A stretch of DNA of 64,000 nucleotides from NCBI GenBank assembly GCA_023246355.1, contig JAHFIQ010000001.1:222234-286233 (forward strand), read 5' to 3'. Source of the stretch: Candidatus Uhrbacteria bacterium (GTDB taxonomy: Bacteria; Patescibacteriota; Patescibacteriia; UBA9934; GWF2-40-263). This document shows, one piece after another, positions 1 through 64,000 of this stretch. Positions within the stretch are counted from its first letter, which is position 1. Each line of letters starts with the position of its first letter. The position numbers were made by a program, and so were the translations under genes. Under the pieces are notes generated by a model. The model worked only from the letters and a program-made list of their open reading frames with translations. It ran no database searches and was not told where the DNA came from.

Positions 1-1616
1 TTTTCAAAAGGATAATGCAGCTGCGCGTATGGCATGGAACCAGATTCAAACCAACAATCAAGCACCTCGGGGATACGTCGAAACACCTTTCCTTCTTTTT
101 CAAAGGTGACGGCATCCACATACTGCTTGTGCACATTTTGAATTTTTTTTCCTGAAAGTTGTTCTAACTCAGAAACGGATCCCACACAGTGCACATCACC
201 CTCATCACTGATCCAAAGCGGCAATGGCGTTCCCCAAAATCTTGAACGAGAAACAGACCAGTCAGGAGAACCAGCGAGTCCTTTTCCAAACCGACCTTCT
301 TTGATGTGCTCAGGAACCCAGTGAATCTCCTCTGCCTTTGTGAGTAGTCGATCAACCACGGACTCAACCGCCACAAACCAGGAAGAGGTCGCATAGTTCA
401 GCAGCGGCGTGTCACAACGCCAACACAGAGGATAGCTATGTTTGATTTTTTCCTTGGAAAACAAACGACCGCTATGCGCCAGAGCCTTGACAATCTCAAT
501 ATCCACACTCATCGTGTCGCCTTTCTTTTTGACTGGGACATCTTTCACTGTGTAGCCAGCTTGTGATAGGGGTTCTGCGACCTCACTCACAAACTGCCCA
601 TTCATCTGAACGTGAAAAATCGGCTCAACCTGTTCTCTCTTGCCTACCTCATAGTCATCAGATCCAAACCCAGGAGCAATATGAACCAACCCTGTTCCCT
701 CATCGATTGTGACAAAATCTCCCTCAACGACCCGAAAAGCATTTGGATGATCCTGAAAAAATGGAAACAACGGTTTGTATGTCAACCCAACAAGATCTGA
801 TCCTTTGAGAGAATCAGTGATCGTGTACTCTTTGCCTTGAAAAACTTTTTGGGCGAGCTCATTGGCAACAAGATAGTTCTCGCCTTCAGATTTCACAATG
901 GCGTACACGATGTCTGGATTCACAGCCACAAGTGTGTTCCCAGGCAATGTCCATGGGGTTGTCGTCCAGGCAAGCATCTTTACATCTGTGAATATCCCAC
1001 TGGTTATTGGAAACGCCACAACGACCGTCATGTCTGTGACTTCTTCATAGCCCTGATTCACCTCGAATTTCGAAAGAACCGTTTCACAACGAGGACAAAG
1101 ATGAATCGGCTTGTGTCCTTGGTAGATCAATCCCTTTTCCCACAACGTCTTAAACACCCACCAGACCGACTCCATGAAAGACAGATCCATGGTTTTGTAG
1201 TCGTCGTCCATGTCGACCCATCTACCAAGTCGCCGAATGACCTTCTTCCACTCAGTGGCATACAACATCACTTCTGCGTGGCAGGCATCATTAAATTTTG
1301 CTACGCCATATTCCTCGATGGCTTTCTTTGAACCAAGATCAAATTTTTTCTCAACGATATTTTCAATCGGCAACCCATGACAATCCCATCCCCACTTGCG
1401 ATCCACATGAAACCCACGCATGGTCCAAAAACGAGGTACCACATCTTTCATCACGCTGGCCACGATGTGTCCGTAATGCGGAAGGCCTGTGGCAAACGGC
1501 GGGCCGTCATAAAACACAAACGGCCCTTTGGGGGAGGGCTTTGCAAGGGTCTTTTGAAAAATCTTGTTGGCTTCCCACCCGTTCAGGACCTCGAGTTCGC
1601 GTTCAGGAAAATTCAT
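1..1616 (-). CDS. ileS: isoleucyl-tRNA synthetase, N-terminal part (runs off the window start)
   Basis: Reverse-strand translation from the ATG at 1616..1614 gives MNFPERELEVLNGWEANKIFQKTLAK..FVFYDGPPFATGLPHYGH, the class I HIGH motif, in an IleS-like context. Not in the ORF track because no stop lies within the window. Confidence 0.8.
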   Translation of the reverse strand, partial: MNFPERELEVLNGWEANKIFQKTLAKPSPKGPFVFYDGPPFATGLPHYGHIVASVMKDVVPRFWTMRGFHVDRKWGWDCHGLPIENIVEKKFDLGSKKAIEEYGVAKFNDACHAEVMLYATEWKKVIRRLGRWVDMDDDYKTMDLSFMESVWWVFKTLWEKGLIYQGHKPIHLCPRCETVLSKFEVNQGYEEVTDMTVVVAFPITSGIFTDVKMLAWTTTPWTLPGNTLVAVNPDIVYAIVKSEGENYLVANELAQKVFQGKEYTITDSLKGSDLVGLTYKPLFPFFQDHPNAFRVVEGDFVTIDEGTGLVHIAPGFGSDDYEVGKREQVEPIFHVQMNGQFVSEVAEPLSQAGYTVKDVPVKKKGDTMSVDIEIVKALAHSGRLFSKEKIKHSYPLCWRCDTPLLNYATSSWFVAVESVVDRLLTKAEEIHWVPEHIKEGRFGKGLAGSPDWSVSRSRFWGTPLPLWISDEGDVHCVGSVSELEQLSGKKIQNVHKQYVDAVTFEKEGKVFRRIPEVLDCWFESGSMPYAQLHYPFE

Positions 1617-1689
1617 AATGTACAGAGCGTAGCAACGAGTACTTGAAAAATCAAATGAAGAAAGGTAAGATCGTCCTGAAGATCCTTCT

Positions 1690-1923
1690 ATGAAAACAAT
1701 GACGAGAATAAAAGACAAAAAAACCGCAGAGGTCACACTCACCAGGCTCCAACAAGAAGTGGCCCTCCTGCGCTCAGCCGTGATCAGTCTTTTGGGTGTG
1801 GACTCAGAAGGTGAATACAGACCAGAGTTCGTCAAACAGACACTCAAGGCAGCGAAAGCGCCTGCCATCTACCAGTTCAAGAACGCAAAATCCTTTCTGC
1901 GTCAATTGAATACAGGGGTATGA
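1690..1923 (+). CDS. type II antitoxin (Phd/RelB-like), 77 aa
   Basis: Small ORF whose stop overlaps the downstream RelE/ParE-like toxin start (ATGA). Confidence 0.5.
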   Translation: MKTMTRIKDKKTAEVTLTRLQQEVALLRSAVISLLGVDSEGEYRPEFVKQTLKAAKAPAIYQFKNAKSFLRQLNTGV

Positions 1924-2183
1924 TTTCTCTCGAGTTCAACAAACATTTTTTAAATTCTTCCAGAAAACTTTCAACGGTCGAGCAAATAAAACTTGCCACT
2001 CTCCTTGAACGGTTTCAGCACAACCCTTTCGACGCAAGCTTGCAGACCAAAAAACTGAAAGGGGAACTGAGTGGTTTATTTTCCTTCAGAGTCACTCGTG
2101 AACGACGGGTGATTTTTCAATTTATGAATGAGACAACCATCCGACTTATCAACGTCATCCACCGCAAGGATGCCTATCGCTAA
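1920..2183 (+). CDS. RelE/ParE-family toxin
   Basis: 87 aa with C-terminus FRVTRERRVIFQFMNETTIRLINVIHRKDAY, typical of RelE/ParE; translationally coupled to the upstream antitoxin. Confidence 0.65.
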   Translation: MISLEFNKHFLNSSRKLSTVEQIKLATLLERFQHNPFDASLQTKKLKGELSGLFSFRVTRERRVIFQFMNETTIRLINVIHRKDAYR

Positions 2184-2189
2184 ATACCT

Positions 2190-2657
2190 ATGCACAAACC
2201 AACCATCTACATCGGCGCGGACCATGCCGGCTGGGATTTGAAAGAAGCGCTTGAGGACCATCTCAAAGAACAAGGATTTAACGTGACCGACATGGGAAAC
2301 GAAAATCTCGTAGGAGACGACGATTATCCAGACTTTGGCTACGCGGTGGCCAAGCGTGTGGCAACAGATGGCAACGCCCACGGCATTGTCATTTGCGGCA
2401 ATGCGCAGGGTATCTGCATCGTGGCCAACAAAGTGAAGGGCGTACGCGCGGCAACCGGGTTCAACAAAGAGGTGGCGCAGAGCGCTCGCACCGATGACAA
2501 CTCAAACGTCCTGTGTCTTCCAGGACGACACCTCACACACAAAGAAGCCAAGGGCATCGTGGACACGTGGCTCTCAACGGACTTTAGTTCTGAAGATCGA
2601 CACCTACGGAGACTCAAAAAAGTGGAGGAGATTGAGAAGCAAGAGTTTGGGAAATGA
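2190..2657 (+). CDS. rpiB: ribose-5-phosphate isomerase B
   Basis: IYIGADHAG and GIVICGNAQGICIVANK motifs of RpiB/LacAB; 155 aa. Confidence 0.85.
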   Translation: MHKPTIYIGADHAGWDLKEALEDHLKEQGFNVTDMGNENLVGDDDYPDFGYAVAKRVATDGNAHGIVICGNAQGICIVANKVKGVRAATGFNKEVAQSARTDDNSNVLCLPGRHLTHKEAKGIVDTWLSTDFSSEDRHLRRLKKVEEIEKQEFGK

Positions 2658-2706
2658 AAAGCGGCCACCTGTTTAGGTAACCGCCGTTGGTCGAAATAAA
2701 TTCGAT

Positions 2707-3651
2707 CTAGAACTGCACCAGGAAGCGGAAGGCGATGTTGACGAGCCGGTTGCCGCTCCAGTAGTCGTTGACATACGCGAGCCCACCGTCGCCGGTGTGG
2801 CCCACGATGAGCGCGCCCTGGGAACCGCAGCGGTTCTCGCACCACTCCACTGCATTGGTAGAACCAAGGTCTGGGAAGGAGTCGGCGGTGTGCTGGGTCA
2901 CCCAGTTGAAGAGGTTCCCCATGAAGTTGAAGGCCTTCACGGACTGGATGCGGGAATTGCCACCCAGGGGCTTGAAGACCCCTGAGACCTTGGGGAGGAT
3001 GTCCGCCACGAGGTCGTCTCCCTCACCCTTTTCCGAGTGCGGGTGGCTGAAGCGGGTCTTGAGGCCGATCGTCACCATGAGCCGGTCGTCGGGGTAGACG
3101 CCGTCCTGGTAGTTGGGCTTCTGGATGACCTCGAAGGCAATCCACCTTCCCAGCAACGGAAGAGGCGTGACATCAGCACCCGACAGGTATCGTTTCCAGT
3201 CAGGCTTCACGAAGCTCTTGGGATAGTCCTTCTCCTTCCAGGCCGGGACGAAGAAGAGCCCGAGCTTGAACTTGGCCATCAACCGACGTTGAGCACGGTT
3301 GAAGTCCGGTGGCTCAGGCAACTCGGTCTTGGGGCTGCCTTCCATCTCGTGCAAGGCGTCGAAGATCGTCTGCATCCAGGTGTGGAGCTGCGCCTTCCAG
3401 TCCTTTCCCGTGAGGCTGGGGTACTTGAGGCTCTTCAGGTGGTCGGAATGGGACTGCCGCCGCGACAGTTCCGCTTCTTCACGCTCGACGATCTCCGTCA
3501 GTTCAAGGAGGAAGCCTTCGCCGCGTGCTCCCAGCACTCCGGCGTGATTGAACAGGTCGAAGTACTTCACGATCGTGGGCATGCCCTCGCCGCCCGTACG
3601 ATTGACCTGACTGACGAGCTCCTTGACCCATGAAGGAATACTGAATTGCAT
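2707..3651 (-). CDS. high-GC hypothetical protein with FGE/C-type-lectin-like C-terminal domain; paralog of the DGR target
   Basis: About 60% GC. C-terminus VEWCENRCGSQGALIVGHTGDGGLAYVNDYWSGNRLVNIAFRFLV aligns with the DGR target C-terminus STWCWLRTRFGRGALDACDLGGVVRVF. Start chosen at MQFSIPSW (3651), which has a GGAGAG SD; the ORF track extends to 3666. Confidence 0.55.
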   Translation of the reverse strand: MQFSIPSWVKELVSQVNRTGGEGMPTIVKYFDLFNHAGVLGARGEGFLLELTEIVEREEAELSRRQSHSDHLKSLKYPSLTGKDWKAQLHTWMQTIFDALHEMEGSPKTELPEPPDFNRAQRRLMAKFKLGLFFVPAWKEKDYPKSFVKPDWKRYLSGADVTPLPLLGRWIAFEVIQKPNYQDGVYPDDRLMVTIGLKTRFSHPHSEKGEGDDLVADILPKVSGVFKPLGGNSRIQSVKAFNFMGNLFNWVTQHTADSFPDLGSTNAVEWCENRCGSQGALIVGHTGDGGLAYVNDYWSGNRLVNIAFRFLVQF

Positions 3652-3738
3652 TGTCTCTCCAGCCACAGGTACCAGTTCCTCCTCGACTGAGTAAACAGTC
3701 GATTTGGTTCTCCCTATGGACGGTTGTCCTACACGGTG

Positions 3739-3826
3739 CCGCCGTGCCGGTGTGAGTGCAAAACCGACGGTTTTCGGCTCTGCAAACGACTGGAGACTAT
3801 ACTCCCGTTTGGCGGAAAAGTCAAGG
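3739..3826 (-). promoter_or_regulatory. conserved promoter plus 5' leader element, copy A
   Basis: Minus strand reads TTGACT-17nt-TATAGT (-35 at 3819..3824, -10 at 3796..3801). The ~75-nt transcribed leader is about 85% identical to copy B at 16354..16442. Confidence 0.6.
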
Positions 3827-3846
3827 AATTGGTATGTTTGTGTGGT

Positions 3847-3984
3847 ATGTCAATAAAAAACGAGTATCCTGAAGGAGTTTACAGACCTATATTCGTCCAG
3901 CGTATGCGAGAGGCGCTCGACGATAAACCGATCTACTCTTACACAGACCCTGGCTCGCTCCTCAAACAGCTCGAAAAACTATGA
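3847..3984 (+). CDS. small hypothetical ORF (45 aa), possibly an orphan antitoxin-like protein
   Basis: ATG at 3847; its stop overlaps the rpe start (ATGA). No recognisable motif. Confidence 0.25.
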   Translation: MSIKNEYPEGVYRPIFVQRMREALDDKPIYSYTDPGSLLKQLEKL

Positions 3985-4673
3985 TCGAAATCGTGCCGGC
4001 CTTTTTGGCCGAATCAGAACGTGAGTTTGAGCGCAACCTTCGGCTGGTCGAGAACGACTGCCAGCTCATCCAGGTCGACGTGCTCGACGGCTCGTTGTTT
4101 CCCAACACCTGCTGGTTCGACGCGGAGCGAATCGGCAACCTCAAGACCAACGTCGAAATGGAACTTCACCTCATGGTCGAGAATCCCATTCCCATCATCG
4201 AGGCGTGGAAAAAATATGTGCCAACCTTCAAACGCGCCATTGTTTCCGCGGAGATGCATCGACCAACAGGCGCGGTCACGGGCTTCATCAAAGACGAACT
4301 CAAACTCGAAGTTGGCGTGGCGCTGAGTCCTGAGTCGCCCCTCAAAGAAATCGAAGAAGTGCTCCACCAAGTTGATGCGCTCACCATCATGAGTGTGCAT
4401 CCAGGTCGCCAAGGTCAAACCTTTGGCGATCCTGAGCACGGGGGAAACCTCCCGTTCATCTTGGAAAAAATCGCCCAAGCTCGGGCGCATCGACCTGATC
4501 TCATGATCGAAGTAGACGGAGGCGTGACAGCTGAACTCATCCCGGCTCTGATAAAAGCTGGTGCCAATCGTCTGTGTGTTGGTGGCGCGATCTTCAAATC
4601 AACTGACCCAGCTGGTACACTGAAGGAAATGAACCAATACCTTTATGAACTTTTGCAAAACAGCGCAGGCTAA
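3981..4673 (+). CDS. rpe: ribulose-phosphate 3-epimerase
   Basis: LHLMVENP and MIEVDGGV motifs; 230 aa. The last three codons and the stop are supplied by a REP element. Confidence 0.85.
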   Translation: MIEIVPAFLAESEREFERNLRLVENDCQLIQVDVLDGSLFPNTCWFDAERIGNLKTNVEMELHLMVENPIPIIEAWKKYVPTFKRAIVSAEMHRPTGAVTGFIKDELKLEVGVALSPESPLKEIEEVLHQVDALTIMSVHPGRQGQTFGDPEHGGNLPFILEKIAQARAHRPDLMIEVDGGVTAELIPALIKAGANRLCVGGAIFKSTDPAGTLKEMNQYLYELLQNSAG

Positions 4674-5457
4674 AGCCTGCGGCTACCTCACAATCTTTAC
4701 CCTGCTCGCCATCCTTGCCCTACCTGTTCACGCCGCCACCGTCTCCGCTGACGACCTCACGCCTGGCGATCTGATCCGTGGGGAATCTTTTTCCGCTGTC
4801 TACTACTATGCAGAAGATGGGCTGCGCTACGTTTTCCCAAATAGCAAAGTCTACTTCACGTGGTACGAGGACTTCGACGATGTGAGCTGGCTTTCCGATG
4901 AAGATCTCGCCACCATAGAAATCGGCGGCAACGTCACCTACAAACCAGGCATCAAGATGGTCAAGATCAACTCCAGTCCCCAGGTCTATGCGGTTGGAGC
5001 TGGTGGTATCTTGCGCGGCATTGCATCTGAAAACGTTGCACAAGAACTCTACGGCGAGGATTGGAACCAGAATATTGATGACATCCCTGATGGATTTTTT
5101 GGCAACTATGAAATTGGAGAGGACATCGAACTTTCAACCCAGTACGATCCAGATGTTGAAGAGCAAGACGCTCAAGACATCGATGACGATCGCGACATCA
5201 AACCGTTTGTGGAGATCACGGTCACAGAGGAAGGCTACAGCGAACCAACCGTGACTATCGACTCAGGAACAGCCGTCCGATGGACGAATGAGGGAGAAGA
5301 AAACCACACCGTGACGGAATGGGATAGCGTCTGGGGATCTGGAACGCTGAAGCCCGGTCACCACTTCACCCACTATTTCCGGGAAGAAGGCACCTGGCAC
5401 TACTATTCAAAAACCGACGATCGCAACATCTTTGAAGGTGCTGTGATTGTGGAATAA
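4645..5457 (+). CDS. secreted protein with degenerate cupredoxin-like C-terminal domain (paralog A)
   Basis: Signal peptide. About 60% identical to 5533..6348, but the copper-site residues are replaced (WHYYSKTDD versus FHCKYHSSM). Confidence 0.6.
   Translation: MNFCKTAQAKACGYLTIFTLLAILALPVHAATVSADDLTPGDLIRGESFSAVYYYAEDGLRYVFPNSKVYFTWYEDFDDVSWLSDEDLATIEIGGNVTYKPGIKMVKINSSPQVYAVGAGGILRGIASENVAQELYGEDWNQNIDDIPDGFFGNYEIGEDIELSTQYDPDVEEQDAQDIDDDRDIKPFVEITVTEEGYSEPTVTIDSGTAVRWTNEGEENHTVTEWDSVWGSGTLKPGHHFTHYFREEGTWHYYSKTDDRNIFEGAVIVE
4663..4687 (+). repeat. REP element copy 1 (GCGCAGGCTAAAGCCTGCGGCTACC)
   Basis: Palindromic core GCAGGCT.AAGCCTGC with a GTAG/CTAC end. The same 25-mer recurs at 12876, 13404, 13442 and 48977. 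Confidence 0.8.
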
Positions 5458-5532
5458 AAGTGGAAAAAAGATTTCTCGCCCTGTTTCCATTGTGCTATAC
5501 TACTGTCGTTCACTAATTTTTGACCCAACCTT

Positions 5533-6348
5533 ATGACAAAACGCCTTTCCTTTTTGTCAGTCTCGCTGCTCGCCATAGCCATGGTTTCAAGCGTTGTTCT
5601 CTCCGGGCTCGTTCCAACCGCTGGCGCCACCAGCCTCACAGATCCAGAAGATCTGGAGCCAGGTGACCTTATCCGTGGAGAAACATTTTCTGCTGTCTAC
5701 TATTACGGTGAAGATGGTTTCCGCTATGTGTTCCCCAACAGCAAAACCTACTTCACTTGGTATGAAGACTTCGACGACGTGGTTTGGTTGTCTGACTCGG
5801 ACATGTCCACGATCCAAATCGGCGGCAACGTCACCTACAAGCCAGGAGTAAAAATGATCAAAATCAACTCTGACCCAACCGTCTACGTGGTAGGCATGGG
5901 CGGAGAAATCCAAGGCATTCCATCGGAGGAAGTAGCTGAAGCGCTCTACGGTTCTACCTGGAACCAACAAATTGACGATGTCCCAGATGGATTCTTTAGC
6001 AACTACACCATGGGCTCGGATCTGGAATTCGCCTCGCAGTTTGATCCAGATGCAGAAGAAGCTGAGGCCGACTCCATCAACGATGACAAAGCTCTTCAAC
6101 CCTACGTCACCATCACCATCACGGACAACGAATACAGCGACGAGAACCTCACGGTCGAAGCGGGAACCGCCGTGCGCTTCGTGAATGAAGGAAGCAGCAA
6201 CCACACGGCAAGTGCAGACGACGGCTCCTGGGGAACCGGAACCCTCGCCAGTGGCAAGAACTTCTCGCGTTACTTTGACGAGGAAGGCGACTATGACTTC
6301 CACTGTAAGTATCATTCAAGCATGACGGGAACGATCACTGTTGAGTAA
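5533..6348 (+). CDS. secreted cupredoxin (plastocyanin/azurin-like) domain protein (paralog B)
   Basis: C-terminal YDFHCKYHSSMTG fits the type 1 copper site pattern H..C..H....M, with an upstream His at NHTA; signal peptide. Confidence 0.65.
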   Translation: MTKRLSFLSVSLLAIAMVSSVVLSGLVPTAGATSLTDPEDLEPGDLIRGETFSAVYYYGEDGFRYVFPNSKTYFTWYEDFDDVVWLSDSDMSTIQIGGNVTYKPGVKMIKINSDPTVYVVGMGGEIQGIPSEEVAEALYGSTWNQQIDDVPDGFFSNYTMGSDLEFASQFDPDAEEAEADSINDDKALQPYVTITITDNEYSDENLTVEAGTAVRFVNEGSSNHTASADDGSWGTGTLASGKNFSRYFDEEGDYDFHCKYHSSMTGTITVE

Positions 6349-6373
6349 ACTGTAGAAAAATCGAATGGTTATC

Positions 6374-6405
6374 AAAGCCGGAGTTCGTACTCCGGCTTTA
6401 TGTTT
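6374..6405 (+). terminator. rho-independent terminator
   Basis: Hairpin AAGCCGGAGTtcgtACTCCGGCTT followed by TATGTTT. Confidence 0.6.
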
Positions 6406-6422
6406 GCTAGAATGATTGCACT

Positions 6423-7322
6423 ATGCCGAATTTGACTATGGGTCCCAAGGTTCGAAAACCTTTGCATCTGCATGACAAAAAACTCAAGCAACTAGAGGAA
6501 CGTGCACAGATGATCCGCGAGGACGTGATCGACATGCTGGTGCAAGCTGGTTCTGGACACTCGGCTGGACCTCTTGGGATGGCGGACATCTTCACCGCCC
6601 TCTATTTTCACGTCCTGGTTCATGACCCCAAACGCCCTGACTGGAAAGACCGCGATCGTCTAATCCTGAGTAACGGCCACATCTGTCCCATCCGCTACGC
6701 CACCATGGCGCATGCTGGCTACTTCCCAAAAAAACTGTTGATGACCCTGCGCAAGCTCGGCTCACCGTTGCAAGGACATCCTGAACGAGAAAAACTTCCG
6801 GGGGTTGAGACTACCTCTGGTCCACTTGGTTCAGGATCATCACAAGCCGCAGGACTTGCCTACACCGCTCTCTTGGATCGATCCCCATGGCGAGTGTACT
6901 GCGTGATGAGCGACGGAGAATTGGCTGCCGGACAAACCTGGGAAGCCATGCTGTTTGCTAGCCGCAACAAACTCTACAACTGCACATTCGTGATCGATCG
7001 CAACAACATCCAAATCGATGGCACGACCGAGGAGATCATGCCGCTTGAACCCTTGGCCGCAAAGTTCGAAGCGTTCAATCTCAACGTCGAGCACTGCGCA
7101 GGAAACTCGATTCGAGATTTTGTCACAGCGATTGAGCGTGCGCACTCTGTCAGTGAAAAACCCACCGTGATCATCGCAGACACGATCCCCGGCTACGGCG
7201 TTGAGTTCATGGAGCATGACTTTCTCTGGCACGGAAAACCGCCATCCCCTGGAGAAGAGGCCCACCTGGCCATCGAACAACTCAGAACACTCTCAGGAAA
7301 AATAATAAGTGAGCATCAATAA
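6423..7322 (+). CDS. tkt: transketolase, N-terminal subunit (split tkt)
   Basis: GSGHSAGPLGMADI thiamine-diphosphate-binding region; 299 aa matches the N-terminal half only. Confidence 0.85.
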   Translation: MPNLTMGPKVRKPLHLHDKKLKQLEERAQMIREDVIDMLVQAGSGHSAGPLGMADIFTALYFHVLVHDPKRPDWKDRDRLILSNGHICPIRYATMAHAGYFPKKLLMTLRKLGSPLQGHPEREKLPGVETTSGPLGSGSSQAAGLAYTALLDRSPWRVYCVMSDGELAAGQTWEAMLFASRNKLYNCTFVIDRNNIQIDGTTEEIMPLEPLAAKFEAFNLNVEHCAGNSIRDFVTAIERAHSVSEKPTVIIADTIPGYGVEFMEHDFLWHGKPPSPGEEAHLAIEQLRTLSGKIISEHQ

Positions 7323-8256
7323 ATCTATGACCATTCAAAAAGCTCTACCCTGGATCACACGCGGCTTTGCCATCGTTGGGATCGTCGCTCTTATCTGGTG
7401 GGTCGCTCAATATTTCACCGGCGTTCAACCTGTCTTTACGACATCTTCTGGAGATTACTACGAACAGACCATGATCGGGTCGTCTGCATCTTTTGCAGGT
7501 GACTACGGTGAAAAAGCGATCATGCCAGGAGAAGAACTTTTGTACGACTCAGCCCTTGCCGCTGAGATCGATCAGAAGATCATCAAGACAGGCGACCTGT
7601 CGTTGATTGTTCTGGACGTGGAAAAAAGTGCCGATGTCGTGAAGGCTCTTGCGTCAGAAAAAAACGGCTATGTTCAGTCATCATCCGTATCTGAACACGA
7701 AGACGGAACACTTTCAGGCTACGTGATCATCCGTGTCCCAGCCGATCAATTTGATACAAGCGTTGAAGCGTTGAAAGCTGAGGCGCTCGTTGTCGAAGAA
7801 GAATTTGTTTCCACGCAAGACGTAACCGAGCAGTACATCGACCTTGCCGCACGTCTGAAAAATGCTCAAGTACAAGAAACGCGCTACGTGGAAATCTTGG
7901 ACGTCGCCAACACGGTGGAAGAAATTTTGCAGATTGAAAATGCGCTTGCAAACGTCCGCGGCACCATCGAATCGCTCACTGGACAAATTCAATATCTCGA
8001 CTCACAAACAAACTTCTCCACGATCACAGTGAATCTCGATGAGGAACCGGTGATCACCGTGGGCGGAAAAGAGTTTCGCCCAGGCACCACTGTGAAACTT
8101 GCTGCCCAGGCCGTCGTGCGTTTGGCTCAATGGCTCGTTGAGGCCATCATCTGGCTCGTCATCGTCGGCATTGGGATTGGTGTGCCACTGCTTATTCTTG
8201 GATGGATTCTTGTGGTAAAAATTGGAAAGAAATTGATCAATCGATTCAGGAAATAA
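7309..8256 (+). CDS. DUF4349-like membrane-anchored protein
   Basis: N-terminal TM, central coiled-coil region, C-terminal TM; resembles DUF4349 architecture. Confidence 0.5.
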   Translation: MSINKSMTIQKALPWITRGFAIVGIVALIWWVAQYFTGVQPVFTTSSGDYYEQTMIGSSASFAGDYGEKAIMPGEELLYDSALAAEIDQKIIKTGDLSLIVLDVEKSADVVKALASEKNGYVQSSSVSEHEDGTLSGYVIIRVPADQFDTSVEALKAEALVVEEEFVSTQDVTEQYIDLAARLKNAQVQETRYVEILDVANTVEEILQIENALANVRGTIESLTGQIQYLDSQTNFSTITVNLDEEPVITVGGKEFRPGTTVKLAAQAVVRLAQWLVEAIIWLVIVGIGIGVPLLILGWILVVKIGKKLINRFRK

Positions 8257-8286
8257 GTATGGCCAAAGCACGATCTGCAACCGGCA

Positions 8287-9333
8287 TCAACCGTTCTTGA
8301 ACTTCATACGTTTTACCAAATTGAGTAGTCGCCTCTGATTCCTAAATTCCTGACCATGGTCGAAAGCCGACAAACAGGACTGAATTGTCTCACTGAAATT
8401 TTCCTCTAGGATGCCCGTATCCTCGTATTGCGCTACTAAATTCTCAACCCGTCCGAAAAGTCGTTTTCGCGTTGTTCTCCTCATTGTTCGTACCGTTGGT
8501 CTCAACACCCAACCAAGAAAGTCGACACCTTGTTGGTATGTCCGAATGGAAACCTTGTACGGATGAAGGCGCAAAAGTAGACGTCGTGAGAGATACGATT
8601 CAATTTGCAGAAGGGCTGATTCCAAAAACTGACGACTCTCGTGAAGGAGAATAAAATCATCACAAAACCGAATGTACCACCGTATCCTCAGGTGTTCCTT
8701 CACCCAATGGTCGAACGCATTGAGGTAGACGTTGGCAAAAAGTTGGCTGGTGACATTCCCAAGTGGGAGTCCGCACGATACCCCCTTGACAGACAAGTGG
8801 CTTGCTACGACTTGGCCTATAAGCCGCAACAATGGTTCATTGGTGACACGCCGTGCAAGCATCCCCATAAGCACATCGTGCTGTATCGAATCGAAAAATT
8901 TGGAGATGTCGCACTTGAGCGCATAAATGCGACGCGAGTCGTTACAGGATCCTCGTCTCAAAAAATCTTCAAGTCGGTCAATCGCCGCATGCGTCCCTTT
9001 TCCCTTACGCGAAGCAAACGAATCGAAAATGAAGGATGACTCGAAAGCCGGTTCCAAGACGTTCACAAGCGCCTGATGTACAACCCTGTCACGAACGCTT
9101 GCTTTGCTGATGTACCGACGTTTCGGATCATGAATATAAAATTGCTCATACCCACCGTGGAGATAGGATCCATTCTCAAGGTCGTGTACCAGATCAAACA
9201 ATTCATCCTCAAGCCTCATGGAAAATTGAAGCACATCTTGCTTGGCCATCTTTCCACAACTGAATACTTCCCAGGCATCAAACAAATTTTCTAACGAAAT
9301 AACTTCTTGTAGTGATCCGTTCCTATGAGTCAC
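8287..9333 (-). CDS. DGR reverse transcriptase
   Basis: 348 aa; LPLGNVTSQLFANVYLNAFD is the DGR-specific SQ variant of RT motif 4, and FCDD stands in for YxDD. Confidence 0.85.
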   Translation of the reverse strand: MTHRNGSLQEVISLENLFDAWEVFSCGKMAKQDVLQFSMRLEDELFDLVHDLENGSYLHGGYEQFYIHDPKRRYISKASVRDRVVHQALVNVLEPAFESSFIFDSFASRKGKGTHAAIDRLEDFLRRGSCNDSRRIYALKCDISKFFDSIQHDVLMGMLARRVTNEPLLRLIGQVVASHLSVKGVSCGLPLGNVTSQLFANVYLNAFDHWVKEHLRIRWYIRFCDDFILLHESRQFLESALLQIESYLSRRLLLRLHPYKVSIRTYQQGVDFLGWVLRPTVRTMRRTTRKRLFGRVENLVAQYEDTGILEENFSETIQSCLSAFDHGQEFRNQRRLLNLVKRMKFKNG

Positions 9334-9361
9334 CCCCCCCCCGACGGAGTTTGATCGATGG

Positions 9362-9736
9362 TTGACTGGATTCTCCGGTGAAGAATTCGGATTGGTTCAT
9401 AAATTGTATGAATGGTACAAGCTCCTGCACACCGATGTGATTAGGTTCCCCAAAACGGAACGATACACGATTGGTGAAGTGTTGAAGATGCGGACACTTC
9501 AGCTCATCGAAGGAATCTGGGAGGCGAACTCCCTACCACTCCCAGAACGCCTTGCCTTACTCGACCGACTACAACGATCACTCGACCTTATAAAAATCCT
9601 CATTCGCCTCACGTACGATCTAGGAATCTACAAACGTGATGGTTACATCTATCGGGAAAACCGACTCATGGAAATCGGTCGCATGCTCGGAAGTTGGCGA
9701 AAGAAGACACGAGGCCGCTTGGGTCTCGTGTCTTAA
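9362..9736 (+). CDS. avd: Avd-like accessory variability determinant (four-helix-bundle, TIGR02436-like)
   Basis: 124 aa, basic; LYEWYKLL, FPKTERYTIG and a C-terminal EIGRMLGSWRKK resemble Avd proteins. TTG start. It lies on the strand opposite to the RT and TR. Confidence 0.6.
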   Translation: MTGFSGEEFGLVHKLYEWYKLLHTDVIRFPKTERYTIGEVLKMRTLQLIEGIWEANSLPLPERLALLDRLQRSLDLIKILIRLTYDLGIYKRDGYIYRENRLMEIGRMLGSWRKKTRGRLGLVS

Positions 9737-9746
9737 CAGTTAACGG

Positions 9747-9867
9747 CTTCCACGGCACGGCCACCTTCATTGTCGTACGGGATCGAGAGATTGTCAGCGT
9801 CGTTCCTGTTGACCCTCACCTCGCCGTCGTTGTCGTTGGCGTTGAGAGCACCCTGGCCGAAGCGCGT
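9747..9867 (-). repeat. DGR template repeat (TR)
   Basis: 121-bp match to the VR. On the coding (minus) strand every one of the 18 differences is an A in TR (AAC codons N-A-N-D-N-D..N-R-N..). The 3' end carries the IMH*-like GGTGGCCGTGCCGTGGAAG. Confidence 0.85.
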
Positions 9868-10145
9868 TGCGCCGCTTCCTTCCTTACTCACCAGAGGGAA
9901 CCCATGGGTTGCCTCCTGAATTCCGGGATCCGGAAATGTATTCGGACGGACAGACTGTTTGGCGATCCGCCATAAAAGCGGCACGAAGTGGTTCAACTGT
10001 TTACTCACCGTTACCGACTTCTCCGATTATCATGAACCGGATGCTCGTGGGTAACAGCAGGATGTTGGTAACCAACAAGTTCTCGCTTATTGGTCTACAA
10101 ACCTTCACCAGCAGTATTGTAACAAGATCCAAAACAAAATTAATA

Positions 10146-10182
10146 GCCCTGCTCCGCTACCGCTTGGTAGCAAGAGCAGGGC
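10146..10182 (-). promoter_or_regulatory. GC-rich nested hairpin immediately 3' of the VR (DGR target-recognition hairpin and/or terminator)
   Basis: GCCCTGCTC-tt-GCTACC-aagc-GGTAGC-g-GAGCAGGGC, followed by a T-rich run. Confidence 0.6.
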
Positions 10183-10195
10183 AGGGGGTCAAGGT

Positions 10196-10942
10196 TCAAG
10201 CAGCATTCTTGACCACTTCCACGGCACGGCCACCCTCATTGCCGAACGGGATCGAGAGAGAGGCAGCGTCGCACCTGAAGACCCTCACCACGCCGCCGAG
10301 GTCGCAGGCGTCGAGAGCACCCCGGCCGAAGCGCGTGCGCAGCCAGCACCAGGTGCTGACGTCGATGTGCTCGCCGATGAGGTCGCGGTGCGTCCAGTAG
10401 ACGATCGCGTATTCCTCCAGCGAGAGGAGCTTCACCGCCGCGGTGAGGTCATTCCAGCTCGTATTGATCCGGGGGCACCTGGGAGCGATCTCCACAGTGA
10501 ACCAGTAACCAGCCTGGGCGATCTCCCAGCCGATCTTGGCACGGTCGTCGGCGTTCGCGACAGTCCAGTGATTGGACTGACCGTGCGCAATCATCCACCC
10601 TTCATAGGTCATCTCGACCGTCGACGGGCGGTAGAACAGCTCGCGACCTTCGCGGCGCCAGCGCTTGAGGGTCGTGTTGGAGACGCCGGGCCTGGGCACC
10701 GCGATCGTGAACCCGCGGGCGCGGAAGTTCGCCTCGATGGCGACACGGCGCTCCTCGGCCAGGTCGACCTTGGGCCTGTGGTCCTTCTCGCCGGCCTTTG
10801 CGCGAACTTCGGCCTCGCTGGTGCCGTCGATGATCGCCTGCAGGACAGTACGAGCAATCGCGGCCTTGGCCGGATCGGCGAGGGCGTGGCGTTGTGCTTC
10901 GTCAAACTGGCGCCGGAGCGCCAACTCAATCATGGCTTCCAT
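10196..10942 (-). CDS. DGR target protein (high GC; C-terminal C-type-lectin/FGE-like variable domain)
   Basis: VR sits at the C-terminus. Start chosen at MEAMIE, which has an AAGGAAAG SD; the ORF track extends to 11035. Confidence 0.7.
   Translation of the reverse strand: MEAMIELALRRQFDEAQRHALADPAKAAIARTVLQAIIDGTSEAEVRAKAGEKDHRPKVDLAEERRVAIEANFRARGFTIAVPRPGVSNTTLKRWRREGRELFYRPSTVEMTYEGWMIAHGQSNHWTVANADDRAKIGWEIAQAGYWFTVEIAPRCPRINTSWNDLTAAVKLLSLEEYAIVYWTHRDLIGEHIDVSTWCWLRTRFGRGALDACDLGGVVRVFRCDAASLSIPFGNEGGRAVEVVKNAA
10216..10336 (-). repeat. DGR variable repeat (VR) at the 3' end of the target gene
   Basis: Encodes TRFGRGALDACDLGGVVRVFRCDAASLSIPFGNEGGRAVE against the TR-encoded TRFGQGALNANDNDGEVRVNRNDADNLSIPYDNEGGRAVE. 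Confidence 0.85.
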
Positions 10943-11035
10943 GGTCTTTCCTTTGCTTGTGCCCATGTCGCGCCGGAGCGCAGAGGCACGTTTTGCCCCA
11001 AATTCCAGGCCGAACGCCCAGGTTGGAACCAACAA

Positions 11036-11064
11036 ACAATACAGGAAAATTCGGTTTTTGTCAA
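11036..11064 (-). promoter_or_regulatory. sigma70-like promoter of the DGR target gene
   Basis: Minus strand TTGACA(11059..11064)-17nt-TATTGT(11036..11041). Confidence 0.55.
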
Positions 11065-11074
11065 GCGATTTGGT

Positions 11075-11641
11075 ATGATTCTGCTACCTGTGAAAAAAGA
11101 GGAACAAAACAACGCATACATCGACGCGGCGAACCTGCATCATGGTGTTCAGTCCCAAGGTTGGATTCTTGACTATCGTCGTTTCCGCATCTGGTTAAAA
11201 GAAAAGCATGGGGTAAAAAATGCCTATCTATTTCTTGGGTTGATTCCAAAGCACCATGCCCTGTATCAATCATTACAAGAGGCAGGATTCATCCTGATCT
11301 TTAAGGAAGTTATCTTTGACCGTGATGGTAAGCCTAAGGGTAATTGCGATGCGGATCTTGTCTTGCAGGTCACTGTGGACTTCTTTCATAAAACGTTCCA
11401 AAAAGCAGTCATCGTCACGAGCGATGGAGATTACGCTGGACTCGTAAAAATGCTGCACGCTCATCATGCACTGGAAATGATCGTCTCTCCAGCACAAGAA
11501 AAAAAGTGTTCAATTTTATTGAAACGATCGAATGCTCCCATGACTTATCTTGGACAGTCCCGTATGCGTCCACTTCTAGAGCGCCGAAAAGAAAAAGCCC
11601 CCGATGCGGACGGAACCGCACAGGGGTCTTCTTCGTGGTGA
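11075..11641 (+). CDS. NYN/LabA-like (PIN-like) domain protein
   Basis: AYIDAANLHHG....DADLVLQVTVD...AVIVTSDGDYAGLV pattern of DUF88/NYN. The track ORF 10367..11641 is inflated by the antisense frame of the target gene. Confidence 0.55.
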   Translation: MILLPVKKEEQNNAYIDAANLHHGVQSQGWILDYRRFRIWLKEKHGVKNAYLFLGLIPKHHALYQSLQEAGFILIFKEVIFDRDGKPKGNCDADLVLQVTVDFFHKTFQKAVIVTSDGDYAGLVKMLHAHHALEMIVSPAQEKKCSILLKRSNAPMTYLGQSRMRPLLERRKEKAPDADGTAQGSSSW

Positions 11642-11689
11642 TACAGAAACAATACAACCTCTGTGTATATAAGTCAAGAAAAAATACTA

Positions 11690-12816
11690 TGAGATCGAAA
11701 ACCCAATCAGGCATCAACCGCGAGGCGTGGCTTGCCCGCGATCTGTTTGATGAAAAAAAGCTTAGGCAGACTCCCACCCGCAACGGCTTTGGCGAGGGTT
11801 TGGTTGAAGCTGGACGAGTCAACAAAAATATCGTTGTCCTGTGTGCAGACCTCACCGAATCCACACGCGTTCTTCCCTTCAAGGAAGCCTATCCAGATCG
11901 TTTCGTTCAACTCGGGGTGAGTGAACAATCCATGCCTTCGATCGCGGCCGGCATGGCCATGGCTGGGAAAATTCCGTTCATTGCCAGCTATGCGTGCTTT
12001 TCTCCAGGTCGCAACTGGGAACAAATTCGCACCACGGTCGCACTCAACAACATGAACGTCAAAATTGCCGGCGCGCATGCGGGCGTCTCGGTCGGTCCCG
12101 ACGGCGCCACCCATCAGATGATCGAGGACCTTGCCATCATGCGAGTGCTGCCAAATATGAACGTCGTCGTCCCATGCGATACGATCGAAACACGAAAAGC
12201 AACAGAGACGATCGCGAAACTTGTCGGGCCATGCTATTTACGTTTTGCTCGAGAAAAATCGCCGGTGTTCACCACGATAAAGACGCCATTCAAAATTGGG
12301 CGTGCGGAAACATATCGATTCGGTCAGGACGTCACGATCATTGGAGCGGGGCCTCTTTTGTACGAAGCCCTCTTGGCAGCCGAAAGACTCTCCAAAGACT
12401 TTGGGATCGAATGCCGTGTTGTGAACATGCATACGATCAAGCCCTTGGATGTAAAGACGATCGTGAAGGCTGCGAAAGAAACTGGCGCGATTGTCACGGT
12501 TGAAGAAGCTCAGGCTGCTGGTGGACTTGCTGGCGCTGTGGCTGAAACCATTTCTCTGACAACACCTGTGCCCATGGAACGCATTGGTGTGCAAGATCGT
12601 TTTGGTGAATCTGGTACACCGCGCGAAGTCCAAGAAGGACTTGGCCTTACGGCCGAATTCATCGCTCTTGCCGTTGATCGTGTGCTTCGGCGCAAACATG
12701 GACAGCGTGTGCCGGATGTTCCCGCTCATGTCCTAGCCGCCCAAGAAAAACTCGTCAAAATGCAAAAGGCTGTTATGGACGCGGCGCTCAAAAAAGTCCC
12801 GAGGAAGTGGAAATAA
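11690..12816 (+). CDS. tkt: transketolase, C-terminal subunit (split tkt)
   Basis: Pyrimidine-binding and C-terminal domains (GVSEQSMPSIAAGMA, HAGVSVGPDGATHQ). The N-terminal 60 aa of the track ORF are a spurious extension. Confidence 0.85.
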
Positions 12817-12821
12817 CAAAA

Positions 12822-12848
12822 AAGAGCCTCCCCGGCTCTTTTTTGTTA
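12822..12848 (+). terminator. rho-independent terminator
   Basis: AGAGCC-tccc-CGGCTCT followed by TTTTTTGTT. Confidence 0.6.
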
Positions 12849-12875
12849 TACTGTAGTTGGCTTGAAGATCTTGGG

Positions 12876-12900
12876 GGTAGCCGCAGGCTTCAGCCTGCGC
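12876..12900 (-). repeat. REP element copy 2 (inverted orientation)
   Basis: GGTAGCCGCAGGCTTCAGCCTGCGC. Confidence 0.8.
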
Positions 12901-12925
12901 CCTGCTAAGCTGGTGCTGTTGAGAT

Positions 12926-13402
12926 ATGCTTCCAATCGAACGACCACATCGACTGGAACGTGACGATTACGAAGGTTTTCTCTGTTGTACATTCACTTGT
13001 TGCATTGAAAATAGGAAAAACTTTTTTGTCACACCGGAGATCTTTTCAATCTTCGAATCAAAGCTGCGACACGTTCTTGAAAAGAATCATTGTGGTGCTC
13101 ATGTTTATCTGTTCATGCCAGACCACCTTCATATTTTAGCAGAAGGAAAATCAGAAGAAGCGGATCTCTGGAAAATGATCGTCGACTTTAAGCAGCAAAC
13201 TGGATATTGGCTCTCAAAAAATGGAAATGGAATTCGATGGCAAAAAGATTTTTATGATCACATCCTTCGAGAGGAGGAGGATGTGACAAAGCACATGGCC
13301 TATATTCTCGATAACCCCATCCGTGCTGGTCTTGCGCGAGATTGGAGGGACTACCTGTACAAAGGATCGACACTCTATAATCTTCATGAACTCGAAATCT
13401 AG
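12926..13402 (+). CDS. REP-associated tyrosine transposase (RAYT, IS200/IS605-like Y1 HUH transposase)
   Basis: HLHIL (HuH) and YILDNPIRAGLA motifs; flanked by REPs in opposite orientations. Confidence 0.8.
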   Translation: MLPIERPHRLERDDYEGFLCCTFTCCIENRKNFFVTPEIFSIFESKLRHVLEKNHCGAHVYLFMPDHLHILAEGKSEEADLWKMIVDFKQQTGYWLSKNGNGIRWQKDFYDHILREEEDVTKHMAYILDNPIRAGLARDWRDYLYKGSTLYNLHELEI

Positions 13403-13403
13403 G

Positions 13404-13428
13404 GCGCAGGCTAAAGCCTGCGGCTACC
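13404..13428 (+). repeat. REP element copy 3
   Basis: GCGCAGGCTAAAGCCTGCGGCTACC. Confidence 0.8.
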
Positions 13429-13441
13429 GTCAAAAACCTAC

Positions 13442-13466
13442 GCGTAGGCTAAAGCCTGCGGCTACA
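13442..13466 (+). repeat. REP element copy 4
   Basis: GCGTAGGCTAAAGCCTGCGGCTAC. Confidence 0.75.
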
Positions 13467-13472
13467 ACTTCT

Positions 13473-14444
13473 ATGTACGATTTGATTACCATCGGCGATA
13501 TCAAACTGGACACCTTTGTGGTCTTGGATGGCAATGGCCAGCAATGCTCTTTAAAGATGCCTGAGGCAAAACTGTGTTTAGATTATGGAGCGAAGATCGA
13601 TGTCCAGGTGGTAGATTCTCAAATCGCTGGTTCTGCCCCAAACGTCGCTGTGGGTCTCAGCCGCATGAAGAAAAAAACCGCTGTACTTTCCGTGATGGGA
13701 GAAGACACCACGCGACCTCTGGCGATGGAAATGCTTGCACGAGAACAGGTCGACACGTCTCTGATTGAAATCGCCAAGGGTGAAAAAAGTACGTTCTCCG
13801 TGGTCTTGAACTACGCCGGCGAAAAAACGATTCTCACCGGCCACATCAAACACGAATACCATCTCCCCAAATCTTTTCCTAAACCCGAGTGGCTCTACGT
13901 GGGCGAGATGGGTGAAGGATACGAAAAAATCTACAAGCAAGTCATTGCGTACGCTAAAGACGACGGTGTACACATCGTGATGAATCCAGGATCGATCCAA
14001 GTGGAAGAACACAAACCCGCACTCTTTGAACTGCTCAAGTATCTCGAAGTCTTATTTATCAACCGCGAAGAAGCTCAAATCATTTCTGGTTCCAAATCGC
14101 TCGAGATTCACAAACTCGCAGGCGCCCTCTACAAATTTGGTCCCAAGCACGTGATCATCACCGATGGCCCACACGGGTCGTATGAATACGGTGGCCATGA
14201 GTTGAGATTTTGTCCGATCTTCCCTGGGAAACTCGTGGAGGCCACGGGCGCTGGCGACGCCTTTGCCTCGGGATACCTGGGCGCCGTCCTACACGGTGAA
14301 TCCTGCTCTGAAGGTCTGCGCTGGGGCTCGGTGAACTCCGCATCCGTGGTCGGACACGTAGGGCCGACCAAGGGACTGCTCAGCGCCACGGAAATTCGCA
14401 CACGTCTCAAAAAGAAATCTGGCTTCAGAGTAAAAACCGTTTAA
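13473..14444 (+). CDS. PfkB-family carbohydrate kinase (ribokinase-like)
   Basis: TGAGDAFASG motif and ribokinase fold pattern; start at MYDLITIGD. Confidence 0.75.
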   Translation: MYDLITIGDIKLDTFVVLDGNGQQCSLKMPEAKLCLDYGAKIDVQVVDSQIAGSAPNVAVGLSRMKKKTAVLSVMGEDTTRPLAMEMLAREQVDTSLIEIAKGEKSTFSVVLNYAGEKTILTGHIKHEYHLPKSFPKPEWLYVGEMGEGYEKIYKQVIAYAKDDGVHIVMNPGSIQVEEHKPALFELLKYLEVLFINREEAQIISGSKSLEIHKLAGALYKFGPKHVIITDGPHGSYEYGGHELRFCPIFPGKLVEATGAGDAFASGYLGAVLHGESCSEGLRWGSVNSASVVGHVGPTKGLLSATEIRTRLKKKSGFRVKTV

Positions 14445-14445
14445 T

Positions 14446-15369
14446 ATGCTCGTCTCTCTCAAAGACCTCCTCACAAAAGCCTCTCGCGGTCACTATGCCG
14501 TCGGAGCCTTTAACGTTAACAATCTTGAAACCATCCAGGCGATCATGGATGCAGCAGACGCTGAGAGAGCGCCGGTGATTCTCTCAACCTCTGAAGGGGC
14601 CATTGACTACGCTGGCATGGAGGAACTCGCAAGCCTCGCTCATATCGCCGCACGCAGAACAAAACGGCCAGTCGTGTTTCACCTTGATCATGGAAAAAAT
14701 TATGACTTGGTTGTTGAAGCAATCGCGTCAGGCTGGTACACGAGCGTGATGTACGACGGCTCATCACTTCCGCTCACGGAAAACATCAAGCGAACAACGC
14801 AGATCGTAAAGCTCGCGCACAAGAAAAAAATCAGTGTCGAGGCAGAGCTCGGCGCGATCGCCGGCATCGAAGATTTTGTGTCCGTGGAAGATCGCGATGC
14901 GCATCTCACGGATCCCGAGCAGGCAGCCGAATTTGTGAAAAAGACTGGATGTGATGCCCTCGCCATCGCCATCGGCACCAAACATGGCGCGTTCAAGTTC
15001 ACAGGTGAATCACGACTCGACTTCGGTCGCCTCAAAGAAATCGCCGAGCGCGTTTCTGTTCCCTTGGTCTTGCACGGTGCCTCAGGCGTTCCTGCCAATA
15101 TCAAAAAAATCTGCACCACGTACGGCTGCGAAATTTCAAGCGCCAAAGGCGTCTCCGATTCAGCGGTGCGTAAGGCGGTGATGCTGGGTGTGTGCAAAGT
15201 GAACGTGGACACGGACCTGCGTCTGGCGTTTGATGCTGGGATCCGCAAATTTCTGAAAGAACGCCCCGAGGTCATCGACCCACGTGAAATTTTAAAACCC
15301 GCCAAGGAGTTGATGACCAAAGTCGTAAAACAAAAAATGAAAATGCTTGGGAGTAGTGGGAAAGGATAG
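14446..15369 (+). CDS. fba: class II fructose/tagatose-bisphosphate aldolase
   Basis: VVFHLDHG, LHGASG and GVCKVNVDTD motifs. Confidence 0.85.
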   Translation: MLVSLKDLLTKASRGHYAVGAFNVNNLETIQAIMDAADAERAPVILSTSEGAIDYAGMEELASLAHIAARRTKRPVVFHLDHGKNYDLVVEAIASGWYTSVMYDGSSLPLTENIKRTTQIVKLAHKKKISVEAELGAIAGIEDFVSVEDRDAHLTDPEQAAEFVKKTGCDALAIAIGTKHGAFKFTGESRLDFGRLKEIAERVSVPLVLHGASGVPANIKKICTTYGCEISSAKGVSDSAVRKAVMLGVCKVNVDTDLRLAFDAGIRKFLKERPEVIDPREILKPAKELMTKVVKQKMKMLGSSGKG

Positions 15370-15477
15370 CTTTCAACTTGAGGTTGCCAATCAAACTCTG
15401 GTCAAGGCTCTTTCGAGGATTTCGGGGACGGCAAACCTTGATCGGCCGTTCATCACCCTACTCTCACAAATGAGTGT

Positions 15478-15510
15478 AAATGAAAACGTCCGGGTCTCCC
15501 AGACCGGACG
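15478..15510 (-). terminator. terminator of the minus-strand high-GC gene
   Basis: On the minus strand: CGTCCGGtctgggagaCCCGGACG followed by TTTTCATTT. Confidence 0.5.
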
Positions 15511-15564
15511 TGAAGGAAGAAGGTTGAGGCTCAAAGAAGATTGAACCATGAGGGATGAATGTTG

Positions 15565-16275
15565 CTACTTCCGGCGAAGACGCACGGTCCCGTAACCCGG
15601 GTCGGCGAGGCCAGAGCGCCTGTCGAGGTCGAGCCTCACCTGACCCCTCCACACCTCGAGGAAGGCACAGTTCATGCGGCTGTCACGGAGCACCGTCCTG
15701 GGGAGGTCGATGGAGTGCTCGTTCTCCACCACGATCGTTGGGTGAAGGGCGTAGGCGAAGACGCCTTCGAGAGCCGTACCGGCCAGGACGTCGCCGACGA
15801 GCTCGTCTCGGCAGTGGTCGGGGCGACGGTTGCGGTTCTTGCGTCCGTCGTCGTGGCGGAACCAGAACGGCTCGGTGGGGAGCGGGAAGTTCTGGTCGAA
15901 GGGCTCGGCTGAGTCCTCGGCGTAGCCCAGCTCCTCGTACTCGATTTCCAGCATCCTGCAGGAGCGCAGAAGTCCCGGACGAGGGTCGCACAGGGAGAGC
16001 AGCGGTAGCTCTGGGTCGTCGGCGACCAACCCTTCCGGAATCTTGGGGATCCCGGCCAGGTACGCCTTGAAGTTCTTGGCGCCGACACTCGGGTCACGAC
16101 CGAAGCCCCGATCCCACAGGCGCTTGGCCTGAATGCGCCACTGGTTCACGCCGCCCATCTCCAGGCGACGGATAAGTTCCTCGACCTCTGAGCCGATGCC
16201 TTCCTGACCGGCGCTCAGTCGCGCAGCCTGGATCTCGTGGAGCTTGGCCACATGGCCAACATCGAACAGTCTCAT
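15565..16275 (-). CDS. high-GC hypothetical protein (236 aa)
   Basis: About 66% GC. Shares the conserved promoter/leader with the 2707 gene; weak similarity to the N-terminal regions of 2707 and the DGR target. Confidence 0.5.
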   Translation of the reverse strand: MRLFDVGHVAKLHEIQAARLSAGQEGIGSEVEELIRRLEMGGVNQWRIQAKRLWDRGFGRDPSVGAKNFKAYLAGIPKIPEGLVADDPELPLLSLCDPRPGLLRSCRMLEIEYEELGYAEDSAEPFDQNFPLPTEPFWFRHDDGRKNRNRRPDHCRDELVGDVLAGTALEGVFAYALHPTIVVENEHSIDLPRTVLRDSRMNCAFLEVWRGQVRLDLDRRSGLADPGYGTVRLRRK

Positions 16276-16353
16276 TTGAAACTCCGTAAGTCGGTATCCT
16301 CACAAGAGCCTAAGCCCTCTGTTTGGTACGCCGACGGACAGATGCGCACAGTT

Positions 16354-16442
16354 CCGCCGTGCCGGTGTGTGTGTGCAAAACCGGAGGATTCCGGCTCTGC
16401 AAACGACTGGAGACTATACTCCTGTTTGGCGGAAAAGTCAAG
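16354..16442 (-). promoter_or_regulatory. conserved promoter plus 5' leader element, copy B
   Basis: TTGACT(16436..16441)-17nt-TATAGT(16413..16418); the leader is about 85% identical to copy A. Confidence 0.6.
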
Positions 16443-16462
16443 AGTTGATATAGTATTCGTAT

Positions 16463-16657
16463 ATGAATTACCCATTCACGGTCACAAAAAAGGACGAGAC
16501 ATACACTGTTCAATTTGGTCAAGAATATTGGGAAAAATTTGCTGCCGCCATGGGTCTTTTGTCTGACGAATGTCTTGCAAGCATCCAGATGGCTGAGGAG
16601 GATTTCAAAAAAGGACGTGTACTCACTATAAAATCTTTCAGAGAGCTCGAGGATTAA
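16463..16657 (+). CDS. type II antitoxin (64 aa)
   Basis: Small acidic ORF; its stop overlaps the toxin start (ATGA). Confidence 0.5.
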   Translation: MNYPFTVTKKDETYTVQFGQEYWEKFAAAMGLLSDECLASIQMAEEDFKKGRVLTIKSFRELED

Positions 16658-16932
16658 TGGCTATGCGTTCCCTCATTGCCTCATCTGAATTCAGGCGTCG
16701 ATACAATGAACTTCCAGAAACAGTCAAAGATCGACTCGACAAACAGAAGGAACTCCTCACGACAGACATTCGACATCCTTCGCTCCACGTAGAAAAGCTC
16801 GCACCCAAGAGCAAAAATATGTGGAGTTTTCGAATAGATATTCACTACCGTGTTCTCTTTCAAGTGCTTGATAACGGAGACCTCTTTCTCCTGACCGTCG
16901 GAACCCATGATTGGGTGTATCGACGCATCTGA
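16657..16932 (+). CDS. RelE/ParE-superfamily toxin
   Basis: WSFRIDIHYRVLFQVLDNGDLFLLTVGTHD is the RelE/ParE C-terminal pattern. Confidence 0.6.
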   Translation: MAMRSLIASSEFRRRYNELPETVKDRLDKQKELLTTDIRHPSLHVEKLAPKSKNMWSFRIDIHYRVLFQVLDNGDLFLLTVGTHDWVYRRI

Positions 16933-16936
16933 ATCT

Positions 16937-17941
16937 ATGTACGACGTCATAACCATCGGCGCGGCCACACGAGACGTTTTTCTCGTGTCTGACAAATTCA
17001 TCGCACTCAAATCACGCAAGTTTGGAACAGGTGCGGGAGAATGCGTGGCGCTTGGATCAAAAATTGACATTGACGAGCTTGTGCTGACAACTGGTGGCGG
17101 CGCAACCAATGCGGCGGCCACGTTTGCTCACTTAGGATTTCGTACCGCTACCATTTGTCGCATCGGTGATGACTCCCCTGGCAAAGACGTGGTTGAGGAC
17201 CTGACCGCCCAGGGAGTCAGCACACATTTGGTGCGCATGATGAGAGGCGGCGAGACGGCGTACTCAACGCTTCTCACCATGAAAGATGGTGAGCGCACGG
17301 CTCTCGTGCATCGGGGAACAAGCTCTTCATTCACACAGGCCGATATTCCTGTATCGATCTTTGAACAGACACGTTGGATCTATCTCACTTCCCTGGGAGG
17401 AAATCTTCCGCTCGTACGAAAGATCGCCACAGCCGCGCAAAAGGCCAATGTAAAAATTGCGTGGAACCCAGGTGGAGCTGAACTCAAAGGTGGATTTGCA
17501 AGCATCGAAACACTGCTTCCGATGATTTCAGTTCTGATCATGAACCGCGAGGAAGCAATGCTTCTCACAAAAAAATCCGGCCTAAAGGCCGGATCCGGCT
17601 CCGCCGGAAAGGACCTCACAAAAATCTTTGAATTACTCCACACAGATGGGGCTGTGCATCTGGTCACCGACGGTACCAACGGATCAACGGTGTATCGCGA
17701 CGGCTGGATGGCCCATGCGGGAACCAGTGGAGTGAACGGCATTTCTCGCACCGGAGCTGGTGACGCATTTGGATCTGGATTTGTCGCCGGACTCATCAAA
17801 ACGGAAGATCTCAAAGAAGCCCTGCGTGTGGGCACACTGAACGCCGAGTCTGTCATTCAACAATTCGGCGCAAAAAAAGGTATTTTGAAATCCTGGCCAG
17901 GACAACTTAAAAAACAACGGATCAAGATTTCGGTTTTATGA
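16937..17941 (+). CDS. PfkB-family sugar kinase (second copy)
   Basis: TGAGDAFGSG motif; start at MYDVITIG. Confidence 0.75.
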   Translation: MYDVITIGAATRDVFLVSDKFIALKSRKFGTGAGECVALGSKIDIDELVLTTGGGATNAAATFAHLGFRTATICRIGDDSPGKDVVEDLTAQGVSTHLVRMMRGGETAYSTLLTMKDGERTALVHRGTSSSFTQADIPVSIFEQTRWIYLTSLGGNLPLVRKIATAAQKANVKIAWNPGGAELKGGFASIETLLPMISVLIMNREEAMLLTKKSGLKAGSGSAGKDLTKIFELLHTDGAVHLVTDGTNGSTVYRDGWMAHAGTSGVNGISRTGAGDAFGSGFVAGLIKTEDLKEALRVGTLNAESVIQQFGAKKGILKSWPGQLKKQRIKISVL

Positions 17942-18924
17942 GACATCACGTTTTCGTGACGCGGAAAATTCCAGACGAAGGGCTCAAGATGCTCAAAGCC
18001 GATAAGCGCATCGCGCTTTCTGTCTATCAAAAAAACCAAGTCATTCCACGCGCTGAACTTTTGCGTCGTGTGAAAGGGATGAACATCATCCTTTCGATCC
18101 TCACCGAAAAAATCGATGCAGCGGTCATGGACGCAGCTGGACCATCCCTGAAGATGATCGCCAACTACGCGGTTGGGTTTGATAACATCGATCTTGCCGA
18201 AGCAAAAAAACGAGGTATCGCCGTCACCAATGCGGCTCATCCGTGTGTCTCTGAATCTGTGGCTGAGCACACCATCGCTTTGTTGTTTGCCTTGGCTCAC
18301 AGGATCGTAGAAGCAGATCACTTCACGCGGTCAGGTCAGTACAAGGGCTGGGAGCCTGAGCTTCTGCTCGGAGGTGACCTCATGGGCAAAACACTCGGCC
18401 TCATCGGCACAGGTAATATCGGCACCATGGTTGCGCGCCGACTCTCAGGAGGATTTGGCATCAAGATTCTCTACACGGACGTGAAACGCAATCCTGCATT
18501 TGAAAAAGCATTCGGTGCAAAATTTAAAAGCAAGGAAGCGCTCCTGCGCGAATCTGATTTTGTGTCCCTGCATGTCCCGCTACTTCCCGCAACGCAACAC
18601 CTGATGAATCATGCCGCGTTTGGACTCATGAAATCGTCTGCCTTCTTGATCAACACGGCGCGTGGTCCTATCGTTGATTCTGCCGCCCTCGTAGATGCCT
18701 TGAAGAAAAAACAAATTGCTGGCGCCGCTCTTGACGTCTTCGAAGGCGAGCCTACATTTGCTCTCAAAAAAAGTGATGCGACGTTTCTTCAGCATGCCTG
18801 GAACGTCATTCTCACCCCACACACGGCCTCGGCCACGGTTGAAACACGACAAGCCATGAGTCGTACAGCCGCTGAAAATATCTTGGCGTTTGTAAGAGGC
18901 AAACGACCACCGAATCAAATTTAA
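17938..18924 (+). CDS. D-isomer-specific 2-hydroxyacid dehydrogenase (glyoxylate/hydroxypyruvate reductase-like)
   Basis: GLIGTGNIGTMVARRL NAD-binding motif and catalytic-domain pattern. Confidence 0.8.
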   Translation: MRHHVFVTRKIPDEGLKMLKADKRIALSVYQKNQVIPRAELLRRVKGMNIILSILTEKIDAAVMDAAGPSLKMIANYAVGFDNIDLAEAKKRGIAVTNAAHPCVSESVAEHTIALLFALAHRIVEADHFTRSGQYKGWEPELLLGGDLMGKTLGLIGTGNIGTMVARRLSGGFGIKILYTDVKRNPAFEKAFGAKFKSKEALLRESDFVSLHVPLLPATQHLMNHAAFGLMKSSAFLINTARGPIVDSAALVDALKKKQIAGAALDVFEGEPTFALKKSDATFLQHAWNVILTPHTASATVETRQAMSRTAAENILAFVRGKRPPNQI

Positions 18925-18959
18925 AAGCGACGAACCTTCGTTCATCGCTGAGATGCCGC

Positions 18960-20363
18960 CTATTGTGGGTGGCGTTTTTCGTATTCACTCTGACGTGCAC
19001 GCGCTTCGTCTGCCAACTTTGGCCAGACCTGCTTCTCGATCTGCGCGCGAAACGCTTCGTCGAAAAGAACCTTGTAGATCCACTCGTACTTCAGCAGATA
19101 CAGCCGCGTTTCCTCGGGCAACTCCACACAGGCCTTTCCTGTGGAAGCCTGATCCGGGCTCCTCTGTGCACAGGAAGCAGCGCAGTCGTTCTCCCTCCAA
19201 CGCTCTTTGCATTCGTGGATCACACGGTGGACCGTCGCCACGTTCGCGTTGTACCCGGCGGCCAGGACGAGCTGACGTTCCCATACATTGTTTACGATGT
19301 AGGTCCGATGGGCGTCTTCATCTTTGCCAGCGAAGGTCCAGAGCTCTGCGTCCGCGTGACAGATCATCGCCTTGATCGAGGTGTGATGATCTGTGCGACC
19401 GTCCACGGAATTTTCGGGAAGGTCTGCACGGGGATACTGCTCACGAATGGCCTTGTAAGGACCACCGACAATCTGACCGATCCCACGCGCATCTGCGAAG
19501 GACTTGGTGTACTGGTAGCTGCGCCAGCGGTTGAGGCTCAGAGTCACCAGGGCGCGATCGAGCATTTCGAGTCGATCGGCATCCGTGCCTTCCACAAACC
19601 ACTTGTCCGAGTACATCTGCTCGGTCAAGATGAGCGCGATCACGTGGTCGGGTGTGCCGAAATCGGTCACGTAGCGGTTGGCGATGAACTGACTGCGTAC
19701 ATCCTTTGCGCGCAGCTCGTAGAACGCGGCCAAAACCGCATCGCGTAGATACTCCACGCCAGCCGTCCGAAGCTCGGGGTCGTTGAGCCTGGTCGAATAG
19801 GGAATGTAGACCGCTGGACTGATTCCGTCAGGACCATTCGTGTCGTAAACCGCGGTTCGAATCGCGACCACTGTCCAGCCCGGAGGCGAGAAGACATTGA
19901 ATGGCGGATTGACTCCACCATTGCAGGCGCCGTCACGCTCGCATCTGACCGTGAAGCCTTCCTGCGACGGTTTGCCGCCATAGACTTCGATGAGTTGCAT
20001 CTTCCCCTGTTCATTGGAAGCCGCCAGAAGGTAGTCTCCCAGACAGCGCTTCCATCCTTCCTGTGAGTCGCTTTTGGGCACACACTTCTCTTGCGAGAGA
20101 TGCGAGGAGGAGACGAGCTTCACTCCATAGCGGATCACCTCCACAAGATCTTGTGGCACGTCCGGCAAACGCGGAGGCCCTGGAGGGACGAACGCTCTGT
20201 GACCGTCGATCTGCACCGCGACCACAGGGGGCGGCGCCGCGAAAGGGTCGATCACGTCGACAGACTGCTGTGCTGGATTGCAGGCTCGCAGCAGCAGCGG
20301 CAGCAACAACATGAGGGCAAGCAGCATCGCAACCGCTTTGAGCGGATGATACTTGGTAAGCAC
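18960..20363 (-). CDS. high-GC secreted lipoprotein, hypothetical (possible lytic-transglycosylase-like)
   Basis: Lipobox LLRAC; about 63% GC; own TTGACA-17-TATCTT promoter. GIGQIVGGPY only weakly resembles the SLT motif. Confidence 0.45.
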   Translation of the reverse strand: MLTKYHPLKAVAMLLALMLLLPLLLRACNPAQQSVDVIDPFAAPPPVVAVQIDGHRAFVPPGPPRLPDVPQDLVEVIRYGVKLVSSSHLSQEKCVPKSDSQEGWKRCLGDYLLAASNEQGKMQLIEVYGGKPSQEGFTVRCERDGACNGGVNPPFNVFSPPGWTVVAIRTAVYDTNGPDGISPAVYIPYSTRLNDPELRTAGVEYLRDAVLAAFYELRAKDVRSQFIANRYVTDFGTPDHVIALILTEQMYSDKWFVEGTDADRLEMLDRALVTLSLNRWRSYQYTKSFADARGIGQIVGGPYKAIREQYPRADLPENSVDGRTDHHTSIKAMICHADAELWTFAGKDEDAHRTYIVNNVWERQLVLAAGYNANVATVHRVIHECKERWRENDCAASCAQRSPDQASTGKACVELPEETRLYLLKYEWIYKVLFDEAFRAQIEKQVWPKLADEARARQSEYEKRHPQ

Positions 20364-20402
20364 GGGGCCTCCCGTTCGTGAGGGACATCCTCAGAACTGA
20401 AA

Positions 20403-20431
20403 AAAGATACAGGAAACTTGCGGTTTTGTCA
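20403..20431 (-). promoter_or_regulatory. sigma70-like promoter (TTGACA-17nt-TATCTT)
   Basis: The -35/-17/-10 architecture is near-identical to the DGR target promoter, including AAAACCG..TTTCCTG in the spacer. Confidence 0.55.
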
Positions 20432-20499
20432 AACGATCCGATTGACACAGGCCCAGAGCATTGATACGATTCCGCCGTCCAAAAGTCACACAGGCTGAT

Positions 20500-20575
20500 G
20501 GGCCAATAGCTCAGTTGGTAGAGCATCGCCTTTGCAAGGCGGGGGTCTGGGGTTCGAATCCCCATTGGTCCACCA
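20500..20575 (+). tRNA. tRNA-Ala (anticodon TGC)
   Basis: Cloverleaf with a G3:U70 pair, anticodon loop cTTTGCAAg, encoded CCA. Confidence 0.85.
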
Positions 20576-20608
20576 TCCTGTGTGGTTTTTTGTTATGATA
20601 CGTAACGT

Positions 20609-21907
20609 ATGCGTTTATTGATTCTCTTGTTTGTCCTCATTCCAACCCAGATCGCCTTGGCTTCCCATCCCCAAACGGTCACCATCAAATCGTTTGACGG
20701 AACGATTGAATTTGCATTTCCTGTGAGTGACGACGTAGGTGGAGTGAGTTTGGCGCTTGCAGATCTTGGAACAGATGGTGTCTCTGAAATTATTGTCGGA
20801 GCAGGACTGGGGTCTGAACCTCGTGTCACCGTGCTGAGGCAAGACGGTTCACAGGTCGGATCTTTCCTGGCTTATGCATCGACCTTGGGGGTGGGCATCA
20901 ACGTCATCGCCTGTGATCTAACTGGAGATGGTGTGAACGAAATTGTCACATCACCACAGCGAGGAGGCGGCCCACACATTCGTGTCTGGAGCGCGATGGG
21001 AGACGCGATCGACCAGGGAGGATTTTTTGCCTACGAAGAATCATTCCGAGCGGGAGTGAATCTCGCCTGCGGTGATCTCACTGGAAATGGAGTGGCTGAG
21101 CTTGTCACACTTCCTGGTCCAGGTGGTGGTCCACATGTTCGTGTGTGGAGTTGGAGCGCACAGGGGATGCAGATGACACAAAATTTTTTTGCGTTTCATG
21201 AAAGCGATCGCACAGGACTTGTAGGAGTGGTAAATGACGGAACACTTCTTGTGAGTGAGCAACACACACAAACTCCCACGATCAAAAAAATAGTTATCCA
21301 CAGTTCCCCAGAAACAATTCAGGAAGAACTTTTTCCGATTGAAGCACTCGGCGTCTCATCTGTGACCGTCTTCAATCACCATCTGCTTGTGTCCACAACC
21401 AACGACGGTCTCCTCTTCGACCTCACAGAGAATACCTCACAGTCGCTTGATGACTCACCGAATAATCTCATCCTTGCAAACGATGGAACACACATGATCT
21501 ACAGCCGAGGGAGAAATTATTTTTCATCTTCAACAGATCCACAGAGCATCGTTGTCGATATTTCTGAACAACGTTTATACGCGTGGGAAGAAGGTGTTTT
21601 ACAAAACAGTTTTCTTATCTCAAGCGGAAAAAATAACGCCACTCCGCTTGGAAATCATTCAATTTTAGCCAAACTTCCACTCGTGCACTACGCCTGGTTC
21701 TATGGATCCGGCAGTCCCCTGAACTACGACTTGGGCTGGGTTCCCTACAACCTGCGCTTCTATCCGCACATCTACATTCACTACGCACCGTGGCACAATA
21801 ATTTTGGTCACCCAATGAGTCACGGGTGCGTGAACGTCTCACTCGAAGACATGAAGTGGATTTACGATTGGGCGGATGTTGGAGTACCCGTGAGTATCAT
21901 GGAGTAA
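20609..21907 (+). CDS. FG-GAP/VCBS-repeat protein with C-terminal L,D-transpeptidase (YkuD) domain
   Basis: Repeated DLTGDGV..GGGPHIRVW units; C-terminal catalytic SHGCVN motif; signal peptide. Confidence 0.7.
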   Translation: MRLLILLFVLIPTQIALASHPQTVTIKSFDGTIEFAFPVSDDVGGVSLALADLGTDGVSEIIVGAGLGSEPRVTVLRQDGSQVGSFLAYASTLGVGINVIACDLTGDGVNEIVTSPQRGGGPHIRVWSAMGDAIDQGGFFAYEESFRAGVNLACGDLTGNGVAELVTLPGPGGGPHVRVWSWSAQGMQMTQNFFAFHESDRTGLVGVVNDGTLLVSEQHTQTPTIKKIVIHSSPETIQEELFPIEALGVSSVTVFNHHLLVSTTNDGLLFDLTENTSQSLDDSPNNLILANDGTHMIYSRGRNYFSSSTDPQSIVVDISEQRLYAWEEGVLQNSFLISSGKNNATPLGNHSILAKLPLVHYAWFYGSGSPLNYDLGWVPYNLRFYPHIYIHYAPWHNNFGHPMSHGCVNVSLEDMKWIYDWADVGVPVSIME

Positions 21908-22214
21908 ATAAAAAAATGTGACGCACCTCATTCACCGTTTTCAAACTCACCTTTTTTTCTACACGTGAACTCTCATTTTTTTTTGAAAAGTTTTTTTACA
22001 TCCACATTCCTCTTGTTGCAAAAAAAAATATACTCTACAATACATCTATCGCTCGAAGCAGCGCGTCCTGCGTCGACGACAAACTGCACGTCTCTTAATT
22101 TGTGTGCAGTGCTCGATCGAGCACATTAACATCTCGTTCACCTCACGGAGGAACAATGTGTTCTGACTTGAATCGCTCTGTCGATTCATGGAGGTGATTC
22201 AGAACAACAATATT

Positions 22215-22292
22215 ATGGCAGCAAAAAAGAAGGCCAAGAAAGCAGCGCCAAAGAAGCGCAAGGCCGCAAAGAAATCCAAGAAGCGCTCGTAG
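22215..22292 (+). CDS. small lysine/alanine-rich basic peptide (25 aa, MAAKKKAKKAAPKKRKAAKKSKKRS)
   Basis: Followed by a strong terminator; the start is uncertain (an in-frame upstream ATG would give 34 aa). Confidence 0.3.
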   Translation: MAAKKKAKKAAPKKRKAAKKSKKRS

Positions 22293-22304
22293 TAGTCAAA
22301 CATG

Positions 22305-22345
22305 AAACACTCTCCAGGACGCGCCGGAGAGTGTTTTTTAGTGGC
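22305..22345 (+). terminator. rho-independent terminator
   Basis: CACTCTCC-aggacgcgcc-GGAGAGTG followed by TTTTTT. Confidence 0.6.
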
Positions 22346-22460
22346 TACAAAAACTTCACCTGCTGCGTTGCGGGTCCCGACCATCGCCGCGCAGTAGCGC
22401 TGCTACAGCTTTGGCGAATGGCCACCCGCGCCTTGCATCTGAAGCTTTTGTAGCCACTAA
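22338..22460. repeat. about 120-bp element bounded by a 22-bp inverted repeat (TTTTAGTGGCTACAAAAACTTC / GAAGCTTTTGTAGCCACTAAAA) enclosing a GC-rich core
   Basis: 21 of 22 positions complementary. Sits between convergent genes; possibly a MITE, structured ncRNA or bidirectional terminator. Confidence 0.4.
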
Positions 22461-23734
22461 AATAAAGTCTTTTGATTTTTTATAGAGCCATCTTCATCAA
22501 GGACCCTCACTTTTCCGTAGATTCCATCGTATCCAGGCTTGATCATTAACCGACCATCCCGGACGCGACCGATCGCCTCAGCAAGCATGGGTACATGTGA
22601 AAACGATTCGATCTGCGTGAGAGGCGTTTCAAGAAGCAAGGTAAACTCATTAGCCAAACCCTCTGTGAGACGCAGATATTCCTCTTCGACTTTTTTCGAA
22701 GCCACAGAACTCACGCCGTAGCACTCAGCAAGAATTTCGGCGAGTGGGACGATCGACTTGAACGGAATCTTGCGGCTGCTAACCGTTGTCGGATCGCGAT
22801 CAGCCAACGCTTCCACACGATGATGAACACCGAGGGTAAGAAAACGCTTACACGAAGGACAGCGCTCCCCCAACCGTTTTGATTCTTTTGGATCGCATGA
22901 AAATGCGCAGGCCGCACAACCGTCAAAATGATACTTCCCTTCTTCTGGAAAAAATTCAATCGTATATTTGAAACGTGACGCGTCTTGTTTTTTGAGGACA
23001 TCGATAAAGTCGTCATACGTCGGCGGCGTATCAAACTCGAACACATTTGCCTCACGGCCTAATTTTCGTGGAGAATGCGCATCCGAATTTGAAATCATCA
23101 CAACCGCATCAAGCTGCGAGAGCTGCCAATTCATCGCTGGATCTGACGAAAGTCCTGTCTCGATCGCGTAGATGTACGAACTCATCTCACCAAAGCATTC
23201 GTGAATCGCATCAAACCCTGACTTGCTCCCAAAGATGGCATACCACGGCGTCCAGGCATGAGCCGGAATCATGATGATCCGCTCGTCGATATCTTTTAAA
23301 AGCTTGTACAAATCCTCTGAATCAATTCCCAAAATCGGCCGACCGTCAGACTTCAGATTGAATCCACGCTTCGTGAGTTCGTTGTTCACCTTCTCACACG
23401 TCTCAAGCGACGGCGAAAAAACAAGATTGTGTACTCTGCGAGTCTTATCACCTTTTTTGTAAATCTGGCTCACCTCGGTCACGAGCATGAACTCAGTGTT
23501 CTCCCCCCTTGCCAAGGGGGGATCAAGGGGGGTCTTAAGCTGATAAATCCCTTGCCTTTCCTCAATGAGATTCTCTCGTACATGTTTGAACCATTCCGGA
23601 TGCGTCCAATCACCCGTGGCAACAATATCGATGCCTTTTCGCACACACCAGCTCGCGATCGAGGGCAATACCAAATCTTTCGAACAGGCTCGAGAATATT
23701 TGGAGTGAATATGCCAGTCGACAATGGTACGCAT
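22457..23734 (-). CDS. PHP-domain metal-dependent phosphoesterase with Cys4 zinc ribbon (EndoQ/TIGR00375-like)
   Basis: N-terminal VDWHIHSKYS PHP motif; CAACAFSCD...CPSCKR zinc ribbon. Confidence 0.55.
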   Translation of the reverse strand: MRTIVDWHIHSKYSRACSKDLVLPSIASWCVRKGIDIVATGDWTHPEWFKHVRENLIEERQGIYQLKTPLDPPLARGENTEFMLVTEVSQIYKKGDKTRRVHNLVFSPSLETCEKVNNELTKRGFNLKSDGRPILGIDSEDLYKLLKDIDERIIMIPAHAWTPWYAIFGSKSGFDAIHECFGEMSSYIYAIETGLSSDPAMNWQLSQLDAVVMISNSDAHSPRKLGREANVFEFDTPPTYDDFIDVLKKQDASRFKYTIEFFPEEGKYHFDGCAACAFSCDPKESKRLGERCPSCKRFLTLGVHHRVEALADRDPTTVSSRKIPFKSIVPLAEILAECYGVSSVASKKVEEEYLRLTEGLANEFTLLLETPLTQIESFSHVPMLAEAIGRVRDGRLMIKPGYDGIYGKVRVLDEDGSIKNQKTLF

Positions 23735-23737
23735 ACC

Positions 23738-24016
23738 TTACGAACGATAAATCTCACGTCTGTGTCCCACAGCAGCAATAACGATTTTTTGATTTTTTTG
23801 ATCCACAACTACCACGACTCGATAATCACCAACACGAAACCGAGCATCACCAATCGCAGGTGGTCGAAGACGAACGGCGTGTATGAGCGCCTCAGGTTGA
23901 TTGGCAAACCAACCCAATTTTTTGATGATGCGTTGAGCGATCGTACGATCAAGAGCTTCAAGATCTGCCAGCGCGTGTGAGCTCCACTCAAATACGTACG
24001 CCATACCTCTTGGCAA
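23738..24016 (-). CDS. ParE/RelE-family toxin
   Basis: FRVGDYRVVVVVDQKNQKIVIAAVGHRREIY is the ParE/RelE signature. Confidence 0.65.
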   Translation of the reverse strand: MPRGMAYVFEWSSHALADLEALDRTIAQRIIKKLGWFANQPEALIHAVRLRPPAIGDARFRVGDYRVVVVVDQKNQKIVIAAVGHRREIYRS

Positions 24017-24278
24017 CCACAGAAAACGGTACCGTCTTTGCTGCTTTCATTTCACGACGAGCTTCCTTCACACGCGTCTTAAATGAAGAGCTGGAAAACG
24101 CTTGGATATCCTCAAGCAGATCTCCGAGCTCTTCGTTGGAAAAGAAAAACCCGACCGTTTTACTTCCACGCACCACACGCGTAATGCCACGCAACGCTCT
24201 CGATGGATTTTTTTGGATGTCCCGAATGGAGGCGACGCTTTCTTGAGCCAAAACGTTGAGCTTGTCGGTCATAGTCAT
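23988..24278 (-). CDS. Phd/YefM-like antitoxin
   Basis: Upstream of the toxin and overlapping it by 29 nt; 96 aa. Confidence 0.5.
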   Translation of the reverse strand: MTMTDKLNVLAQESVASIRDIQKNPSRALRGITRVVRGSKTVGFFFSNEELGDLLEDIQAFSSSSFKTRVKEARREMKAAKTVPFSVVAKRYGVRI

Positions 24279-24343
24279 TACGTTAAAAGTTACATACTCA
24301 TCATAATCCTCTCACTCGCCATGGTCAACAACACTCATACAGT

Positions 24344-24691
24344 ATGATACGATGTTCACCTATGAATCTTTCGGATTATCAAATCTTCGCAAAAACCACA
24401 GCCCTTTATCCAAACGCTGGTCAAAATCTCTACTACCCCGCTCTAGGCCTCGGGGGTGAAACTGGCGAGGTGCTCAATAAGGTCAAAAAGGTCATGCGGG
24501 ATCACGGAGGAACAGTCACAGACGAATACCGCGCGATCCTCAGAAGCGAGCTTGGCGATGTCTTATGGTATGTTGCGGCTCTTGCACGAGAGCTGAACCT
24601 CGACCTGGATGATATCGCACAGGCAAACCTCGACAAGCTGCTTTCACGCAAAGAGCGTGGGACACTCGGTGGAGACGGCGACACCCGCTAA
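24344..24691 (+). CDS. MazG-like nucleotide pyrophosphohydrolase (small all-alpha NTP-PPase)
   Basis: GLGGETGEVLNKV and ELGDVLWYVAALA motifs; the start may be at 24362. Confidence 0.6.
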   Translation: MIRCSPMNLSDYQIFAKTTALYPNAGQNLYYPALGLGGETGEVLNKVKKVMRDHGGTVTDEYRAILRSELGDVLWYVAALARELNLDLDDIAQANLDKLLSRKERGTLGGDGDTR

Positions 24692-25248
24692 TCGTTGCCT
24701 AAAATAAACTTCATAATCTCATCGTGGTCGACAGCATCAAAATTTGTCGTGTCCACGATTTTTGTTTTGCCTGAGAGCGGCAAGGGAAGAAATGATTTGT
24801 TGAACCACTTAGTTTCAAATTCTTGAAGCACGTCCTCAAGGGCGTCATTATGACCTGGATGACGATGCGTGTTGGCTCGTTCAATAAATCGATCGCGTAG
24901 GACATCTTGATCCGCGATTAAGTGAACCTGGATGAACTGCACCCCATGCGCTTTCTCAAACCGTTCAAACCATTCCAGATCTGCCCAGTGAATGAATGGG
25001 TTATCGACGATCACAGACTCCCCGCGTTTCAAATACATCTCAACCACTCCCATGAACAAGGGAAAGGCGAGAGCTCCAAGCTCGCGCGACCACTCCCGAT
25101 CACGATATTCAATTACATCAAACAAATGCTCTTTGAGCAGGTCCTTGGACACGCGACGAAATCCCGTCGCCTCCACTACACGATCAGCCAGGACACTTTT
25201 TCCCGTGGCTGGCGCACCGCCAATAATGATGAGCTTAGGAACTGACAT
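24688..25248 (-). CDS. P-loop NTPase (AAA_33/zeta-toxin-like kinase fold)
   Basis: Walker A IIIGGAPATGKS; start chosen at MSVPKL. Confidence 0.55.
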   Translation of the reverse strand: MSVPKLIIIGGAPATGKSVLADRVVEATGFRRVSKDLLKEHLFDVIEYRDREWSRELGALAFPLFMGVVEMYLKRGESVIVDNPFIHWADLEWFERFEKAHGVQFIQVHLIADQDVLRDRFIERANTHRHPGHNDALEDVLQEFETKWFNKSFLPLPLSGKTKIVDTTNFDAVDHDEIMKFILGND

Positions 25249-25993
25249 GACGTTTGAGAAGCACGGCTTCAGCAATCTCGCGTTCCTCTTGCGTGTTAAT
25301 ACCCACGGCCTCCTCAGGCGGAATGCTCATGCTGGCGATTTCATGGCCTTGGGCAACCGCAAGCTCGATGAGATCGGTCAAATAATATTCGCGCTTGGCG
25401 TTCAAATTTTTCACTTGCCCGATATTTTCCCAAAGCCACTTCGTCTCAAAACAGAAAAAACACGGGTTCACTTCACGAATCTCTCGCTCAGATTCCATGG
25501 CATCTTTGTACTCACGAGAACCAATCATATGACCATGGACGTCTCGCAAAATACGTCCCCAATGGAGATAGGCACTGTACCATCCATCAAATGAAGGAAC
25601 GGTTGTCGTCATCATGGTGAGCACACGTTTCTCCCGTTCATGAAGCAGGGCGAGATCACGCAGAGTTCGTGCGGAAACAAACGGGTGATCGCCATAGAGC
25701 ACAATGATGGCGTCTGCGTCATTCACGACATCACGGCACACTTTCACGGCGTGAGCGGTTCCCAACTGTTCTTCTTGCACGACATACTCACACACCCCGC
25801 CAAACTGGGAACAAAGCTGTTCGCGTTCATGCCCAACCACGATCACGGGAACGCCGTCTACACCAGAGGCCTGCACGGACTCGTACAGGTGCTGCAAAAT
25901 AGGCTTCCCGCCAATAGGCGTGAGCGTCTTGGGGAGCTCAGACTTCATGCGTGTCCCCTTCCCAGCGGCCAAAATGATGAATCGAAAGGTCAT
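25235..25993 (-). CDS. sugar-phosphate nucleotidyltransferase (GlmU N-terminal-domain-like)
   Basis: ILAAGKGTRM motif with LGTAHAV. Confidence 0.65.
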   Translation of the reverse strand: MTFRFIILAAGKGTRMKSELPKTLTPIGGKPILQHLYESVQASGVDGVPVIVVGHEREQLCSQFGGVCEYVVQEEQLGTAHAVKVCRDVVNDADAIIVLYGDHPFVSARTLRDLALLHEREKRVLTMMTTTVPSFDGWYSAYLHWGRILRDVHGHMIGSREYKDAMESEREIREVNPCFFCFETKWLWENIGQVKNLNAKREYYLTDLIELAVAQGHEIASMSIPPEEAVGINTQEEREIAEAVLLKRHVSS

Positions 25994-26171
25994 AGCGTCC
26001 GTATTCTAACAGCGGGTCATTTTTTTACAATATCGACAGCAAAATCCCCCCGATCAGCCCCACGATCACACCAAACCCAAATATAAAAACCGTTTTAAAC
26101 AGCTGACAGAGGTAGCAAGATTGTTTTTCTTGATCCATACCCAGACATTGTAACAAATCAAAAAGACTCCT

Positions 26172-26286
26172 TTGTCCTGGCGCCTACCTACTCTCGCGCA
26201 ATCGCACTACCATTGGCCCAAGAGAGCTTAACGGCCGTGTTCGAGATGGGAACGGGTGTGGCCTCTCAAGGAAGTGGCACCAAGAC
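26172..26286 (-). rRNA. rrf: 5S rRNA
   Basis: Reverse complement contains ..CCCGTTCCCATCTCGAACACGG..GCGAGAGTAGGTAGGCGCCAGG. Confidence 0.8.
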
Positions 26287-26623
26287 AAAGGAGTCTTTCT
26301 TTTTTTGTAGAAGAGATATTTCTCGCTTGAGACGAATCAAACGTAGAAATGGTTGTAGAGCTCGACCTATTAGTACTGCTCCGCTGAACGTCTTACGACG
26401 CTTACACGTACAGCCTATCAACCTCATAGTCTCTGAGGGGTCTCAAATGAAAACTAATCTTGGGAACGGCTTCGCACTTAGATGCTTTCAGCGCTTATCC
26501 GTACCGAACGTAGCTACCCGGCATTGCCCTTGGCAGGACAACCGGTACACGAGAGGTTCGTTCATTCCGGTCCTCTCGTACTAGGAATGAATTCCCTCAA
26601 TTTTCGATGCCCACGGCAGATAG

Positions 26624-26656
<33 letters not shown>

Positions 26657-26665
26657 ACTCACGTA

Positions 26666-26697
<32 letters not shown>

Positions 26698-27283
26698 AAC
26701 CTTCTCCAGCTCCAGGATGCGATGAGTCGACATCGAGGTGCCGAACCTCCCCGTCGCTGTGGACGCTTGGGGGAGACTAGCCTGTTATCCCCGGAGTAGC
26801 TTTTATCCGATGAGCTTCCGCCGTCCTATTTCGTACGGTCGGATCACTAACTTCTGCTTTCGCAACTGCTCGACTGGTCGGTCTCGCAGTAAAGCTGGCT
26901 TCTGGGTTTGCCCTTAGAGCGCGATTTCCATCCGCGCCAAGCCAACCTTTGTAAACGCCTCCGTTACATTTTAGGAGGCACCCGCCCCAGGTAAACTACC
27001 CACCAGATCCTGTCCCTGACTCCGGTTTCACGGAGTCTGGTTAGAATGCACACGACACAAGGGTGGTATCTCACTGGTGCCCGAAGGCTCCCACCTATTC
27101 TCAACATGTGATGCATGAACCCAAGATCAAGTTATAGTAAAGCTTCACGGGGTCTTTTCGTCTAGCCGCGGGTAGTGAGCATCTTCACTCACATTGCAAT
27201 TTCGCCGAGTCCATCGTTGAGAGAGTTCTCAACTTGTTATGCCATTCGTGCAGGACGGAACTTACCCGTCAAGGAATTTCGCT

Positions 27284-28002
27284 CGGGTCTGTTACACTCC
27301 CATTCATGGGAGGAGGTGATCATTTCTGTCACCTTCTGCATGTCACCATGCAGGTCGGACTATATCATCGTCTGTTAAGACGTTTGGCGTGTAGTCTCTG
27401 AGGATTCTAGAAATCGTGATGGAACCTTTCGGTTCATACTTTGAATAATGCGAGCAGCATCTTGAAGACCTTCAATTGTTTGATGTCGTCTGTTTTCCAT
27501 TAACTGTAAAACGGCGACAAACTTTTCGAAGTCTTCTTGTTTTGCTGTTCGTAATGGATGTTGAATGAAGAATGGGATGATCTTCAAACGAAGATCCCTC
27601 GTTGACCTCACACAATATCTCAGCAACGATTCGCGGTGATTGTCTGACCTTCGATTAAGATAGATCGATCCACACTGAAAGTGATCATGGATCAACTTCA
27701 GTGCCTCTCGACTCTTCTCACCTTGGGTTACGACAAACTCTGGGAACAATTGCCAGCCAAAGCTAGTGGTTGAATTACGGATCATGCTGACTGAGAAGCA
27801 ACCCTCTCCGTCGACAAATCCTACAATCCACCCAACGATATCTAGTCTTTCCTGCTGATTGTCTGGTCTATTAATCGCCATACTATGGCCGAATAATACC
27901 ATAGACCAGGTGTTCCAGCATATAGCCAAATTTTCTCTCTACATCTCCGCGGCAAACGAAGTTCAAGAGGAGGACATTCACCTCACTAAGGCAGTGTTAT
28001 TC
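27284..28002 (-). mobile_element. group I intron in 23S rRNA (inserted after ..GTCCTAAGGT, E. coli position about 1917) carrying a homing endonuclease gene
   Basis: The exon sequence is continuous when 27284..28002 is removed (GTCCTAAGGT | AGCGAAATTCCTTG). The intron ends in G and the upstream exon ends in U. Confidence 0.75.
27375..27929 (-). CDS. LAGLIDADG homing endonuclease
   Basis: IVGFVDGEGCF motif; lies wholly within the intron. Confidence 0.8.
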   Translation of the reverse strand: MAICWNTWSMVLFGHSMAINRPDNQQERLDIVGWIVGFVDGEGCFSVSMIRNSTTSFGWQLFPEFVVTQGEKSREALKLIHDHFQCGSIYLNRRSDNHRESLLRYCVRSTRDLRLKIIPFFIQHPLRTAKQEDFEKFVAVLQLMENRRHQTIEGLQDAARIIQSMNRKVPSRFLESSETTRQTS

Positions 28003-28856
28003 ACCTTAGGACGATTATAGTTATCGCCGGCGTTCATCCGCGCTTCAGTCGAAGGCTGCCGCCCTTGCGGGCTTGACCCCCTTCCTTAACGTTCGGACAC
28101 TGGCCAGGCATCAGCCCCTATACATCACCTTACGGTTTAGCAGGGACCTGTGTTTTTGGTAAACAGTCAGTTGAGATCTTTCGCTGCGGGTCGCATCCTC
28201 CCGGATGCAACCAGGCCTTATCCCGAAGTTACGGCCACTGTTTTGCCTAGTTCCTAAACGATGGTTCTCTCGTACGCCTTGGCACATTCACGTGCCCATC
28301 TACCTGTGTCGGTTTCCGGTACGGGTCTCTCTCACATAATCTTAGCAGCTTTTCTTGGCGCCCTGTCCTTTCCCCTTGTCAGTCCGATTGGACCAACTTG
28401 CGATTGTCTCCGTGCTCGAGATTGAACTCAGCTTGGCGGACTTCCCTACCAAGCGCCTAGAAACACCCAACGCTATAGCCATAGAGCGCGGGAAATTTCA
28501 GAACGCGTCCCTGCGTCAGTGTGAAAGAGAGTGCAGGAATAATAACCTGCTGTGCATCGACTACGCCTTTCGGCCTCGCCTTAGCTCCCGACTAACCCTG
28601 GGTCGATTCGCGTTGCCCAGGAAACCTTAGATTTACGGCGGACGGGATTCTCACCCGTCTTTTTGCTACTCATGCCAACATTCTCTCTTCGCATCGCTCC
28701 ACCCGTGGTCACCCACGAGCTTCAGTGCTGATACGAATGCTCCCCTACCGCGCCCTTCACTAACGTGAAGGACACCCTCAACTTCGGCACGTCATTTAGC
28801 CCCGGTACATTTTCGGCGCAAGAAAGCTTGACCAGTGAGCTGTTACGCTATCTTTA

Positions 28857-28894
<38 letters not shown>

Positions 28895-29511
28895 AGCCTT
28901 CTCACCACCTTTTACACTTAATGACGATTTAGGGGCCTTAGTTTGAGATCTGGGCTGTTGCCCTTTCGACCAATGGAGCTTCGCCCCCATGGTCTGACTG
29001 CCGGGAACACATAATGGTATTCGGAGTTTGGTTAGGCTCGCTAGCCGAAGCCGCTAAGCCCATTCAGTGCTCTACCCCCATTATGTTATTTACCGACGCT
29101 AGTCCAAAAACTATCTCGGGGAGAACCAGCTATTACCGAGTTCGATTGGAATTTCTCCGCTATCCACGCGTCATCCCCGACTTTTGCACAGGTCGTGGGT
29201 TCGGGCCTCCACGGGTTGTTACACCCGCTTCACCCTGCGCATGGATAGGTCACCCGGTTTCGGGTCGTGTGCGCGTCACACTCTATCTTTCTACTCGACC
29301 CCGCTTACCAAACTTGGCAGCGATTGAATCGAGTAGAGAGAAAGATCACGCGGGTTAACGCTCGCTTTCACTACGCCTTCGTCCCGGAGGACTTAAGCAA
29401 GCGACGCACAGCACACTCGTTGGCTCATTCTTCAATAGGAATGCCATCACCCCTTGCGAGGCTCTGACTCCTTGTAAGCATACGGTTTCAGATACTATTT
29501 CATTCCCCTCT

Positions 29512-29544
<33 letters not shown>

Positions 29545-30509
29545 GTTCACTATCGATCAGAACATGTATTTAGCCTTACCAGATAGTCCCGGCAGGTTCC
29601 TACAGGATTTCACGAGTCCCGTAGTACTCAAGGATGTCACTTATGATGGTGCGAATGAATTTCACATACAGGACTATCACCTTCTGTGGTTCTCTTTTCC
29701 AAGAGATTTTGTTATTCATCACACAGGTCCCATCACTCGTCTTTGAAAGAAGACGACCGTAACCCTTACAACCCCTACAACCACAACGGCTTCCACCTTT
29801 CGCCACCGTTTACATGTTGACTTGCGTCGCGATGCTCACCGTAACTTCATGATCGTAGGTTTGGGCTATTTCCTGTTCGCTCGCCGCTACTAAGGAAATG
29901 GATTCGCTTGCACGTTTCCACGCATCGAGAACTCGTGCGTAAAAATGTGAAACGAATAATACTTTTTCTTTTCCTCTGGGTACTGAGATGTTTCACTTCC
30001 CCAGGTTCCCTTCCTGCACCTATGTATTCAGTACAGGACCATGCGGCATTCCCCGCATGAGGTTTCCCTATTCGGAAATCTTCGGATCAAAGGTTGCTTG
30101 CCACCTCCCCGAAGCTTATCGCAGGCTGCTACGTCCTTCATCGGCACGTTCTGTCGAGCCATTCACCGTATGCCCTTATTAATGCTCTACAACCATTTCT
30201 AAATTCGATTTAGAGAATGGTGTATCTCTTCTACCCTATTGTTCAATTGTGAAAGGTCGTCTGGCCGATATGAGAGACGGCTCTATTCTTCGGTGCAGAT
30301 TTTGTCATCTGAACCCAAGGACACAAAAAACCGCGCAGGCGGTCTTCACCGTAACCAAAGTGTTTACGATAAGATCGCTCTGTCATCGTGAAACTTGTGT
30401 TACGTTTGTCATAGATGTGGTCTCCGTGAGCTCTCCCTCTCTTCAATCCCTCTGGATTCAGCCTCGGTTCAGGGGACAAAAGAGGAAGAACGTGTTTCAA
30501 ATTACTGGC

Positions 30510-30542
30510 AAGAGTTTAAAGGAACCCAGAAAGACTGTCAAG
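30510..30542 (-). promoter_or_regulatory. candidate rRNA-operon promoter (TTGACA-17nt-TAAACT)
   Basis: On the minus strand about 330 nt upstream of the 23S 5' end. Confidence 0.35.
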
Positions 30543-30603
30543 AGAACTATCCCCGGCTCTTCCACAGCCATAAAAAGACATAAAAATGGTAGGATTTAAG
30601 CCT

Positions 30604-31029
30604 ATGTTTACGATCAATATCGTCCAGGTAGGCAAGATGAAAAAAGGCCCACTTGCTGAGCTCGCTCATGAGCTTCACAAACGCCTGCCGCCCTATGCCA
30701 GAGTTCAGCTCAGAACCGTTAAGGAACTCACGGGCGCAGAATCATGGTGGGGTAATGACTCGTTAAAGATTCTCTTAAGCGAAAAAGGAAAGACGACGGA
30801 TTCGATCGCGTTTGCTCAGGCTCTCACCACATGGAGTGATCACGGACAACGTGCTGTGACATTTGTGGTGGCAGGTCCACACGGATTCTCACCAGCCGTT
30901 CTCAAACACGCCGACCATTTGCTCTCTTTGTCACAAATGACCTTCACCCACGAAATGGCGTACGTCATTTTACTCGAACAACTCTACCGCGCCGGAACGA
31001 TCCTCGCGGGCAAGACGTATCACTACTAA
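30604..31029 (+). CDS. rlmH: 23S rRNA (pseudouridine1915-N3)-methyltransferase RlmH (SPOUT)
   Basis: FVVAGPHGFS...LSLSQMTFTHEMAYVILLEQLYRA C-terminal SPOUT pattern. Confidence 0.75.
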   Translation: MFTINIVQVGKMKKGPLAELAHELHKRLPPYARVQLRTVKELTGAESWWGNDSLKILLSEKGKTTDSIAFAQALTTWSDHGQRAVTFVVAGPHGFSPAVLKHADHLLSLSQMTFTHEMAYVILLEQLYRAGTILAGKTYHY

Positions 31030-31036
31030 ATTAAAT

Positions 31037-31714
31037 CTACTTTAACGTCTGAATCCCGATATAGTCGTCGGTCAAACTTTGACCTGGGGCAAATTCAAAT
31101 GGACGTCCAGCAATTTCTTCGATGGTTTCCAAAAGCACCGGATAGCGCTCGGCCATGTAGTGATCGTCGCCGTTGGTTTCAACGAGGCGTGCTTTCAGTT
31201 GTGCGGCCAAACGCTCGCCATGTTCAAACGGCACGAGCGCGTCGTCTTTTGAATGGATGACCACAAACTCGCGCGCCTTCCACATGAGGACCTCCGCATC
31301 AAGGTCTGCCAAAAACAATCTCTGCAATTCTGGACGAGACACATTCCAAGGGGCTGCCACGAGAATCACGGCTCGCGGTGTCTCGGTCATCTCAACCGCT
31401 TCCAGATACTGAGGGATGATAAACGCCCCAAGCGAATGGCCAAGCAAAATATCATCGGACTTGATAAAGCCCACTTGGCTTTTCATCGCCTCGATGATAA
31501 CCGGCAAATTCAATTCTTCTTTTGTGGAAAGTGGAAGCGCAGGCACCACAACCTCAAATCCCTTGTCGCGCAGAGCGCCAGCAAGCCAAGGGTGAAAGTT
31601 CATCTGTGGGTTGGCATTAAAGCCATGGACAAGGATGACGCGCATAATGGTGAGAGCGTACCCAAAAATGATTTGCTTGTCGAGATTGTCGTTGTCATCG
31701 CAAAGTAAATACAC
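31037..31714 (-). CDS. alpha/beta-hydrolase (RBBP9/YdeN-like serine hydrolase)
   Basis: VILVHGFNANP and GHSLGA nucleophile elbow; GTG start, or the internal ATG at 31645. Confidence 0.6.
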   Translation of the reverse strand: MYLLCDDNDNLDKQIIFGYALTIMRVILVHGFNANPQMNFHPWLAGALRDKGFEVVVPALPLSTKEELNLPVIIEAMKSQVGFIKSDDILLGHSLGAFIIPQYLEAVEMTETPRAVILVAAPWNVSRPELQRLFLADLDAEVLMWKAREFVVIHSKDDALVPFEHGERLAAQLKARLVETNGDDHYMAERYPVLLETIEEIAGRPFEFAPGQSLTDDYIGIQTLK

Positions 31715-31729
31715 TAAACTCGTCTGTAT

Positions 31730-31814
31730 GCCGGGGTGGCGAAACTGGTAGACGCGCCAGCCTTAGGAGCTGGTATCGCAAGATATGGAGGTTCGAGTCC
31801 TCTCCCCGGCACCA
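31730..31814 (+). tRNA. tRNA-Leu (anticodon TAG)
   Basis: Long variable arm; anticodon loop cTTAGGa; CCA encoded. Confidence 0.8.
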
Positions 31815-31818
31815 CGCT

Positions 31819-32475
31819 ATGGATCAAAAACAGCAACGCATCATCGACCACGTCTCACAAGCGGTTCGTGCACGGATGTCTGGCGATTCGTCACATGACT
31901 GGTGGCATGTATTTCGTGTGTCGAACATGGCAAAACAACTCTGTAAACAAGAAGGCGCAGATTCTTTTGTGGTCGAACTTGGTGCCCTCTTGCATGACGT
32001 GGCTGACTGGAAATTTCATGACGGCGACGATACGGTTGGTCCACGAGTCGCTCGTGAGATTCTCGTGGAGCACGAAGTCGACTCAACCGTGATCGATCAG
32101 GTCTGTGAAATTATTTCGACGATCTCATTCAAAGGCGCTGGCGTTCCGACACCCATGAAAACGCTCGAGGGAAAAATCGTTCAAGATGCAGATCGATTGG
32201 ATGCGATCGGCGCGATCGGCATCGCTCGAACATTTGCTTACGGAGGAAATAAAAATCGCGAGATGTACAATCCAGAGCGTGAACCAACGCTCCATCAAAA
32301 CAAAGAGGACTACTTCCGCAACGATGGCGCGACGATCAATCACTTCTACGAAAAGCTTCTTCTGCTCAAAGACCGAATGAACACCAACACGGCCAAACAG
32401 ATCGCACAGAACCGACATCAGTTTATGGAACTGTATCTGAAAGAATTTTTTCGTGAGTGGGAAGGAAGGGGATAA
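31819..32475 (+). CDS. HD-domain phosphohydrolase
   Basis: HDWWHVFRV...LLHDVADWK HD motif. Confidence 0.75.
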   Translation: MDQKQQRIIDHVSQAVRARMSGDSSHDWWHVFRVSNMAKQLCKQEGADSFVVELGALLHDVADWKFHDGDDTVGPRVAREILVEHEVDSTVIDQVCEIISTISFKGAGVPTPMKTLEGKIVQDADRLDAIGAIGIARTFAYGGNKNREMYNPEREPTLHQNKEDYFRNDGATINHFYEKLLLLKDRMNTNTAKQIAQNRHQFMELYLKEFFREWEGRG

Positions 32476-32477
32476 CT

Positions 32478-33002
32478 ATGTACTCCCCCGTCACCCACAT
32501 CCCCTACACCATCTGCTTCTGCAAAGCCGGCGATAAAATTTTGATGCTCCATCGCCATCGTCCTCCCAACCAAGGACTCTGGAATGGAGTTGGCGGAAAA
32601 ATCAAAGATGACGAGTCCATCGAGGAAAGTCTGCACCGAGAGGTATTCGAGGAAACAGGACTCGACATCCAAGATGCACTCGAGATTCGATTGGCTGGTG
32701 TTGTGAGCTGGACCGGCGCTCGAGATCCAAACAACGAAAACCGTGGGATGTACGCATACGTCGTCGAGTTTCCTGAGTCAGTCATCAACAATTCTCAGGA
32801 AACAGATGAAGGGACACTCCAGTGGAAGCCGATCACCTGGATCCTGAGTCACACCAACACCGAGGTCACCGAAAATATTCCCTACTTTCTTCCACGCATG
32901 CTCTGTCATCTCCCTCCTGCCGAGTATCGATGTGTATACGACAACGGCGTGCTCAAAGAATTTCTGATTCGTCCATGGAAAAACCAGTCGATTCAAAAAT
33001 AA
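32478..33002 (+). CDS. NUDIX hydrolase
   Basis: Nudix box GGKIKDDESIEESLHREVFEETGL. Confidence 0.75.
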   Translation: MYSPVTHIPYTICFCKAGDKILMLHRHRPPNQGLWNGVGGKIKDDESIEESLHREVFEETGLDIQDALEIRLAGVVSWTGARDPNNENRGMYAYVVEFPESVINNSQETDEGTLQWKPITWILSHTNTEVTENIPYFLPRMLCHLPPAEYRCVYDNGVLKEFLIRPWKNQSIQK

Positions 33003-33090
33003 TCCACACCCACGCTCTTGACGGCCTGCCAGATCCATGATGTCATGAAGGTACAAGTGAATCCCTCCCCAATCGCTCGCTCACCATTTT

Positions 33091-35787
33091 TTGTGTAAGC
33101 GGCGTTGGGGAGTTTTTGTTTGTCGCGCGTTCTGTGCACAGCTCATTAACAATCTAAACCGACCTATGATGCTATTTAATCGAGCCTGGCTTGTTGTTGT
33201 CATGCTTCTGTCGATCGTGGCCCTCCCGATCCGCGCAGGAGCAACTTCACCCACGGTGATCTTTTCTGAGATCGCCTGGGCTGGTTCGTCGATCTCAAGT
33301 TCTGACGAATGGATCGAGCTCACAAATCTTACTTCTGAAACAATCGATGTCTCAGGATGGACGATCACGGGGGCAGGATCCAGTGGAAAAAAACTGACGC
33401 TCCCAACAAGCAGCTCCATGGCCCCTTACTCAACCTTTCTCATCACCAATTATGAACATGGAAACAAAAACACGGTCCTTGCCTCTGCACCCAACTACAC
33501 AACGTCCACCGTGTCCCTGCCAAATGACGGATTCGCACTTACTCTCTTTGATGCTCTCGGTACAACCATCGATACCGCAGGAGGAAGTGGAGCTCCTTTC
33601 GCTGGAGGATCTGGCGCTACTGCAACGTCTGCTGATGGACGATACCGATCCATGGTCCGAATCGATGGACTGATGGCTGGATCAGAAAAAACAGCTTGGA
33701 CAGATGCAACAAGTTCATCTGGATTTCTCGAAGGTGTTACAGATTTGGGAACACCTGGAGTTGTTGAACCGGTCGAACAAGTTGTGATCGTTGAGAACGT
33801 GGAGACCGCGGAAGTCGCAGAGGCTGAAGTGACAGAAACACCGGTCCAAGAAGAAGTGGTCGTTGTGGTCGTGCCAATCGCAGTGGAAGAAGTATCCGTT
33901 GCACAAACCGTAGAAGAGACAGTCGAGGTCATCGTTGATGAAATTCAATCAGCCCCCTCTGTCCTATCCGACCCAGAAGTCCTAGCTCAAGATCCAATCA
34001 TTGAGGAAACCATTCAAGCAGATGTGGTCGAGGAAACAACGGAGAATGAGGTGGACAAGGTGGATGAGGTGGAAGAAGTGGAAGAGGAAGTAAAAATTGA
34101 AACAGTGTTAACCGAACCACTCGTGTCCTACACACCCGGGGTGATTCTGATCAACGAGTTCGTTGTGGATCCATTGGACACTCAAACCGAATGGATCGAA
34201 TTGGTGAACCGTTCAGGTGAAACAATCACACCCACCAACTGGACCATCGAGGACGCAGCAGGAAAAACAACGGACCTCTCGAATCTAATTCTTGCCCCGG
34301 GATCGTTTGCGATCGTCGATGCTCCAAAAGGAAAACTCAACAACGACCGTGACACGATCACTCTGCGCGACGCCACACATCTCATCATCGACTCAGTGAG
34401 CTACGGCGGCTCACTGCCCTCACCTCAAGACGGGATGGCACTCGCACGAAATAGTTCAGATGAGTTTGTACTCACGGAAACCACAACACCTGGAACGGTG
34501 AACGTAATTTTTGTGGAACAAGCCGTAGAGGCTATCAAAGCCGCCGAAACGAAAGAAGAATCGGTTGAGAAAGATGCATCGGTATCATCTGACCAAGATG
34601 CAGCGAATGAAGTACAGACCTACACAGGTCCGACAACCCTTGGGTTCTCCTCGCTCTATCCCAATACAACAGGGTCAGATGAAACGGAAGAATATATCGA
34701 GCTCACCAACACGGGAACAGAATCCATCGACCTGCTGGGCTGGTCCATCGAAGACAGCACACTCGATCGCTACACAGGCTCAGAGTCACAAATCGTGGAG
34801 CCTGGAGCTCACGTGAAAATCGGACGAATAGATTCTGGCATCACTCTCAACAACACGGGTGACACACTTGAGCTCCGTGATCCAAACAACGAGGTTGTGG
34901 ACACCGTGAGTTATGGTAATGCAGCAAAGGGAGCGGCCTACACACTTGAAGACGATGCATGGTCCTGGTCAGGAACTGTCTCAGTTGCTGAAGCGATCGC
35001 TGCCACAATGGCAGTGAGCACTACACGAACCATCTCAAGTGCATCCTCTTCTTCCACATCCTCAAGAACGCAAACCATGACCATCGAGGAATCAAAAAAC
35101 CTGTCAGACGGTAAGCGTGTACGAGTGGAAGGAATCGTCACAGCCCTGCCTGGAGTGTTTGCTCGCCAGACGCTCTATGTCATGGACGAAACCGGTGGCA
35201 TTCAAATCTACTTCTACGATGCTGACTTTCCCGAACTCGTGATCGGGCAGAGGATCTCTCTCATAGGAGAAATGAGCACGTCCCACGGCGAGCGACGCAT
35301 TAAAATACACACGCAAGAGGATGTGGTCACCACAGAACAAACCGCGACGAACACACCGATTCTTCTCTCGATCCCAGAGATAGGCGATGATCAGGTGGGG
35401 TTACTCATCACCACAAAAGGCTTGGTGCAATCGCGTGAAAGCGGAAAGCTCCTGATCGAAGATTCTGGATCCGAACTGGTTGTGTCTTTGAAGAGCAACC
35501 CTGAGATTGATGCAGCTCGCTTTGAGCGGGGGGATCACATCACCATCACTGGTGTCCTTACCAGCTACGACGGTGAGCATCGTATTCGACCACGTACAGA
35601 GGAAGACATCATGATCGACGAGTCCGTCGAAACCCTTGCTCTGTCAACAGATGAGGATGGCAAATCTCTATTTGAAGATGCCCAAGCACGCACAGGTATG
35701 ATCCTCTTGCTCGTCACGGCTGCATCGCTGGGGTTGCTCGCTTTCCGTCAACGTCGTATTCGACAGCTCACCTTGAGCACACCCTAA
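33091..35787 (+). CDS. large secreted protein with three lamin-tail-domain (LTD) repeats, acidic linker, OB-fold region and C-terminal TM anchor
   Basis: Three repeats of the ..EWIELTN.S....D.SGW.I.D.. pattern typical of LTDs; signal peptide; C-terminal hydrophobic segment followed by RQRRIR. Confidence 0.55.
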   Translation: MCKRRWGVFVCRAFCAQLINNLNRPMMLFNRAWLVVVMLLSIVALPIRAGATSPTVIFSEIAWAGSSISSSDEWIELTNLTSETIDVSGWTITGAGSSGKKLTLPTSSSMAPYSTFLITNYEHGNKNTVLASAPNYTTSTVSLPNDGFALTLFDALGTTIDTAGGSGAPFAGGSGATATSADGRYRSMVRIDGLMAGSEKTAWTDATSSSGFLEGVTDLGTPGVVEPVEQVVIVENVETAEVAEAEVTETPVQEEVVVVVVPIAVEEVSVAQTVEETVEVIVDEIQSAPSVLSDPEVLAQDPIIEETIQADVVEETTENEVDKVDEVEEVEEEVKIETVLTEPLVSYTPGVILINEFVVDPLDTQTEWIELVNRSGETITPTNWTIEDAAGKTTDLSNLILAPGSFAIVDAPKGKLNNDRDTITLRDATHLIIDSVSYGGSLPSPQDGMALARNSSDEFVLTETTTPGTVNVIFVEQAVEAIKAAETKEESVEKDASVSSDQDAANEVQTYTGPTTLGFSSLYPNTTGSDETEEYIELTNTGTESIDLLGWSIEDSTLDRYTGSESQIVEPGAHVKIGRIDSGITLNNTGDTLELRDPNNEVVDTVSYGNAAKGAAYTLEDDAWSWSGTVSVAEAIAATMAVSTTRTISSASSSSTSSRTQTMTIEESKNLSDGKRVRVEGIVTALPGVFARQTLYVMDETGGIQIYFYDADFPELVIGQRISLIGEMSTSHGERRIKIHTQEDVVTTEQTATNTPILLSIPEIGDDQVGLLITTKGLVQSRESGKLLIEDSGSELVVSLKSNPEIDAARFERGDHITITGVLTSYDGEHRIRPRTEEDIMIDESVETLALSTDEDGKSLFEDAQARTGMILLLVTAASLGLLAFRQRRIRQLTLSTP

Positions 35788-35807
35788 TATGAGCCCGTAC
35801 AAAATCA

Positions 35808-36149
35808 GTGCCTCGCAACTTCAAGGTTCTATTGAACGCCAAGCCTACGCCTACGGCATCTCCCCAGCCGTTTCAACCTTACTCGGGGAATATGTCATCG
35901 AACTCATCAAAAACACCTATGTCAGACCCACAGAGAAACAACTGGTTCCAAGCCCTGTTGGACAGAATTAACATGTTCGCAGAACAGTTCGAGCTGGACG
36001 AAGTCGAAACAGGAGCATTCCGTGACTTCGTGGTCACAACCGCCCGAGAACAATTCAAAGTCGGAAGCAAATCCGGCGCCGGATGGGCCTTTAAGAAAGC
36101 TCGTGAAGGGCAGGCCCAACCCCCTCGTCTTGTTGAACAACCTGTATGA
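35808..36149 (+). CDS. hypothetical protein
   Basis: ORF only; the alternative overlapping frame 35789..35971 is also open. Confidence 0.25.
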   Translation: MPRNFKVLLNAKPTPTASPQPFQPYSGNMSSNSSKTPMSDPQRNNWFQALLDRINMFAEQFELDEVETGAFRDFVVTTAREQFKVGSKSGAGWAFKKAREGQAQPPRLVEQPV

Positions 36150-36164
36150 ACGGCTAATGAGTAG

Positions 36165-36192
36165 AGCCCGGTTGAAGGCCTAACCGGGCTTC
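36165..36192 (+). terminator. terminator hairpin (AGCCCGGTT-gaaggcct-AACCGGGCT)
   Basis: 9-bp GC-rich stem followed by a pyrimidine-rich tail; an extended -10 TGGTATAAT for the next gene follows at about 36203. Confidence 0.45.
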
Positions 36193-36229
36193 TTCCTCCC
36201 ATGGTATAATCACACAAACGAAACAACCT

Positions 36230-36703
36230 ATGGAAAAAGAAATGACCCTCAATCAACTTGCCAACAAAATGGACCAACGCTTTGATGGGTTAGAGAAGCG
36301 ATTCGAAGGGATTGACCAACAGTTCGTTGGGATAGAGAAACGATTCGAAGGGATCGATCAACGGTTCGATGGGATGGATCAACGGTTCGATGGGATGGAG
36401 AAGCGGTTCGGTGAGATGGATCAACGGTTCGATGGGATGGAGAAGCGGTTCGGTGAGATGGATCAACAGTTCGTCGGAATAGAAAAGCGCCTTGGGAACG
36501 TGGAAAACAAAGTGGACGGCATTGCCACGGACTTGGAAGATTTAGCGATTATGACAAAGATGGGATTCGATGATCTGGGAGAAAAAGTCGACGCAAACAC
36601 TAAATCGATCTCTGTTCTCAGTCACCGAGTTGGGAAGCTACAAGACAAGTCCCTGGATCATGACGTGCGAATCAGACGACTTGAAAGAGCCCAACCAGCC
36701 TAA
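36230..36703 (+). CDS. coiled-coil repeat protein with about nine tandem 11-residue repeats (consensus KRFEGIDQRFDGMx)
   Basis: 33-nt nucleotide period between about 36290 and 36490. Confidence 0.6.
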   Translation: MEKEMTLNQLANKMDQRFDGLEKRFEGIDQQFVGIEKRFEGIDQRFDGMDQRFDGMEKRFGEMDQRFDGMEKRFGEMDQQFVGIEKRLGNVENKVDGIATDLEDLAIMTKMGFDDLGEKVDANTKSISVLSHRVGKLQDKSLDHDVRIRRLERAQPA

Positions 36704-36709
36704 TAATAA

Positions 36710-36742
36710 AACACCTCCGACATTTCCTCGGAGGTGTTTATT
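36710..36742 (+). terminator. rho-independent terminator
   Basis: ACACCTCCGA-catttcc-TCGGAGGTGT followed by TTATTGTT. Confidence 0.65.
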
Positions 36743-36745
36743 GTT

Positions 36746-37210
36746 CTACTTCCAACTAAACAGAATCCCGGCCATCACTAGAAGGGACACAAGATAGTAG
36801 ACGTTGTCCAACAGCCACAAGTTTTTGGAACGTCCTCCCCAAATCACACTATTTAAACTCACGGTTGCAATGAAACCCAACCACGTCCAAAAAGCTGCCT
36901 CAAATGCCATGCTGAGAGTAACCGCGTTGAGCGCGACAAAATGTGCCAGCACGTAGGACATCAGAAGTGACACGCCAAAACCCATGGCATAGATCGCGTG
37001 CATGTTGGGATGGCATTTTTCTATGCTTTCTTTGGTCATGCCTGAGAGGGCCATCCACTTTTTTCCAAACAAGGGGCCGTACCAGATGGAACCGATGATC
37101 ATATTGGCTATGGCCGCCACAAGCACGGCAACCAGGTTGACTTCAATGGACATAGGAAAAGAGAGAGTGAATAATGATTCCATGGTAGCACCGCTTGAAA
37201 AGAAAAACAT
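36746..37210 (-). CDS. DUF1761-like small membrane protein
   Basis: Four predicted TM helices; the start may be MESLFTL. Confidence 0.45.
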   Translation of the reverse strand: MFFFSSGATMESLFTLSFPMSIEVNLVAVLVAAIANMIIGSIWYGPLFGKKWMALSGMTKESIEKCHPNMHAIYAMGFGVSLLMSYVLAHFVALNAVTLSMAFEAAFWTWLGFIATVSLNSVIWGGRSKNLWLLDNVYYLVSLLVMAGILFSWK

Positions 37211-37240
37211 CTACTGGTACACTCATGCTCGAAATTCATT

Positions 37241-37315
37241 GCGGGTATAGCTCAGTGGTAGAGCGTCTCCTTGCCAAGGAGAAGGTCGCGGGTTCGAACC
37301 CCGTTGCCCGCTCCA
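37241..37315 (+). tRNA. tRNA-Gly (anticodon GCC)
   Basis: Anticodon loop cTTGCCAa; CCA encoded. Confidence 0.85.
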
Positions 37316-37372
37316 CAATGCACCTTAGACTGTCTAGGGTGTTTTGTTTTAGGCTGCTATACTAAAACGTAC

Positions 37373-39106
37373 ATGTCTCGCAAGACCATAACCAACAAAC
37401 AGATCGTCGATGTCCTGCGCGAAATAGCGCTGTATCTTCGGGCACAGGATGTGGCGTTCAAGCCGCAAGCCTACGAAATCGCCGCAGAGGGAATCGCGGG
37501 GTTAGAAACAGAACTCTCTGCCCTCTTTGCCGCGTGTGGAAAAAAATGCATTGATGACATTCCTGGCGTCGGTGAATCGATCGCAGAAAAGATCGAGGAG
37601 ATTTTGACGACCGGCAGGCTCGCCTATTACCAACAGCTCAAAAAAAAATTTCCCTTTGACATGCTCGCCCTTTCGCAAATCCAGGAAGTCGGTCCGAAGA
37701 CCGCGATGAAACTGTTCAAAACACTCCACATCAAAACCGTGCGAGATCTGGAACGCGCTGGTGCGACACACAAAATCGAACAGGTCCCTGGCCTCGGACA
37801 CAAAAGTGAACAGAAGATCATGCGCGGGATTGCTTTCTTAAAAACCGCAGGTGGCCGACGTGTCATCCACGATGTTCTTCCCTATGCACAGCGTCTCGTG
37901 CATCGTCTGCAAAAAGTCGAAGGCGTGACACACCTCGATGTAGCTGGATCTCTGCGCCGTCGCAAAGAAACCATCGGGGACATCGATCTTATCGCCACAA
38001 CCACACAGCCGAGAAAACTTATTCGCACCTTCACGTCTCTCCCTGAAATCACGGAGGTTCTCGAGTCCGGTGAGACAAAAATCGCGGTGCGCTATTCCAA
38101 TGGGTTGAGTGGTGATCTGCTGATCCTTGAACCAGAGCACTACGGCACCGCTCTCCTGCACTTTACCGGCAGTCGTGAACACAACATTCTCTTGCGCGAG
38201 TTGGCCATCAAGAAAAAAATGAAGCTCTCTGAGCATGGTCTGTTCAGAAAACAAACACGTGTCACATGTCGTACAGAGGAAGCCGTGTATCAAGCGCTCG
38301 GACTCCAGTTTATTCCTCCCGAGTTGCGCACAGGTCGCGACGAGATCGAACTCGCACAGCGCAAAAAAATCCCTGAACTCATCCGCTTCGGCAGTCTCAA
38401 GGGAGATCTCCAAGTCCAAACCAGCTGGACCGATGGTTCTGCTTCTATCGAAGAAATGGCTCGTGCGGCCAAAGCCTGTGGACTCTCCTACATGGGGGTC
38501 ACTGATCACACAAAGGCGCTTGCCATGACAGGAGGACTGGATGAAAAAGCCCTACGTCGTCAAGGAAAAGAAATCGATCGTCTCAACAAAAGACAACGGG
38601 GCTTCCGCATTTTGAAATCGACTGAGTGTGATATTTTGAGAGATGGAACATTGGATCTTCATGATGATGCTCTGAGCACTCTTGATCTGGTCTGTGTCTC
38701 CGTCCACTCCCACTTTACGCTACCCAAACGCGAGATGACTGAGCGCATTATCCGCGCTCTCAAGCATCCCCTCGTGAATATCTTTTTCCATCCCACCGGC
38801 CGAGTCGTTGGCAGACGTGAACCCTACCAAGTCGACATGGATCGCGTAATCCGCGCCGCCAAGCAGTTCAACGTCGCGCTGGAAATCAACGGATCAGAAC
38901 GTCTTGACCTCCATGAACACTACATCCGTGCGTGTCTCAACATCGGGACAAAGCTCGTTGTCAATTCAGACGCGCACAACCCTTCACACTTCGCAGAACA
39001 TCTTGACCACGGCGTGGCTCAAGCCCGTAAGGGTTGGGCAACCCAGGCCGATATCTTAAACACAAAACCGCTCAAGCAATTCTTGGCGGCTCTGAGGAAG
39101 AAATAA
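37373..39106 (+). CDS. polX: family X DNA polymerase with C-terminal PHP domain (PolX)
   Basis: HhH motifs, VAGSLRRRKETIGDIDLIA (Pol beta palm) and a C-terminal PHP histidine cluster. Confidence 0.8.
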   Translation: MSRKTITNKQIVDVLREIALYLRAQDVAFKPQAYEIAAEGIAGLETELSALFAACGKKCIDDIPGVGESIAEKIEEILTTGRLAYYQQLKKKFPFDMLALSQIQEVGPKTAMKLFKTLHIKTVRDLERAGATHKIEQVPGLGHKSEQKIMRGIAFLKTAGGRRVIHDVLPYAQRLVHRLQKVEGVTHLDVAGSLRRRKETIGDIDLIATTTQPRKLIRTFTSLPEITEVLESGETKIAVRYSNGLSGDLLILEPEHYGTALLHFTGSREHNILLRELAIKKKMKLSEHGLFRKQTRVTCRTEEAVYQALGLQFIPPELRTGRDEIELAQRKKIPELIRFGSLKGDLQVQTSWTDGSASIEEMARAAKACGLSYMGVTDHTKALAMTGGLDEKALRRQGKEIDRLNKRQRGFRILKSTECDILRDGTLDLHDDALSTLDLVCVSVHSHFTLPKREMTERIIRALKHPLVNIFFHPTGRVVGRREPYQVDMDRVIRAAKQFNVALEINGSERLDLHEHYIRACLNIGTKLVVNSDAHNPSHFAEHLDHGVAQARKGWATQADILNTKPLKQFLAALRKK

Positions 39107-39107
39107 A

Positions 39108-39923
39108 TCACATGGCGGCACCTGCAATGCGATCTGTCACACGTGTGAAGCTTTCAAACCCTGGAAGTTGCGCCACACGATTATTCACGTATGTCTTGAT
39201 CATGTCCACTCCGTCTTTTCCACTGAACAGAGTGCGGATGACCACATTCGATTCCGCCTCGGTCTTCACCCCTTCCCCAACGGGCCTCCAAAATTTTTCA
39301 ACAAGATAGCGAGCGAGCTGCTGGCGCAGTGGATGCTCCTTCAAATGAATGCGCGCCACACTCCAGTAAAACAGTGAGTGCTTCGCTTCCTCACGCGCAA
39401 TGGCTTTCAAAAGATATTCAAGAACCGGATGACCTGAGAGTTCCCAGAGTCGACGATAGCCTGTCAGAGTGGAGTATTCGTGAATCGCTCCCCAGGTCAT
39501 GTGCACGCTCGTAAAGTTTTTACCAAATGGGAGCGTCATCCATTCTTGGATTTTGCTGCGCAAACGATAGGAAACCGTAAGACGATCAAATCCTTTTTTC
39601 TTCCAGTCTGCTTCCTGCGGACAACCAGCCTCTTCTAAAAACCGACTGAGGATCGCTCCGTGCATGGGCTCTTCTTCCACCCACTGCTCCATGAACTGAC
39701 GAATGATCGGATCTTTCCCTGTTGCGCTTTTCATGAGCTCGGCAAAATACCGCTCGGTCATCGTCTCGATGTCGCGCATGTACAACAGGACCGGAAAAAA
39801 CTTCTCATCAATGGGATGACGCTTCACCTCATTCCACGGCACCGAATCTAAAAAAGCCTTGGTGATCACCCGCTCACCACTCTGGTACCATGTGAGTGCT
39901 TCCTCTGCTGTCTCAAATAACAT
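39108..39923 (-). CDS. ferritin-like di-iron protein, hypothetical
   Basis: Two E..H motifs (EEEPMHG, REEAKHS) spaced as in di-iron carboxylate proteins. Confidence 0.4.
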   Translation of the reverse strand: MLFETAEEALTWYQSGERVITKAFLDSVPWNEVKRHPIDEKFFPVLLYMRDIETMTERYFAELMKSATGKDPIIRQFMEQWVEEEPMHGAILSRFLEEAGCPQEADWKKKGFDRLTVSYRLRSKIQEWMTLPFGKNFTSVHMTWGAIHEYSTLTGYRRLWELSGHPVLEYLLKAIAREEAKHSLFYWSVARIHLKEHPLRQQLARYLVEKFWRPVGEGVKTEAESNVVIRTLFSGKDGVDMIKTYVNNRVAQLPGFESFTRVTDRIAGAAM

Positions 39924-39948
39924 AGTTGTCCCATCTTAACGTGATTGC

Positions 39949-40695
39949 ATGCTCCGTCAAGCTCAGAGTCCCTTTGAAGAAATAGAACGACACTTGCGTG
40001 GTCGAGTCGAGCCTGATCCGATCTACAAAGCGTTTCGTGAAAAGACGTCGAAGCTGAACGTTTTAGGATTGCGTTTGCCAATCATCCAGGAAATAGAGCA
40101 GACCGGTTTCTCTTTTTACAAAAACCCTCAGAATGAAATCCTGAACGTCTGGGATCACGTCTGGAACACAGCAACGACCCATGAAGTGATGTATCTGCCA
40201 CTCTTTTACTATCGTCGACACCGGACAGAACTTGATCCTCCTCACTGGCGCGTAATGAAGCAGTGGATCAACCGTGTGGAAAACTGGGAGCATGCGGATG
40301 CTCTGTGCCAACTCTATTCGATTTTTTTCGAGCGATATCCAAAGTTGGTCTTGCCAACACTCAAAACATGGAATCACTCCAAGAATCCTTGGAAGCGCCG
40401 CGCGTCAGTCGTCTCGACGATCTATTATGCCTCGCCTCGGCGCAAGGCCCCACCCATGAAGAGCGTTTTCTCACTCATCAAGCCGCTCGTCCTGGACACA
40501 AACGTCTACGTCCAAAAAGCCGTGGGTTGGCAGCTACGTGAAGCCTACAAGCTATGGCCACAAGAGACGCTCACCTTCCTCAAGAAACATCTTCTGGCTC
40601 TGAGTGCGATCAGCTTTTCCTACGCAACAGAAAAACTCACAACACACGAAAAAACGCCACTAAAACAGCGACGCCAGATCGAACGCAAAAAATAA
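39949..40695 (+). CDS. DNA alkylation repair protein (AlkD-like HEAT-repeat glycosylase family)
   Basis: NVWDHVWNT...WNHSKNPWKRRASV pattern of PF08713. Confidence 0.55.
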   Translation: MLRQAQSPFEEIERHLRGRVEPDPIYKAFREKTSKLNVLGLRLPIIQEIEQTGFSFYKNPQNEILNVWDHVWNTATTHEVMYLPLFYYRRHRTELDPPHWRVMKQWINRVENWEHADALCQLYSIFFERYPKLVLPTLKTWNHSKNPWKRRASVVSTIYYASPRRKAPPMKSVFSLIKPLVLDTNVYVQKAVGWQLREAYKLWPQETLTFLKKHLLALSAISFSYATEKLTTHEKTPLKQRRQIERKK

Positions 40696-40780
40696 AAACT
40701 TTTTTTGCGATCGCAAAAAATTCCAAACGTTTTTTCGATCGTCAAAAATAAGACCCCGGACGTGTTCCGGGGATGATGTC

Positions 40781-41302
40781 TCATGGCCAGGTGATCGTGG
40801 GAGTCTCGGAGCCCGATCGAATGCGGGAGGCCACGTGACTGAACACCCGCAAGCTGGAGCAGAAGTCGATCGCGAGCCTGTGGCGTACCACACCTTCCTT
40901 GAGGGTCTCGATGGAGACGACAGCCTTGACGACCTCGTCTGTGTTCTCGACATGTATCTCGTACTCACCATTCTGGATCCCGGCGACGGACTCGAAGTAG
41001 ACGACACCGGACACGACTTTGACAGGGTACGTGCCAACATCGAGAAGGTAGTCAGGTGGCATGAACCCACCTGGATCATAGGCGATCTTCCGTCCATTGC
41101 CCTCCTGGACATAGAACACTTGAGCCTGTTTGTCCCAAAAGATGAAGCCGCAGGCCTCAGGCAGACCGATCCTCTTTGCGTTCTTCCTCATCCAGTCGTT
41201 CTTTCCCGTCCAGGAGTCGAAACCCTCCTCCAACCTCCGACGGTCTTCGTCGGTAAGCCTGAACGGCGACATGTCGAGGTAGAACCGAATCAACGCTTCC
41301 AT
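40781..41302 (-). CDS. high-GC hypothetical protein (173 aa)
   Basis: About 60% GC; CAGGAG SD before MEALIRFY. Confidence 0.45.
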   Translation of the reverse strand: MEALIRFYLDMSPFRLTDEDRRRLEEGFDSWTGKNDWMRKNAKRIGLPEACGFIFWDKQAQVFYVQEGNGRKIAYDPGGFMPPDYLLDVGTYPVKVVSGVVYFESVAGIQNGEYEIHVENTDEVVKAVVSIETLKEGVVRHRLAIDFCSSLRVFSHVASRIRSGSETPTITWP

Positions 41303-41439
41303 GACTTGCTCCTGTCATGTGGAGAATTCCTGCCATGATGGTCAGGGCCACTCTGACACAGAGAACCTACTTGAATAACGAAAATAAGACAAGACTCTAA
41401 CTTCACGCCCACAAAAAACTCTGCTAACCTTCCGCACAT

Positions 41440-41525
41440 GGGCGAGTGGCGGAATGGTATACGCAGGGGACTTAAAATCCCCAGAGGGCAACCTCATGAG
41501 GGTTCGACTCCCTCCTCGCCTACCA
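41440..41525 (+). tRNA. tRNA-Leu (anticodon TAA)
   Basis: Long variable arm; anticodon loop cTTAAAa; CCA encoded. Confidence 0.8.
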
Positions 41526-41529
41526 AGAT

Positions 41530-42546
41530 ATGATCGAACGAGAAGAGAGGGAGATACCGGAAACGGTCGTGAACACACAAGCTCCCACGGAAGAGCGGGA
41601 ATTTGAGGTTGGACTGCGGCCCCAGACCCTGCAGGATTTTGTGGGCCAGGAAGACATCAAAGAAAATTTGTCGATTTTTATCGAAGCAGCAAAAAAACGT
41701 GGAGAGGCACCTGAACACGTCATGCTCTATGGCAACCCGGGGCTAGGCAAAACCACACTCGCCCACATCATTGCCAACGAGATGGGGTCCCAGATTCGTA
41801 TCACGTCGGGGCCTGCCCTTGAACGCGTCGGCGACCTGGCCGCGATTCTCTCCAACATGGGACGTGGCGATGTGTTGTTCATTGACGAGATCCACCGCAT
41901 GAACAAAACGATTGAAGAAGTCCTCTACCCTGCCATGGAAGACTTCGCACTCGATATCATTGTTGGCAAAGGCCCAACCGCGCGCACCCTGCGCCTCAAC
42001 CTGGAACGCTTTACCATCATCGGCGCGACAACAAGACTCTCGCTTCTGTCTTCGCCACTACGCGATCGTTTTGGCGTAACGCATCACTTAAACTTCTACG
42101 AGGAAGCGGATATTAGTCGCATCATTTCCCGCAGCGCAAAACTCTTAAACGTCGAGCTCGATGGGGATGCCATGGACCTCCTTTCCAGGAGATCTCGCCG
42201 CACGCCCCGCATTGCCAACCGTCTGCTGCGACGCGTACGTGATTTTGCCGATGTGCGAGCACAAGGTCGCATCTCGCCTCAAGTCTGCGAAGATGCGATG
42301 AAGATGCTACACGTCGACCATCTGGGACTCGACCAAACCGACCGACGTATTTTGCAAACCATCATCGAAAAATTTAACGGTGGTCCCGTGGGTCTTTCCA
42401 CCATCGCCGCCGCCACCCAAGAAGAAATGGAAACGATTGAAGACGTCCACGAACCCTTTCTCATCCAAATTGGATTTTTGACTCGCACTCCTCGTGGACG
42501 CATGGTCACCGAACACGCTTACACGCATTTGAAGCTTGAGGAGTAG
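41530..42546 (+). CDS. ruvB: Holliday junction branch-migration helicase RuvB
   Basis: Walker [20 protein letters not shown]; [10 protein letters not shown]; C-terminal winged helix. Confidence 0.9.
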
Positions 42547-42596
42547 CAAGTATACTTGCTACTTGATACTTGCTACTTGCTCCTTTTATCTGTGAT
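42547..42596 (+). terminator. terminator hairpin with tandem TACTTGC heptads
   Basis: Perfect palindrome AGTAGCAAGTA|TACTTGCTACT, then TTGATACTTGCTACTTGCTCC TTTT. Confidence 0.55.
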
Positions 42597-42601
42597 ACAA
42601 T

Positions 42602-42895
42602 TTGGACAGTATGTTCGATCTTCCAAATTTCAGCATTCCCATCTACGTGTTTCTTTTTGTGTTCGCCGCCTACATGCTTTTTTATGTTCTCTACGCCCTG
42701 TTCAATATTTATCACCTCATTCGCTACGGCGTGTACGGCCTTGGTCTCTACCTCATCGTAACCATCTTCACCGGTGGCACCATTATTTTAGTCGCTGGAT
42801 CCGTCTTCCTACTTATGGACTATGATTGGCTCCATCCCATCACCTTCGGCGACGCGGTTGATTACTACAACGAAGATCTTTTTCCAAACTTATGA
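42602..42895 (+). CDS. small membrane protein
   Basis: Three predicted TM helices; overlaps the next gene (ATGA). Confidence 0.4.
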   Translation: MDSMFDLPNFSIPIYVFLFVFAAYMLFYVLYALFNIYHLIRYGVYGLGLYLIVTIFTGGTIILVAGSVFLLMDYDWLHPITFGDAVDYYNEDLFPNL

Positions 42896-43473
42896 TGCGC
42901 CTTGATCGTCTCCCCAATCAACGACCTGATGAACGCGTCGTCTTATTCCTGAGGCGACACTGGTTTGCGATTCTCTCAATCGCCACGGCTTTTACTCTAC
43001 TCACAAGCGTGCCGCTGCTGCTTGGATGGTTTTTTTGGGATACGGTGCAGGGGTGGACAGAGCAGGAAGTGCTGGGGCCAATCATCGTGATCATCGGCAG
43101 CATCTATTTTCTCTCTGTCTGGCTCTTTGCCTTTCTGGAATTCACGGATTATTACCTGGACACGTGGATCATCACCAGCGAACGGATCATCAACATCGAA
43201 CAACAAGGGCTGTTCAACCGCACAGCATCAGAATTAGACCTCGCATCTGTCCAAGACACCACAGCTGAAATCCGCGGCATCTGGCAGACCTTGTTTACCT
43301 ACGGCAATGTCTTTGTTCAAACCGGTGGAGAAAAAGCACGATTCCATTTCAAAAATATTGACAACCCGGAACACGTAAAGGAGCTGATCAACGCCTTGGT
43401 CGAGGAGGATAAACAACGACTCAGCATGCTGGGCGCTGGCGGGAAAGGCAAAATGAAAACGATGATCAAATAA
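42892..43473 (+). CDS. bacterial PH-domain (bPH_2/YdbT-like) membrane protein
   Basis: Two N-terminal TM helices followed by a PH-like domain pattern. Confidence 0.45.
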   Translation: MMRLDRLPNQRPDERVVLFLRRHWFAILSIATAFTLLTSVPLLLGWFFWDTVQGWTEQEVLGPIIVIIGSIYFLSVWLFAFLEFTDYYLDTWIITSERIINIEQQGLFNRTASELDLASVQDTTAEIRGIWQTLFTYGNVFVQTGGEKARFHFKNIDNPEHVKELINALVEEDKQRLSMLGAGGKGKMKTMIK

Positions 43474-43491
43474 GAGGCAGGGGCCTCTTAT

Positions 43492-44559
43492 TTAGTTTTG
43501 CTTCTGCCAGGCGTACGACTCCCAGGCCCAGTCCGCAAGACGCTCAGCGTTCACAAAAGAGTCACTGCGCGAGTCAGCGCCAAATAAGACAATCAAAAGC
43601 TCTCGATCTGTGTCTGCGCCATCCGGACGCAACGCTACAACCAAATTCCATCCAGACTCTATCAGGTATCCTGTCTTGCCACCGGTCACATAGACATCAT
43701 CATACTCGGGTTTGTAAATCATCCAATTCGTGGTGGTCATTTTTTTGGTAGTGCCTTGAGTGATATCCGTGATGTATTTGATATACGTCGAAGTGAAGCG
43801 AGCAACCTCCTGACGAGCAAGAATGTCCGAGGCGAGGCGAGCCATCTCCCGTGCGGTGGAGACGTTGCCAAGCTCAATCCCGGTTGGGTCGACAAAACGT
43901 GTGTGGGTGAGGTTGAGGGCAGCTGCACGAATGTTCATCTCGCTCACAAAATCCTTCTTGGATAAACCGGTCGCACGAGACAGCGCGTTGGCGGCATTAT
44001 TCGCAGATCCGACAAGCGCCGCATAGAACAAATCCTGAATCGTAAACTGATCCCCATCGTACACCGAAAGCTTTGCTCCACCGACATCATCCTGTGATTG
44101 AATATCCGCGACCGTACTCATGGAAACTCCCTCGTCGAGGACCACATCTGCTGTCACCAATTTCGTGAGGCTCGCGATCGGCCAAACCCGATTCTCATTT
44201 TTGACCGTCAGAATTTTTCCTGTGGATCGATCCATCACCACATACGACTGTGCTTGAATTTCTGATTCAATTTCTGTTGCGTCCACACGCACAGGAATGC
44301 CATCATCTTGCTCCGGTCCATACGCAGCCAGTGTCTCATCCTCCTGCCAGCCGTACTGCACCGCCCAATCTTCCAAGTCCAAAAGAAACCCAGCCGCTGT
44401 GCCTGGTATGGCCAGACCTGTTTTACGATCAAACGCGGCTTGGAGATCTGGACGGTGTTCGTACACGTTCATGAGTGCGTCTGTCTGAGCCAAAAGCGCC
44501 GTCGGAAAAACGACGGCGATCAGAAGTCCGATAAAACTGAAAGGTCGAATTATTCCCAT
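43492..44559 (-). CDS. dacA: D-alanyl-D-alanine carboxypeptidase (S11, PBP5/DacA-like)
   Basis: SLTK (SxxK), SAN and KTG motifs; signal peptide from MGIIRPFSFIGLL. Confidence 0.75.
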   Translation of the reverse strand: MGIIRPFSFIGLLIAVVFPTALLAQTDALMNVYEHRPDLQAAFDRKTGLAIPGTAAGFLLDLEDWAVQYGWQEDETLAAYGPEQDDGIPVRVDATEIESEIQAQSYVVMDRSTGKILTVKNENRVWPIASLTKLVTADVVLDEGVSMSTVADIQSQDDVGGAKLSVYDGDQFTIQDLFYAALVGSANNAANALSRATGLSKKDFVSEMNIRAAALNLTHTRFVDPTGIELGNVSTAREMARLASDILARQEVARFTSTYIKYITDITQGTTKKMTTTNWMIYKPEYDDVYVTGGKTGYLIESGWNLVVALRPDGADTDRELLIVLFGADSRSDSFVNAERLADWAWESYAWQKQN

Positions 44560-46466
44560 CGTTGATTCAGTTGAATCCCTGTATAAAAGTAAGGCAAAAT
44601 TTCCTCCCATGTGCTTCCCTCGTTGGCCATGCACAAAGCCTCTGTGGCACTCATGCCAACCCCATGGCCCCACAGCGTGTATCCACGTTTTTTATCGCAC
44701 GGCGCATCAACCCCTTTGAGCCATGCCACGTCTCCACCCCAAACTTCGCTCCAACTTCTGGTACGCCCATCCGAACGAGAAAAGTACGGCGTGAGCGCGG
44801 TGCGGCCGTCGTAATTCACCGTCACACCACGCGTGTCATCGACGGCTTGTTTGATGAGTGGATTATTTTTTTCATACTCATACCCGAAGTACACTTGGTC
44901 ATCGGCGTAGGAATTCATGGTGAAATACTCATCCGCATGTTTGGTTCCACGCTCCCAGTGATACAACGCATACGTCCTGGCAACGGTGATGAGCGCCTTT
45001 TTAAATTCCTCATGGCTGGCGTTGGATGTTTCGCCCAGTCCATACAAATACTCTTCGATCGGAAGTTCGTTGATGAGCCAGGTGCGATCATGGGCGCTGT
45101 TATAGCGCAGCTCAAGCACATCGCGAAACTGGTTGAGGGCATAGGCCGCACCACGCGTTTCTCGTCGATCAAAGTTTTCAACCGTACACACGGCGTCTTC
45201 ATCGTTTGGCACAAAACGGAGATACTTGTAAGTCTGCTCAATCGCTTTTCCGCGATTGAAATAGTAGCGCTGATTTTTGTAAAACGCGCGGACCATGTCC
45301 CCCGCATCTATCTGACCGAGCAAACCTCCCTCTGAGTCCAGAAGCTTCCAATCTGAATCACACGAAACTTCCACTTGCCAATCTGTTTCCTCATCCACGA
45401 TCAGCACGCCGATTCTCATCGTGGGCTCGTCAATCATTCTGTCTGCCTGAACATCGTCCTCATCCACAGAGAGCGGCTCGTCTTTGATCTCGTCTGATCC
45501 TTCGGTCACGGTCACGGGAATGTCGATTTCAAAATCTGGAATGACTTCATCATCGACCGCGATCTTGTAGCTCACCGTATGCGTACCATTGGTTGAAGGA
45601 GCGGTGAAAGTAAAAGTGAAAAAATCCAGACCACCTGGCTTCACAGATCCTGAATCATTCACGACCAGCTGAGTAGAAGACACCCACGTGGCGTGCGCTG
45701 TTTCGTCCTCATCTGAGGAAGCAATCGCAAAATCGCTCGTGACAATTTCACGCTTTTGCCAAGTCGCTGTACCGGTATTTTTCACCCCGACTTTATAGGA
45801 CACGGAAGCTCCGGCTTTTGCCGATACGGATTTTGCTGAACGCAAAAGGACAGTCGCAGACAAGCCGTTTGATTCAGGTGATGCCTGTCCGTCTGCGAGC
45901 GATGGATCATCTTGTTGCTGAGCAACGACATCCTCCTCACCATCCTCTACCTTGATGGTCAACGTAAACTCCCCCCCAGGAATCCAAGCCGTATCCTCAG
46001 CAGCCAACTGGAACGTTTCTTCATAGGTGCCTTCTGATTTTGGTGCCTTGAGCGTCAAGTAAATACTCCCAACACCTCCAACAGACACAGACGATTCTTT
46101 CAAAAGGGCCGCTTGCGTGTAATCCACCCAATCATCGGCGCGAAAATCGCTCACGCGATATTTTGGATCGTAGGTGTAAATAGAAACGTAGGAGGAGCCA
46201 GAATTCGTCCATGTTTTTGTTCCGATGTTTTTGAAGGTCATGAGGACTTGGGTTTGCTCGCCCGGTTCCATGGTGAATCCGGACTTGGGCATAGACACTT
46301 GCAGGGCTTCAAATCCGTTCTTCGCCGCTGCCTCGGCCTGGCTGGGTAACAAAAAAAGTCCTCCCAAGATGAAGAACAGTGAAATCAAAACCAACGAAAT
46401 GTTCGAGGTTCTCACGTCAGATGCAGCAAAATCTTTCGCGAGCCGTGGAATCATAGGTACGGTCAT
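44550..46466 (-). CDS. SpoIID/LytB-domain protein with N-terminal Ig-like domains
   Basis: C-terminal SpoIID domain with GHGVGMS; signal peptide. Confidence 0.7.
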   Translation of the reverse strand: MTVPMIPRLAKDFAASDVRTSNISLVLISLFFILGGLFLLPSQAEAAAKNGFEALQVSMPKSGFTMEPGEQTQVLMTFKNIGTKTWTNSGSSYVSIYTYDPKYRVSDFRADDWVDYTQAALLKESSVSVGGVGSIYLTLKAPKSEGTYEETFQLAAEDTAWIPGGEFTLTIKVEDGEEDVVAQQQDDPSLADGQASPESNGLSATVLLRSAKSVSAKAGASVSYKVGVKNTGTATWQKREIVTSDFAIASSDEDETAHATWVSSTQLVVNDSGSVKPGGLDFFTFTFTAPSTNGTHTVSYKIAVDDEVIPDFEIDIPVTVTEGSDEIKDEPLSVDEDDVQADRMIDEPTMRIGVLIVDEETDWQVEVSCDSDWKLLDSEGGLLGQIDAGDMVRAFYKNQRYYFNRGKAIEQTYKYLRFVPNDEDAVCTVENFDRRETRGAAYALNQFRDVLELRYNSAHDRTWLINELPIEEYLYGLGETSNASHEEFKKALITVARTYALYHWERGTKHADEYFTMNSYADDQVYFGYEYEKNNPLIKQAVDDTRGVTVNYDGRTALTPYFSRSDGRTRSWSEVWGGDVAWLKGVDAPCDKKRGYTLWGHGVGMSATEALCMANEGSTWEEILPYFYTGIQLNQRWE

Positions 46467-46522
46467 AGGATAGCATTTTTTTCACCTCTCGTCAAAACGA
46501 TTGTGCTACACTTGACGCAGTT

Positions 46523-47941
46523 ATGACCACGGGAACATCTCTCGCACGCAACTTTTCGATCCAACTGAGTGGAAAAATCCTCTCGGTCTTGATTGGACTT
46601 CTCTCCGTGGCCATCATCACGCGAGCGCTTGGCACCTCTGCCTTCGGTGAGTTCACCACGTCCACGACCTACTTACAGATGTTTGGAAGTGTGGTGGATT
46701 TTGGCCTCACCCTCACGCTTATCGTGATGATTTCGGAAACCGGAGCTGACGAACCACGCATCGTAGGAAATTTTTTTGGCCTCCGTCTGTTGTCGGGATT
46801 CATCCTGTTTACGCTGGCGCCACTCACCGTGCTGTTCTTTCCCTGGTCCGCGGCCATCAAACAAGCTGTGTTCATTGGAGCGTTTGCCTACTTTCTCATG
46901 GGCGGTGCCACCATGCTCGTGGGAGTCTTCCAACGTCATGAAAGCATGTGGCGCGCGGCGATCGCCGAGCTCGTGAACCGTGGTGTGCTCGTCCTCTTTG
47001 TCGGATTGTTTGCTCTCACTTCCCCGAGCGTTGCTGTCATGATGGTCGCCAGTGTAATCGCCAACTTTATTTGGCTGATGTTGATGGTCCGCTTCGCCCA
47101 TCCCTTTGTTCATGTACAGCCGCTCTTTGAGTGGAACGAGTGGAAAAAAATCATCTCGCGCTCCTGGCCCATTGCTGTGTCCATTATCTTTAACCTACTC
47201 TACTTAAAAGGTGACATTTTATTTCTTGCCTATTTCCGCAGTCAGACAGACGTTGGACTCTACGGGATGAGCTACCGCATCATCGATGTGCTCACGGTTC
47301 TCCCCGTGATGTTCATGGGTCTCGTCCTTCCAAGTCTGGTTGCTGCCTGGAGCGCGGGGCGCAAAGAGGAATTTCGTTTGCGTGTGGCCAGAACCTTTGA
47401 CGTGTTTGTGATGGCGATTGTCCCACTTATCATCGGCGCACAACTGGTTGCGACCAAACTGATTGTCTTGATCGCGGGAGACCGTTTTGCGCAGGCTGGT
47501 CCTGTGCTTGCTGTGCTTATCCTGGCTCTCATTGGCATTTACGGCGGAGCCTTGTACGGACATCTGGTGGTTGCCATCCATCGACAAAAACAGATGACCT
47601 GGGGCTACGTGTCTGTGGCGATCCTCTCGATCATCGGCTACCTCTTTTTCATTCCTCCCTATGGAATCTGGGGGGCTGTTGCTGTGACGCTATTCTCAGA
47701 AGCCTGTATCGCGCTTATCACCTTTCTGGTTGTCTATCGCGTCACAGGATCCCTTCCGCATCTTACGGTCACGCTAAAATCTCTCATCGCTGGGACGGTG
47801 ATGTTTCTTGTGCTCAAACATATTCCTGAAACACATGTAGTAATCGATCTGCTCGTTGGGGCATCCGTCTATGGTGCTGTCCTGCTCGCTCTGAAAGCCG
47901 TCACGATCACTGAGCTCAAATCACTGTTGCCTACACGATAG
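46523..47941 (+). CDS. MOP-superfamily polysaccharide/lipid-II flippase (Wzx/MurJ-like)
   Basis: About 14 predicted TM helices; PST-family N-terminal pattern. Confidence 0.55.
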   Translation: MTTGTSLARNFSIQLSGKILSVLIGLLSVAIITRALGTSAFGEFTTSTTYLQMFGSVVDFGLTLTLIVMISETGADEPRIVGNFFGLRLLSGFILFTLAPLTVLFFPWSAAIKQAVFIGAFAYFLMGGATMLVGVFQRHESMWRAAIAELVNRGVLVLFVGLFALTSPSVAVMMVASVIANFIWLMLMVRFAHPFVHVQPLFEWNEWKKIISRSWPIAVSIIFNLLYLKGDILFLAYFRSQTDVGLYGMSYRIIDVLTVLPVMFMGLVLPSLVAAWSAGRKEEFRLRVARTFDVFVMAIVPLIIGAQLVATKLIVLIAGDRFAQAGPVLAVLILALIGIYGGALYGHLVVAIHRQKQMTWGYVSVAILSIIGYLFFIPPYGIWGAVAVTLFSEACIALITFLVVYRVTGSLPHLTVTLKSLIAGTVMFLVLKHIPETHVVIDLLVGASVYGAVLLALKAVTITELKSLLPTR

Positions 47942-47942
47942 T

Positions 47943-49178
47943 ATGTTCGTCGTCTATCTCATCTTTACCGCAGCTTTTGCTCTGATCGCTTGGCGAGACC
48001 TTCAGCTCGGTCTGCTGCTCATGATCACCCTGCTGCCAAGCTATCTTCTGCGCACAGAAATTTTCGGTCTGCCAACAACTCTGCTGGAAATGCTGCTCGT
48101 CGCGTTTGTGACCATATGGTGCATAAGACGTCGCCCACATGTCTTTTCTTTTTTTGCTCTTCCCCGTTCACTTGCCCTCCCAATCTTCCTCCTTGTGCTT
48201 GCCTCCTTTATTTCTCTTTTCATTGCTCCTGATCTCGCCTCTGCACTGGGAATCTGGAAAGCCTACTTCCTAGAACCAATGCTTTTATTCTTCATCATCC
48301 GATTTGAACACATCGACGCATCTCGTATCTTCAAAGCTCTGGGCATCACCGCTCTCTTTCTCTCCCTTGTCGCCATCCTCCAGTGGCTCACAGGTCAGGG
48401 CATCCCAATCCCTTGGGATATTGAAGGCCGCGTGACAAGTGTGTTTGAGTATCCAAATGCCCTCGGGTTATTTTTAGGGCCGATTGTTATCATCGGCGCC
48501 CTGTCGTGGAGACAAGATAAAAAATTCTGGATCACGACGATCCTCCTCTCTGCGATTGCCATCGTCCTAGCACAATCTGAGGCCGCAGTCGTGGCTGTGC
48601 TTGCGACACTCGTGATCGCTGGACTTTCAAACAAACAAACGCGCAACAAAACGCTCCTTGCCGTGCTTACCGCGATCCTCTTGATCACTCTTTCACCCTG
48701 GCGCGGATTCGTGATGGAAAAACTCACGCTCCAAGACTATTCAGGCCAAGTGCGTCTGACTCAATGGAGTGAGACTGTGGAGATGCTGAAAGATCACTGG
48801 CTTTTCGGCGCTGGCCTCTCAGGATATCCAACCGTGTTTGAGCCTTATCACCAAGCCACCCATATTGAAATCTTTCAGTACCCGCACAACATCATCCTGA
48901 ATATCTGGGTAGAATTGGGACTGCTGGGAGTTATTGCATTCATACTTCTTGCGTACCAAGCCATACTCGAATTCTGGCGCAGGCTGAAGCCTGCGGCTAC
49001 CACCTCTTCCACCTTGGCCACCTTTGCATCCCTATTCGCCCTCCTGGAAATCACCATCCACGGTCTGGTCGACGTCCCGTACTTCAAAAACGACCTCGCG
49101 ATTCTGACGTGGATTTTGTTGGCCATTATTTTTTCAGACAAGGAAAAAAATAAAAGATCAACTCCCTATGAGACCTGA
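47943..49178 (+). CDS. O-antigen-ligase-like (Wzy_C) membrane protein with an in-frame REP insertion
   Basis: Polytopic membrane protein; REP copy 5 at 48977..49001 encodes ..RRLKPAAT.. Confidence 0.5.
   Translation: MFVVYLIFTAAFALIAWRDLQLGLLLMITLLPSYLLRTEIFGLPTTLLEMLLVAFVTIWCIRRRPHVFSFFALPRSLALPIFLLVLASFISLFIAPDLASALGIWKAYFLEPMLLFFIIRFEHIDASRIFKALGITALFLSLVAILQWLTGQGIPIPWDIEGRVTSVFEYPNALGLFLGPIVIIGALSWRQDKKFWITTILLSAIAIVLAQSEAAVVAVLATLVIAGLSNKQTRNKTLLAVLTAILLITLSPWRGFVMEKLTLQDYSGQVRLTQWSETVEMLKDHWLFGAGLSGYPTVFEPYHQATHIEIFQYPHNIILNIWVELGLLGVIAFILLAYQAILEFWRRLKPAATTSSTLATFASLFALLEITIHGLVDVPYFKNDLAILTWILLAIIFSDKEKNKRSTPYET
48977..49001 (+). repeat. REP element copy 5 (inside a CDS)
   Basis: GCGCAGGCTGAAGCCTGCGGCTACC. 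Confidence 0.75.
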
Positions 49179-49953
49179 AACACCGAGCCAGTACCTTGAA
49201 AAACACCTAAGCCAAGAAATGGATGAACAATCTGTGACGAATGCCATCAGACGTCTTGAGGTTCCTTTTGGAGAAGCTACATACGAAGGGGAAAGTAAGA
49301 TCGAAGTAAAAAAGGAACCGTTCATGGTCACATTAGAGTACACAGAGATTCGGCCAGATAATCCTGTGCTCGACAAAACACGAGATACTCACGTCGTGCT
49401 CTATCGCGTCGATGAACTCACAATCAACCGCACTGATGTGGGAACGTTAAGTATTTCTGCCTTTGTGCCAGAGGGCTGGCATGTCTACTTCGACCCGAGC
49501 GAGACAGAGGAAACAAGTTACGCAGATCTCCATGAAAAAATGATCGTCTTGCGTCGCGATCCACTCCAACCTATCGGTCTTCTTACACTGCTTCACGAAA
49601 TTGGGCACACCTACGAATCTGAAATGCCAAAAGAATTCACACAGGAGACATTCGAAAACCGAAATACATTTGACCAAACCGATCTCGCCGCAAAGCTCCA
49701 GTCAGAACGCGATGCATGGGCCTTTGCGTTTAAAAAAATCAGGCCATTCCTTGATGCATCACCCACAAACGGATTCTCTATTCAACGACAGGATGCGCTC
49801 GTGTACGCAAAAAAATATGCCTTGCAGTCCTACGACATCTGGGTTCGGTCTCAACAAAGTGAACGACGCACCATGACGGACTTCGCAAAGGACTACTATG
49901 ATTTGGATCAACCTGACTGGTGGGATCTTGAAGTTGAAGAAGAAAAAACGTAA
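49168..49953 (+). CDS. hypothetical protein with HEIGH zincin-like motif (possible ImmA/IrrE-type metallopeptidase)
   Basis: LLTLLHEIGHTYE contains HExxH; no other recognisable domain. Confidence 0.35.
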   Translation: MRPETPSQYLEKHLSQEMDEQSVTNAIRRLEVPFGEATYEGESKIEVKKEPFMVTLEYTEIRPDNPVLDKTRDTHVVLYRVDELTINRTDVGTLSISAFVPEGWHVYFDPSETEETSYADLHEKMIVLRRDPLQPIGLLTLLHEIGHTYESEMPKEFTQETFENRNTFDQTDLAAKLQSERDAWAFAFKKIRPFLDASPTNGFSIQRQDALVYAKKYALQSYDIWVRSQQSERRTMTDFAKDYYDLDQPDWWDLEVEEEKT

Positions 49954-50001
49954 CTCGTTTTTTTGACGCATCTGACAACGTTGGGGTAACCTTCATGTAC
50001 T

Positions 50002-50256
50002 ATGTGGAATACAAAACCTACACTTTCCAATGGACAAAATCTACGTGGTCGTACTGTGCGCGCTCGACAACTTGCCGATGGACACTTTGAATTCTTGGAG
50101 CCGGTTCAACTTGTTGAATCTGAGTTCGAGGTAACGATCGTAGAAAAACCAGTCCTTGAAAAAAAACGCACTGGTACAAGTGCCCTCCCACCTGCATGGA
50201 ACATGGGCGTGCTGGATCCGCTCCATCGAGAAGACATCTATGAGGACAACATCTGA
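50002..50256 (+). CDS. VapB-like antitoxin
   Basis: Small ORF overlapping the PIN toxin start. Confidence 0.45.
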   Translation: MWNTKPTLSNGQNLRGRTVRARQLADGHFEFLEPVQLVESEFEVTIVEKPVLEKKRTGTSALPPAWNMGVLDPLHREDIYEDNI

Positions 50257-50683
50257 ACGTGGAATTATTGACACGAATGTACTCGTAGCAGCCTTTGATG
50301 CAGCGTCTCCTGAGCATCTCGCGTGCCGTCGCCTCGTGGAAGACGCTGAGGCTGGTCGAGTTCAGGCGTGTCTCGCTCCGATGGTTCTTTTCGAATTCAT
50401 GGCCGTCGTAACAAACACGAAACGAGTTCGGACAGCTCGCTCCCCGGTCGAAGCAGCCGCCTTAATCGAAAAAATCAGCCACGCCATCCCAATGATCCAT
50501 CCACCGCATGATATTCATTTTCGAGTTTCCAAATTGTACCGCGATGTTCCTCATTTTAGTGGTAAACAAGTATTTGATCTCGTCCTCGCAATAACAGCCC
50601 TCACAAACGGTGTCACGGGTATCTACACATATAACGACAAGGACTTCCTTGCTGTTCCTGGCCTAGAAGTGCTGACTCCGTAG
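50243..50683 (+). CDS. vapC: PIN-domain VapC toxin
   Basis: IIDTNVLV...TNTKRV...TYNDKDF acidic PIN residues. Confidence 0.65.
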   Translation, partial: RTTSERGIIDTNVLVAAFDAASPEHLACRRLVEDAEAGRVQACLAPMVLFEFMAVVTNTKRVRTARSPVEAAALIEKISHAIPMIHPPHDIHFRVSKLYRDVPHFSGKQVFDLVLAITALTNGVTGIYTYNDKDFLAVPGLEVLTP

Positions 50684-50749
50684 CCACCAAATTCCAGCTC
50701 CAACAACGGCTGGTTTTTTGGTAGATCGCCATCCAAATTTTCTCCATCT

Positions 50750-51379
50750 ATGCTCCTCACGCGTCTCCTGCGCAGAAAAAAATCGAATGAGCCACGGACA
50801 GAGCACACGCGTTGGGTCCTGTTTCTTGTGATTGCGATTTTAGCGAGCACCGTTATCTTGAAACTAATAGACACAACGATAGCCCCTGCCCGTTCGCTCC
50901 TCGCCACGGCTCCTGGTCTTGTCGTGCTCTCAACCCTGGACCAACTCGGCGACACCTCGAGTCTTGCCATCACGCCGCCTACAGAAACAGTTGGTGGAGA
51001 GCTCTACGTCATTGGACTCTATAAGGAAATCAACAACGTCTTTCCAACCGGCACGGTCTCACTTGTGTATGTGAAAGATGGTTGGCGGACACTGGAAGTT
51101 GATTATCTACCAAATCGCACGCTACAGGACCAACTCGCCATGCTTTCTCTGTATCCCAGAGAGGAAGTCACGCTCAGCGAAACAACCTCTGCAACGATCC
51201 TAACACGTGACGACTCACCCAGATGCATCGACTACAATGATGGCCTCCCAAACAAATGTGAGATCACGCATCAGCTGCTCTTTGAAAACGAAGGCCTGCT
51301 TATTTCTCTCTCAAGCGACGGGGATCATGTGACGGTAGGTGAGCTGATTGAGATTGCAAAATCTTTCGCTGACCGGTAG
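50750..51379 (+). CDS. membrane-anchored hypothetical protein
   Basis: N-terminal TM segment; no motifs recognised. Confidence 0.35.
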   Translation: MLLTRLLRRKKSNEPRTEHTRWVLFLVIAILASTVILKLIDTTIAPARSLLATAPGLVVLSTLDQLGDTSSLAITPPTETVGGELYVIGLYKEINNVFPTGTVSLVYVKDGWRTLEVDYLPNRTLQDQLAMLSLYPREEVTLSETTSATILTRDDSPRCIDYNDGLPNKCEITHQLLFENEGLLISLSSDGDHVTVGELIEIAKSFADR

Positions 51380-51390
51380 TCTCTCTGCAA

Positions 51391-51479
51391 TGGAGAGGTC
51401 GCATAGTTGGTCTAGTGCGCGCGACTCGAAATCGCGTAACCCGCAAGGGTTCGAGGGTTCGAATCCCTCCCTCTCCGCC
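51391..51479 (+). tRNA. tRNA-Ser (anticodon CGA)
   Basis: Long variable arm; anticodon loop cTCGAAa; CCA encoded. Confidence 0.8.
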
Positions 51480-51635
51480 AATCCATTGAAGCCAACTGCT
51501 TGGCTTCAATGGATTGGTCACAGACAGAAAGAAGGGATTCGAACGCCGGAGCCATGCCACGCCGACTGTGTCGGGAGGCGTGGCGGCGAGGCGGTGGCCA
51601 GGCCGAGGAGGCGGAAGCCGACGAGAGCCGCGGCC

Positions 51636-51656
51636 GAATCCCTCCCTCTCCGCCAA
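51636..51656 (+). repeat. 21-bp direct repeat of the tRNA-Ser 3' end (GAATCCCTCCCTCTCCGCCAA)
   Basis: Identical to 51460..51480; the intervening 155 bp is GC-rich and begins with a perfect 13-bp-stem hairpin at 51481..51512. Confidence 0.7.
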
Positions 51657-51661
51657 GGTTT

Positions 51662-52384
51662 ATGGAAGTTCTCTTCATCTCACTCATCACCTTCATCGCG
51701 GCTACCGTTGGAACAACTACGGGTTTTGGGACTTCGACCCTGATGATTCCGATACTCGTGATGTTTTTGCCTCCAATTGAAACGATTTTTTTAGTGGCAA
51801 TCATTCACTGGTTTGGGGACATCTGGAAAATCGTCCTCTTTCGTTCTGGATTCCACCTCCGTTTACTTTTGCTCTTTGGTCTGGTTGGTCTCGCAACGAG
51901 TTATGTAGGAGCGTCTCTCACACTGGGAGTGAACGAACCACTTTTTTTGCGCCTGCTTGGTCTGTTTGTTGCAGGCTATGCCCTCTTTTTAGTTTTTCAA
52001 CCGAAATGGAAAGTCCCAGCTGGGGATCTTACAGCCGTAACTGGTGGAGCCTTATCAGGATTTTTTGCTGGATTGTTCGGTATTGGAGGAGCTATCCGCA
52101 GTTTATTTCTGACGATTTTTGACTTACCAAAAGCGATGTATCTCGCCACCGCCGGAGCCATTGGACTTCTCGTTGATTCAACCCGTATCATCACCTACTT
52201 CACTGAGGGAGTGACTCTCCCAAACAGGCTCTGGTGGGGACTCTTCCTGTTTATTCCCATTTCGTTTGTCGGCGCGCAAACCGCAAAAAAAATTGTGGAC
52301 AAAATTCCACAACCCATGTTCCGTGCGGTTGTTGCGTTCTTGCTTTTCGTCATCGGATTAAAACTCCTCTTGTTTCCATCGTGA
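51662..52384 (+). CDS. TauE/SafE-family (DUF81) sulfite/anion exporter
   Basis: Eight TM helices with GxGGG repeats. Confidence 0.6.
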   Translation: MEVLFISLITFIAATVGTTTGFGTSTLMIPILVMFLPPIETIFLVAIIHWFGDIWKIVLFRSGFHLRLLLLFGLVGLATSYVGASLTLGVNEPLFLRLLGLFVAGYALFLVFQPKWKVPAGDLTAVTGGALSGFFAGLFGIGGAIRSLFLTIFDLPKAMYLATAGAIGLLVDSTRIITYFTEGVTLPNRLWWGLFLFIPISFVGAQTAKKIVDKIPQPMFRAVVAFLLFVIGLKLLLFPS

Positions 52385-52444
52385 GTGCAATCTCTGGAAT
52401 CCTCAATACCTCTGAAGGCGAAAAACCGCTACAATGGTTCCCGT

Positions 52445-52996
52445 ATGAACCATTCAACCATCTACGCAGATGACGACAAGGAACCAGTATCGCTCTTGCT
52501 GCGGCTTAGAATGCCCTCTCTGCTGCTTGGACTTGTGCTTGGCATGGGCACCTCGTTTCTCACCTCCCGATTTGAAGAGGTGATCGCTGCAAATGTTCAC
52601 ACCGCGTTTTTCATTCCCTTTGTGGTCTACATCGCCGATGCGATCGGCACACAAACGCAAACCATCTATGCCCGTGACCTGAAGTCAGGCCACGCAAAAT
52701 TTAAAGCGTACCTCTTGAAAGAATCCGCCCTGGGTCTCATCCTTGGTTTGTTGTTTGGAGCTTCTTCCTTCGCGATCATCACCCTGTGGCTTCACGACAA
52801 CCTTCTGGCAATGAGTGTTGGCATCTCCGTTGTGTGTGTGATTATGACCGCGCCGCTCATTGCCCTGCTTGTCACACGATTTTTGAATGATCTTCACGAA
52901 GACCCGGCCGTTGGGTCAGGTCCCATTGCGACCGTGATCCAAGACGCGATCAGCATTCTGATCTACGGGAGCATCTTGAGTTTCTTCATTTTATGA
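52445..52996 (+). CDS. MgtE-family divalent cation transporter membrane domain
   Basis: PF01769-like TM pattern (IADAIGTQTQTI). Confidence 0.45.
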   Translation: MNHSTIYADDDKEPVSLLLRLRMPSLLLGLVLGMGTSFLTSRFEEVIAANVHTAFFIPFVVYIADAIGTQTQTIYARDLKSGHAKFKAYLLKESALGLILGLLFGASSFAIITLWLHDNLLAMSVGISVVCVIMTAPLIALLVTRFLNDLHEDPAVGSGPIATVIQDAISILIYGSILSFFIL

Positions 52997-53056
52997 GCGC
53001 ACGGCTTTTCGTGTTCGGCCTCATCTTTTTTGTTCTTCTGCTGATCATCGCCGTCT

Positions 53057-54040
53057 ATGCTTCCAAGGAATAGCGCCCTGTGTCTGTTACTGCTCTTGGG
53101 ACTTGGCTGCACACAGACACCTGCGATCACCATCACAGCTACCACGCTTCCCGAGTATCAAGAACAACTCTCAGCTCTCGTTCAATCGGATGATCCTTCT
53201 ATTGCTCTTCAAACCCTTGCCGCTCTCATGGAAACAGACAGCTTTGCTCTCAACAACTGTCATGAAATTTTGCACGAGATAGGCGAAGCCGCGCTCAACA
53301 AGTATGGTTTTGTTGAAGCCCTAAGCTATCAAGATGATCTGTGCAACTCAGGCTTCGTCCATGGCGTGATCGAAGCGTATTTTAAAGAGGCACAGGACAT
53401 CACGGTCTCCATGCAAGAAGTTTGTGTAGGACTTCCGGAGCCATCGCTCAGTGCTTGGGAGTGCTATCACGGCACAGGCCATGGATTTATGCTCGCCACA
53501 GGAACGGATCTTGATGCATCTCTTGCTCTGTGCGGCGAGCACAAAAATACCTTTGAACAAAAGGCCTGCGTGAACGGCGTGTTCATGGAAGTCTTCACAC
53601 TCGATGATGTGTCACGTGCGTATTATCTCCCGGCTTCTGCTGATGCTCTTACATTCTGTGGAGGAATAACCAGCGGACGCACGGATTGCTTTACCTATGC
53701 AGGAACGTTGTACCTCAAAGAGCATCCAGACGACTTTGAAGGACTGATCGCTTGGTGCTCGGGCGCAACAGATACGGATAGAGCGCACTGCATTGCTGGA
53801 GCCGGAAGTGAAATGATGAAACGATCCATGGACAACCCAGAGCGTGTGGAGACTTCCTGTCTAAACGCCGAAGAAAATCTTGTGCCTGAATGTCTCATGG
53901 GAGCGGTCACGCAAGCCGTCTTTCACACAGGAAATTCAGCTGAAGTGAAATCAACCGTCTGTCGCGCATGGAGTTCAGAAAACAAAAAAGGTTGCTCTCG
54001 TGCCGTCGAGTTGATTGCCGATCGCTATCAAATCGAATAG
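53057..54040 (+). CDS. Cys-rich lipoprotein, hypothetical
   Basis: Lipobox LLGLGC; many conserved Cys residues. Confidence 0.4.
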   Translation: MLPRNSALCLLLLLGLGCTQTPAITITATTLPEYQEQLSALVQSDDPSIALQTLAALMETDSFALNNCHEILHEIGEAALNKYGFVEALSYQDDLCNSGFVHGVIEAYFKEAQDITVSMQEVCVGLPEPSLSAWECYHGTGHGFMLATGTDLDASLALCGEHKNTFEQKACVNGVFMEVFTLDDVSRAYYLPASADALTFCGGITSGRTDCFTYAGTLYLKEHPDDFEGLIAWCSGATDTDRAHCIAGAGSEMMKRSMDNPERVETSCLNAEENLVPECLMGAVTQAVFHTGNSAEVKSTVCRAWSSENKKGCSRAVELIADRYQIE

Positions 54041-54053
54041 AATGAAGGTACCT

Positions 54054-54917
54054 ATGAAGATTCGAAAAGCGATTATTCCCGTGGCCGGCATGGGCACGCG
54101 GTTTCTCCCTGCCTCCAAGGCCCAACCCAAAGAAATGCTCGCGGTCGTGGACAAGCCCATCATCCAGTACATTGTGGAAGAAGCCGTGGCAAGCGGGATC
54201 GAAGAAATCATTTTTGTGACCTCCATTGGCAAGCGCGCCATAGAAGATCACTTTGATCGCAACTTCGAGCTTGAATATCGCTTGGAGCAAAAGAAAAAAA
54301 TGAAGGAACTCGACCAAGTGAAAGCCGTGGGCAAGCTCGCGAAGTTTGCCTTCGTCCGCCAGTCCAAACCTTTGGGTGATTGTCATGCCGTGCTCTCAGC
54401 TCTTCCCTTCATCGATGCCCATGAACCCGTTGCTGTTCTCTTTGGCGATGACATCATCGACGGAAAAATTCCTGCCCTGCGACAACTCATGGACGTGTAT
54501 GAAAAATACGGCGACCCGGTGGTCTCTCTGCACAAAGTCCCGAAAAAAATGGTACCGAGTTTCGGAGTGGTTGATGGAAAACGCTTGGACAAAAAAACCT
54601 GGGAGATCAGTCGGTTTGTTGAAAAGCCAACGCTCGCGCAAGCTCCGTCAGACTTGGTCGTGATCGGCCGATATATTCTCACACCAGAGGTTATGGCGCT
54701 CCTCACAAAAACCAAGCCAGGCCCAGACGGAGAAATTCGCCTCGCCGGCGCCTTCGAAGATTTGCTCGCACAAAAGAAGGCTCTCTACGGATGCATCTTT
54801 GAAGGCACCTGGTACAACTGTGGAAATAAATTTGGATTTTTGAAAGCGCAAATTGAACTTGGGCTCAAGCACCCAGAAACAGGAAAAGAGCTCAGACGCT
54901 ATCTTGCAACCGTATGA
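54054..54917 (+). CDS. galU: UTP--glucose-1-phosphate uridylyltransferase
   Basis: KAIIPVAGMGTRFLPASKAQPKEML N-terminal signature. Confidence 0.85.
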   Translation: MKIRKAIIPVAGMGTRFLPASKAQPKEMLAVVDKPIIQYIVEEAVASGIEEIIFVTSIGKRAIEDHFDRNFELEYRLEQKKKMKELDQVKAVGKLAKFAFVRQSKPLGDCHAVLSALPFIDAHEPVAVLFGDDIIDGKIPALRQLMDVYEKYGDPVVSLHKVPKKMVPSFGVVDGKRLDKKTWEISRFVEKPTLAQAPSDLVVIGRYILTPEVMALLTKTKPGPDGEIRLAGAFEDLLAQKKALYGCIFEGTWYNCGNKFGFLKAQIELGLKHPETGKELRRYLATV

Positions 54918-56284
54918 AAAATTTTTGGAGGTCCGTCATGGTGCTCATGCTCCCCGCTCTCATCTTGAGTGGCTGTGGAGGTTCAAGCGCAGCTCAGACG
55001 CTTGCTAGCAAACCTGTCACGATTACGATTTGGCGCGTGTTTGACGACAGCGATACGTTTCAAAGTCTCATGAGCGCCTACCAGGCCATCCACCCAAATA
55101 TTTCTTTTTCGTACAAAGAGCTTCGTTATGATGAATACGAAGATGAACTGATTCGCGCATTTGCTGAAGGCAAGGGTCCAGATATTTTTTCCCTGCACAA
55201 TACCTGGATTGGCGAATACGAAAGTTTGATCAAACCCTTGCCAAAATCTCTCTCCATTGCCTACGCTGAAACACGCGGCACGATCAAAAAAGAAACCGTT
55301 TACACAATAGAAGAAGAACCAACCATGTCTGAAAGGACCCTCAAGGCAGACTTCGTCGACGTGGTTGCCCAAGATGTCCTAAGGTCCTACAAAGCGAATG
55401 CAAAATCTGAATCTGAAGATCGCATATTCGCCTTGCCCCTTTCGATGGACACGCTGGCACTCTACTACAACAAGGATTTGCTGGACGCCGCTGGAATCGC
55501 AGAACCCCCTTCCACCTGGACCGAATTTCAAGACGACGTGACGCTGCTTACCAAAATCGGGAGCAACGACCAAATTCTCCAGGCCGGTGCGGCCATGGGA
55601 ACATCCCAAAACGTTGAACGCGCGTTTGATTTGGTCTCCCTGCTCATGATGCAAAACGGCACAGCCATGACCGACTCGCGTGACCGTCCGACCTTTGCCA
55701 ATGAAACAGACGCGGGATTTTTGGCTGGCGAGGCTGTACGTTTTTACACAGACTTCGCCAATCCTCTGAAAGCTGTCTACACCTGGAACGCACAGCAACC
55801 AAATTCGTTTGATGCGTTTGTGAACGGCAACTCCGCCTTTTTCTTTGGCTACTCCTACCACAACGCTTTCATCAAAACCGCCAACAGCAAACTTGATTTT
55901 GGCATTGCACCGATTCCGCAAATTGACGGAGGGAAAACCGTCAACTACGCCAACTACTGGGTGGAGACAGTGGCCAAATCAAGTGACGCTGGAGATTGGG
56001 CCTGGGACTTTGTGCAGTTTGCGGCACAGGAAGACAACGTCGACAGCTACTTAGAAGCCGCGAACAAACCCACGGCTCTGCGTGGCCTCCTTTCGACTCA
56101 ACTCGAAGACGAGGTCCTTTCTGTGTTTGCTGGTCAGGCACTCACAGCGGATTCGTGGTACAAAGGAAGCGACGCACAAGTCGCTGAAGATGCGTTCCTA
56201 GATCTCATTGATGCGATTCTTGCTGGCGACGAACAAGAAACAGCTCTCAAAGAAGCTCAGAACAAAGTGAGCCAAACGCTATGA
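54914..56284 (+). CDS. ABC transporter extracellular solute-binding lipoprotein (family 1, sugar-type)
   Basis: Lipobox LILSGCGG; SBP_bac_1-like length and pattern. Confidence 0.6.
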   Translation: MKNFWRSVMVLMLPALILSGCGGSSAAQTLASKPVTITIWRVFDDSDTFQSLMSAYQAIHPNISFSYKELRYDEYEDELIRAFAEGKGPDIFSLHNTWIGEYESLIKPLPKSLSIAYAETRGTIKKETVYTIEEEPTMSERTLKADFVDVVAQDVLRSYKANAKSESEDRIFALPLSMDTLALYYNKDLLDAAGIAEPPSTWTEFQDDVTLLTKIGSNDQILQAGAAMGTSQNVERAFDLVSLLMMQNGTAMTDSRDRPTFANETDAGFLAGEAVRFYTDFANPLKAVYTWNAQQPNSFDAFVNGNSAFFFGYSYHNAFIKTANSKLDFGIAPIPQIDGGKTVNYANYWVETVAKSSDAGDWAWDFVQFAAQEDNVDSYLEAANKPTALRGLLSTQLEDEVLSVFAGQALTADSWYKGSDAQVAEDAFLDLIDAILAGDEQETALKEAQNKVSQTL

Positions 56285-57024
56285 TGAATTTTTCTCGTCA
56301 TTTCAAAATGGGCTTCCTCGCGTTGCTTGGAATGACGCTAGCCTTAATGCCCTTCCCTGTCTTTGCCTACTCCTCAAATATCTGCACGGCTGGCAGCACT
56401 TGTGGAGCGAACGAAGTTGGTGTGTTCATGCAAGGCATTTCACTGGCCTGTGGCAACACCGGAGACTGTACGCTCAATGACATCATGCTGGTGTTTGTGA
56501 ACACCGGAAACTATGTCGTGGGTCTCATCGGTGGGATTGTGCTTCTCATGTACATCATTGGCGGCGTGTATTTCCTCACCTCAGCCGGAAACCCAGAACG
56601 CGTCAAAGAAGGAAAAAAATATCTCAGCATCTCCACAATCGGACTGCTCATTGTGATGTTTAGCTACCTTGGAATCTACGCACTAAAAGGCGTTCTTCAG
56701 GGAGGAACCTTCTCCGTGAGTGGTGACTATGTCGCCTGCACAGGGACCGACGCAAATGAAGGAGCTGCTTGCGATCTCAACAGCACTTGCGTGGAGGGAA
56801 TCTGTCTGAGTCAATGCGAACAAAATCACGCTGACAGTTACTCATATAGCTCCTCAACTGGCATCGCAAGTTTTTATACTTGTGTCGATAAAGATCACAC
56901 CGCAACGTCTCAATCAGAAAGTACGGATGGAACCTGGTACACAGGATCCTGCCAAACCAATCTCTGTCCAGGAGGGACAGGTACACAATGCTGCCTACTA
57001 AATAGAGTACAAAGCTCAGAGTAA
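56281..57024 (+). CDS. T4SS-pilin-like (TrbC/VirB2-like, PF18895-type) protein 1, with extra Cys-rich C-terminal extension
   Basis: Signal peptide plus the conserved two-TM core GGVYFLTSAGNPERVKEGKKYL..IGLLIVMFSY. Confidence 0.55.
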   Translation: MMNFSRHFKMGFLALLGMTLALMPFPVFAYSSNICTAGSTCGANEVGVFMQGISLACGNTGDCTLNDIMLVFVNTGNYVVGLIGGIVLLMYIIGGVYFLTSAGNPERVKEGKKYLSISTIGLLIVMFSYLGIYALKGVLQGGTFSVSGDYVACTGTDANEGAACDLNSTCVEGICLSQCEQNHADSYSYSSSTGIASFYTCVDKDHTATSQSESTDGTWYTGSCQTNLCPGGTGTQCCLLNRVQSSE

Positions 57025-57028
57025 TTTT

Positions 57029-57364
57029 ATGCAACGTTTTCTCATCATCTCCCTCGGTGCACTCTTGGCTTCACTCCCTCGTCTAAGCCACGCAGCCGCG
57101 CTCACGAACCCGCTTGGGACAACCGACCTCACGGTGATTATCGCCCGTCTTATCCAAGCCATCCTTGGCATCACTGGCGCGATTGCGCTTCTCATGTTCA
57201 TCTGGGGTGGATTCCAGTGGCTGATCTCTGCTGGATCTCCTGAGAAAGTAAAAAAAGGGAAAGAGACACTGACTTGGGCTGTAATCGGCTTGGCTGTCAT
57301 TGTTGGCGCCTACATGTTGGTCTCGGCTGTTGTGTCCGCCCTTGAATCCGGAACCCTTGCCTAA
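57029..57364 (+). CDS. T4SS-pilin-like protein 2
   Basis: WGGFQWLISAGSPEKVKKGKETL..IGLAVIVGAYM. Confidence 0.55.
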   Translation: MQRFLIISLGALLASLPRLSHAAALTNPLGTTDLTVIIARLIQAILGITGAIALLMFIWGGFQWLISAGSPEKVKKGKETLTWAVIGLAVIVGAYMLVSAVVSALESGTLA

Positions 57365-57493
57365 AACCTACTCCCTACAACCTACCCCCTTCCTGTGTGG
57401 ATATCTTTATTCGTTCAAATCCCCAAAAAGCTTTAGAATAATAGCAACCTAGTTTTTAACTTTTAAGCATTTCCTCTAAAGGAGGTGAAGCCT

Positions 57494-57952
57494 ATGTACA
57501 ACCTTGTTTCAAAAAAGCACATTGGATATTTCCTCGGTGCTGTTCTGGCTCTTTCGTTTGGTGCCATTGCCCTCATGGGTGTGCATCCTGTAGCAGCTCA
57601 AGATTCTGACTCTGCTCTTACAGCTGATGAACTCTTTGGCGGATCAACTGGTGATTCATTCGCTGCTTCCGCTGGTCTTGGTGACGCAAATTTGGTGGAC
57701 TCCATTGCGTCCATCATTCGTATCGCCTTAGGATTTCTGGGAGTCATCGCCGTGGTGATCATCTTGCTTGGTGGATTCAAGTGGATGACGGCCGGTGGCA
57801 ACGATGAAAAAGTAAAAGGTGCCAAAAAATTGATCTTCTCAGGTATCATTGGTTTGGTGATTGTCATCGCAGCTTACGCCATCGCGAGCTTTGTCATCGA
57901 TTCGATCATTTCTGCCACAAGCGACTCTTCTTCTTCCTCAAGTTCAGAATAA
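57494..57952 (+). CDS. T4SS-pilin-like protein 3
   Basis: GGFKWMTAGGNDEKVKGAKKL..IGLVIVIAAYAIASFVI; GGAGGTG SD 6 nt upstream. Confidence 0.55.
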   Translation: MYNLVSKKHIGYFLGAVLALSFGAIALMGVHPVAAQDSDSALTADELFGGSTGDSFAASAGLGDANLVDSIASIIRIALGFLGVIAVVIILLGGFKWMTAGGNDEKVKGAKKLIFSGIIGLVIVIAAYAIASFVIDSIISATSDSSSSSSSE

Positions 57953-58027
57953 ATCCTGTCCCCTATCCTCTGGATGGGGGCCTGCCCAGTGTCGCCACTT
58001 TGTTGTGACCCTGGGTGAGCCTCTTCT

Positions 58028-58453
58028 ATGACTTTGACCTATAAACGTTCGATCATCTTCGGACTGGCTCTTTCGATGCTCTTCACGAGCTTCAGCCTTG
58101 CCCTCGCAGAAGAGGACACAACCGAGAGCGCGACCACAACTATTTCAGCAGGCCTCGATTCTGCGGCCGAGGGCTCTTACTCTGACACAGCCTCACTCAC
58201 GGAATTCATCGGTAACCTCATTCAAGTTCTGCTCACGGCCACGGGTATTCTCTTCCTGGTTCTCACGGTCTATGCTGGAGTGCTCTACATGACCGCAGCC
58301 GGAGATGAGAACAAGATCAAAAAAGCCAAGGGGATGATCGTGAGTGCACTTATTGGTCTCATTATCATCATCGGTGCCTATGCACTTACAAGTTATGTGA
58401 TCAGCGCGCTTTCCACTGCTTCCACAGCTACTACCGAAGCTTCTACAACCTAA
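58028..58453 (+). CDS. T4SS-pilin-like protein 4
   Basis: YAGVLYMTAAGDENKIKKAKGM..IGLIIIIGAYALTSYVI. Confidence 0.55.
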   Translation: MTLTYKRSIIFGLALSMLFTSFSLALAEEDTTESATTTISAGLDSAAEGSYSDTASLTEFIGNLIQVLLTATGILFLVLTVYAGVLYMTAAGDENKIKKAKGMIVSALIGLIIIIGAYALTSYVISALSTASTATTEASTT

Positions 58454-58478
58454 AACCTAATCCCTACCACCTTAATCT

Positions 58479-58865
58479 ATGAAACACCTTTGGACAAAAT
58501 TCGCTGCCTGGGCCTCCGTGCTTCCCATTCTTCTGCTCCCTGCCGCTGCCATGGCACAACTCTCAAGTGCTTCAGATGAGCTTACTTCCGTTGGAACAGC
58601 GATCGGAACAGACGCGACAACGAATGATCTTCCAGCTCTCATTGGAAACTTGATCAGTGTGCTTCTCTCAGTTCTGGGTATCATCTTTGTCGTGCTGGTT
58701 GTCTACGCCGGTTTCCTGTACCTCACAGCGGCTGGTGATGATGAGAAGGTCAAAAAGGCAAAGAAACTTCTCTCTCAATCTGTCATTGGGCTCGTCATCA
58801 TCATCGCTGCTTACGCGATTGCCAGCTATGTGATCGATGCCCTGTCCACAGCAGCAACGGGTTAA
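58479..58865 (+). CDS. T4SS-pilin-like protein 5
   Basis: YAGFLYLTAAGDDEKVKKAKKL..IGLVIIIAAYAIASYVI. Confidence 0.55.
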   Translation: MKHLWTKFAAWASVLPILLLPAAAMAQLSSASDELTSVGTAIGTDATTNDLPALIGNLISVLLSVLGIIFVVLVVYAGFLYLTAAGDDEKVKKAKKLLSQSVIGLVIIIAAYAIASYVIDALSTAATG

Positions 58866-58959
58866 CAAATCGTCAATCATAAAGCCGATCACACGATCGG
58901 TTTTTTGTTTCCAAAGGAAAACCCGCCGTGGCTAGAAGCCAGGCGGGTCGTTGCACGGG

Positions 58960-59787
58960 TTACCGTGCGGGCCAGTCTCGCCAGAGCGAGTAGGCATTCG
59001 CCGAGAGGTTGCCGCCGGGAGAGGAGGCAGAGCCAGGGCGGCAGTGGAGTGGCGCGTTGTCACCATGGCGCGGGGTGCGCCAGACGGTCTGCAGAGGCAG
59101 CCCAGGCACCTGGATCACCTTCCCGCTTTCACGCAGGTAGGTGAAGGTGAGAGCGTCGCCGCTTCGCCAGGTGGTGTAGAAACCAGTCTGGCGAGCAGGA
59201 TCGAGCACCTTGTAGGGCGTGGCGTCGGGTTCACCGTCACCGTCCAGATCCGCGTAGACTTCGACGAAACCCGAGGGAGCACCTGGCGGCGCCCACACAG
59301 GAACCGGGATCCCGTGGTTCATCACGATCACCCGAGCCTTGCTGGTTCCGCCGCAGCGTTCGTAGGAGCTTCGATCGCCCAGTGCGGTCACGTGAAGCGT
59401 GTCGCCCTCGATCTGCGTGAGGGTCTGGTAGATCGACACGAGACTCGGGCGCTGAACGCTCTGGTAGGGCACGCCGCCGACCACCGCAAAGGTGGTGCGA
59501 GCAGGAGCCGTAGAAGGCACAGAGATCGAAGTCGGTTCTTGACGATCGGCCGTCAGCTTGGCGACCGAGTCGCTGAGGCTCGCGACCTGCTCGCGAATCT
59601 CGACCTGGCCCTCTTGGATCTGACCGAGTTGATCGCTCAGGTCCTCTTGCGCTGCCTCGAGCGCCTGGAACCGAGGCTCGGCCATGCACGCCGCGATGGC
59701 CGCGGCATTGTGGTAGCGGTCCATGCAGGACTTGGCCAGATCCTGCGGCGCATCCGCGAACGCTACCGAGATGATGAGCGCGATCAT
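58960..59787 (-). CDS. high-GC secreted coiled-coil protein, hypothetical
   Basis: Signal peptide; about 66% GC; first gene of a three-gene minus-strand block. Confidence 0.45.
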   Translation of the reverse strand: MIALIISVAFADAPQDLAKSCMDRYHNAAAIAACMAEPRFQALEAAQEDLSDQLGQIQEGQVEIREQVASLSDSVAKLTADRQEPTSISVPSTAPARTTFAVVGGVPYQSVQRPSLVSIYQTLTQIEGDTLHVTALGDRSSYERCGGTSKARVIVMNHGIPVPVWAPPGAPSGFVEVYADLDGDGEPDATPYKVLDPARQTGFYTTWRSGDALTFTYLRESGKVIQVPGLPLQTVWRTPRHGDNAPLHCRPGSASSPGGNLSANAYSLWRDWPAR

Positions 59788-60257
59788 TTCTGCTCCTGGA
59801 TGGCATGAAGGGCGAGGGTCACGTCTTCTTCCGCACAGGCGGCCTGCTCGGCCGGGTTTGCGCGTTTTCGATCCTTGGGACAGGGAACGAGGCTGTTGTC
59901 ATGGGAGACGTTCTGCACCACGGTGGTGCCAAGTCGAGGAAGCGAACCTCCCTGACCGGTCCCCATGTACCAGCCGCTCGTGGTCGAAACCACATCCGCC
60001 GGCGCGTAGCCGTACAGACCAGACCCCGTGACGTAGCCATTGCCGGTCGTGAAACCGACGAAGGTATCCGTCATCTGCAGGTTGACTGGTTGCCCCTTGT
60101 CCATGGCCGCCTGTGCCAGGTCGAAGGACCGCTGTGCTTCCACGATGTCGACGGCCCCCTTGGCCGTTCCGAAGTAGGTGACGACCGGGGGTTCTTCGCC
60201 CACCGGTTGATGGATGGTTGCGCAGCCCACGAGGGCCAGAGGGATGAAGAATCGCAT
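59784..60257 (-). CDS. high-GC lipoprotein, hypothetical
   Basis: Lipobox LALVGC; start at MRFFIP. Confidence 0.45.
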   Translation of the reverse strand: MRFFIPLALVGCATIHQPVGEEPPVVTYFGTAKGAVDIVEAQRSFDLAQAAMDKGQPVNLQMTDTFVGFTTGNGYVTGSGLYGYAPADVVSTTSGWYMGTGQGGSLPRLGTTVVQNVSHDNSLVPCPKDRKRANPAEQAACAEEDVTLALHAIQEQK

Positions 60258-60384
60258 GGTGTTCTCCTTCGAAAAGAACGCTACAAAATACCATAAAAAT
60301 GGCATTTTGTCAATCAAAAACGCTTGAAACCCAATAAAATCAAATAGAAAAGCGGCTCATCCGAAGATGAACCGCCGTAATCGA

Positions 60385-62466
60385 CTACTTCTTGGGGCAG
60401 CCGATTTGCTCTCGCTGGTAGACCGAGATTGGCTGGTCGCAGATGTCCGTATGGCTCTTCTTGGGAGCCGGGGCAGGAGCCGCGACCACAGGCGTGGACG
60501 CGGCCGAGGAGGACTGGTAGCTCAGACCCCAGGGGAACCCTGAGCAGAGGAACCCTGCAGCGATCGTGATGACCATGCCCACCATGAGCGGGCCAACGCC
60601 GCGAATGCGCAAACGCGCGGGAGTCCCGTCGGGTACCTTTCGATACTCGAACCAGGACACGAGTGCGCTGAGTCCCATCAACCCTGCCAGAACCATCGCG
60701 AGCTTGAACCAGCTGGAAATGGTCGACAGACCCTTAACTCCTTGCGCGATGATCGCCACCTCGCTGGGATGAGCCGAGACCCAACCGTAGAGGAAGACGT
60801 TCAAGACCAGGTAGATCGCAAACGCGATGCTGAGCACCTTGCCGCTTTGCACGGCCGCGAGCTCTGCCTCGTAGCGATGGTTCGCCTCCACGTAGAGGAA
60901 ACCGACGGCCACCGTTCCCAGAAGGATCAGCGGAATCGGCAGACGCTGCGCAGGTGGAACTCCTAGCGCGATGGCGATCTGGGTCACCAGGCACATGACC
61001 AGCGTGAAGGCCGCGATCCTGCGACCGTAGGACTTCAGCAGATCCTTCTCATCGTGAAAGATGAACTTCATCCACCCAAACAGTGTCTGGATGAACGGAA
61101 ACGTGCAGGTGACCAGAAACGTGATGACTCCTGCCCACAGCACGTTCAAAGTTGCGGCTTCAGGTGCCGTCACCACGCTTCCACGGAACATCGCCACACC
61201 CTGCAAGGGCATGTTGAGTCCCATGAGGTACATCTTGCCCGCGAGGATCAGCAGCGCGATGAGGATGAGAGCTGGCACCCACACCGTGGCGGACAGTCCG
61301 AGAATCCCCAGACCAACCCACCAGGGACTGGCACCGCTCAGGGTCGCAGCACGACGGAAACGTCGAAGCCCACGAACGACCTTGGTGTAAAGCGGCTGCT
61401 CGCCACCCAACCACTTGTCGATCGCCTGGGTCTCGATCTCCACGAGCACGTCCAAGGAAAACTCTCCCTCGGGCGCTCCCTGACCGATCCGGCTGTGGTA
61501 GCCTTCGCCCAAGAGCTCATTGACGAACTTGGGTTCAGGCTTGCCCTTCAAGAGCGATTCCACCAGTCCCTCAGACTCCTCGCTGTCCAACCAGTCGAGG
61601 AGTCCTTCCCGCTGGAAGCGAGCATAGGACTTCATGTAGGCACGGATGACTTCCCAGGTATGCGGCGACCACTCACCGGCCTTCACAGGCGTGAAGAGCC
61701 GGGTGATGCGATCCAGCACCGAGGTCTCGACTTGGACGCCAGTGGCTTGCACCATCTGGGCCCATTCGGCAACGGTGTAGAGACGAACCGGCGAGGTCTG
61801 GATGACCCTGGTGGGCGGACCCTGAGGCTGGTTGCGACCACCACCCCCACGAGTTTCTTCTCGATGTGGGTTACGAACTTCGTAGTCTGTGACGAACCGC
61901 TGATAGGCCACATCCAGAACGACCGGGTTTCCCCAGGCCGTCATCCGAATGTTCCCTTGGTCGTCACGCGCCACGGGGAAGAACGGGTGTGCCATCCCAT
62001 ACGCGACATGCTCGATGATGGCCACCATGTCCACCGTCTTGTTGCGTTCAGCTGCAGCCGCACCTGCGGGCGAGACGGTCCGGTCAACGGCCGTGTTGAT
62101 CTGACGCTCGATCACGTCGGTTGCGGCTTCGCCCATGCCGATCAAGGCCGGAGCAGAAGCATGCAACGCCAGACGCACGGCGCGAACGATCGGCCGCTGA
62201 TCTCCCGGAAGGAACGTGAGAGCCTTGCGGCTGATGACCTCCGCCGCGATCGTGAAGACCAAGTGCGGAGCGTACTGAAGACCGGGAATGGCGCGAGCCG
62301 CTGCAACCAGGGCCGAGTCCGGACCGAACATCTGTCGATACGCACGCTTGGTGAGCGCGTTCTCGTCGTCACCAGCGGCAATGCCGGCGTCGATCGCCTT
62401 GCGAAATTCTCCCTCGACATGTCGTTCGGCCATTTCTGCGCCGATCCGATCGATGATGCCAGCCAT
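60385..62466 (-). CDS. high-GC large polytopic membrane protein (about 690 aa), hypothetical
   Basis: About 380-aa soluble N-domain followed by 8 or more TM helices; GGAGAG SD; TTGACA-17-TATAAA promoter at 62604..62632. Confidence 0.5.
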   Translation of the reverse strand: MAGIIDRIGAEMAERHVEGEFRKAIDAGIAAGDDENALTKRAYRQMFGPDSALVAAARAIPGLQYAPHLVFTIAAEVISRKALTFLPGDQRPIVRAVRLALHASAPALIGMGEAATDVIERQINTAVDRTVSPAGAAAAERNKTVDMVAIIEHVAYGMAHPFFPVARDDQGNIRMTAWGNPVVLDVAYQRFVTDYEVRNPHREETRGGGGRNQPQGPPTRVIQTSPVRLYTVAEWAQMVQATGVQVETSVLDRITRLFTPVKAGEWSPHTWEVIRAYMKSYARFQREGLLDWLDSEESEGLVESLLKGKPEPKFVNELLGEGYHSRIGQGAPEGEFSLDVLVEIETQAIDKWLGGEQPLYTKVVRGLRRFRRAATLSGASPWWVGLGILGLSATVWVPALILIALLILAGKMYLMGLNMPLQGVAMFRGSVVTAPEAATLNVLWAGVITFLVTCTFPFIQTLFGWMKFIFHDEKDLLKSYGRRIAAFTLVMCLVTQIAIALGVPPAQRLPIPLILLGTVAVGFLYVEANHRYEAELAAVQSGKVLSIAFAIYLVLNVFLYGWVSAHPSEVAIIAQGVKGLSTISSWFKLAMVLAGLMGLSALVSWFEYRKVPDGTPARLRIRGVGPLMVGMVITIAAGFLCSGFPWGLSYQSSSAASTPVVAAPAPAPKKSHTDICDQPISVYQREQIGCPKK

Positions 62467-62603
62467 GGAGTCTCTCCTGTGCGGGATGAACCGCCTTGAG
62501 TTGAAAGGTGCGCGCCCTGCCAGACTGCGAGAGGATTCCCGCAAATTCCGACAGAACAAAAGACCTTCAAAAGTTTGGCTTTCGCCGCACTGAAGAAGGT
62601 CTG

Positions 62604-62632
62604 TTTATACGTGAATTTTCTCAAAATGTCAA
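62604..62632 (-). promoter_or_regulatory. sigma70 promoter for the high-GC island operon
   Basis: Minus strand TTGACA(62627..62632)-17nt-TATAAA(62604..62609). Confidence 0.55.
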
Positions 62633-63813
62633 GGAATCTGTCGTCGAAGGCTAACAAAATCAACCTTTTGTGCGATTCCATCAGTCACGACCTTACGATC
62701 TTGATTACGGCCAATCATCACCCCGCCGACCACCCTCCCTTGCCGTTCAAAGATTTGCGTCACGCCACCTGACTCAATAGACCCGACAAGGTGAACGTGA
62801 TCAGCCGCTGCTTTTTCGACATCTCCGACAAAAATAATTTCTAGTCCAATCGCATTGGTTGCATACGAAGATACGAGTCGAAACTCGGTCTTCTCACCGC
62901 TCATTGTTTTTGCCACACAGCGACCTTGACTCATCGCGTTCATCCAGTTGCCTATCTGGATCTGACGCTCAATTATGGGATCAAAAAATTCTGCGATATC
63001 ACCGGCCGTGTACACGTCAGGAACATTGGTCTCAAGAAACGCATTGGCTTTTACTCCAACTCCTGTTTCAACATGAGCCTCCCGCATCCAAGAAAAATCT
63101 GGTTGAATGCCGATGCCAACTCCCAACAGACTCACGGCGTGCTCTCCAGTTGTTGTCACAACCGATGTGAGTTCCTTCTCTCCTTTCAGTTCTGTGACGC
63201 TTGTGTTTGCCTGAAGCTCCACCTGATGATTTTTGAGATGATTCTCCATAAGCGCTCCAGCTTCAGGCAGAAGTGATCGAGTCCAGAAGTGGGCTCCGCG
63301 ATGAAACAGGGTTGTAGGAATTTGGAAGTGAGAAAAAATATTCAGGTACTCACAGGCAATGAAGCCACCCCCAAAAATCCCTGCGTGTGATCCTGGACCC
63401 TGCTCAGACAAAAGTTGCACGAGGTGATCTGCGTCATCGAGCGTCCGAAAATAGGACACGCCACGCACGTCCTCATCAACCGCTCTCACCTCACCACCCG
63501 TGGCGATCAAGAGTTTGTCGTAGGGAAGCTCACGCCCGTCTGAAAGTCCAACAAACTTATTGCGGGGATCAAGTTGCTTGCAGGTGATTCCTGTAAGCCA
63601 CTCGATGTTCTGCTCTGTGTACCAAGATTCCTTTTTCAAAAAAACCCGCTCACGAACAATTTTGCCTTTCAGATAGTGTGGAAGCAAGACACGTGAATAG
63701 AGTGGATGATGTTCCTCACTGACAAGGGTAATATCCGCGCTCTTGTCACGTTTGCGTAACTCTTCAGCTGCGGTTGTCCCAGCCACTCCTGCGCCGATGA
63801 TTAAAAATCGCAT
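62629..63813 (-). CDS. FAD-dependent pyridine-nucleotide-disulfide oxidoreductase (ferredoxin/NADH reductase-like)
   Basis: N-terminal IIGAGVAGTTAAEELRK; second GxGxxA at IFGGGFIACE. Confidence 0.75.
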   Translation of the reverse strand: MRFLIIGAGVAGTTAAEELRKRDKSADITLVSEEHHPLYSRVLLPHYLKGKIVRERVFLKKESWYTEQNIEWLTGITCKQLDPRNKFVGLSDGRELPYDKLLIATGGEVRAVDEDVRGVSYFRTLDDADHLVQLLSEQGPGSHAGIFGGGFIACEYLNIFSHFQIPTTLFHRGAHFWTRSLLPEAGALMENHLKNHQVELQANTSVTELKGEKELTSVVTTTGEHAVSLLGVGIGIQPDFSWMREAHVETGVGVKANAFLETNVPDVYTAGDIAEFFDPIIERQIQIGNWMNAMSQGRCVAKTMSGEKTEFRLVSSYATNAIGLEIIFVGDVEKAAADHVHLVGSIESGGVTQIFERQGRVVGGVMIGRNQDRKVVTDGIAQKVDFVSLRRQIP

Positions 63814-63837
63814 AGGTCGAATAAGACCAATAGGACC

Positions 63838-64000
63838 TAGAGTTCCGGAAAGAGTTGAACACCAGCCTCATCAAAAATAAAAATCGCAAGCGTTGGACAG
63901 GACTGCGCGGCCAAAATCATATTTTCTTTTTCTTCTTCTGTGACCTCAACAATGCGCTCATAGCTGCGCGGTGTTGGCTCAAGGCCATGATCAAGCACAT
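63838..64000 (-). CDS. small ferredoxin-like protein, C-terminal part (partial at window end)
   Basis: Ends ..ENMILAAQSCPTLAIFIFDEAGVQLFPEL, resembling mono-cluster ferredoxin C-termini; upstream in an operon with the oxidoreductase. Confidence 0.4.

Follow-up and report, generated by a model that had tools for sequence, protein, structure and literature searches.

A B3-type DGR with avd on the reverse strand in an Uhrbacteria-like genome

Introduction

The DGR of Bordetella phage BPP-1 has the gene order mtd-avd-TR-brt (architecture B1), with a functional Sp located between TR and brt; the adenosine used for priming and the elements that bind RT lie 3' of TR. Architecture B3, that is, TR-(avd)-RT, where the parentheses denote the reverse strand, has been reported for 90% of the DGRs of CPR, and TR and RT may even sit on different strands, so that co-transcription is not required (Wu et al. 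2018, Nucleic Acids Res 46:11, PMC5758913). Here we describe a DGR in a 64-kb stretch of DNA, hereafter the window, and compare it with both of these systems.

Layout of the DGR and its host

Within the window, an RT gene, an Avd-like ORF, TR, VR and a target gene form one DGR, with the following features:

8287..9333, minus strand: DGR reverse transcriptase, 348 aa from a GTG, with the motif LGNVTSQ; gene callers begin at Met29
9362..9736, plus strand: avd ORF of 124 aa if read from TTG, the first canonical start in frame, ending ..EIGRMLGSWRKKTRGRLGLVS
9740..9867, minus strand: TR, forming a 128-nt pair with VR, with an IMH*-like GC-rich end GGTGGCCGTGCCGTGGAAG at about 9765..9747
10147..10181, minus strand: GC-rich inverted repeat followed by the U-rich run UUAAUUUUGUUUUGG, directly past the target stop and the IMH region
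10196..11035, minus strand: DGR target gene, the longest ORF being 279 aa from a TTG (256 aa from ATG 10966 according to gene callers), with VR at the C-terminus
10209..10336, minus strand: VR, 84% identical to TR, at the 3' end of the target ORF

All coordinates in an earlier note on this DNA hold, as does its placement of the Avd-like ORF on the plus strand between TR and RT, with target, TR and RT on the minus strand; the ORF is also, as the note had it, the sole one of its kind, given that the 64 kb contain a single Avd-like and a single RT-like ORF. The RT matches RVT_1 in a Pfam profile search (E 3.8e-24) and carries the DGR-type motif [ILV]GxxxSQ as LPLGNVTSQ, in which G192, N193, T195, S196 and Q197 are invariant in a 28-sequence alignment. 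The target gene matches no Pfam or NCBIfam family.

Among the 21 mismatches between TR and VR, 18 fall on TR adenines (minus strand), whereas the remaining 3 are at the 3' end, past the IMH-like stretch. These 18 A-specific differences show past activity of the DGR, and TR is intact, with 32 adenines. VR ends 13 nt ahead of the target stop, with GGTGGCCGTGCCGTGGAAG common to TR and VR before the two diverge; VR at the target 3' end, a GC-rich IMH and an inverted repeat occur together. The inverted repeat fits the usual post-VR hairpin and, by its sequence, looks like a terminator; an equivalent hairpin with a T-run is found in four related loci (L088, L089, L096 and L097).

The layout of this DGR, which the earlier note, comparing it with the Bordetella-phage prototype alone, had taken for a departure from canonical DGRs, is the usual published one for CPR. 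The core order is TR-(avd)-RT, with avd reversed and no further accessory gene among the window ORFs, and the head-to-head arrangement of avd and RT recurs in 77/77 genome and 62/64 metagenome loci (139 of the 141 related loci with enough sequence), TR being on the RT strand just past the avd stop in 66 of the 77 genome loci. The arrangement is common to essentially all close and distant relatives of the window's RT. The window matches the B3 DGRs of CPR described by Wu et al. without any difference in layout: order and strands are the same, there is a single target gene of an unknown family, the host is CPR, and the Avd and RT families agree.

The best matches of the RT (79% identity) are named Candidatus Uhrbacteria, a syntenic locus is present in the Uhrbacteria MAG GCA_016235605.1, and the 80 related genome loci come almost entirely from Patescibacteria; judging by these sequence matches, the window is from an Uhrbacteria-like genome. 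The locus is found alike, homopolymer run length included, in six independent short-read assemblies, which excludes an assembly error. VR is identical in the consensus sequences of the window and these six assemblies; to judge by their accession numbers, which form two series, the seven assemblies derive from related samples and could stem from a single clone.

The avd gene and its start codon

The ORF scores 43.5 bits against the Pfam profile bAvd (PF22296), above the gathering score of 40, and 56.8 bits (E 2.3e-15) against the NCBIfam profile DivGenRetAVD (NF033474), under the curated equivalog cut-off of 80. A sequence-profile search of the PDB with the Avd alignment produced no match, so that a fold search was needed. 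The AlphaFold (AF2) model is a four-helix bundle (pLDDT 91.6) of a small basic protein (pI 9.8, 14.7 kDa), and, in Foldseek comparisons, shares the fold of Bordetella Avd, with TM 0.70-0.84 and rmsd of about 2 A for 4dwl and TM 0.71-0.80 for the Avd chains of 8ub7. The best structural matches of the model are S23 ribosomal intervening-sequence four-helix-bundle proteins (PDB 2gsc and 2rld; TM 0.75-0.84), which places Avd in that fold family; unlike the window's Avd, the S23 proteins have no linked RT or TR, and it is the genomic context together with the bAvd and DivGenRetAVD profiles that assigns the ORF to Avd. By profile and modelled fold, the ORF is a true Avd.

The start of avd is less straightforward. 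TTG 9362, given as the start in the earlier note, is the first in-frame canonical start, but the frame is open from 9329, and the 16 codons 9344..9391, a span that takes in TTG 9362 and six codons ahead of it, change in a coding-like manner among close relatives (277:93:90 differences at codon positions 3:1:2), so that this TTG may not be the real or ancestral start. Two other candidate starts are on the avd strand:

9325..9327, plus strand: ATG, antisense to the RT His-3 codon CAT
9392..9394, plus strand: second in-frame TTG (residue 11), a Leu codon that is TTG in 9/9 subclade loci and is preceded by the purine-rich GGNGAAGAR

The position of TTG 9392 is the alternative avd start chosen by gene callers in several relatives. 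Judged from sequence comparison, ATG 9325 is the likely ancestral avd start; in the window, a single C puts it out of frame, and with 9 rather than 10 C in the run that follows, it would open a 136-aa protein, MSHPPPTEFDRWLTG... An N-terminal extension of RT (the NPVNHRSNSVGGG frame) was considered as the reason for the conservation ahead of the TTG and rejected, because a stop interrupts this frame in L091 and, in several loci, it does not share the phase of the RT body.

A homopolymeric tract at the avd/RT junction

The gap of 28 bp with a run of nine C, which the earlier note had described between avd and RT, corresponds to 9334..9361. The full run is one nucleotide longer, its tenth C being the complement of the first G in RT's GTG:

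9333..9342, no strand assigned: C10 on the avd strand, G10 on the RT strand, a homopolymeric run at the junction of the two divergent genes and the sole G/C run longer than 7 in the window

This tract is a less expected feature of the locus than the antisense avd itself. Of about 80 genome loci, 52 have a tract of 7-13 nt precisely at the junction, as do 30 of 62 metagenome loci, and the avd/RT junction accounts for 52 of the 68 G/C runs at least 7 long that occur in 657 kb. The conservation of this position across phyla, along with the same length in six independent assemblies, discounts an error of sequencing or assembly.

The C10 of the window separates the conserved avd ATG 9325 from the avd body and abuts the RT start; contingency loci likewise have a G/C homopolymer of about 7 nt or more in a promoter or 5' coding region. 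The RT His codon antisense to this ATG is CAT in 48/48 and 31/31 loci (79/79), compared with 62% CAT in RT bodies. Of 30 tract-free loci, 20 keep the antisense ATG in frame with an uninterrupted reading frame, compared with 8 of 48 tract-bearing loci (Fisher p 1e-5), the latter fraction being under one third (p 0.008); the loci are phylogenetically related, so that these counts are not independent. Shifts of +1 and +2 are about equally common among those needed to restore the frame, a finding that speaks against a programmed ribosomal frameshift of fixed direction. L089 has 7 C with the ATG in frame and L092 has 8 C with the ATG out of frame; we do not take this pair as proof of slippage, given that 31 of their 33 mismatches cluster inside avd and a recombination patch there may have carried the tract difference along. 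In L050, RT has a frameshift at an internal G10. A TTG is present at the first residue of the Avd domain in 21/58 tract-bearing loci vs 2/47 tract-free ones, G10 precedes avd in one cassette where the genes are on the same strand, and L047 has a G10 adjoining a perfect TATAAT.

In the window, the GTG of RT directly abuts G9, which leaves no room for a ribosome-binding-site spacer. Many related loci have an RT ATG 13-28 nt past the tract, sometimes with its own AGGAG. Both the missing spacing at the window's GTG and the distance of this ATG make the tract unlikely as a Shine-Dalgarno sequence for RT. A role as the spacer of a sigma-70-type promoter is weakly supported: the flanks are low in information, TANNNT follows the tract in 16/89 loci vs a background of 6%, and no -35/-10 pair is definable around it. 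We identified no promoter for RT or avd.

RNA elements flanking TR

On the minus strand, the sequence between the target gene and TR, as well as that just past TR, contains the following elements:

10116..10121, minus strand: -10-like hexamer TACAAT; TACAAT, TGTGTTATAAT, GATAAT or TATACT at the same place in the alignment of relatives
9868..10112, minus strand: conserved structured leader 5' of TR, fold z -4.12, with covariation
10106..10094, minus strand: invariant leader motif GAAGGTTTGTAGA
10071..10063, minus strand: invariant leader motif TTACCAACA
9991..9983, minus strand: invariant leader motif CCACTTCGT
9893..9885, minus strand: invariant leader motif TGGTGAGTA
9984..9974 pairing with 9879..9869, minus strand: leader helix 7, just 5' of TR
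9703..9733, minus strand: stem of 13 positions with a tetraloop, 7 nt past TR, formed by the last 10 avd codons (dG -17 kcal/mol, z -3.28)

The hexamer is a putative promoter -10 element of the TR RNA. RNAalifold assigns 63 pairs to the leader, 35 of them with compensatory changes; 91.4% of the cells are paired, compared with 44-52% when the partners are slid, and 0 of 500 shuffles reach the observed values. Helices and motifs are kept in comparison with L087, the closest relative (79% RT identity). A covariance model of the leader matches the window at 10003..10112 (minus strand) and, in all, 7 loci of the Uhrbacteria subclade and 0 of about 160 others, so that the 5'-leader model holds for a small clade and elsewhere is suggested by z-scores alone. 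Across 32 loci of the wider family, the spacers between VR and TR have a mean z of -4.15, vs -2.1 for stretches of equal length 3' of TR, which include the hairpin (Wilcoxon p 5e-5). An Rfam search of 9200..10400 returned a single sub-threshold chance match.

The stem-loop past TR is a candidate terminator and/or Avd-binding element of the TR RNA. All subclade relatives have an equivalent hairpin of different sequence, and a hairpin is present in 124/148 loci. The terminator-like combination of hairpin and T tail occurs on the TR strand in 84/148 loci (57%), vs 8/148 on the avd strand and 29/778 control windows. In the window itself, the tail CUUUCGCC is U-poor and is not called by the terminator scan, so that transcription may read through into antisense avd and RT.

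Compared with BPP-1, the components and the adenine-specific flow from TR to VR are the same. The stem-loop directly 3' of TR is reminiscent of the Avd-binding stem-loop of BPP-1 (Sp 3-33), although, measured against the Avd class, where a pentamer binds RT and a stem-loop 3' of TR, the window offers a candidate stem-loop predicted from sequence. Helix 7, which closes the 5' edge of TR, recalls the cPRT Stop duplex. Unlike in BPP-1, avd follows TR and occupies the opposite strand, there is no non-coding Sp between TR and RT, avd and RT of the window type meet or overlap head to head, and the conserved scaffold lies 5' of TR, whereas the RNA scaffold of BPP-1 lies 3' of it.

Transcription of the cassette and alternative explanations

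We consider it likely that the window contains an ordinary B3-type DGR of CPR/Patescibacteria in which the template RNA is a transcription unit of its own and avd and RT are transcribed divergently. A promoter with the -10 element TACAAT (10121..10116), located past the target hairpin/terminator (10181..10147), would drive a structured leader of ~245 nt, followed by TR and then by the stem-loop 9733..9703 on the last avd codons, which would end the transcript, bind Avd, or both. The RNA scaffold would thus be mainly 5' of TR here, as opposed to 3' of TR (Sp) in the Bordetella phage, whose priming adenosine and RT-binding elements on the 3' side count against such a 5' scaffold. For the Uhrbacteria subclade alone, we regard a template RNA scaffold 5' rather than 3' of TR as more likely than the reading, discussed below, of the tract as a slippage switch. 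Expression of avd and RT would proceed in opposite directions from the short junction that holds the C/G tract, and Avd, a basic four-helix bundle, would act with RT and the leader-TR RNA in adenine-mutagenic retrohoming into VR. The antisense avd need not belong to the template RNA.

The earlier note had instead proposed that TR and RT share a transcript, which would include about 400 nt of antisense avd. In such a scheme, the antisense part would take the role of the spacer (Sp) and perhaps also regulate avd, which would agree with the location of TR and RT on the same minus strand 406 bp apart, with the functional Sp between TR and brt in the Bordetella phage, with a consensus scan that calls no terminator between TR and RT and the U-poor hairpin tail, with the lack of a separate RT promoter in our searches, and with the mean z of -2.1 for the stretch 3' of TR in relatives, hairpin included. 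We nevertheless find it unlikely: the hairpin directly 3' of TR is conserved, with a T tract on the TR strand only in 57% of loci, the covarying scaffold is on the 5' side, the window's TR with the antisense avd attached shows no more structure than shuffled sequence (z 0.0), and, according to Wu et al. (PMC5758913), TR and RT can occupy different strands. From these sequence features, the co-transcript is probably not the working mode of the cassette. Still less credible to us, and indeed quite improbable, is that the cassette is decaying, with the avd start lost, RT deprived of a normal start context and the target no longer diversified. The conserved avd ATG is out of frame, the RT GTG is pressed against G9, VR is identical in seven assemblies, and L087 lacks a canonical start for avd or RT near the junction; against these stand the avd and RT ORFs, which are intact over their full domains, the intact TR with its adenines, the record of past A-specific activity, the conservation of leader helices and motifs between the window and L087, and the origin of the seven assemblies from related samples, possibly from one clone.

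The tract itself invites a different interpretation. Poly-G/C tracts in the Neisseria porA and opc promoters and the Bordetella fim promoters mediate phase variation, as do poly-G tracts in the 5' coding regions of Campylobacter and Neisseria genes and TA repeats between the divergent hifA/hifB promoters of Haemophilus influenzae; the host group is not known to use homopolymer switches. By analogy, the C/G homopolymer could be a slippage switch that gates Avd (in some loci, RT) in roughly half of the related B3 loci examined, the window included, such that DGR hypermutation is phase-variable and mostly OFF; the route could be slipped-strand phase variation of the DNA, RNA polymerase slippage, or ribosome slippage on CCC-C. 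The 10 C of the window would then be an out-of-frame register, with Avd made from an internal TTG, by slippage, or not at all. This interpretation, which we hold tentatively and consider doubtful overall, draws on the recurrence of the tract at the exact junction, on the invariant CAT that keeps the antisense ATG, on the contrast in frame between tract-free and tract-bearing loci with about equally frequent +1 and +2 shifts, on the coding-like evolution of the codons from the tract to TTG 9392, and on L089 vs L092 and the frameshift in L050; with the conserved ATG upstream, tract length would decide whether full-length Avd is made. The window resembles known homopolymer phase-variation loci in having a 7-13 nt G/C run at the 5' end, or in the promoter region, of divergent genes, and in that tract length differs among relatives and shifts the frame relative to a conserved ATG, but the seven assemblies of its strain agree on 10 C (at the consensus level), and there is no definable -35/-10 pair. 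Kinship among loci weakens the counts, and the L089/L092 difference adjoins the recombination patch in avd. Moreover, with the TTG at the first Avd-domain residue and the RT ATG past the tract in many loci, the tract may be merely intergenic in much of the family, and the same-strand G10 and the G10 beside TATAAT suggest that the tract acts in a promoter or leader and not as coding sequence.

Implications

In the available parts of Wu et al. 2018 (PMC5758913) and the other literature searched, the junction homopolymer, an avd ATG formed by the complement of an RT His codon, the covarying 5' leader and the terminator-like hairpin at the avd stop are not mentioned, and a literature search for DGRs with homopolymers or phase variation returned nothing relevant. 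The antisense avd that had been flagged is of little weight alone, being one more example of the published B3 cassette, and, as this example shows, the Bordetella prototype is ill suited as a yardstick for CPR genomes. If the template RNA consists of leader, TR and hairpin, the rules of the Bordetella RNP, namely, priming and RT binding 3' of TR, would not be directly transferable, and, B3 being the layout of most CPR DGRs, such an RNA would, if real, affect both annotation and engineering of these elements. Should the tract gate Avd, a costly mutator would be governed by a stochastic switch in organisms whose genomes are tiny.

The DGR cassette and its surroundings

[quoted passage not shown]

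Features of the DGR cassette and its immediate neighborhood
7309..8256: DUF4349 gene, lying with the cassette between two transketolase halves
8287..9333 (-): RT ORF, 348 aa, GTG start
9325..9327 (+): antisense ATG
9362..9736 (+): Avd-like ORF, 124 aa, TTG start, C-terminus ..EIGRMLGSWRKKTRGRLGLVS
9733..9703 (-, the TR strand): stem-loop right after TR, -17 kcal/mol, z -3.3
9740..9867 and 10209..10336: TR and VR, respectively, 84% identical
10121..10116 (-): -10-like TACAAT; relatives aligned there have TACAAT, TGTGTTATAAT, GATAAT or TATACT
10181..10147 (-): GC-rich inverted repeat with U-rich tail, after the target stop
10196..11035 (-): DGR target ORF, VR at its end, no protein family match

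The RT, the Avd-like ORF and the TR/VR pair were rechecked, and the coordinates, strands, intergenic gap and C run of the earlier note proved accurate. On the minus strand, 18 of the 21 TR/VR mismatches fall at TR adenines, and the other three are at the 3' end, past a common GC-rich stretch. Judged from the 18 differences at adenines, the DGR was active in the past; VR is the same in all seven assemblies of the window strain.

Genes for the N- and C-terminal parts of transketolase flank the cassette (6423..7322 and about 11700..12816), and an NYN-domain gene is also located between these halves. The cassette of the Uhrbacteria MAG GCA_016235605.1 likewise lies within a split transketolase, without the NYN gene. 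A long ORF (10367..11641, +) overlaps the target gene; as its NYN domain covers only about 11117..11515, this ORF has probably been called too long.

Elsewhere in the window, a 23S rRNA match (26349..30194, -) is 3846 nt long, compared to 2925 positions in the model, and hence includes about 900 nt of insertion(s); it adjoins a 5S rRNA gene (26175..26284). A short palindromic repeat, GCGCAGGCTAAAGCCTGCGGCTACC, a REP-like hairpin, is present in four copies close to the starts and ends of genes (4663..4687, 12881..12905, 13404..13428 and 13442..13466). Tandem paralogues (4645..5457 and 5533..6348; 270 and 271 aa; 74% identity across 248 nt) both have signal-peptide-like N-termini, with cupredoxin-type domain matches in one.

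A genuine avd in a known architecture

The window gene is a true, single avd, placed antisense. Its product scores 43.5 bits against the Pfam bAvd profile (gathering score 40), bearing out the assignment in the earlier note, and matches the NCBIfam DGR-Avd model with E 2.3e-15, yet under the strict equivalog cut-off. An AlphaFold model built with 18 homologues as input is a four-helix bundle (pLDDT 91.6), and its top solved matches are S23-IVP bundles and Bordetella Avd, the latter both alone (4dwl) and within the bRT-Avd-RNA particle (8ub7), with TM 0.70-0.84 and an rmsd of about 2 A. With a pI of 9.8, the protein is basic. As to whether the real Avd might be encoded elsewhere, the ORFs of the 64-kb window include no second Avd, nor a second RT.

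The closest RTs, at 79% identity, are named Candidatus Uhrbacteria. Our tabulation covered the best 80 loci from genomes, nearly all of them patescibacterial, and, independently, 80 loci from metagenomes. All 77 genome loci having upstream sequence carry an opposite-strand Avd ORF immediately upstream of RT, with an adenine-biased TR on the RT strand just past the avd stop in 66 of them; in the metagenome set, avd and RT are divergent in 62 of 64 loci. Wu et al. 2018 (PMC5758913) describe a B3 architecture, TR-(avd)-RT, in which parentheses denote the reverse strand, report it for 90% of DGRs of candidate-phyla-radiation (CPR) bacteria, and state that separate transcription units are needed when DGR components sit on different strands. 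The window DNA comes from a CPR bacterium. Taken together, B3 and the tabulated relatives therefore make antisense avd the norm for this RT lineage. The window locus is of this published, already known architecture: the earlier note correctly placed avd antisense between TR and RT, and the arrangement that it considered unusual is so only against the Bordetella prototype.

A homopolymer tract at the avd/RT junction

Between the start codons of RT (GTG) and avd (TTG) is a 28-bp gap with a run of nine C, or ten counting the base common to the GTG. The run is no peculiarity of the window genome: 52 of about 80 genome loci and 30 of 62 metagenome loci have a G run of 7-13 nt (RT strand) between the 5' ends of the two genes. 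Of the 68 G/C runs of at least 7 nt counted across 657 kb of related loci, 52 fall at this junction, and in the window, the tract is the sole G/C run longer than 7. RT could start at the GTG abutting the G run, and Avd at TTG 9362 or TTG 9392, the whole four-helix domain being kept either way.

A conserved His at the RT N-terminus is encoded by CAT in 48/48 and 31/31 loci, compared to 62% CAT among RT-body His codons; therefore, an ATG is always read on the opposite strand. Of the 30 tract-free loci, 20 have this ATG in the avd frame, open into the Avd body; these 20 have no other in-frame ATG, so that their avd and RT genes overlap at the 5' ends. With a tract, only 8 of 48 loci have the ATG in frame (Fisher p 1e-5; under one third, p 0.008), in counts drawn from phylogenetically related and hence non-independent loci. 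Shifts of +1 and +2 are needed about equally often to restore the frame; with one C less, the window tract would yield MSHPPPTEFDRWLTG..., a 136-aa product like longer homologues. In the Uhrbacteria subclade, differences in the 16 codons leading up to TTG 9392, which is itself invariant, some of these codons being upstream of TTG 9362, are distributed 277:93:90 over codon positions 3, 1 and 2, which indicates that these codons are translated, although most subclade members lack a canonical in-frame start ahead of them.

These observations fit, but do not prove, a role of the tract in gating Avd production, whereby Avd would be slippage-dependent or phase-variable. Against such gating, the tract has 10 C in 7/7 assemblies of the window strain, a TTG occurs at the first Avd-domain residue in 21 of 58 tract-bearing versus 2 of 47 tract-free loci, and many tract-bearing loci have an RT ATG 13-28 nt past the tract; the latter two features suggest that, for a large part of the family, the tract may lie between the genes. 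G10 runs also occur in other settings: one related locus (L047) has a second DGR, a same-strand cassette of avd-TR-RT order, in which a G10 precedes the avd ATG by 14 nt, and another G10 of L047 abuts a perfect TATAAT, 7 nt ahead of an ATG (G10 positions 5253..5262 and 3404..3413). The one close pair with unequal tracts, L089 (7 C) and L092 (8 C), differs in avd as well: across an otherwise identical 6.3 kb, there are 33 mismatches, of which 31 fall within avd and chiefly affect third codon positions (locus coordinates 3066..3349, RT orientation), which looks like a recombination patch replacing the avd allele. In a further locus (L050), the RT reading frame changes at an internal G10 (about 905..925). 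No clear promoter was found in the tract flanks, and a literature search found no paper linking DGRs to homopolymer tracts.

The template RNA

The earlier note envisaged a TR-RT co-transcript holding about 400 nt of antisense avd. This is probably wrong: TR is directly followed, on its own strand, by the stem-loop 9733..9703; the 341-nt VR-TR spacer (fold z -4.12) carries an inverted repeat, a -10-like hexamer and a conserved, structured leader; and TR plus antisense avd in the window is no more structured than shuffled sequence (z 0.0).

The stem-loop is made from the final avd codons, and every subclade relative carries a hairpin at this site, the stem sequences being unrelated. Such a hairpin is present in 124 of 148 loci. 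It overlaps or adjoins the avd stop codon. At least five T within the 9 nt after it are found on the TR strand in 84/148 loci (57%), compared to 8/148 on the avd strand and 29/778 control windows; therefore, it looks like a strand-specific terminator. The window hairpin has a weak U tail, and a simple terminator scan makes no call there. Its location is the same as that of the Avd-binding stem-loop that Handa et al. report immediately 3' of TR for 207 of 278 DGRs (bioRxiv 10.1101/2023.10.23.563531).

The hexamer and the leader lie within 9868..10146 (-); downstream of TACAAT, the leader contains invariant motifs. RNAalifold applied to a six-sequence alignment predicts 63 pairs, 35 showing compensatory changes; 91.4% of cells pair, compared to 44-52% with partners slid by 1-3 columns, and none of 500 shuffles equals the observed values. 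Immediately 5' of TR, an 11-bp helix (9984..9974 with 9879..9869) recalls the Bordetella RNP duplex bounding cDNA synthesis. A covariance model of the first leader domain matches the seven subclade loci only. In the wider family (32 loci), the VR-TR spacer is 247-395 nt long with mean z -4.15, versus -2.1 for equal length 3' of TR (p 5e-5).

The covarying leader 5' of TR is better supported than gating of Avd by the C/G tract. In Bordetella phage, the priming site and RT-binding elements are located 3' of TR; in this clade, we infer that the template RNA would be a leader-TR-hairpin, with the RNA scaffold mainly 5' of TR.

Follow-up and report, generated by a model that had tools for sequence, protein, structure and literature searches.

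Introduction

The hairpins of phage DGRs lie 4-34 bp downstream of VR/IMH (Guo et al., 2011, PMC3240598). The loop of the BPP-1 hairpin is critical in both size and sequence, with the consensus GRNA; its stem is 7-10 bp, and activity is gradually lost with longer stems (PMC3240598). These phage DGR hairpin criteria were reused in myDGR (PMC6602519). The BPP-1 stem-loop is important for homing in Bordetella and in E. coli. Later surveys found a GC inverted repeat in only 34% of DGRs, and some of these look like terminators. A 2026 reconstitution study found that the stem-loop helps without being strictly required, and proposed that it holds the target open for cDNA annealing.

The DGR hairpins of Nanoarchaeota (Paul et al., 2015, PMC4372165) are, like the hairpin analysed here, a clade-specific VR-proximal variant in uncultivated small-genome organisms. 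They have a strictly conserved GRA triloop and lie within coding sequence, whereas the present hairpin has a variable loop, is intergenic and carries a terminator tail. Group IIC introns (discussed in PMC3240598) offer a second likeness, in that a retroelement related to DGR RTs acts beside a terminator-like hairpin; unlike in that system, no intron or insertion is involved at the present hairpin. By analogy with these introns, a single hairpin could both end transcription and act as the target of a retroelement.

In CPR DGRs the B3 architecture, TR-(avd)-RT, accounts for 90% of cases (PMC5758913). The CPR-type B3 cassette (Wu et al., 2018, PMC5758913) has the order target-VR, TR, opposite-strand avd and RT. 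The cassette described below has this same order, and nothing in it differs from the published type.

A CPR-type DGR cassette

The window is the whole stretch of 64,000 nucleotides that was analysed. It contains the following DGR features.

10196..11035, minus strand: DGR target ORF, 279 aa as the longest ORF, with VR at its end
10209..10336, minus strand: VR, at the 3' end of the target gene
10234..10216, minus strand: GC-rich block of VR identical to TR, GGTGGCCGTGCCGTGGAAG
10215..10209, minus strand: IMH-like divergent stretch directly after the GC-rich block
9740..9867, minus strand: TR, with adenine-specific mismatches against VR
9362..9736, plus strand: avd (accessory variability determinant), match to bAvd PF22296 (E = 4.8e-11)
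8287..9333, minus strand: DGR reverse transcriptase, match to RVT_1 (E = 3.8e-24)

TR (9867..9740) and VR (10336..10209) are 84% identical. Of the 21 mismatches, ~86% fall at TR adenines, and the copy at 9740-9867 is therefore the TR; AAC codons are in frame in the pair. The locus thus has the RT, the Avd and the adenine-specific TR/VR mismatches at the 3' end of a target ORF by which DGRs are recognized. The original prediction had put the hairpin downstream of the VR in a DGR target, and the mismatches together with the RVT_1 and bAvd matches confirmed that this setting is real. In this TR-(avd)-RT (B3) architecture, avd lies between TR and RT on the opposite strand.

Homologues of the target are ~248 aa long, which suggests a true start near 10942. 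The target protein gave no Pfam match and no PDB sequence match, and a search for viral relatives of it found none. The closest RTs are those of Candidatus Uhrbacteria MAGs (78-79% identity). Five contigs with an identical RT were 100% identical in VR, hairpin and TR, and are uninformative on population variation of the VR.

Three further observations concern the surroundings of the cassette. At 9333..9342 (minus strand) a run of ten G, eleven in the related locus L001, takes up most of the 28 nt that separate the divergent starts of avd and RT; it may be prone to slippage or have a regulatory function. A 424-aa ORF (10367..11641, plus strand) runs antisense through the GC-rich target gene and is annotated in the public contigs L010 and L012. 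Its NYN domain match is limited to the C-terminal part (~11117-11515), and the true NYN gene probably starts near 11050-11100, divergent from the target gene. Target and DGR cassette together (6423..12816) are located between two halves of a split transketolase, beside a DUF4349 gene.

Structure and stability of the VR-side hairpin

The minus strand at 10182..10146 reads GCCCTGCTC-tt-GCTACC-aagc-GGTAGC-g-GAGCAGGGC, an exact match to the nested stem of 9 + 6 bp with a 4-nt loop that had been predicted on this strand. The parts of the hairpin and the tail behind it are as follows.

10182..10174 with 10154..10146, minus strand: outer stem, 9 bp, 7 GC
Between outer and inner stems, minus strand: internal loop, tt opposite g (2/1 nt)
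10171..10166 with 10161..10156, minus strand: inner stem, 6 bp, 4 GC
10165..10162, minus strand: terminal loop AAGC (antisense GCTT)
10131..10145, minus strand: T-rich tail TATTAATTTTGTTTT, proposed U-tract of an intrinsic terminator

The hairpin begins 13 nt past the target stop TGA (10198..10196) and has a stem of 15 bp in all (~ -31 kcal/mol). Folded as RNA in an 81-nt context, it gave an MFE of -32.7 kcal/mol (z = -4.95), and 0/200 dinucleotide shuffles were equally stable. The DNA fold of the same context gave -16.9 kcal/mol (z = -5.12; 0/200 shuffles equally stable). When both strands of the 64-kb window were ranked for stability, the hairpin was exceeded by one structure only, at ~51.5 kb. 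Its arms are single-copy within the window, which ruled out a dispersed repeat (REP/MITE).

The T-rich tail follows right after the hairpin (UAUUAAUUUUGUUUU / TATTAATTTTGTTTTGG), with 7 T in the first 10 nt. It is strand-specific: 7 T of 10 on the minus side (TATTAATTTT) against 1 T of 10 on the plus side (AGGGGGTCAA). A ready-made terminator scan of the window did not call the hairpin, probably because the scan disallows an internal loop.

Orthologous and non-homologous hairpins in close loci

Close loci were obtained through RT homologues (L093, L095) and through target-protein homologues (L096-L102). Orthologous hairpins were compared in seven distinct sequences (window, L001, L096, L098, L099, L100 and L102). 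On the structure given above, 96.2% of pair cells were kept, with 10 G-U and 4 unpaired cells. One stem pair shifts from A-U to G-U in three sequences and to G-C in one. The loops read AAGC, AACC or GACT and are 4 nt long in all seven. The T-rich tails after the hairpin were TATTTTTTT, TATTTGTTTT or TTTTTAAAA.

Conservation of the stem in homologous DGR loci had been put forward as a check on a recognition role. The pairing was kept in the seven orthologues; the covariation was not significant, with 229-272 of 500 shuffles reaching the values observed for the 7 sequences. The check is also non-discriminating, because a terminator would likewise be expected to keep its stem. A recount of the pair table gave 10 G-U cells on the sense strand against 2 would-be antisense wobbles, and this bias fits an RNA hairpin better than a symmetrical two-strand cruciform. 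The 5' outer arm and the spacer (GCCCTGCTCTTG) are invariant in the seven orthologues, and all of the outer-stem variation is in the 3' arm.

Three of the orthologous loci (L099, L100 and L102) retain the hairpin without an adjacent TR-avd-RT cassette. An 84-nt insertion in L096 and L100 puts the hairpin >100 nt from the VR. It lies directly after the target stop (L096 1143-1226; L100 974-1057), has small hairpins of its own, displaces the array described below and the terminator from the VR, and possibly represents a miniature mobile element. In L099 the leader-TR-avd-RT cassette is absent between the target gene and the DUF4349 gene, and in L102 a convergent, unassigned ORF occupies the region past the hairpin. 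Hairpin and IMH-like end persist in both loci; the cassette is thus a presence/absence polymorphism. A DGR located elsewhere in the genome could still act in trans on such cassette-less loci.

The remaining close loci examined (L093, L095, L097 and L101) have non-homologous hairpins with loops of ~6-32 nt (~32 nt in L093, 16 nt in L095, ~6 nt in L097), each with a T-run after it. In L093, L095 and L097 the stem ends in GGGC, with a T-run behind it (GGGCTTTT...).

Hairpins in distant loci

A metagenome scan with RT alignment yielded 80 loci at 40-53% RT identity. TR/VR pairs were located by their adenine-specific mismatches, and the region after each repeat was then folded. The counts of 44 given here refer to loci of TR-(avd)-RT architecture, with the window and L001 included.

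A strong VR-side hairpin was found in 37/44 loci, starting 24-92 nt after the VR (median 50). Loops in these 37 were 3-12 nt; ten were 4 nt long, and three of the ten read GAAA. A T-rich tail (at least 5 T of 10) followed the VR-side hairpin in 31/37 loci.

Hairpins adjacent to the TR

The TR-proximal region had been thought to be without an equivalent hairpin. This was wrong: a perfect 10-bp stem lies 5 nt past the TR.

9704..9734, minus strand: TR-side hairpin AAGACACGAG-acccaagcggc-CTCGTGTCTT, -17.1 kcal/mol, z = -2.66

It sits within the last codons of the antisense avd and is conserved in L001, L007 and L095. TR-adjacent hairpins were found in 37/44 related loci, 0-26 nt past the TR (median 8 nt), and are closer to their repeat than VR-side hairpins (median 50 nt). 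Their position tracks the TR and not the avd stop, which falls before, within or after the hairpin depending on the locus. Loops were 3-12 nt, with seven 4-nt loops, none of them GRNA, and 24/37 had a T-rich tail (at least 5 T of 10). Since a TR-adjacent hairpin is common to most loci, a hairpin cannot distinguish VR from TR here. The TR-side hairpin could be a terminator or a 3' structure of the TR RNA.

The loops of the two hairpins of the window have a common 8-mer, CCAAGCGG, on the minus strand (VR side 10160..10167, TR side 9715..9722). Both loops of L001 read CCAACCGG, with the identical G-to-C change at the VR and TR sites. The pattern is absent in L095 and L097. Matched VR/TR loops were rejected as a general rule, as the longest common substrings were no longer within than between loci (44 loci).

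Candidate promoter and structured leader

Two features separate the VR-side hairpin from the TR.

10116..10124, minus strand: extended -10-like element TGTTACAAT, 21 nt past the hairpin, proposed TR RNA start region
9868..10115, minus strand: conserved structured leader of ~250 nt, ahead of the TR and behind the hairpin and candidate promoter

L001 has TGCTACAAT at the position equivalent to TGTTACAAT. The pattern TGnTAnnnT occurred no more than 60 nt after the VR-side hairpin in 22/31 loci, against 5.2% of control segments. A hairpin and T-run followed by TGnTAnAAT is also present in intergenic regions elsewhere in the window (6366-6409, 12799-12860, 36153-36205 and 37306-37354), the extended -10-like motif itself being near 6405, 12850, 36200 and 37355.

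The leader is ~92% identical to that of L001. A comparison of six sequences predicted 71 pairs in it, and 20 of these show compensatory changes; a covarying structured leader behind the promoter supports a distinct TR transcript. No Rfam family was found in 8200..11800, where the single match was sub-threshold and due to chance. A covariance model of the 3' half of the leader, which says nothing on the wider clade, had matches limited to the close subclade, L007 and, in part, L013.

A CTTGR array after the VR

Between the stop codon and the hairpin 5' arm, the minus strand carries a series of short units.

10171..10200, minus strand: C(T)TGR array CTTGA-ac-CTTGA-cccCCTG-cCCTG-ctCTTG, from the stop codon into the hairpin 5' arm

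This stretch is identical in L001 and L098, and its GCCCTGCTCTTG part is identical in the seven orthologues. In related loci, arrays of 3-6 units (CTTGG, CTTGA, CTTAG or CCTG) lie between the VR/stop and the terminator. Positions in relatives include the following, among others.

L091, 3112-3154: CTTGR-type array
L073, 224-252: CTTGR-type array
L066, 538-593: CTTGR-type array
L080, 3105-3134: CTTGR-type array

In the 70 nt after the repeats of 45 loci, CTTG occurred 97 times after VRs and 12 times after TRs. Units of the CTTG type were ~8-fold enriched at VR against TR and ~5-fold over shuffles, with a spacing mode of 7-9 nt. Strict arrays of at least 3 units were found almost only after VRs (11/18 in 1.1 Mb), and some of the remainder sit where an unrecognised VR end is expected. 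The array is the sole VR-specific cis feature detected, and on this ground we hypothesize that it is a candidate recipient mark. Pairing of the array with the TR transcript (leader, TR, antisense avd) was rejected by RNAduplex comparison with shuffled arrays (mean z = -0.07, 37 loci). A limited literature search found no description of a CTTGR array. No mention of the array, of the TR-adjacent hairpin or of the terminator-promoter-leader layout was found in the DGR literature searched.

In the cyanobacterial DGR of L002 (Leptolyngbya MAG, 40% RT identity), the pyrimidine-rich CTCTTGCCCTCTGCTGG follows both VRs (ends 4880 and 1968), with the GC hairpin GGCGC-GAA-GCGCC and then a T-run behind it. 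From this locus, the array-plus-hairpin layout may extend beyond CPR.

Discussion

The VR-side hairpin is probably a Rho-independent terminator of the DGR target gene. As in such terminators, a stable GC-rich stem-loop stands just past the stop codon, the stem runs straight into a U-rich tract that only the coding strand has, and the structure is retained while sequence, loop and exact position drift, with G-U pairs tolerated. The same design is present at other gene ends of the window. Termination had been suggested earlier as something the element may also do; as a predicted terminator it was borne out by the stop-adjacent GC stem, the T-tail and the layout in relatives. Across relatives, what is conserved appears to be the terminator, with a variable loop and distance, a T-tail and a predicted promoter right behind.

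Several features count against this assignment. The U-tract is interrupted by A's (UAUUAAUUUU), the stem is exceptionally long for this window and exceeds its other terminator-like hairpins in strength, and the 4-nt loop size is constant in all seven orthologues. In addition, conservation of the 5' arm goes beyond what base pairing demands, and it is the 3' arm that varies; pairing alone does not account for this asymmetry. At 26 nt, the spacing from the VR falls within that reported for functional DGR hairpins, and the element may therefore have a second role in homing.

Two transcription units are proposed, in which the target mRNA would end at the hairpin and the TR RNA would begin just behind it. 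Minus-strand transcription of the target would pass through VR and the stop codon, and the nascent RNA would fold into the 15-bp GC-rich stem. Polymerase would be released at the U-rich tract after the stem, which would insulate the target mRNA from the next transcription unit. This second unit would start ~20-30 nt further on, at the extended -10 promoter TGTTACAAT. It would be a separate non-coding RNA composed of the ~250-nt structured leader, the TR and the TR-adjacent 3' hairpin. Both the termination and the promoter activity in this scheme are inferred from sequence. Any contribution of the hairpin to retrohoming would be generic, in that a stem-loop near the VR would keep the target open for cDNA annealing, and would not amount to sequence-specific recognition of the Bordetella type. 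A generic helper role of this kind, open to any stable hairpin near the VR, is conceivable but not likely.

The main alternative is a Bordetella-type recognition hairpin or cruciform, formed by DNA extrusion or a single-strand fold and needed in a loop-dependent manner for cDNA integration at the VR, as the main function of the element or as an equal second one. This had been the leading proposal of the original prediction, and we consider it unlikely. The placement suits it well: the hairpin lies 26 nt past the end of TR/VR homology, within the published 4-34 bp, and the claim of a position equivalent to that of the phage DGR hairpin was correct. As in BPP-1 and other phage DGRs (PMC3240598), the element is a GC-rich inverted repeat with a 4-nt loop a short distance 3' of the VR. 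The BPP-1 stem-loop, as noted above, is important for homing in two hosts. The loop size is constant in the window and its six orthologues; its sequence is AAGC here and AACC or GACT in orthologues, never GRNA. The wider clade also varies in size (3-12 nt; 16 nt in L095, 32 nt in L093), so that relatives' loops span 3-32 nt at offsets of 24 to >100 nt, and a GRNA tetraloop was present in only 3/37 strong VR-side hairpins. Neither loop size nor distance is thus conserved in the DGRs related to the window. The arms are GC-rich, but the 15-bp stem, with its outer 9 bp (7 GC) and inner 6 bp (4 GC) around an internal loop, compares with 7-10 bp in BPP-1, and it is followed by a U-tract and a promoter-like element.

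The phage hairpin is a feature of the VR alone, absent after the TR (IMH*). Here the TR has its own, closer hairpin (9734..9704), so presence of a hairpin cannot mark the recipient. The VR-side hairpin folds as DNA too (z = -5.1), yet its wobble pairs are biased toward the sense strand. It is also kept without an adjacent cassette, and GC inverted repeats occur in only 34% of DGRs. The loop without GRNA, the TR-side hairpin, the variability across the clade and the persistence without a cassette together argued against the candidate as a Bordetella-type structure, and the terminator reading is preferred.

A composite VR-side signal was also considered, in which the CTTGR array (10200..10171) would be the constrained element and the 3' arm would merely have evolved to pair with it, array and hairpin together marking the recipient for the retroelement or for an RNA- or DNA-binding factor. 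We regard this as improbable. It would account for the invariant 5' arm (GCCCTGCTCTTG) and the confinement of outer-stem changes to the 3' arm in the 7 orthologues. The enrichment of CTTG-type units after VRs (~8-fold against TR, ~5-fold against shuffles, at 7-9-nt spacing), the near confinement of arrays of at least 3 units to VR downstream regions (11/18 in 1.1 Mb), and the similar CTCTTGCCCTCTGCTGG ahead of a GC hairpin in the cyanobacterial L002 point the same way. Set against these are the degenerate units of the window, which the strict pattern missed, and the RNAduplex result, in which pairing with the TR transcript was no stronger than for shuffled arrays (mean z = -0.07). A 3'-UTR element or a by-product of mutation would explain the array equally well. 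Generalized to CPR-type TR-(avd)-RT DGRs, the proposal would be that hairpins occur on both donor TR and recipient VR, and that an array of CTTGR units at 7-8 nt, the last of which form the hairpin 5' arm, is the VR-specific element; this wider form is speculative and rather improbable as well.

A chance palindrome or mobile repeat without function, for which nothing specific speaks beyond the ability of GC-rich flanks to yield spurious stems, is effectively refuted by the conservation data, as seven orthologues conserve the hairpin with pairing-preserving changes and most related loci have positional equivalents, by a stability (z ~ -5) that 0/200 shuffles equalled, and by the single copy in the window.

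Taken alone the hairpin is ordinary, a probable terminator behind a DGR target gene at a site from which inverted repeats of DGRs have been described before. The original observation was correct and its interpretation over-specific. Before a GC hairpin behind a VR is called a Bordetella-type element, its loop motif should be examined, as should the TR side and the related loci. The side observations are more promising than the hairpin itself. The comparison yields a testable order for CPR DGRs: target mRNA, terminator, promoter, structured leader, TR and TR-adjacent hairpin. The VR-specific repeat array is a better candidate than the hairpin for recipient marking; if it does act in this way, array and hairpin together would constitute a novel, composite signal by which a large clade of DGRs recognizes its targets. 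This bears on how DGR cDNA finds the VR instead of the TR.

What the first reader, a model, noticed from the sequence alone, without database searches (positions are those of the whole stretch)
12876..13466. RAYT transposase flanked by inverted REPs, with REP copies invading coding sequence
A Y1 HUH transposase with the NPIRAGL motif is flanked by REPs in opposite orientation (12876..12900 versus 13404..13428 and 13442..13466). The same 25-mer recurs at 4663..4687, where it supplies the last three codons and stop of rpe and the N-terminal 14 codons of the downstream secreted protein. It recurs again at 48977..49001, in-frame inside the Wzy-like membrane protein (..RRLKPAAT..). REPs tolerated within ORFs are unusual.
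Basis: partly seen in the sequence, partly recalled or inferred. Interest (0 to 1): 0.5.

Follow-up and report, generated by a model that had tools for sequence, protein, structure and literature searches.

The report
REP transposase unit; REPs inside genes
A small candidate-phyla bacterium (Ca. Uhrbacteria) carries a single-copy REP-associated tyrosine transposase flanked by its 25-base hairpin repeats, and copies of that hairpin also sit in frame inside protein-coding genes; this is a known kind of element in a new host, and it shows how a mobile hairpin can be absorbed into signal peptides and membrane-protein loops.

Summary
Five copies of a 25-nt GTAG-tagged hairpin (GTAGCCGCAGGCTTYAGCCTGCGCY) occur in the window; none is expected by chance. 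ORF 12926-13402 is a RAYT: it passes the NCBIfam equivalog cut-off, and its H67-L68-H69 motif and Tyr126 align with E. coli TnpAREP. It is bracketed by REPs in inverted orientation, which makes a classical "REPtron".

Two other copies lie in coding sequence.
- **rpe junction (4662-4686).** The REP gives rpe its last three codons and its stop, and supplies codons 7-14 of the downstream secreted protein. A syntenic ortholog lacks it. At least five other Uhrbacteria species carry it at the same offset, and there it is more conserved than its flanks, with a compensatory stem change.
- **O-antigen-ligase-like gene (48976-49000).** The REP encodes WRRLKPAAT in a short, positively charged turn between two transmembrane helices. 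No clean indel can be shown in this species. Other species' orthologs carry confirmed REP DNA in the same loop and in other positively charged loops.

The same REP flanks RAYTs of only 43-56% identity in metagenomes and occurs in more than 13 phyla.

Intragenic GTAG REPs are already published (Di Nocera 2013; Rickettsia RPEs). This is therefore a new member of a known kind, with some unreported features: a candidate-phyla host, recurrence in orthologs, and a near-invariant REP across phyla.

The parts
12877..12901 (+). REP copy 5' of the RAYT gene, 24 nt upstream of its ATG. The GTAG tail faces away from the gene and the loop is TTCA.
   Evidence: Exact 25-mer. It forms a 33-nt, 91% complementary inverted repeat with 13401-13433 (I1). 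The hairpin folds at -8.4 to -9.7 kcal/mol.
12926..13402 (+). RAYT (REP-associated tyrosine transposase, Y1 HUH), 158 aa. It carries H67-L68-H69 and Tyr126 in the motif AYILDNPIRAGL.
   Evidence: NCBIfam NF047646 equivalog, 94.7 bits against a cut-off of 80. Pfam PF01797, E = 1.6e-6. The only PDB match is E. coli TnpAREP 4ER8, with the HUH motif and Tyr115 aligned. It is the only copy in the window.
13403..13427 (-). REP copy 3' of the RAYT, starting one base after the stop codon. It is inverted relative to the 5' copy and its loop is TTTA.
13441..13465 (-). Second, degenerate REP 3' of the RAYT. It lies head-to-tail with the previous copy and its stem is broken by a G>A change.
   Evidence: 3 mismatches. 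The fold is weak: -4.6 kcal/mol, z = -0.6.
13473..14444 (+). PfkB-family sugar kinase (context only). The true start is at 13473, so the two 3' REPs are extragenic. The longer ORF from 13323 that reads through both REPs is an ORF-calling artefact.
   Evidence: The ortholog in L218 is 323 aa, the same length as the ORF from 13473. Gene callers on sister contigs extend the gene through the REPs.
4662..4686 (-). Dispersed REP at the junction of rpe and the secreted-protein gene, with a TTTA loop. It supplies Ser-Ala-Gly-stop to rpe and codons 7-14 (AQAKACGY) to the downstream gene.
   Evidence: Absent from the ortholog L129/L130. Present at the same offset in L127, L128 and L217, and at the same junction in L216 (as an inverted pair) and L218 (with an expanded loop).
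3981..4673 (+). Ribulose-phosphate 3-epimerase gene (230 aa). Compared with the usual 224-aa form its C-terminus is extended, and it ends in the REP loop.
   Evidence: PF00834 homologs. C-terminus comparison.
4645..5457 (+). Secreted cupredoxin-like protein (270 aa). The n-region of its signal peptide is partly REP-encoded. A tandem paralog lies at 5533-6348.
   Evidence: There is no ATG, GTG or TTG in frame between the REP and the hydrophobic core.
48976..49000 (-). Dispersed REP inside the O-antigen-ligase-like gene. It is identical (25/25; 29 nt at 97%) to the copy 5' of the RAYT and encodes (W)RRLKPAAT.
   Evidence: I4.
47943..49178 (+). O-antigen ligase / Wzy_C family membrane protein (411 aa) that hosts the REP at residues 345-353.
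   Evidence: PF04932 homologs. Invariant motifs downstream of the REP stay in frame. In the AlphaFold model the REP residues lie at the end of helix 317-347 and in the coil 348-354.

Best explanation
This is a REPtron in a Candidatus Uhrbacteria (Patescibacteria/CPR) chromosome: a single-copy RAYT gene bracketed by its cognate GTAG-tagged REP hairpins in inverted orientation.

**How it most likely works (inferred).** By analogy with E. coli TnpAREP, the RAYT binds the REP folded on single-stranded DNA. It reads the hairpin and the 5' GTAG tail, then cuts and rejoins the DNA through Tyr126 and the HUH-bound metal. That is how REP copies are thought to be seeded elsewhere in the genome.

**Why copies end up inside genes (inferred).** Genes in this genome abut or overlap, so there is little non-coding DNA in which a copy can survive. 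Copies persist where a short peptide insert does no harm.

**Why these positions are permissive.** The REP is open in 4 of its 6 reading frames (shown directly by the sequence). On the strand opposite GTAG it encodes AQA(E/K)ACGY or RRLKPAAT, which are small and neutral to positively charged.
- At 4662-4686 the REP went into the first codons of a secreted protein whose start overlapped the end of rpe. It now forms the n-region of the signal peptide. Its loop triplet TAA has become the rpe stop.
- At 48976-49000 the REP forms the positively charged turn between two transmembrane helices of an O-antigen-ligase-like protein.

**Shown.** Element identity, anatomy, in-frame position, absence from one ortholog, recurrence in other species, and hairpin covariation.

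**Inferred.** RAYT activity, translation of the REP codons, the cytoplasmic location of the loop, and tolerance as the reason for retention.
For: **Identity of the element.** Five REP copies against 0 expected. The RAYT passes the NCBIfam equivalog cut-off. Its HUH motif and catalytic Tyr align with TnpAREP 4ER8. It is flanked by a 33-nt inverted repeat.

**The RAYT-REP pairing is general.** Of 80 metagenomic RAYT homologs (43-56% identity), 62 carry the same REP (up to 4 mismatches) next to the gene, and 46 carry it on both sides. Host G+C ranges from 32 to 64%.

**The hairpin is under selection.** Across 126 distinct copies, 98.1% of cells are paired. There are 72 double-change cells against 8.2 in shuffles (0 of 500 shuffles reach the observed value).

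**Insertion at the rpe junction.**
- The REP-less syntenic ortholog has the ATGA overlap.
- The start codon aligns in all species and there is no alternative start after the REP.
- Most rpe orthologs end ...FNxLIxxL at 224 aa. The window and P0127 end ...SAG at 230 aa, and P0129 ends ...SAGYMA at 233 aa.

**Recent copying.** The 48976 copy matches the RAYT 5' copy at 25/25, including the TTCA loop. The 4662 copy shares the TTTA loop of the 3' copies.

**Permissive positions.**
- Residues 346-355 have K+R = 3 and D+E = 0. They lie between two hydrophobic segments, on the side opposite the large catalytic loop.
- AlphaFold (pLDDT 81) gives helix, 7-residue coil, helix at this point.
- The loop varies in length among orthologs.

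**Recurrence.**
- Among the 120 listed Wzy_C homologs (the window's own protein P0001 is one), seven besides P0001 contain REP-encoded peptides in positively charged loops. P0015 and P0095 were confirmed at the DNA level.
- In L219 all three REPs found in 14 kb lie inside this gene. Two of them form a clean 27-aa insertion of an inverted REP pair.
- None was found inside the 120 rpe homologs.

**Tight gene packing.** rpe and the next gene overlap; the flippase and Wzy-like genes are 1 nt apart; the Wzy-like gene overlaps the next gene by 11 nt.
Against: - No experiment shows that this RAYT is active or that it moves REPs. Even for E. coli only in-vitro cleavage and rejoining is established.
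- A 25-nt unit cannot insert in frame on its own. The exact inserted unit and the accompanying indels are not resolved: the secreted protein is 270 aa against 263 aa in the REP-less ortholog, a difference of 21 nt.
- For the Wzy-like gene of this species there is no REP-less close relative that shows a clean gap. P0002 has 'RRL' at the same place without REP DNA.
- 'Mere tolerance' does not explain why the junction REP is better conserved (79-96%) than its flanking coding DNA (58-75% upstream; 23-73% downstream in an ungapped comparison) and keeps its stem through a compensatory change.
- The idea that intragenic location is enriched rests on 5 copies in one window plus loci that were chosen because they carry REP peptides. 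That sampling is biased.
- Topology was inferred from hydropathy and charge, not from a dedicated predictor.
Confidence: 0.8

Rival explanations
1. The intragenic REPs are not neutral passengers. They have been co-opted and are kept by selection. At the rpe junction the hairpin could act on the mRNA, setting rpe termination and translational coupling or mRNA stability for the downstream gene, or it could act as a RAYT-binding site. In membrane proteins the RRLKPAAT module could be recruited repeatedly as a cytoplasmic 'positive-inside' turn.
For: - The junction REP sits at the same offset (ATG+21) in the window, L127, L128 and L217. It is 79-96% identical between species, while the 60 nt of flanking coding DNA are 58-75% identical upstream and 23-73% downstream.
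- L128, L216 and L218 carry the paired change CGCAGGC/GCCTGCG to CCCAGGC/GCCTGGG, which keeps the stem.
- The rpe stop lies in the REP loop in every REP-bearing species examined (TAA or TGA).
- REP-coded peptides recur in three positively charged loops of Wzy_C orthologs, mostly in the RRLKPAAT frame.
Against: - High similarity between species could also come from repeated fresh insertion or RAYT-mediated homogenisation at a favoured site.
- The CCCAGGC variant is a REP subfamily that also occurs elsewhere, so it may reflect replacement rather than in-situ compensation.
- In L128 the GTAG has decayed to GGAG, which looks like relaxed constraint.
- REP-less orthologs (P0244, P0245, P0255 and others) show the hairpin is dispensable.
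- There are no expression data.
Confidence: 0.25
2. The 'REPs in ORFs' are annotation artefacts. The true genes start after the REP or end before it, or the host genes are pseudogenes, so the REPs are really extragenic.
For: - This is true for one case here. ORF 13323-14444, and the gene calls on sister contigs, read through both 3' REPs, but the PfkB gene really starts at 13473.
- Di Nocera 2013 warns that most N-terminal REPs are of this kind.
- Most long ORFs that span this REP in other phyla look like spurious antisense ORFs.
Against: - **Wzy-like gene.** The REP is at residues 345-353 of 411. The invariant C-terminal motifs (IHGLVDVPYFKNDL...) continue in the same frame, and the model folds as one protein.
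- **Secreted protein.** There is no ATG, GTG or TTG between the REP and the hydrophobic core in the window or L127, and only a too-late TTG in L128. The ATG aligns with the start codon of the REP-less ortholog.
- **rpe.** The only in-frame stop is the one in the REP loop.
Confidence: 0.07
3. The recurrence in the same genes reflects a target-site preference of the RAYT, that is insertion hot spots in the rpe junction and the polysaccharide locus, rather than selective filtering of random insertions.
For: - REPs occur in the same loop C in at least three lineages whose closest relatives lack them: the window (P0001), P0015, and P0069/P0095.
- All three REPs in the 14 kb of L219 lie in the Wzy_C gene.
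- An independent Patescibacteria hit (L076) lies 27 nt upstream of the neighbouring flippase gene.
- The secreted-protein N-terminus carries the REP in two different frames (AQAKACGY, and RRLKPAAT in P0308 and P0330), which suggests more than one event at that site.
Against: - The flanks of the five window copies share no motif beyond a G before GTAG.
- The loci were found through these very genes, so the sampling is biased.
- No target specificity is known for any RAYT.
Confidence: 0.2
4. The matches in coding sequence are chance or convergent similarity, not REP copies.
For: The closest Wzy ortholog has 'RRL' at the same position without REP DNA.
Against: - Matches of 25/25 and 23/25 nt, against an expectation of 0.00.
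- Identical DNA is found in the orthologs of other species.
- The hairpin and the GTAG tail are retained.
Confidence: 0.01

Closest known systems
E. coli TnpAREP (RAYT, PDB 4ER8) with its REP/BIME repeats
   Same: - A Y1 HUH transposase of about 160 aa, single copy.
- Flanked by REPs in inverted orientation.
- The REP is a G+C-rich hairpin with an unpaired 5' GTAG.
- The HUH motif and catalytic Tyr align.
   Different: - The sequence match is weak (30 bits).
- The REP here is a simple 7-8 bp stem with a TTYA loop, not the bulged E. coli REP.
- No BIME arrays in the window.
- The host is a CPR bacterium.
- Two of the five copies are in coding sequence.
Haemophilus influenzae and Thioalkalivibrio REPs with their RAYTs (Nunvar 2010, Table 1)
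   Same: Nearly the same REP architecture. H. influenzae has GTAGGGTGGGCTTyAGCCCACC; this element has GTAGCCGCAGGCTTyAGCCTGCGC. The GGCTTYAGCC centre is identical.
   Different: The outer stem bases differ. Relatedness of the RAYT proteins was not tested.
Intragenic GTAG/CGTC REPs (Di Nocera et al. 2013; for example Opitutus terrae and Thauera)
   Same: - GTAG-tagged REPs as singles or dimers inside ORFs, encoding about 8-30 residues.
- Some lie at N- or C-termini.
- The 'REPtron' organisation is the same.
   Different: - Their cases were noted mainly in DNA replication and repair genes of larger genomes.
- Here the hosts are a signal peptide and cytoplasmic loops of a membrane protein in a reduced CPR genome.
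- The same genes are hit in several species.
- This REP sequence does not occur in their text or in the supplements held.
Rickettsia palindromic elements (RPEs)
   Same: Palindromic repeats inserted in frame into functional genes of a small, compact genome, and tolerated in permissive protein regions (as cited in PMC3733652).
   Different: - Established knowledge: RPEs are longer, about 100-150 bp.
- Di Nocera et al. group RPE-4 and RPE-6 with the CGTC-type repeats, for which they found no dedicated transposase.
- RPEs are unrelated in sequence to this REP.
- Here the cognate RAYT sits beside its REPs.
REPIN-RAYT systems of Pseudomonas (Bertels and Rainey)
   Same: A single-copy RAYT with a cognate repeat population. 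Hairpin covariation is seen. Inverted REP doublets exist in relatives (L216, L219).
   Different: - The window has only singletons and one head-to-tail pair, no REPIN.
- In the RAYT hosts tabulated by Nunvar 2010 the REP sequence differs from host to host. This REP is almost invariant across more than 13 phyla, while its RAYTs are only 40-56% identical.

Membership tests
RAYT (REP-associated tyrosine transposase, IS200/IS605 superfamily) | HUH metal-binding motif | tested here: met
   H67-L68-H69 (PDHLHIL) aligns with EHMH of TnpAREP 4ER8.
RAYT (REP-associated tyrosine transposase, IS200/IS605 superfamily) | Catalytic tyrosine in the Y-x-x-x-NP-[IV]-[RK]-x-G motif | tested here: met
   Tyr126 in AYILDNPIRAGL aligns with Tyr115 (DYIYINPVKHG) of 4ER8.
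RAYT (REP-associated tyrosine transposase, IS200/IS605 superfamily) | Scores above the curated family threshold | tested here: met
   NF047646 equivalog, 94.7 bits against a cut-off of 80, covering 135 of 146 model positions. PF01797, 28.7 bits against 23.
RAYT (REP-associated tyrosine transposase, IS200/IS605 superfamily) | [quoted passage not shown] | tested here: met
   12877-12901 (+) and 13403-13427 (-), a 33-nt inverted repeat 91% complementary. The same arrangement is seen in 46 of 80 homolog loci.
RAYT (REP-associated tyrosine transposase, IS200/IS605 superfamily) | Single copy per genome (unlike IS200/IS605) | tested here: inconclusive
   There is one copy in the 64-kb window. The rest of the genome was not available.
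RAYT (REP-associated tyrosine transposase, IS200/IS605 superfamily) | Binds and cleaves its REP as single-stranded DNA | not testable with these tools
   This needs biochemistry.
RAYT sequence groups 1-5 (Bertels 2017) | Clusters with a named group | not tested
   Reference sequences were not at hand. The only data point is weak similarity to the Group 2 E. coli protein.
GTAG-type REP (Di Nocera superfamily) | Unpaired 5' GTAG tag | tested here: met
   Present in 5 of 5 window copies. Each GTAG column is at least 90% conserved across 126 distinct copies.
GTAG-type REP (Di Nocera superfamily) | Short G+C-rich stem (6-13 bp) with a short loop, maintained by covariation | tested here: met
   7-8 bp stem with a TTYA (TY) loop. 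98.1% of cells paired, and 5 of 8 pairs show compensatory changes.
GTAG-type REP (Di Nocera superfamily) | Many dispersed copies in the genome | tested here: inconclusive
   Five copies in 64 kb, two of them away from the RAYT. A genome-wide count was not possible.
GTAG-type REP (Di Nocera superfamily) | Extragenic location (the 'E' in REP) | tested here: not met
   Two of the five copies overlap three coding sequences. This is a known exception within the family, not a reason to exclude it.
REPIN (inverted REP doublet) | Two REPs in inverted orientation a short distance apart, forming one long hairpin | tested here: not met
   In the window, the copies away from the RAYT are singletons, and 13403/13441 lie head-to-tail. 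Inverted doublets do occur in relatives: L216 726/777 and L219 10226/10279.
Autonomous IS200/IS605 insertion sequence | Multiple identical copies with distinct left and right subterminal hairpins, often with tnpB | tested here: not met
   One copy, identical REPs on both sides, and no tnpB next to it.
Rickettsia palindromic elements | RPE consensus sequences of about 100-150 bp | tested here: not met
   The element is 25 nt. No longer shared unit surrounds the copies. The resemblance is in behaviour only.

The most novel reading that the evidence does not exclude
In CPR bacteria this REP may have become a reusable building block, not just a tolerated insert.
- One ancient copy at the rpe junction would be kept by selection as an mRNA or DNA hairpin that also donates the rpe stop codon and the signal-peptide n-region of the next gene.
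- The RRLKPAAT reading would be recruited again and again as a 'positive-inside' cytoplasmic turn in membrane proteins.
- The near-invariance of the 24-nt REP across more than 13 phyla, despite RAYTs only 40-56% identical, would point to a frozen protein-DNA recognition code.
Probability: 0.2. Interest if true: 0.65.

Novelty: new member of a known kind. Interest (0 to 1): 0.42.

Why it matters
- **Host range.** It extends RAYT/REP systems to the Candidate Phyla Radiation. No paper in the searched library links the two.
- **Comparative series.** It gives a clean set of species showing a REP absorbed into coding sequence: an empty site, an occupied site, an inverted dimer, an expanded loop and a decaying copy.
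- **Parallel with Rickettsia.** As with Rickettsia RPEs, it suggests that palindromic elements in very compact genomes persist mainly where proteins can absorb a short charged peptide.
- **Annotation.** The REP misleads gene callers (the PfkB start). REP-derived peptides such as RRLKPAAT, AQAKACGY and VAAGFSLR will recur in unrelated proteins and can create spurious similarity.
- **Recognition specificity.** One REP sequence paired with diverged RAYTs across many phyla is a convenient system for studying how a RAYT recognises its hairpin.

Tried and rejected
- **Chance similarity.** Rejected: 0 expected, 25/25 identity.
- **Further decayed copies in the window.** None at up to 6 mismatches, and none with the short core.
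- **Clean-indel test in the Wzy-like gene.** Comparison with the closest syntenic orthologs L121 and L125 was inconclusive, because the loop is variable and no longer than in P0002.
- **REPs in the near relatives.** L121, L124, L125, L129 and L130 carry no canonical REP (L218 has only the expanded-loop junction copy), and none of these loci, nor L218, has a RAYT. No polymorphic strain was available.
- **Rfam.** No RNA family matches the REP region.
- **Literature search for the REP sequence.** No hit in papers, in the Di Nocera supplements or in the Nunvar text.
- **Intragenic REPs in other phyla.** Of 172 copies, 8 are spanned by ORFs of at least 250 codons. On reading them, most are implausible antisense ORFs and only L062 looks like a real N-terminus. 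I did not pursue this further.
- **My GTAG-hairpin regex.** It returned nothing because of a greedy-match bug, so I dropped it in favour of fuzzy consensus searches.
- **Strand bias relative to replication.** GC skew is negative on the + strand throughout the window and the rRNA genes are on the - strand. The GTAG strand of 4 of 5 copies therefore lies on the probable leading-strand sequence, which is the same as the lagging-strand template. Five copies are too few to conclude anything.
Full report
**1. The observation**

A mismatch-tolerant search for GTAGCCGCAGGCTTCAGCCTGCGCC finds five copies in the 64-kb window:

| Position | Strand | Mismatches |
|---|---|---|
| 12877-12901 | + | 0 |
| 13403-13427 | - | 1 |
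| 13441-13465 | - | 3 |
| 4662-4686 | - | 2 |
| 48976-49000 | - | 0 |

The mean in 100 dinucleotide-preserving shuffles is 0.00. Allowing six mismatches adds nothing. Each copy folds as a 7-bp stem CGCAGGC/GCCTGCG with a TTYA loop and an unpaired 5' GTAGC tail. The 13441 copy has a broken stem.

**2. The transposase**

ORF 12926-13402 (158 aa) scores 94.7 bits against the NCBIfam equivalog model 'REP-associated tyrosine transposase' (cut-off 80). It also hits Pfam Y1_Tnp. Its only match among solved structures is E. coli TnpAREP (4ER8). In that alignment H67-L68-H69 lines up with the HUH motif, and Tyr126 (AYILDNPIRAGL) lines up with the catalytic Tyr115.

The gene lies between a (+) REP 24 nt upstream of its ATG and a (-) REP that begins one base after its stop. 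Together these form a 33-nt inverted repeat that is 91% complementary. A second, degenerate (-) copy follows 38 nt (start to start) further on. There is no second RAYT in the window. This is the canonical 'REPtron' anatomy of Nunvar 2010 and Di Nocera 2013.

**3. The host**

Close homologs of the neighbouring genes (66-87% identity) are named Candidatus Uhrbacteria or Patescibacteria by NCBI. The window's own proteins are on record from 6-8 contigs each, up to 414 kb long, across NCBI, ENA and Logan.

**4. The copy at the rpe junction**

*What the sequence shows.* rpe (3981-4673) ends AGC GCA GGC TAA. All four codons are inside the REP and the stop is in its loop. The next gene (4645-5457, a secreted cupredoxin-like protein with a tandem paralog at 5533-6348) reads MNFCKT-AQAKACGY-LTIFTLLAILALPVHA|ATV. 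The REP therefore supplies codons 7-14.

*It is an insertion.* The syntenic ortholog in L129/L130 (84% identical protein) has no REP. There, the rpe TGA overlaps the next gene's ATG (ATGA), the protein begins MKPSLNIVAF..., and the DNA alignment shows a gap of about 22 nt exactly where the REP sits. Most rpe orthologs end ...FNxLIxxL at 224 aa. The window and P0127 end ...SAG at 230 aa, and P0129 ends ...SAGYMA at 233 aa.

*Other species carry it too*:
- L127, L128 and L217 carry it at the same offset (21 nt after the ATG).
- L216 carries an inverted pair of REPs inside the N-terminal coding region.
- L218 carries a copy with an expanded loop.

*The REP codons are most likely translated.* In none of these species is there a usable start codon between the REP and the hydrophobic core. 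The ATG also aligns with that of the REP-less ortholog. The REP codons are therefore most likely translated as the n-region of a signal peptide. This is an inference; no proteomic data exist.

*Conservation.* Between species the REP block is 79-96% identical, while the 60 nt of coding DNA are 58-75% identical upstream and 23-73% downstream (ungapped comparison). L128, L216 and L218 carry the paired change CGCAGGC/GCCTGCG to CCCAGGC/GCCTGGG, which keeps the stem.

**5. The copy in the O-antigen-ligase-like gene**

*Position in the protein.* ORF 47943-49178 (PF04932) reads ...LLAYQAILEFW-RRLKPAAT-TSSTL... through a REP that is 25/25 identical to the copy 5' of the RAYT (29 nt at 97%). That identity points to a recent copy. 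Invariant family motifs downstream (IHGLVDVPYFKNDL) stay in frame.

*Nature of the segment.*
- It has three K/R and no D/E.
- It lies between two hydrophobic stretches, on the side opposite the large acidic catalytic loop.
- An AlphaFold model (pLDDT 81, pTM 0.84) puts it at the end of helix 317-347 and in the coil 348-354, before helix 355-376.
- I infer that it is a cytoplasmic turn.

*The ortholog test was inconclusive for this species.* The loop varies in length among orthologs. The closest ortholog (P0002, 71% identity, syntenic) has an equally long loop that starts RRL but is encoded by unrelated DNA.

*Other species give the evidence.* A scan of the 120 listed homologs (one of which, P0001, is the window's own protein) for REP-encoded peptides found seven more proteins that carry them:
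- in the same loop: P0015, P0069, P0095 and P0012;
- in two other positively charged loops: P0012, P0019, P0095 and P0100 at about residue 66-100, and P0049 at about residue 202.

P0015 (L220) and P0095 (L219) were confirmed as REP DNA. In L219 the only three REPs in 14 kb all lie inside this gene. Two of them form a clean 27-aa insertion relative to its nearest relatives. The closest relatives of each REP-bearing protein lack the REP, so there were several gains (or many losses). The 120 rpe homologs contain none internally.

**6. Why the REP can be read through**

The sequence itself shows that four of the six frames are open:

| Strand and frame | Reading |
|---|---|
| GTAG strand, frame 1 | VAAGFSLR |
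| GTAG strand, frame 2 | stop (TAG, from the GTAG tag) |
| GTAG strand, frame 3 | SRRLQPA |
| opposite strand, frame 1 | stop (TGA/TAA, from the loop) |
| opposite strand, frame 2 | AQA(E/K)ACGY |
| opposite strand, frame 3 | RRLKPAAT |

The window uses all three frames of the opposite strand: the stop for rpe, AQAKACGY for the signal peptide, and RRLKPAAT for the membrane protein.

Genes here are tightly packed. The rpe gene and the next gene overlap. The flippase and Wzy-like genes are 1 nt apart. The Wzy-like gene overlaps the following gene by 11 nt. My best explanation is therefore selective filtering: RAYT-dispersed copies survive where a short neutral-to-basic peptide does no harm.

**7. 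The family beyond this genome**

- The exact 24-mer occurs in MAGs from more than 13 phyla: Desulfobacterota, Planctomycetota, Verrucomicrobiota, Nitrospirota, Chloroflexota, Acidobacteriota, Omnitrophota, Bacteroidota, Armatimonadota, Spirochaetota, Proteobacteria, Patescibacteria and others.
- Three of those loci include a RAYT that is 40-48% identical to the one in the window.
- A metagenome scan with the RAYT returned 80 homologs at 43-56% identity. Of these, 62 have this REP (up to 4 mismatches) next to the gene and 46 have it on both sides, in hosts of 32-64% G+C.
- Across 126 distinct copies the stem is 98.1% paired, with 72 double-change cells against 8.2 in shuffles (0 of 500), and GTAG is at least 90% conserved.
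- In the non-CPR loci, almost all copies are extragenic.

**8. Comparison with what is known**

- RAYTs flanked by inverted REPs, GTAG tags, TY-type loops and stem covariation are textbook features (Nunvar 2010; Di Nocera 2013; Bertels 2017).
- The H. influenzae REP (GTAGGGTGGGCTTyAGCCCACC) has almost the same design.
- Intragenic REPs, including terminal ones and the warning about mis-called N-termini, are described in Di Nocera 2013. Rickettsia RPEs are the classic in-frame case.
- I could not find the following reported: a RAYT/REP system in Patescibacteria; this REP sequence; recurrence of REP inserts in the same orthologous membrane protein and signal peptide across species; or such a uniform REP across phyla.

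**9. Verdict**

It belongs to a known kind of system, and REPs inside coding sequence are not new in themselves. The open points are:
- whether the junction REP is conserved by selection or refreshed by the RAYT;
- whether recurrence reflects tolerance or a target preference;
- the true genome-wide distribution.

None of these could be settled with the loci available.

Noticed in passing
window 26349-30194 (-): The 23S rRNA match spans 3846 nt against a 2925-nt model. The gene therefore carries about 900 nt of inserted sequence (an intron or intervening sequence, as is often reported for CPR rRNA genes). The 5S rRNA lies at 26175-26284 (-).
   Followed up: no
window 3732-3827 and 16347-16444 (+): A roughly 100-nt element is present twice at 92% identity. 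One copy lies just upstream of rpe; the other lies upstream of a RelE-like ORF and a second PfkB-type kinase. It folds into a multi-stem structure with one compensatory pair and matches no Rfam family. It may be an undescribed cis-regulatory RNA of sugar-phosphate genes.
   Followed up: partly
window 36269-36499 (+): A tandem array of 21-nt units (eight overlapping 84-nt copies reported) that encodes heptad peptide repeats (MDQRFDG / MEKRFGE).
   Followed up: no
window 13323-13472; L131 2461-3519: The longest ORF, and the gene calls on sister contigs, start the PfkB kinase inside the 3' end of the RAYT and read through both REPs. The ortholog length (323 aa in L218) puts the real start at 13473. 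This is an example of REPs misleading gene callers.
   Followed up: yes
window 12816-13473 compared with L129 14741-16089 and L218 14862-19437: In relatives, the transketolase C-terminal gene is followed by other genes (PolyA_pol and others) before PfkB and the aldolase. In the window, TktC, RAYT, PfkB and aldolase are adjacent. The RAYT therefore sits at a rearrangement or deletion junction.
   Followed up: partly
The RAYTs found beside it are only 40-56% identical to the one in the window.
   Followed up: partly
L062 5652-5710: In a Gemmataceae MAG, an inverted REP pair lies in the N-terminal region (…VAAGFSLR…RRLKPAAT…LSAGC) of a lipoprotein-like, HlyD-type ORF. This may be another REP-derived signal-peptide n-region, outside the CPR.
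   Followed up: no
L076 880-903: The one Patescibacteria hit of the genome scan has the REP 27 nt upstream of the Polysacc_synt flippase gene. In the window, that gene immediately precedes the REP-bearing Wzy-like gene.
   Followed up: no
L218 10019-10072: At the rpe junction of this relative, the REP loop is expanded by about 30 nt that contains its own small palindrome (CCCGCC...GGCGGG). It reads TQAPAVAEALAGREAWGY in the protein. This looks like a nested insertion or loop growth.
   Followed up: no
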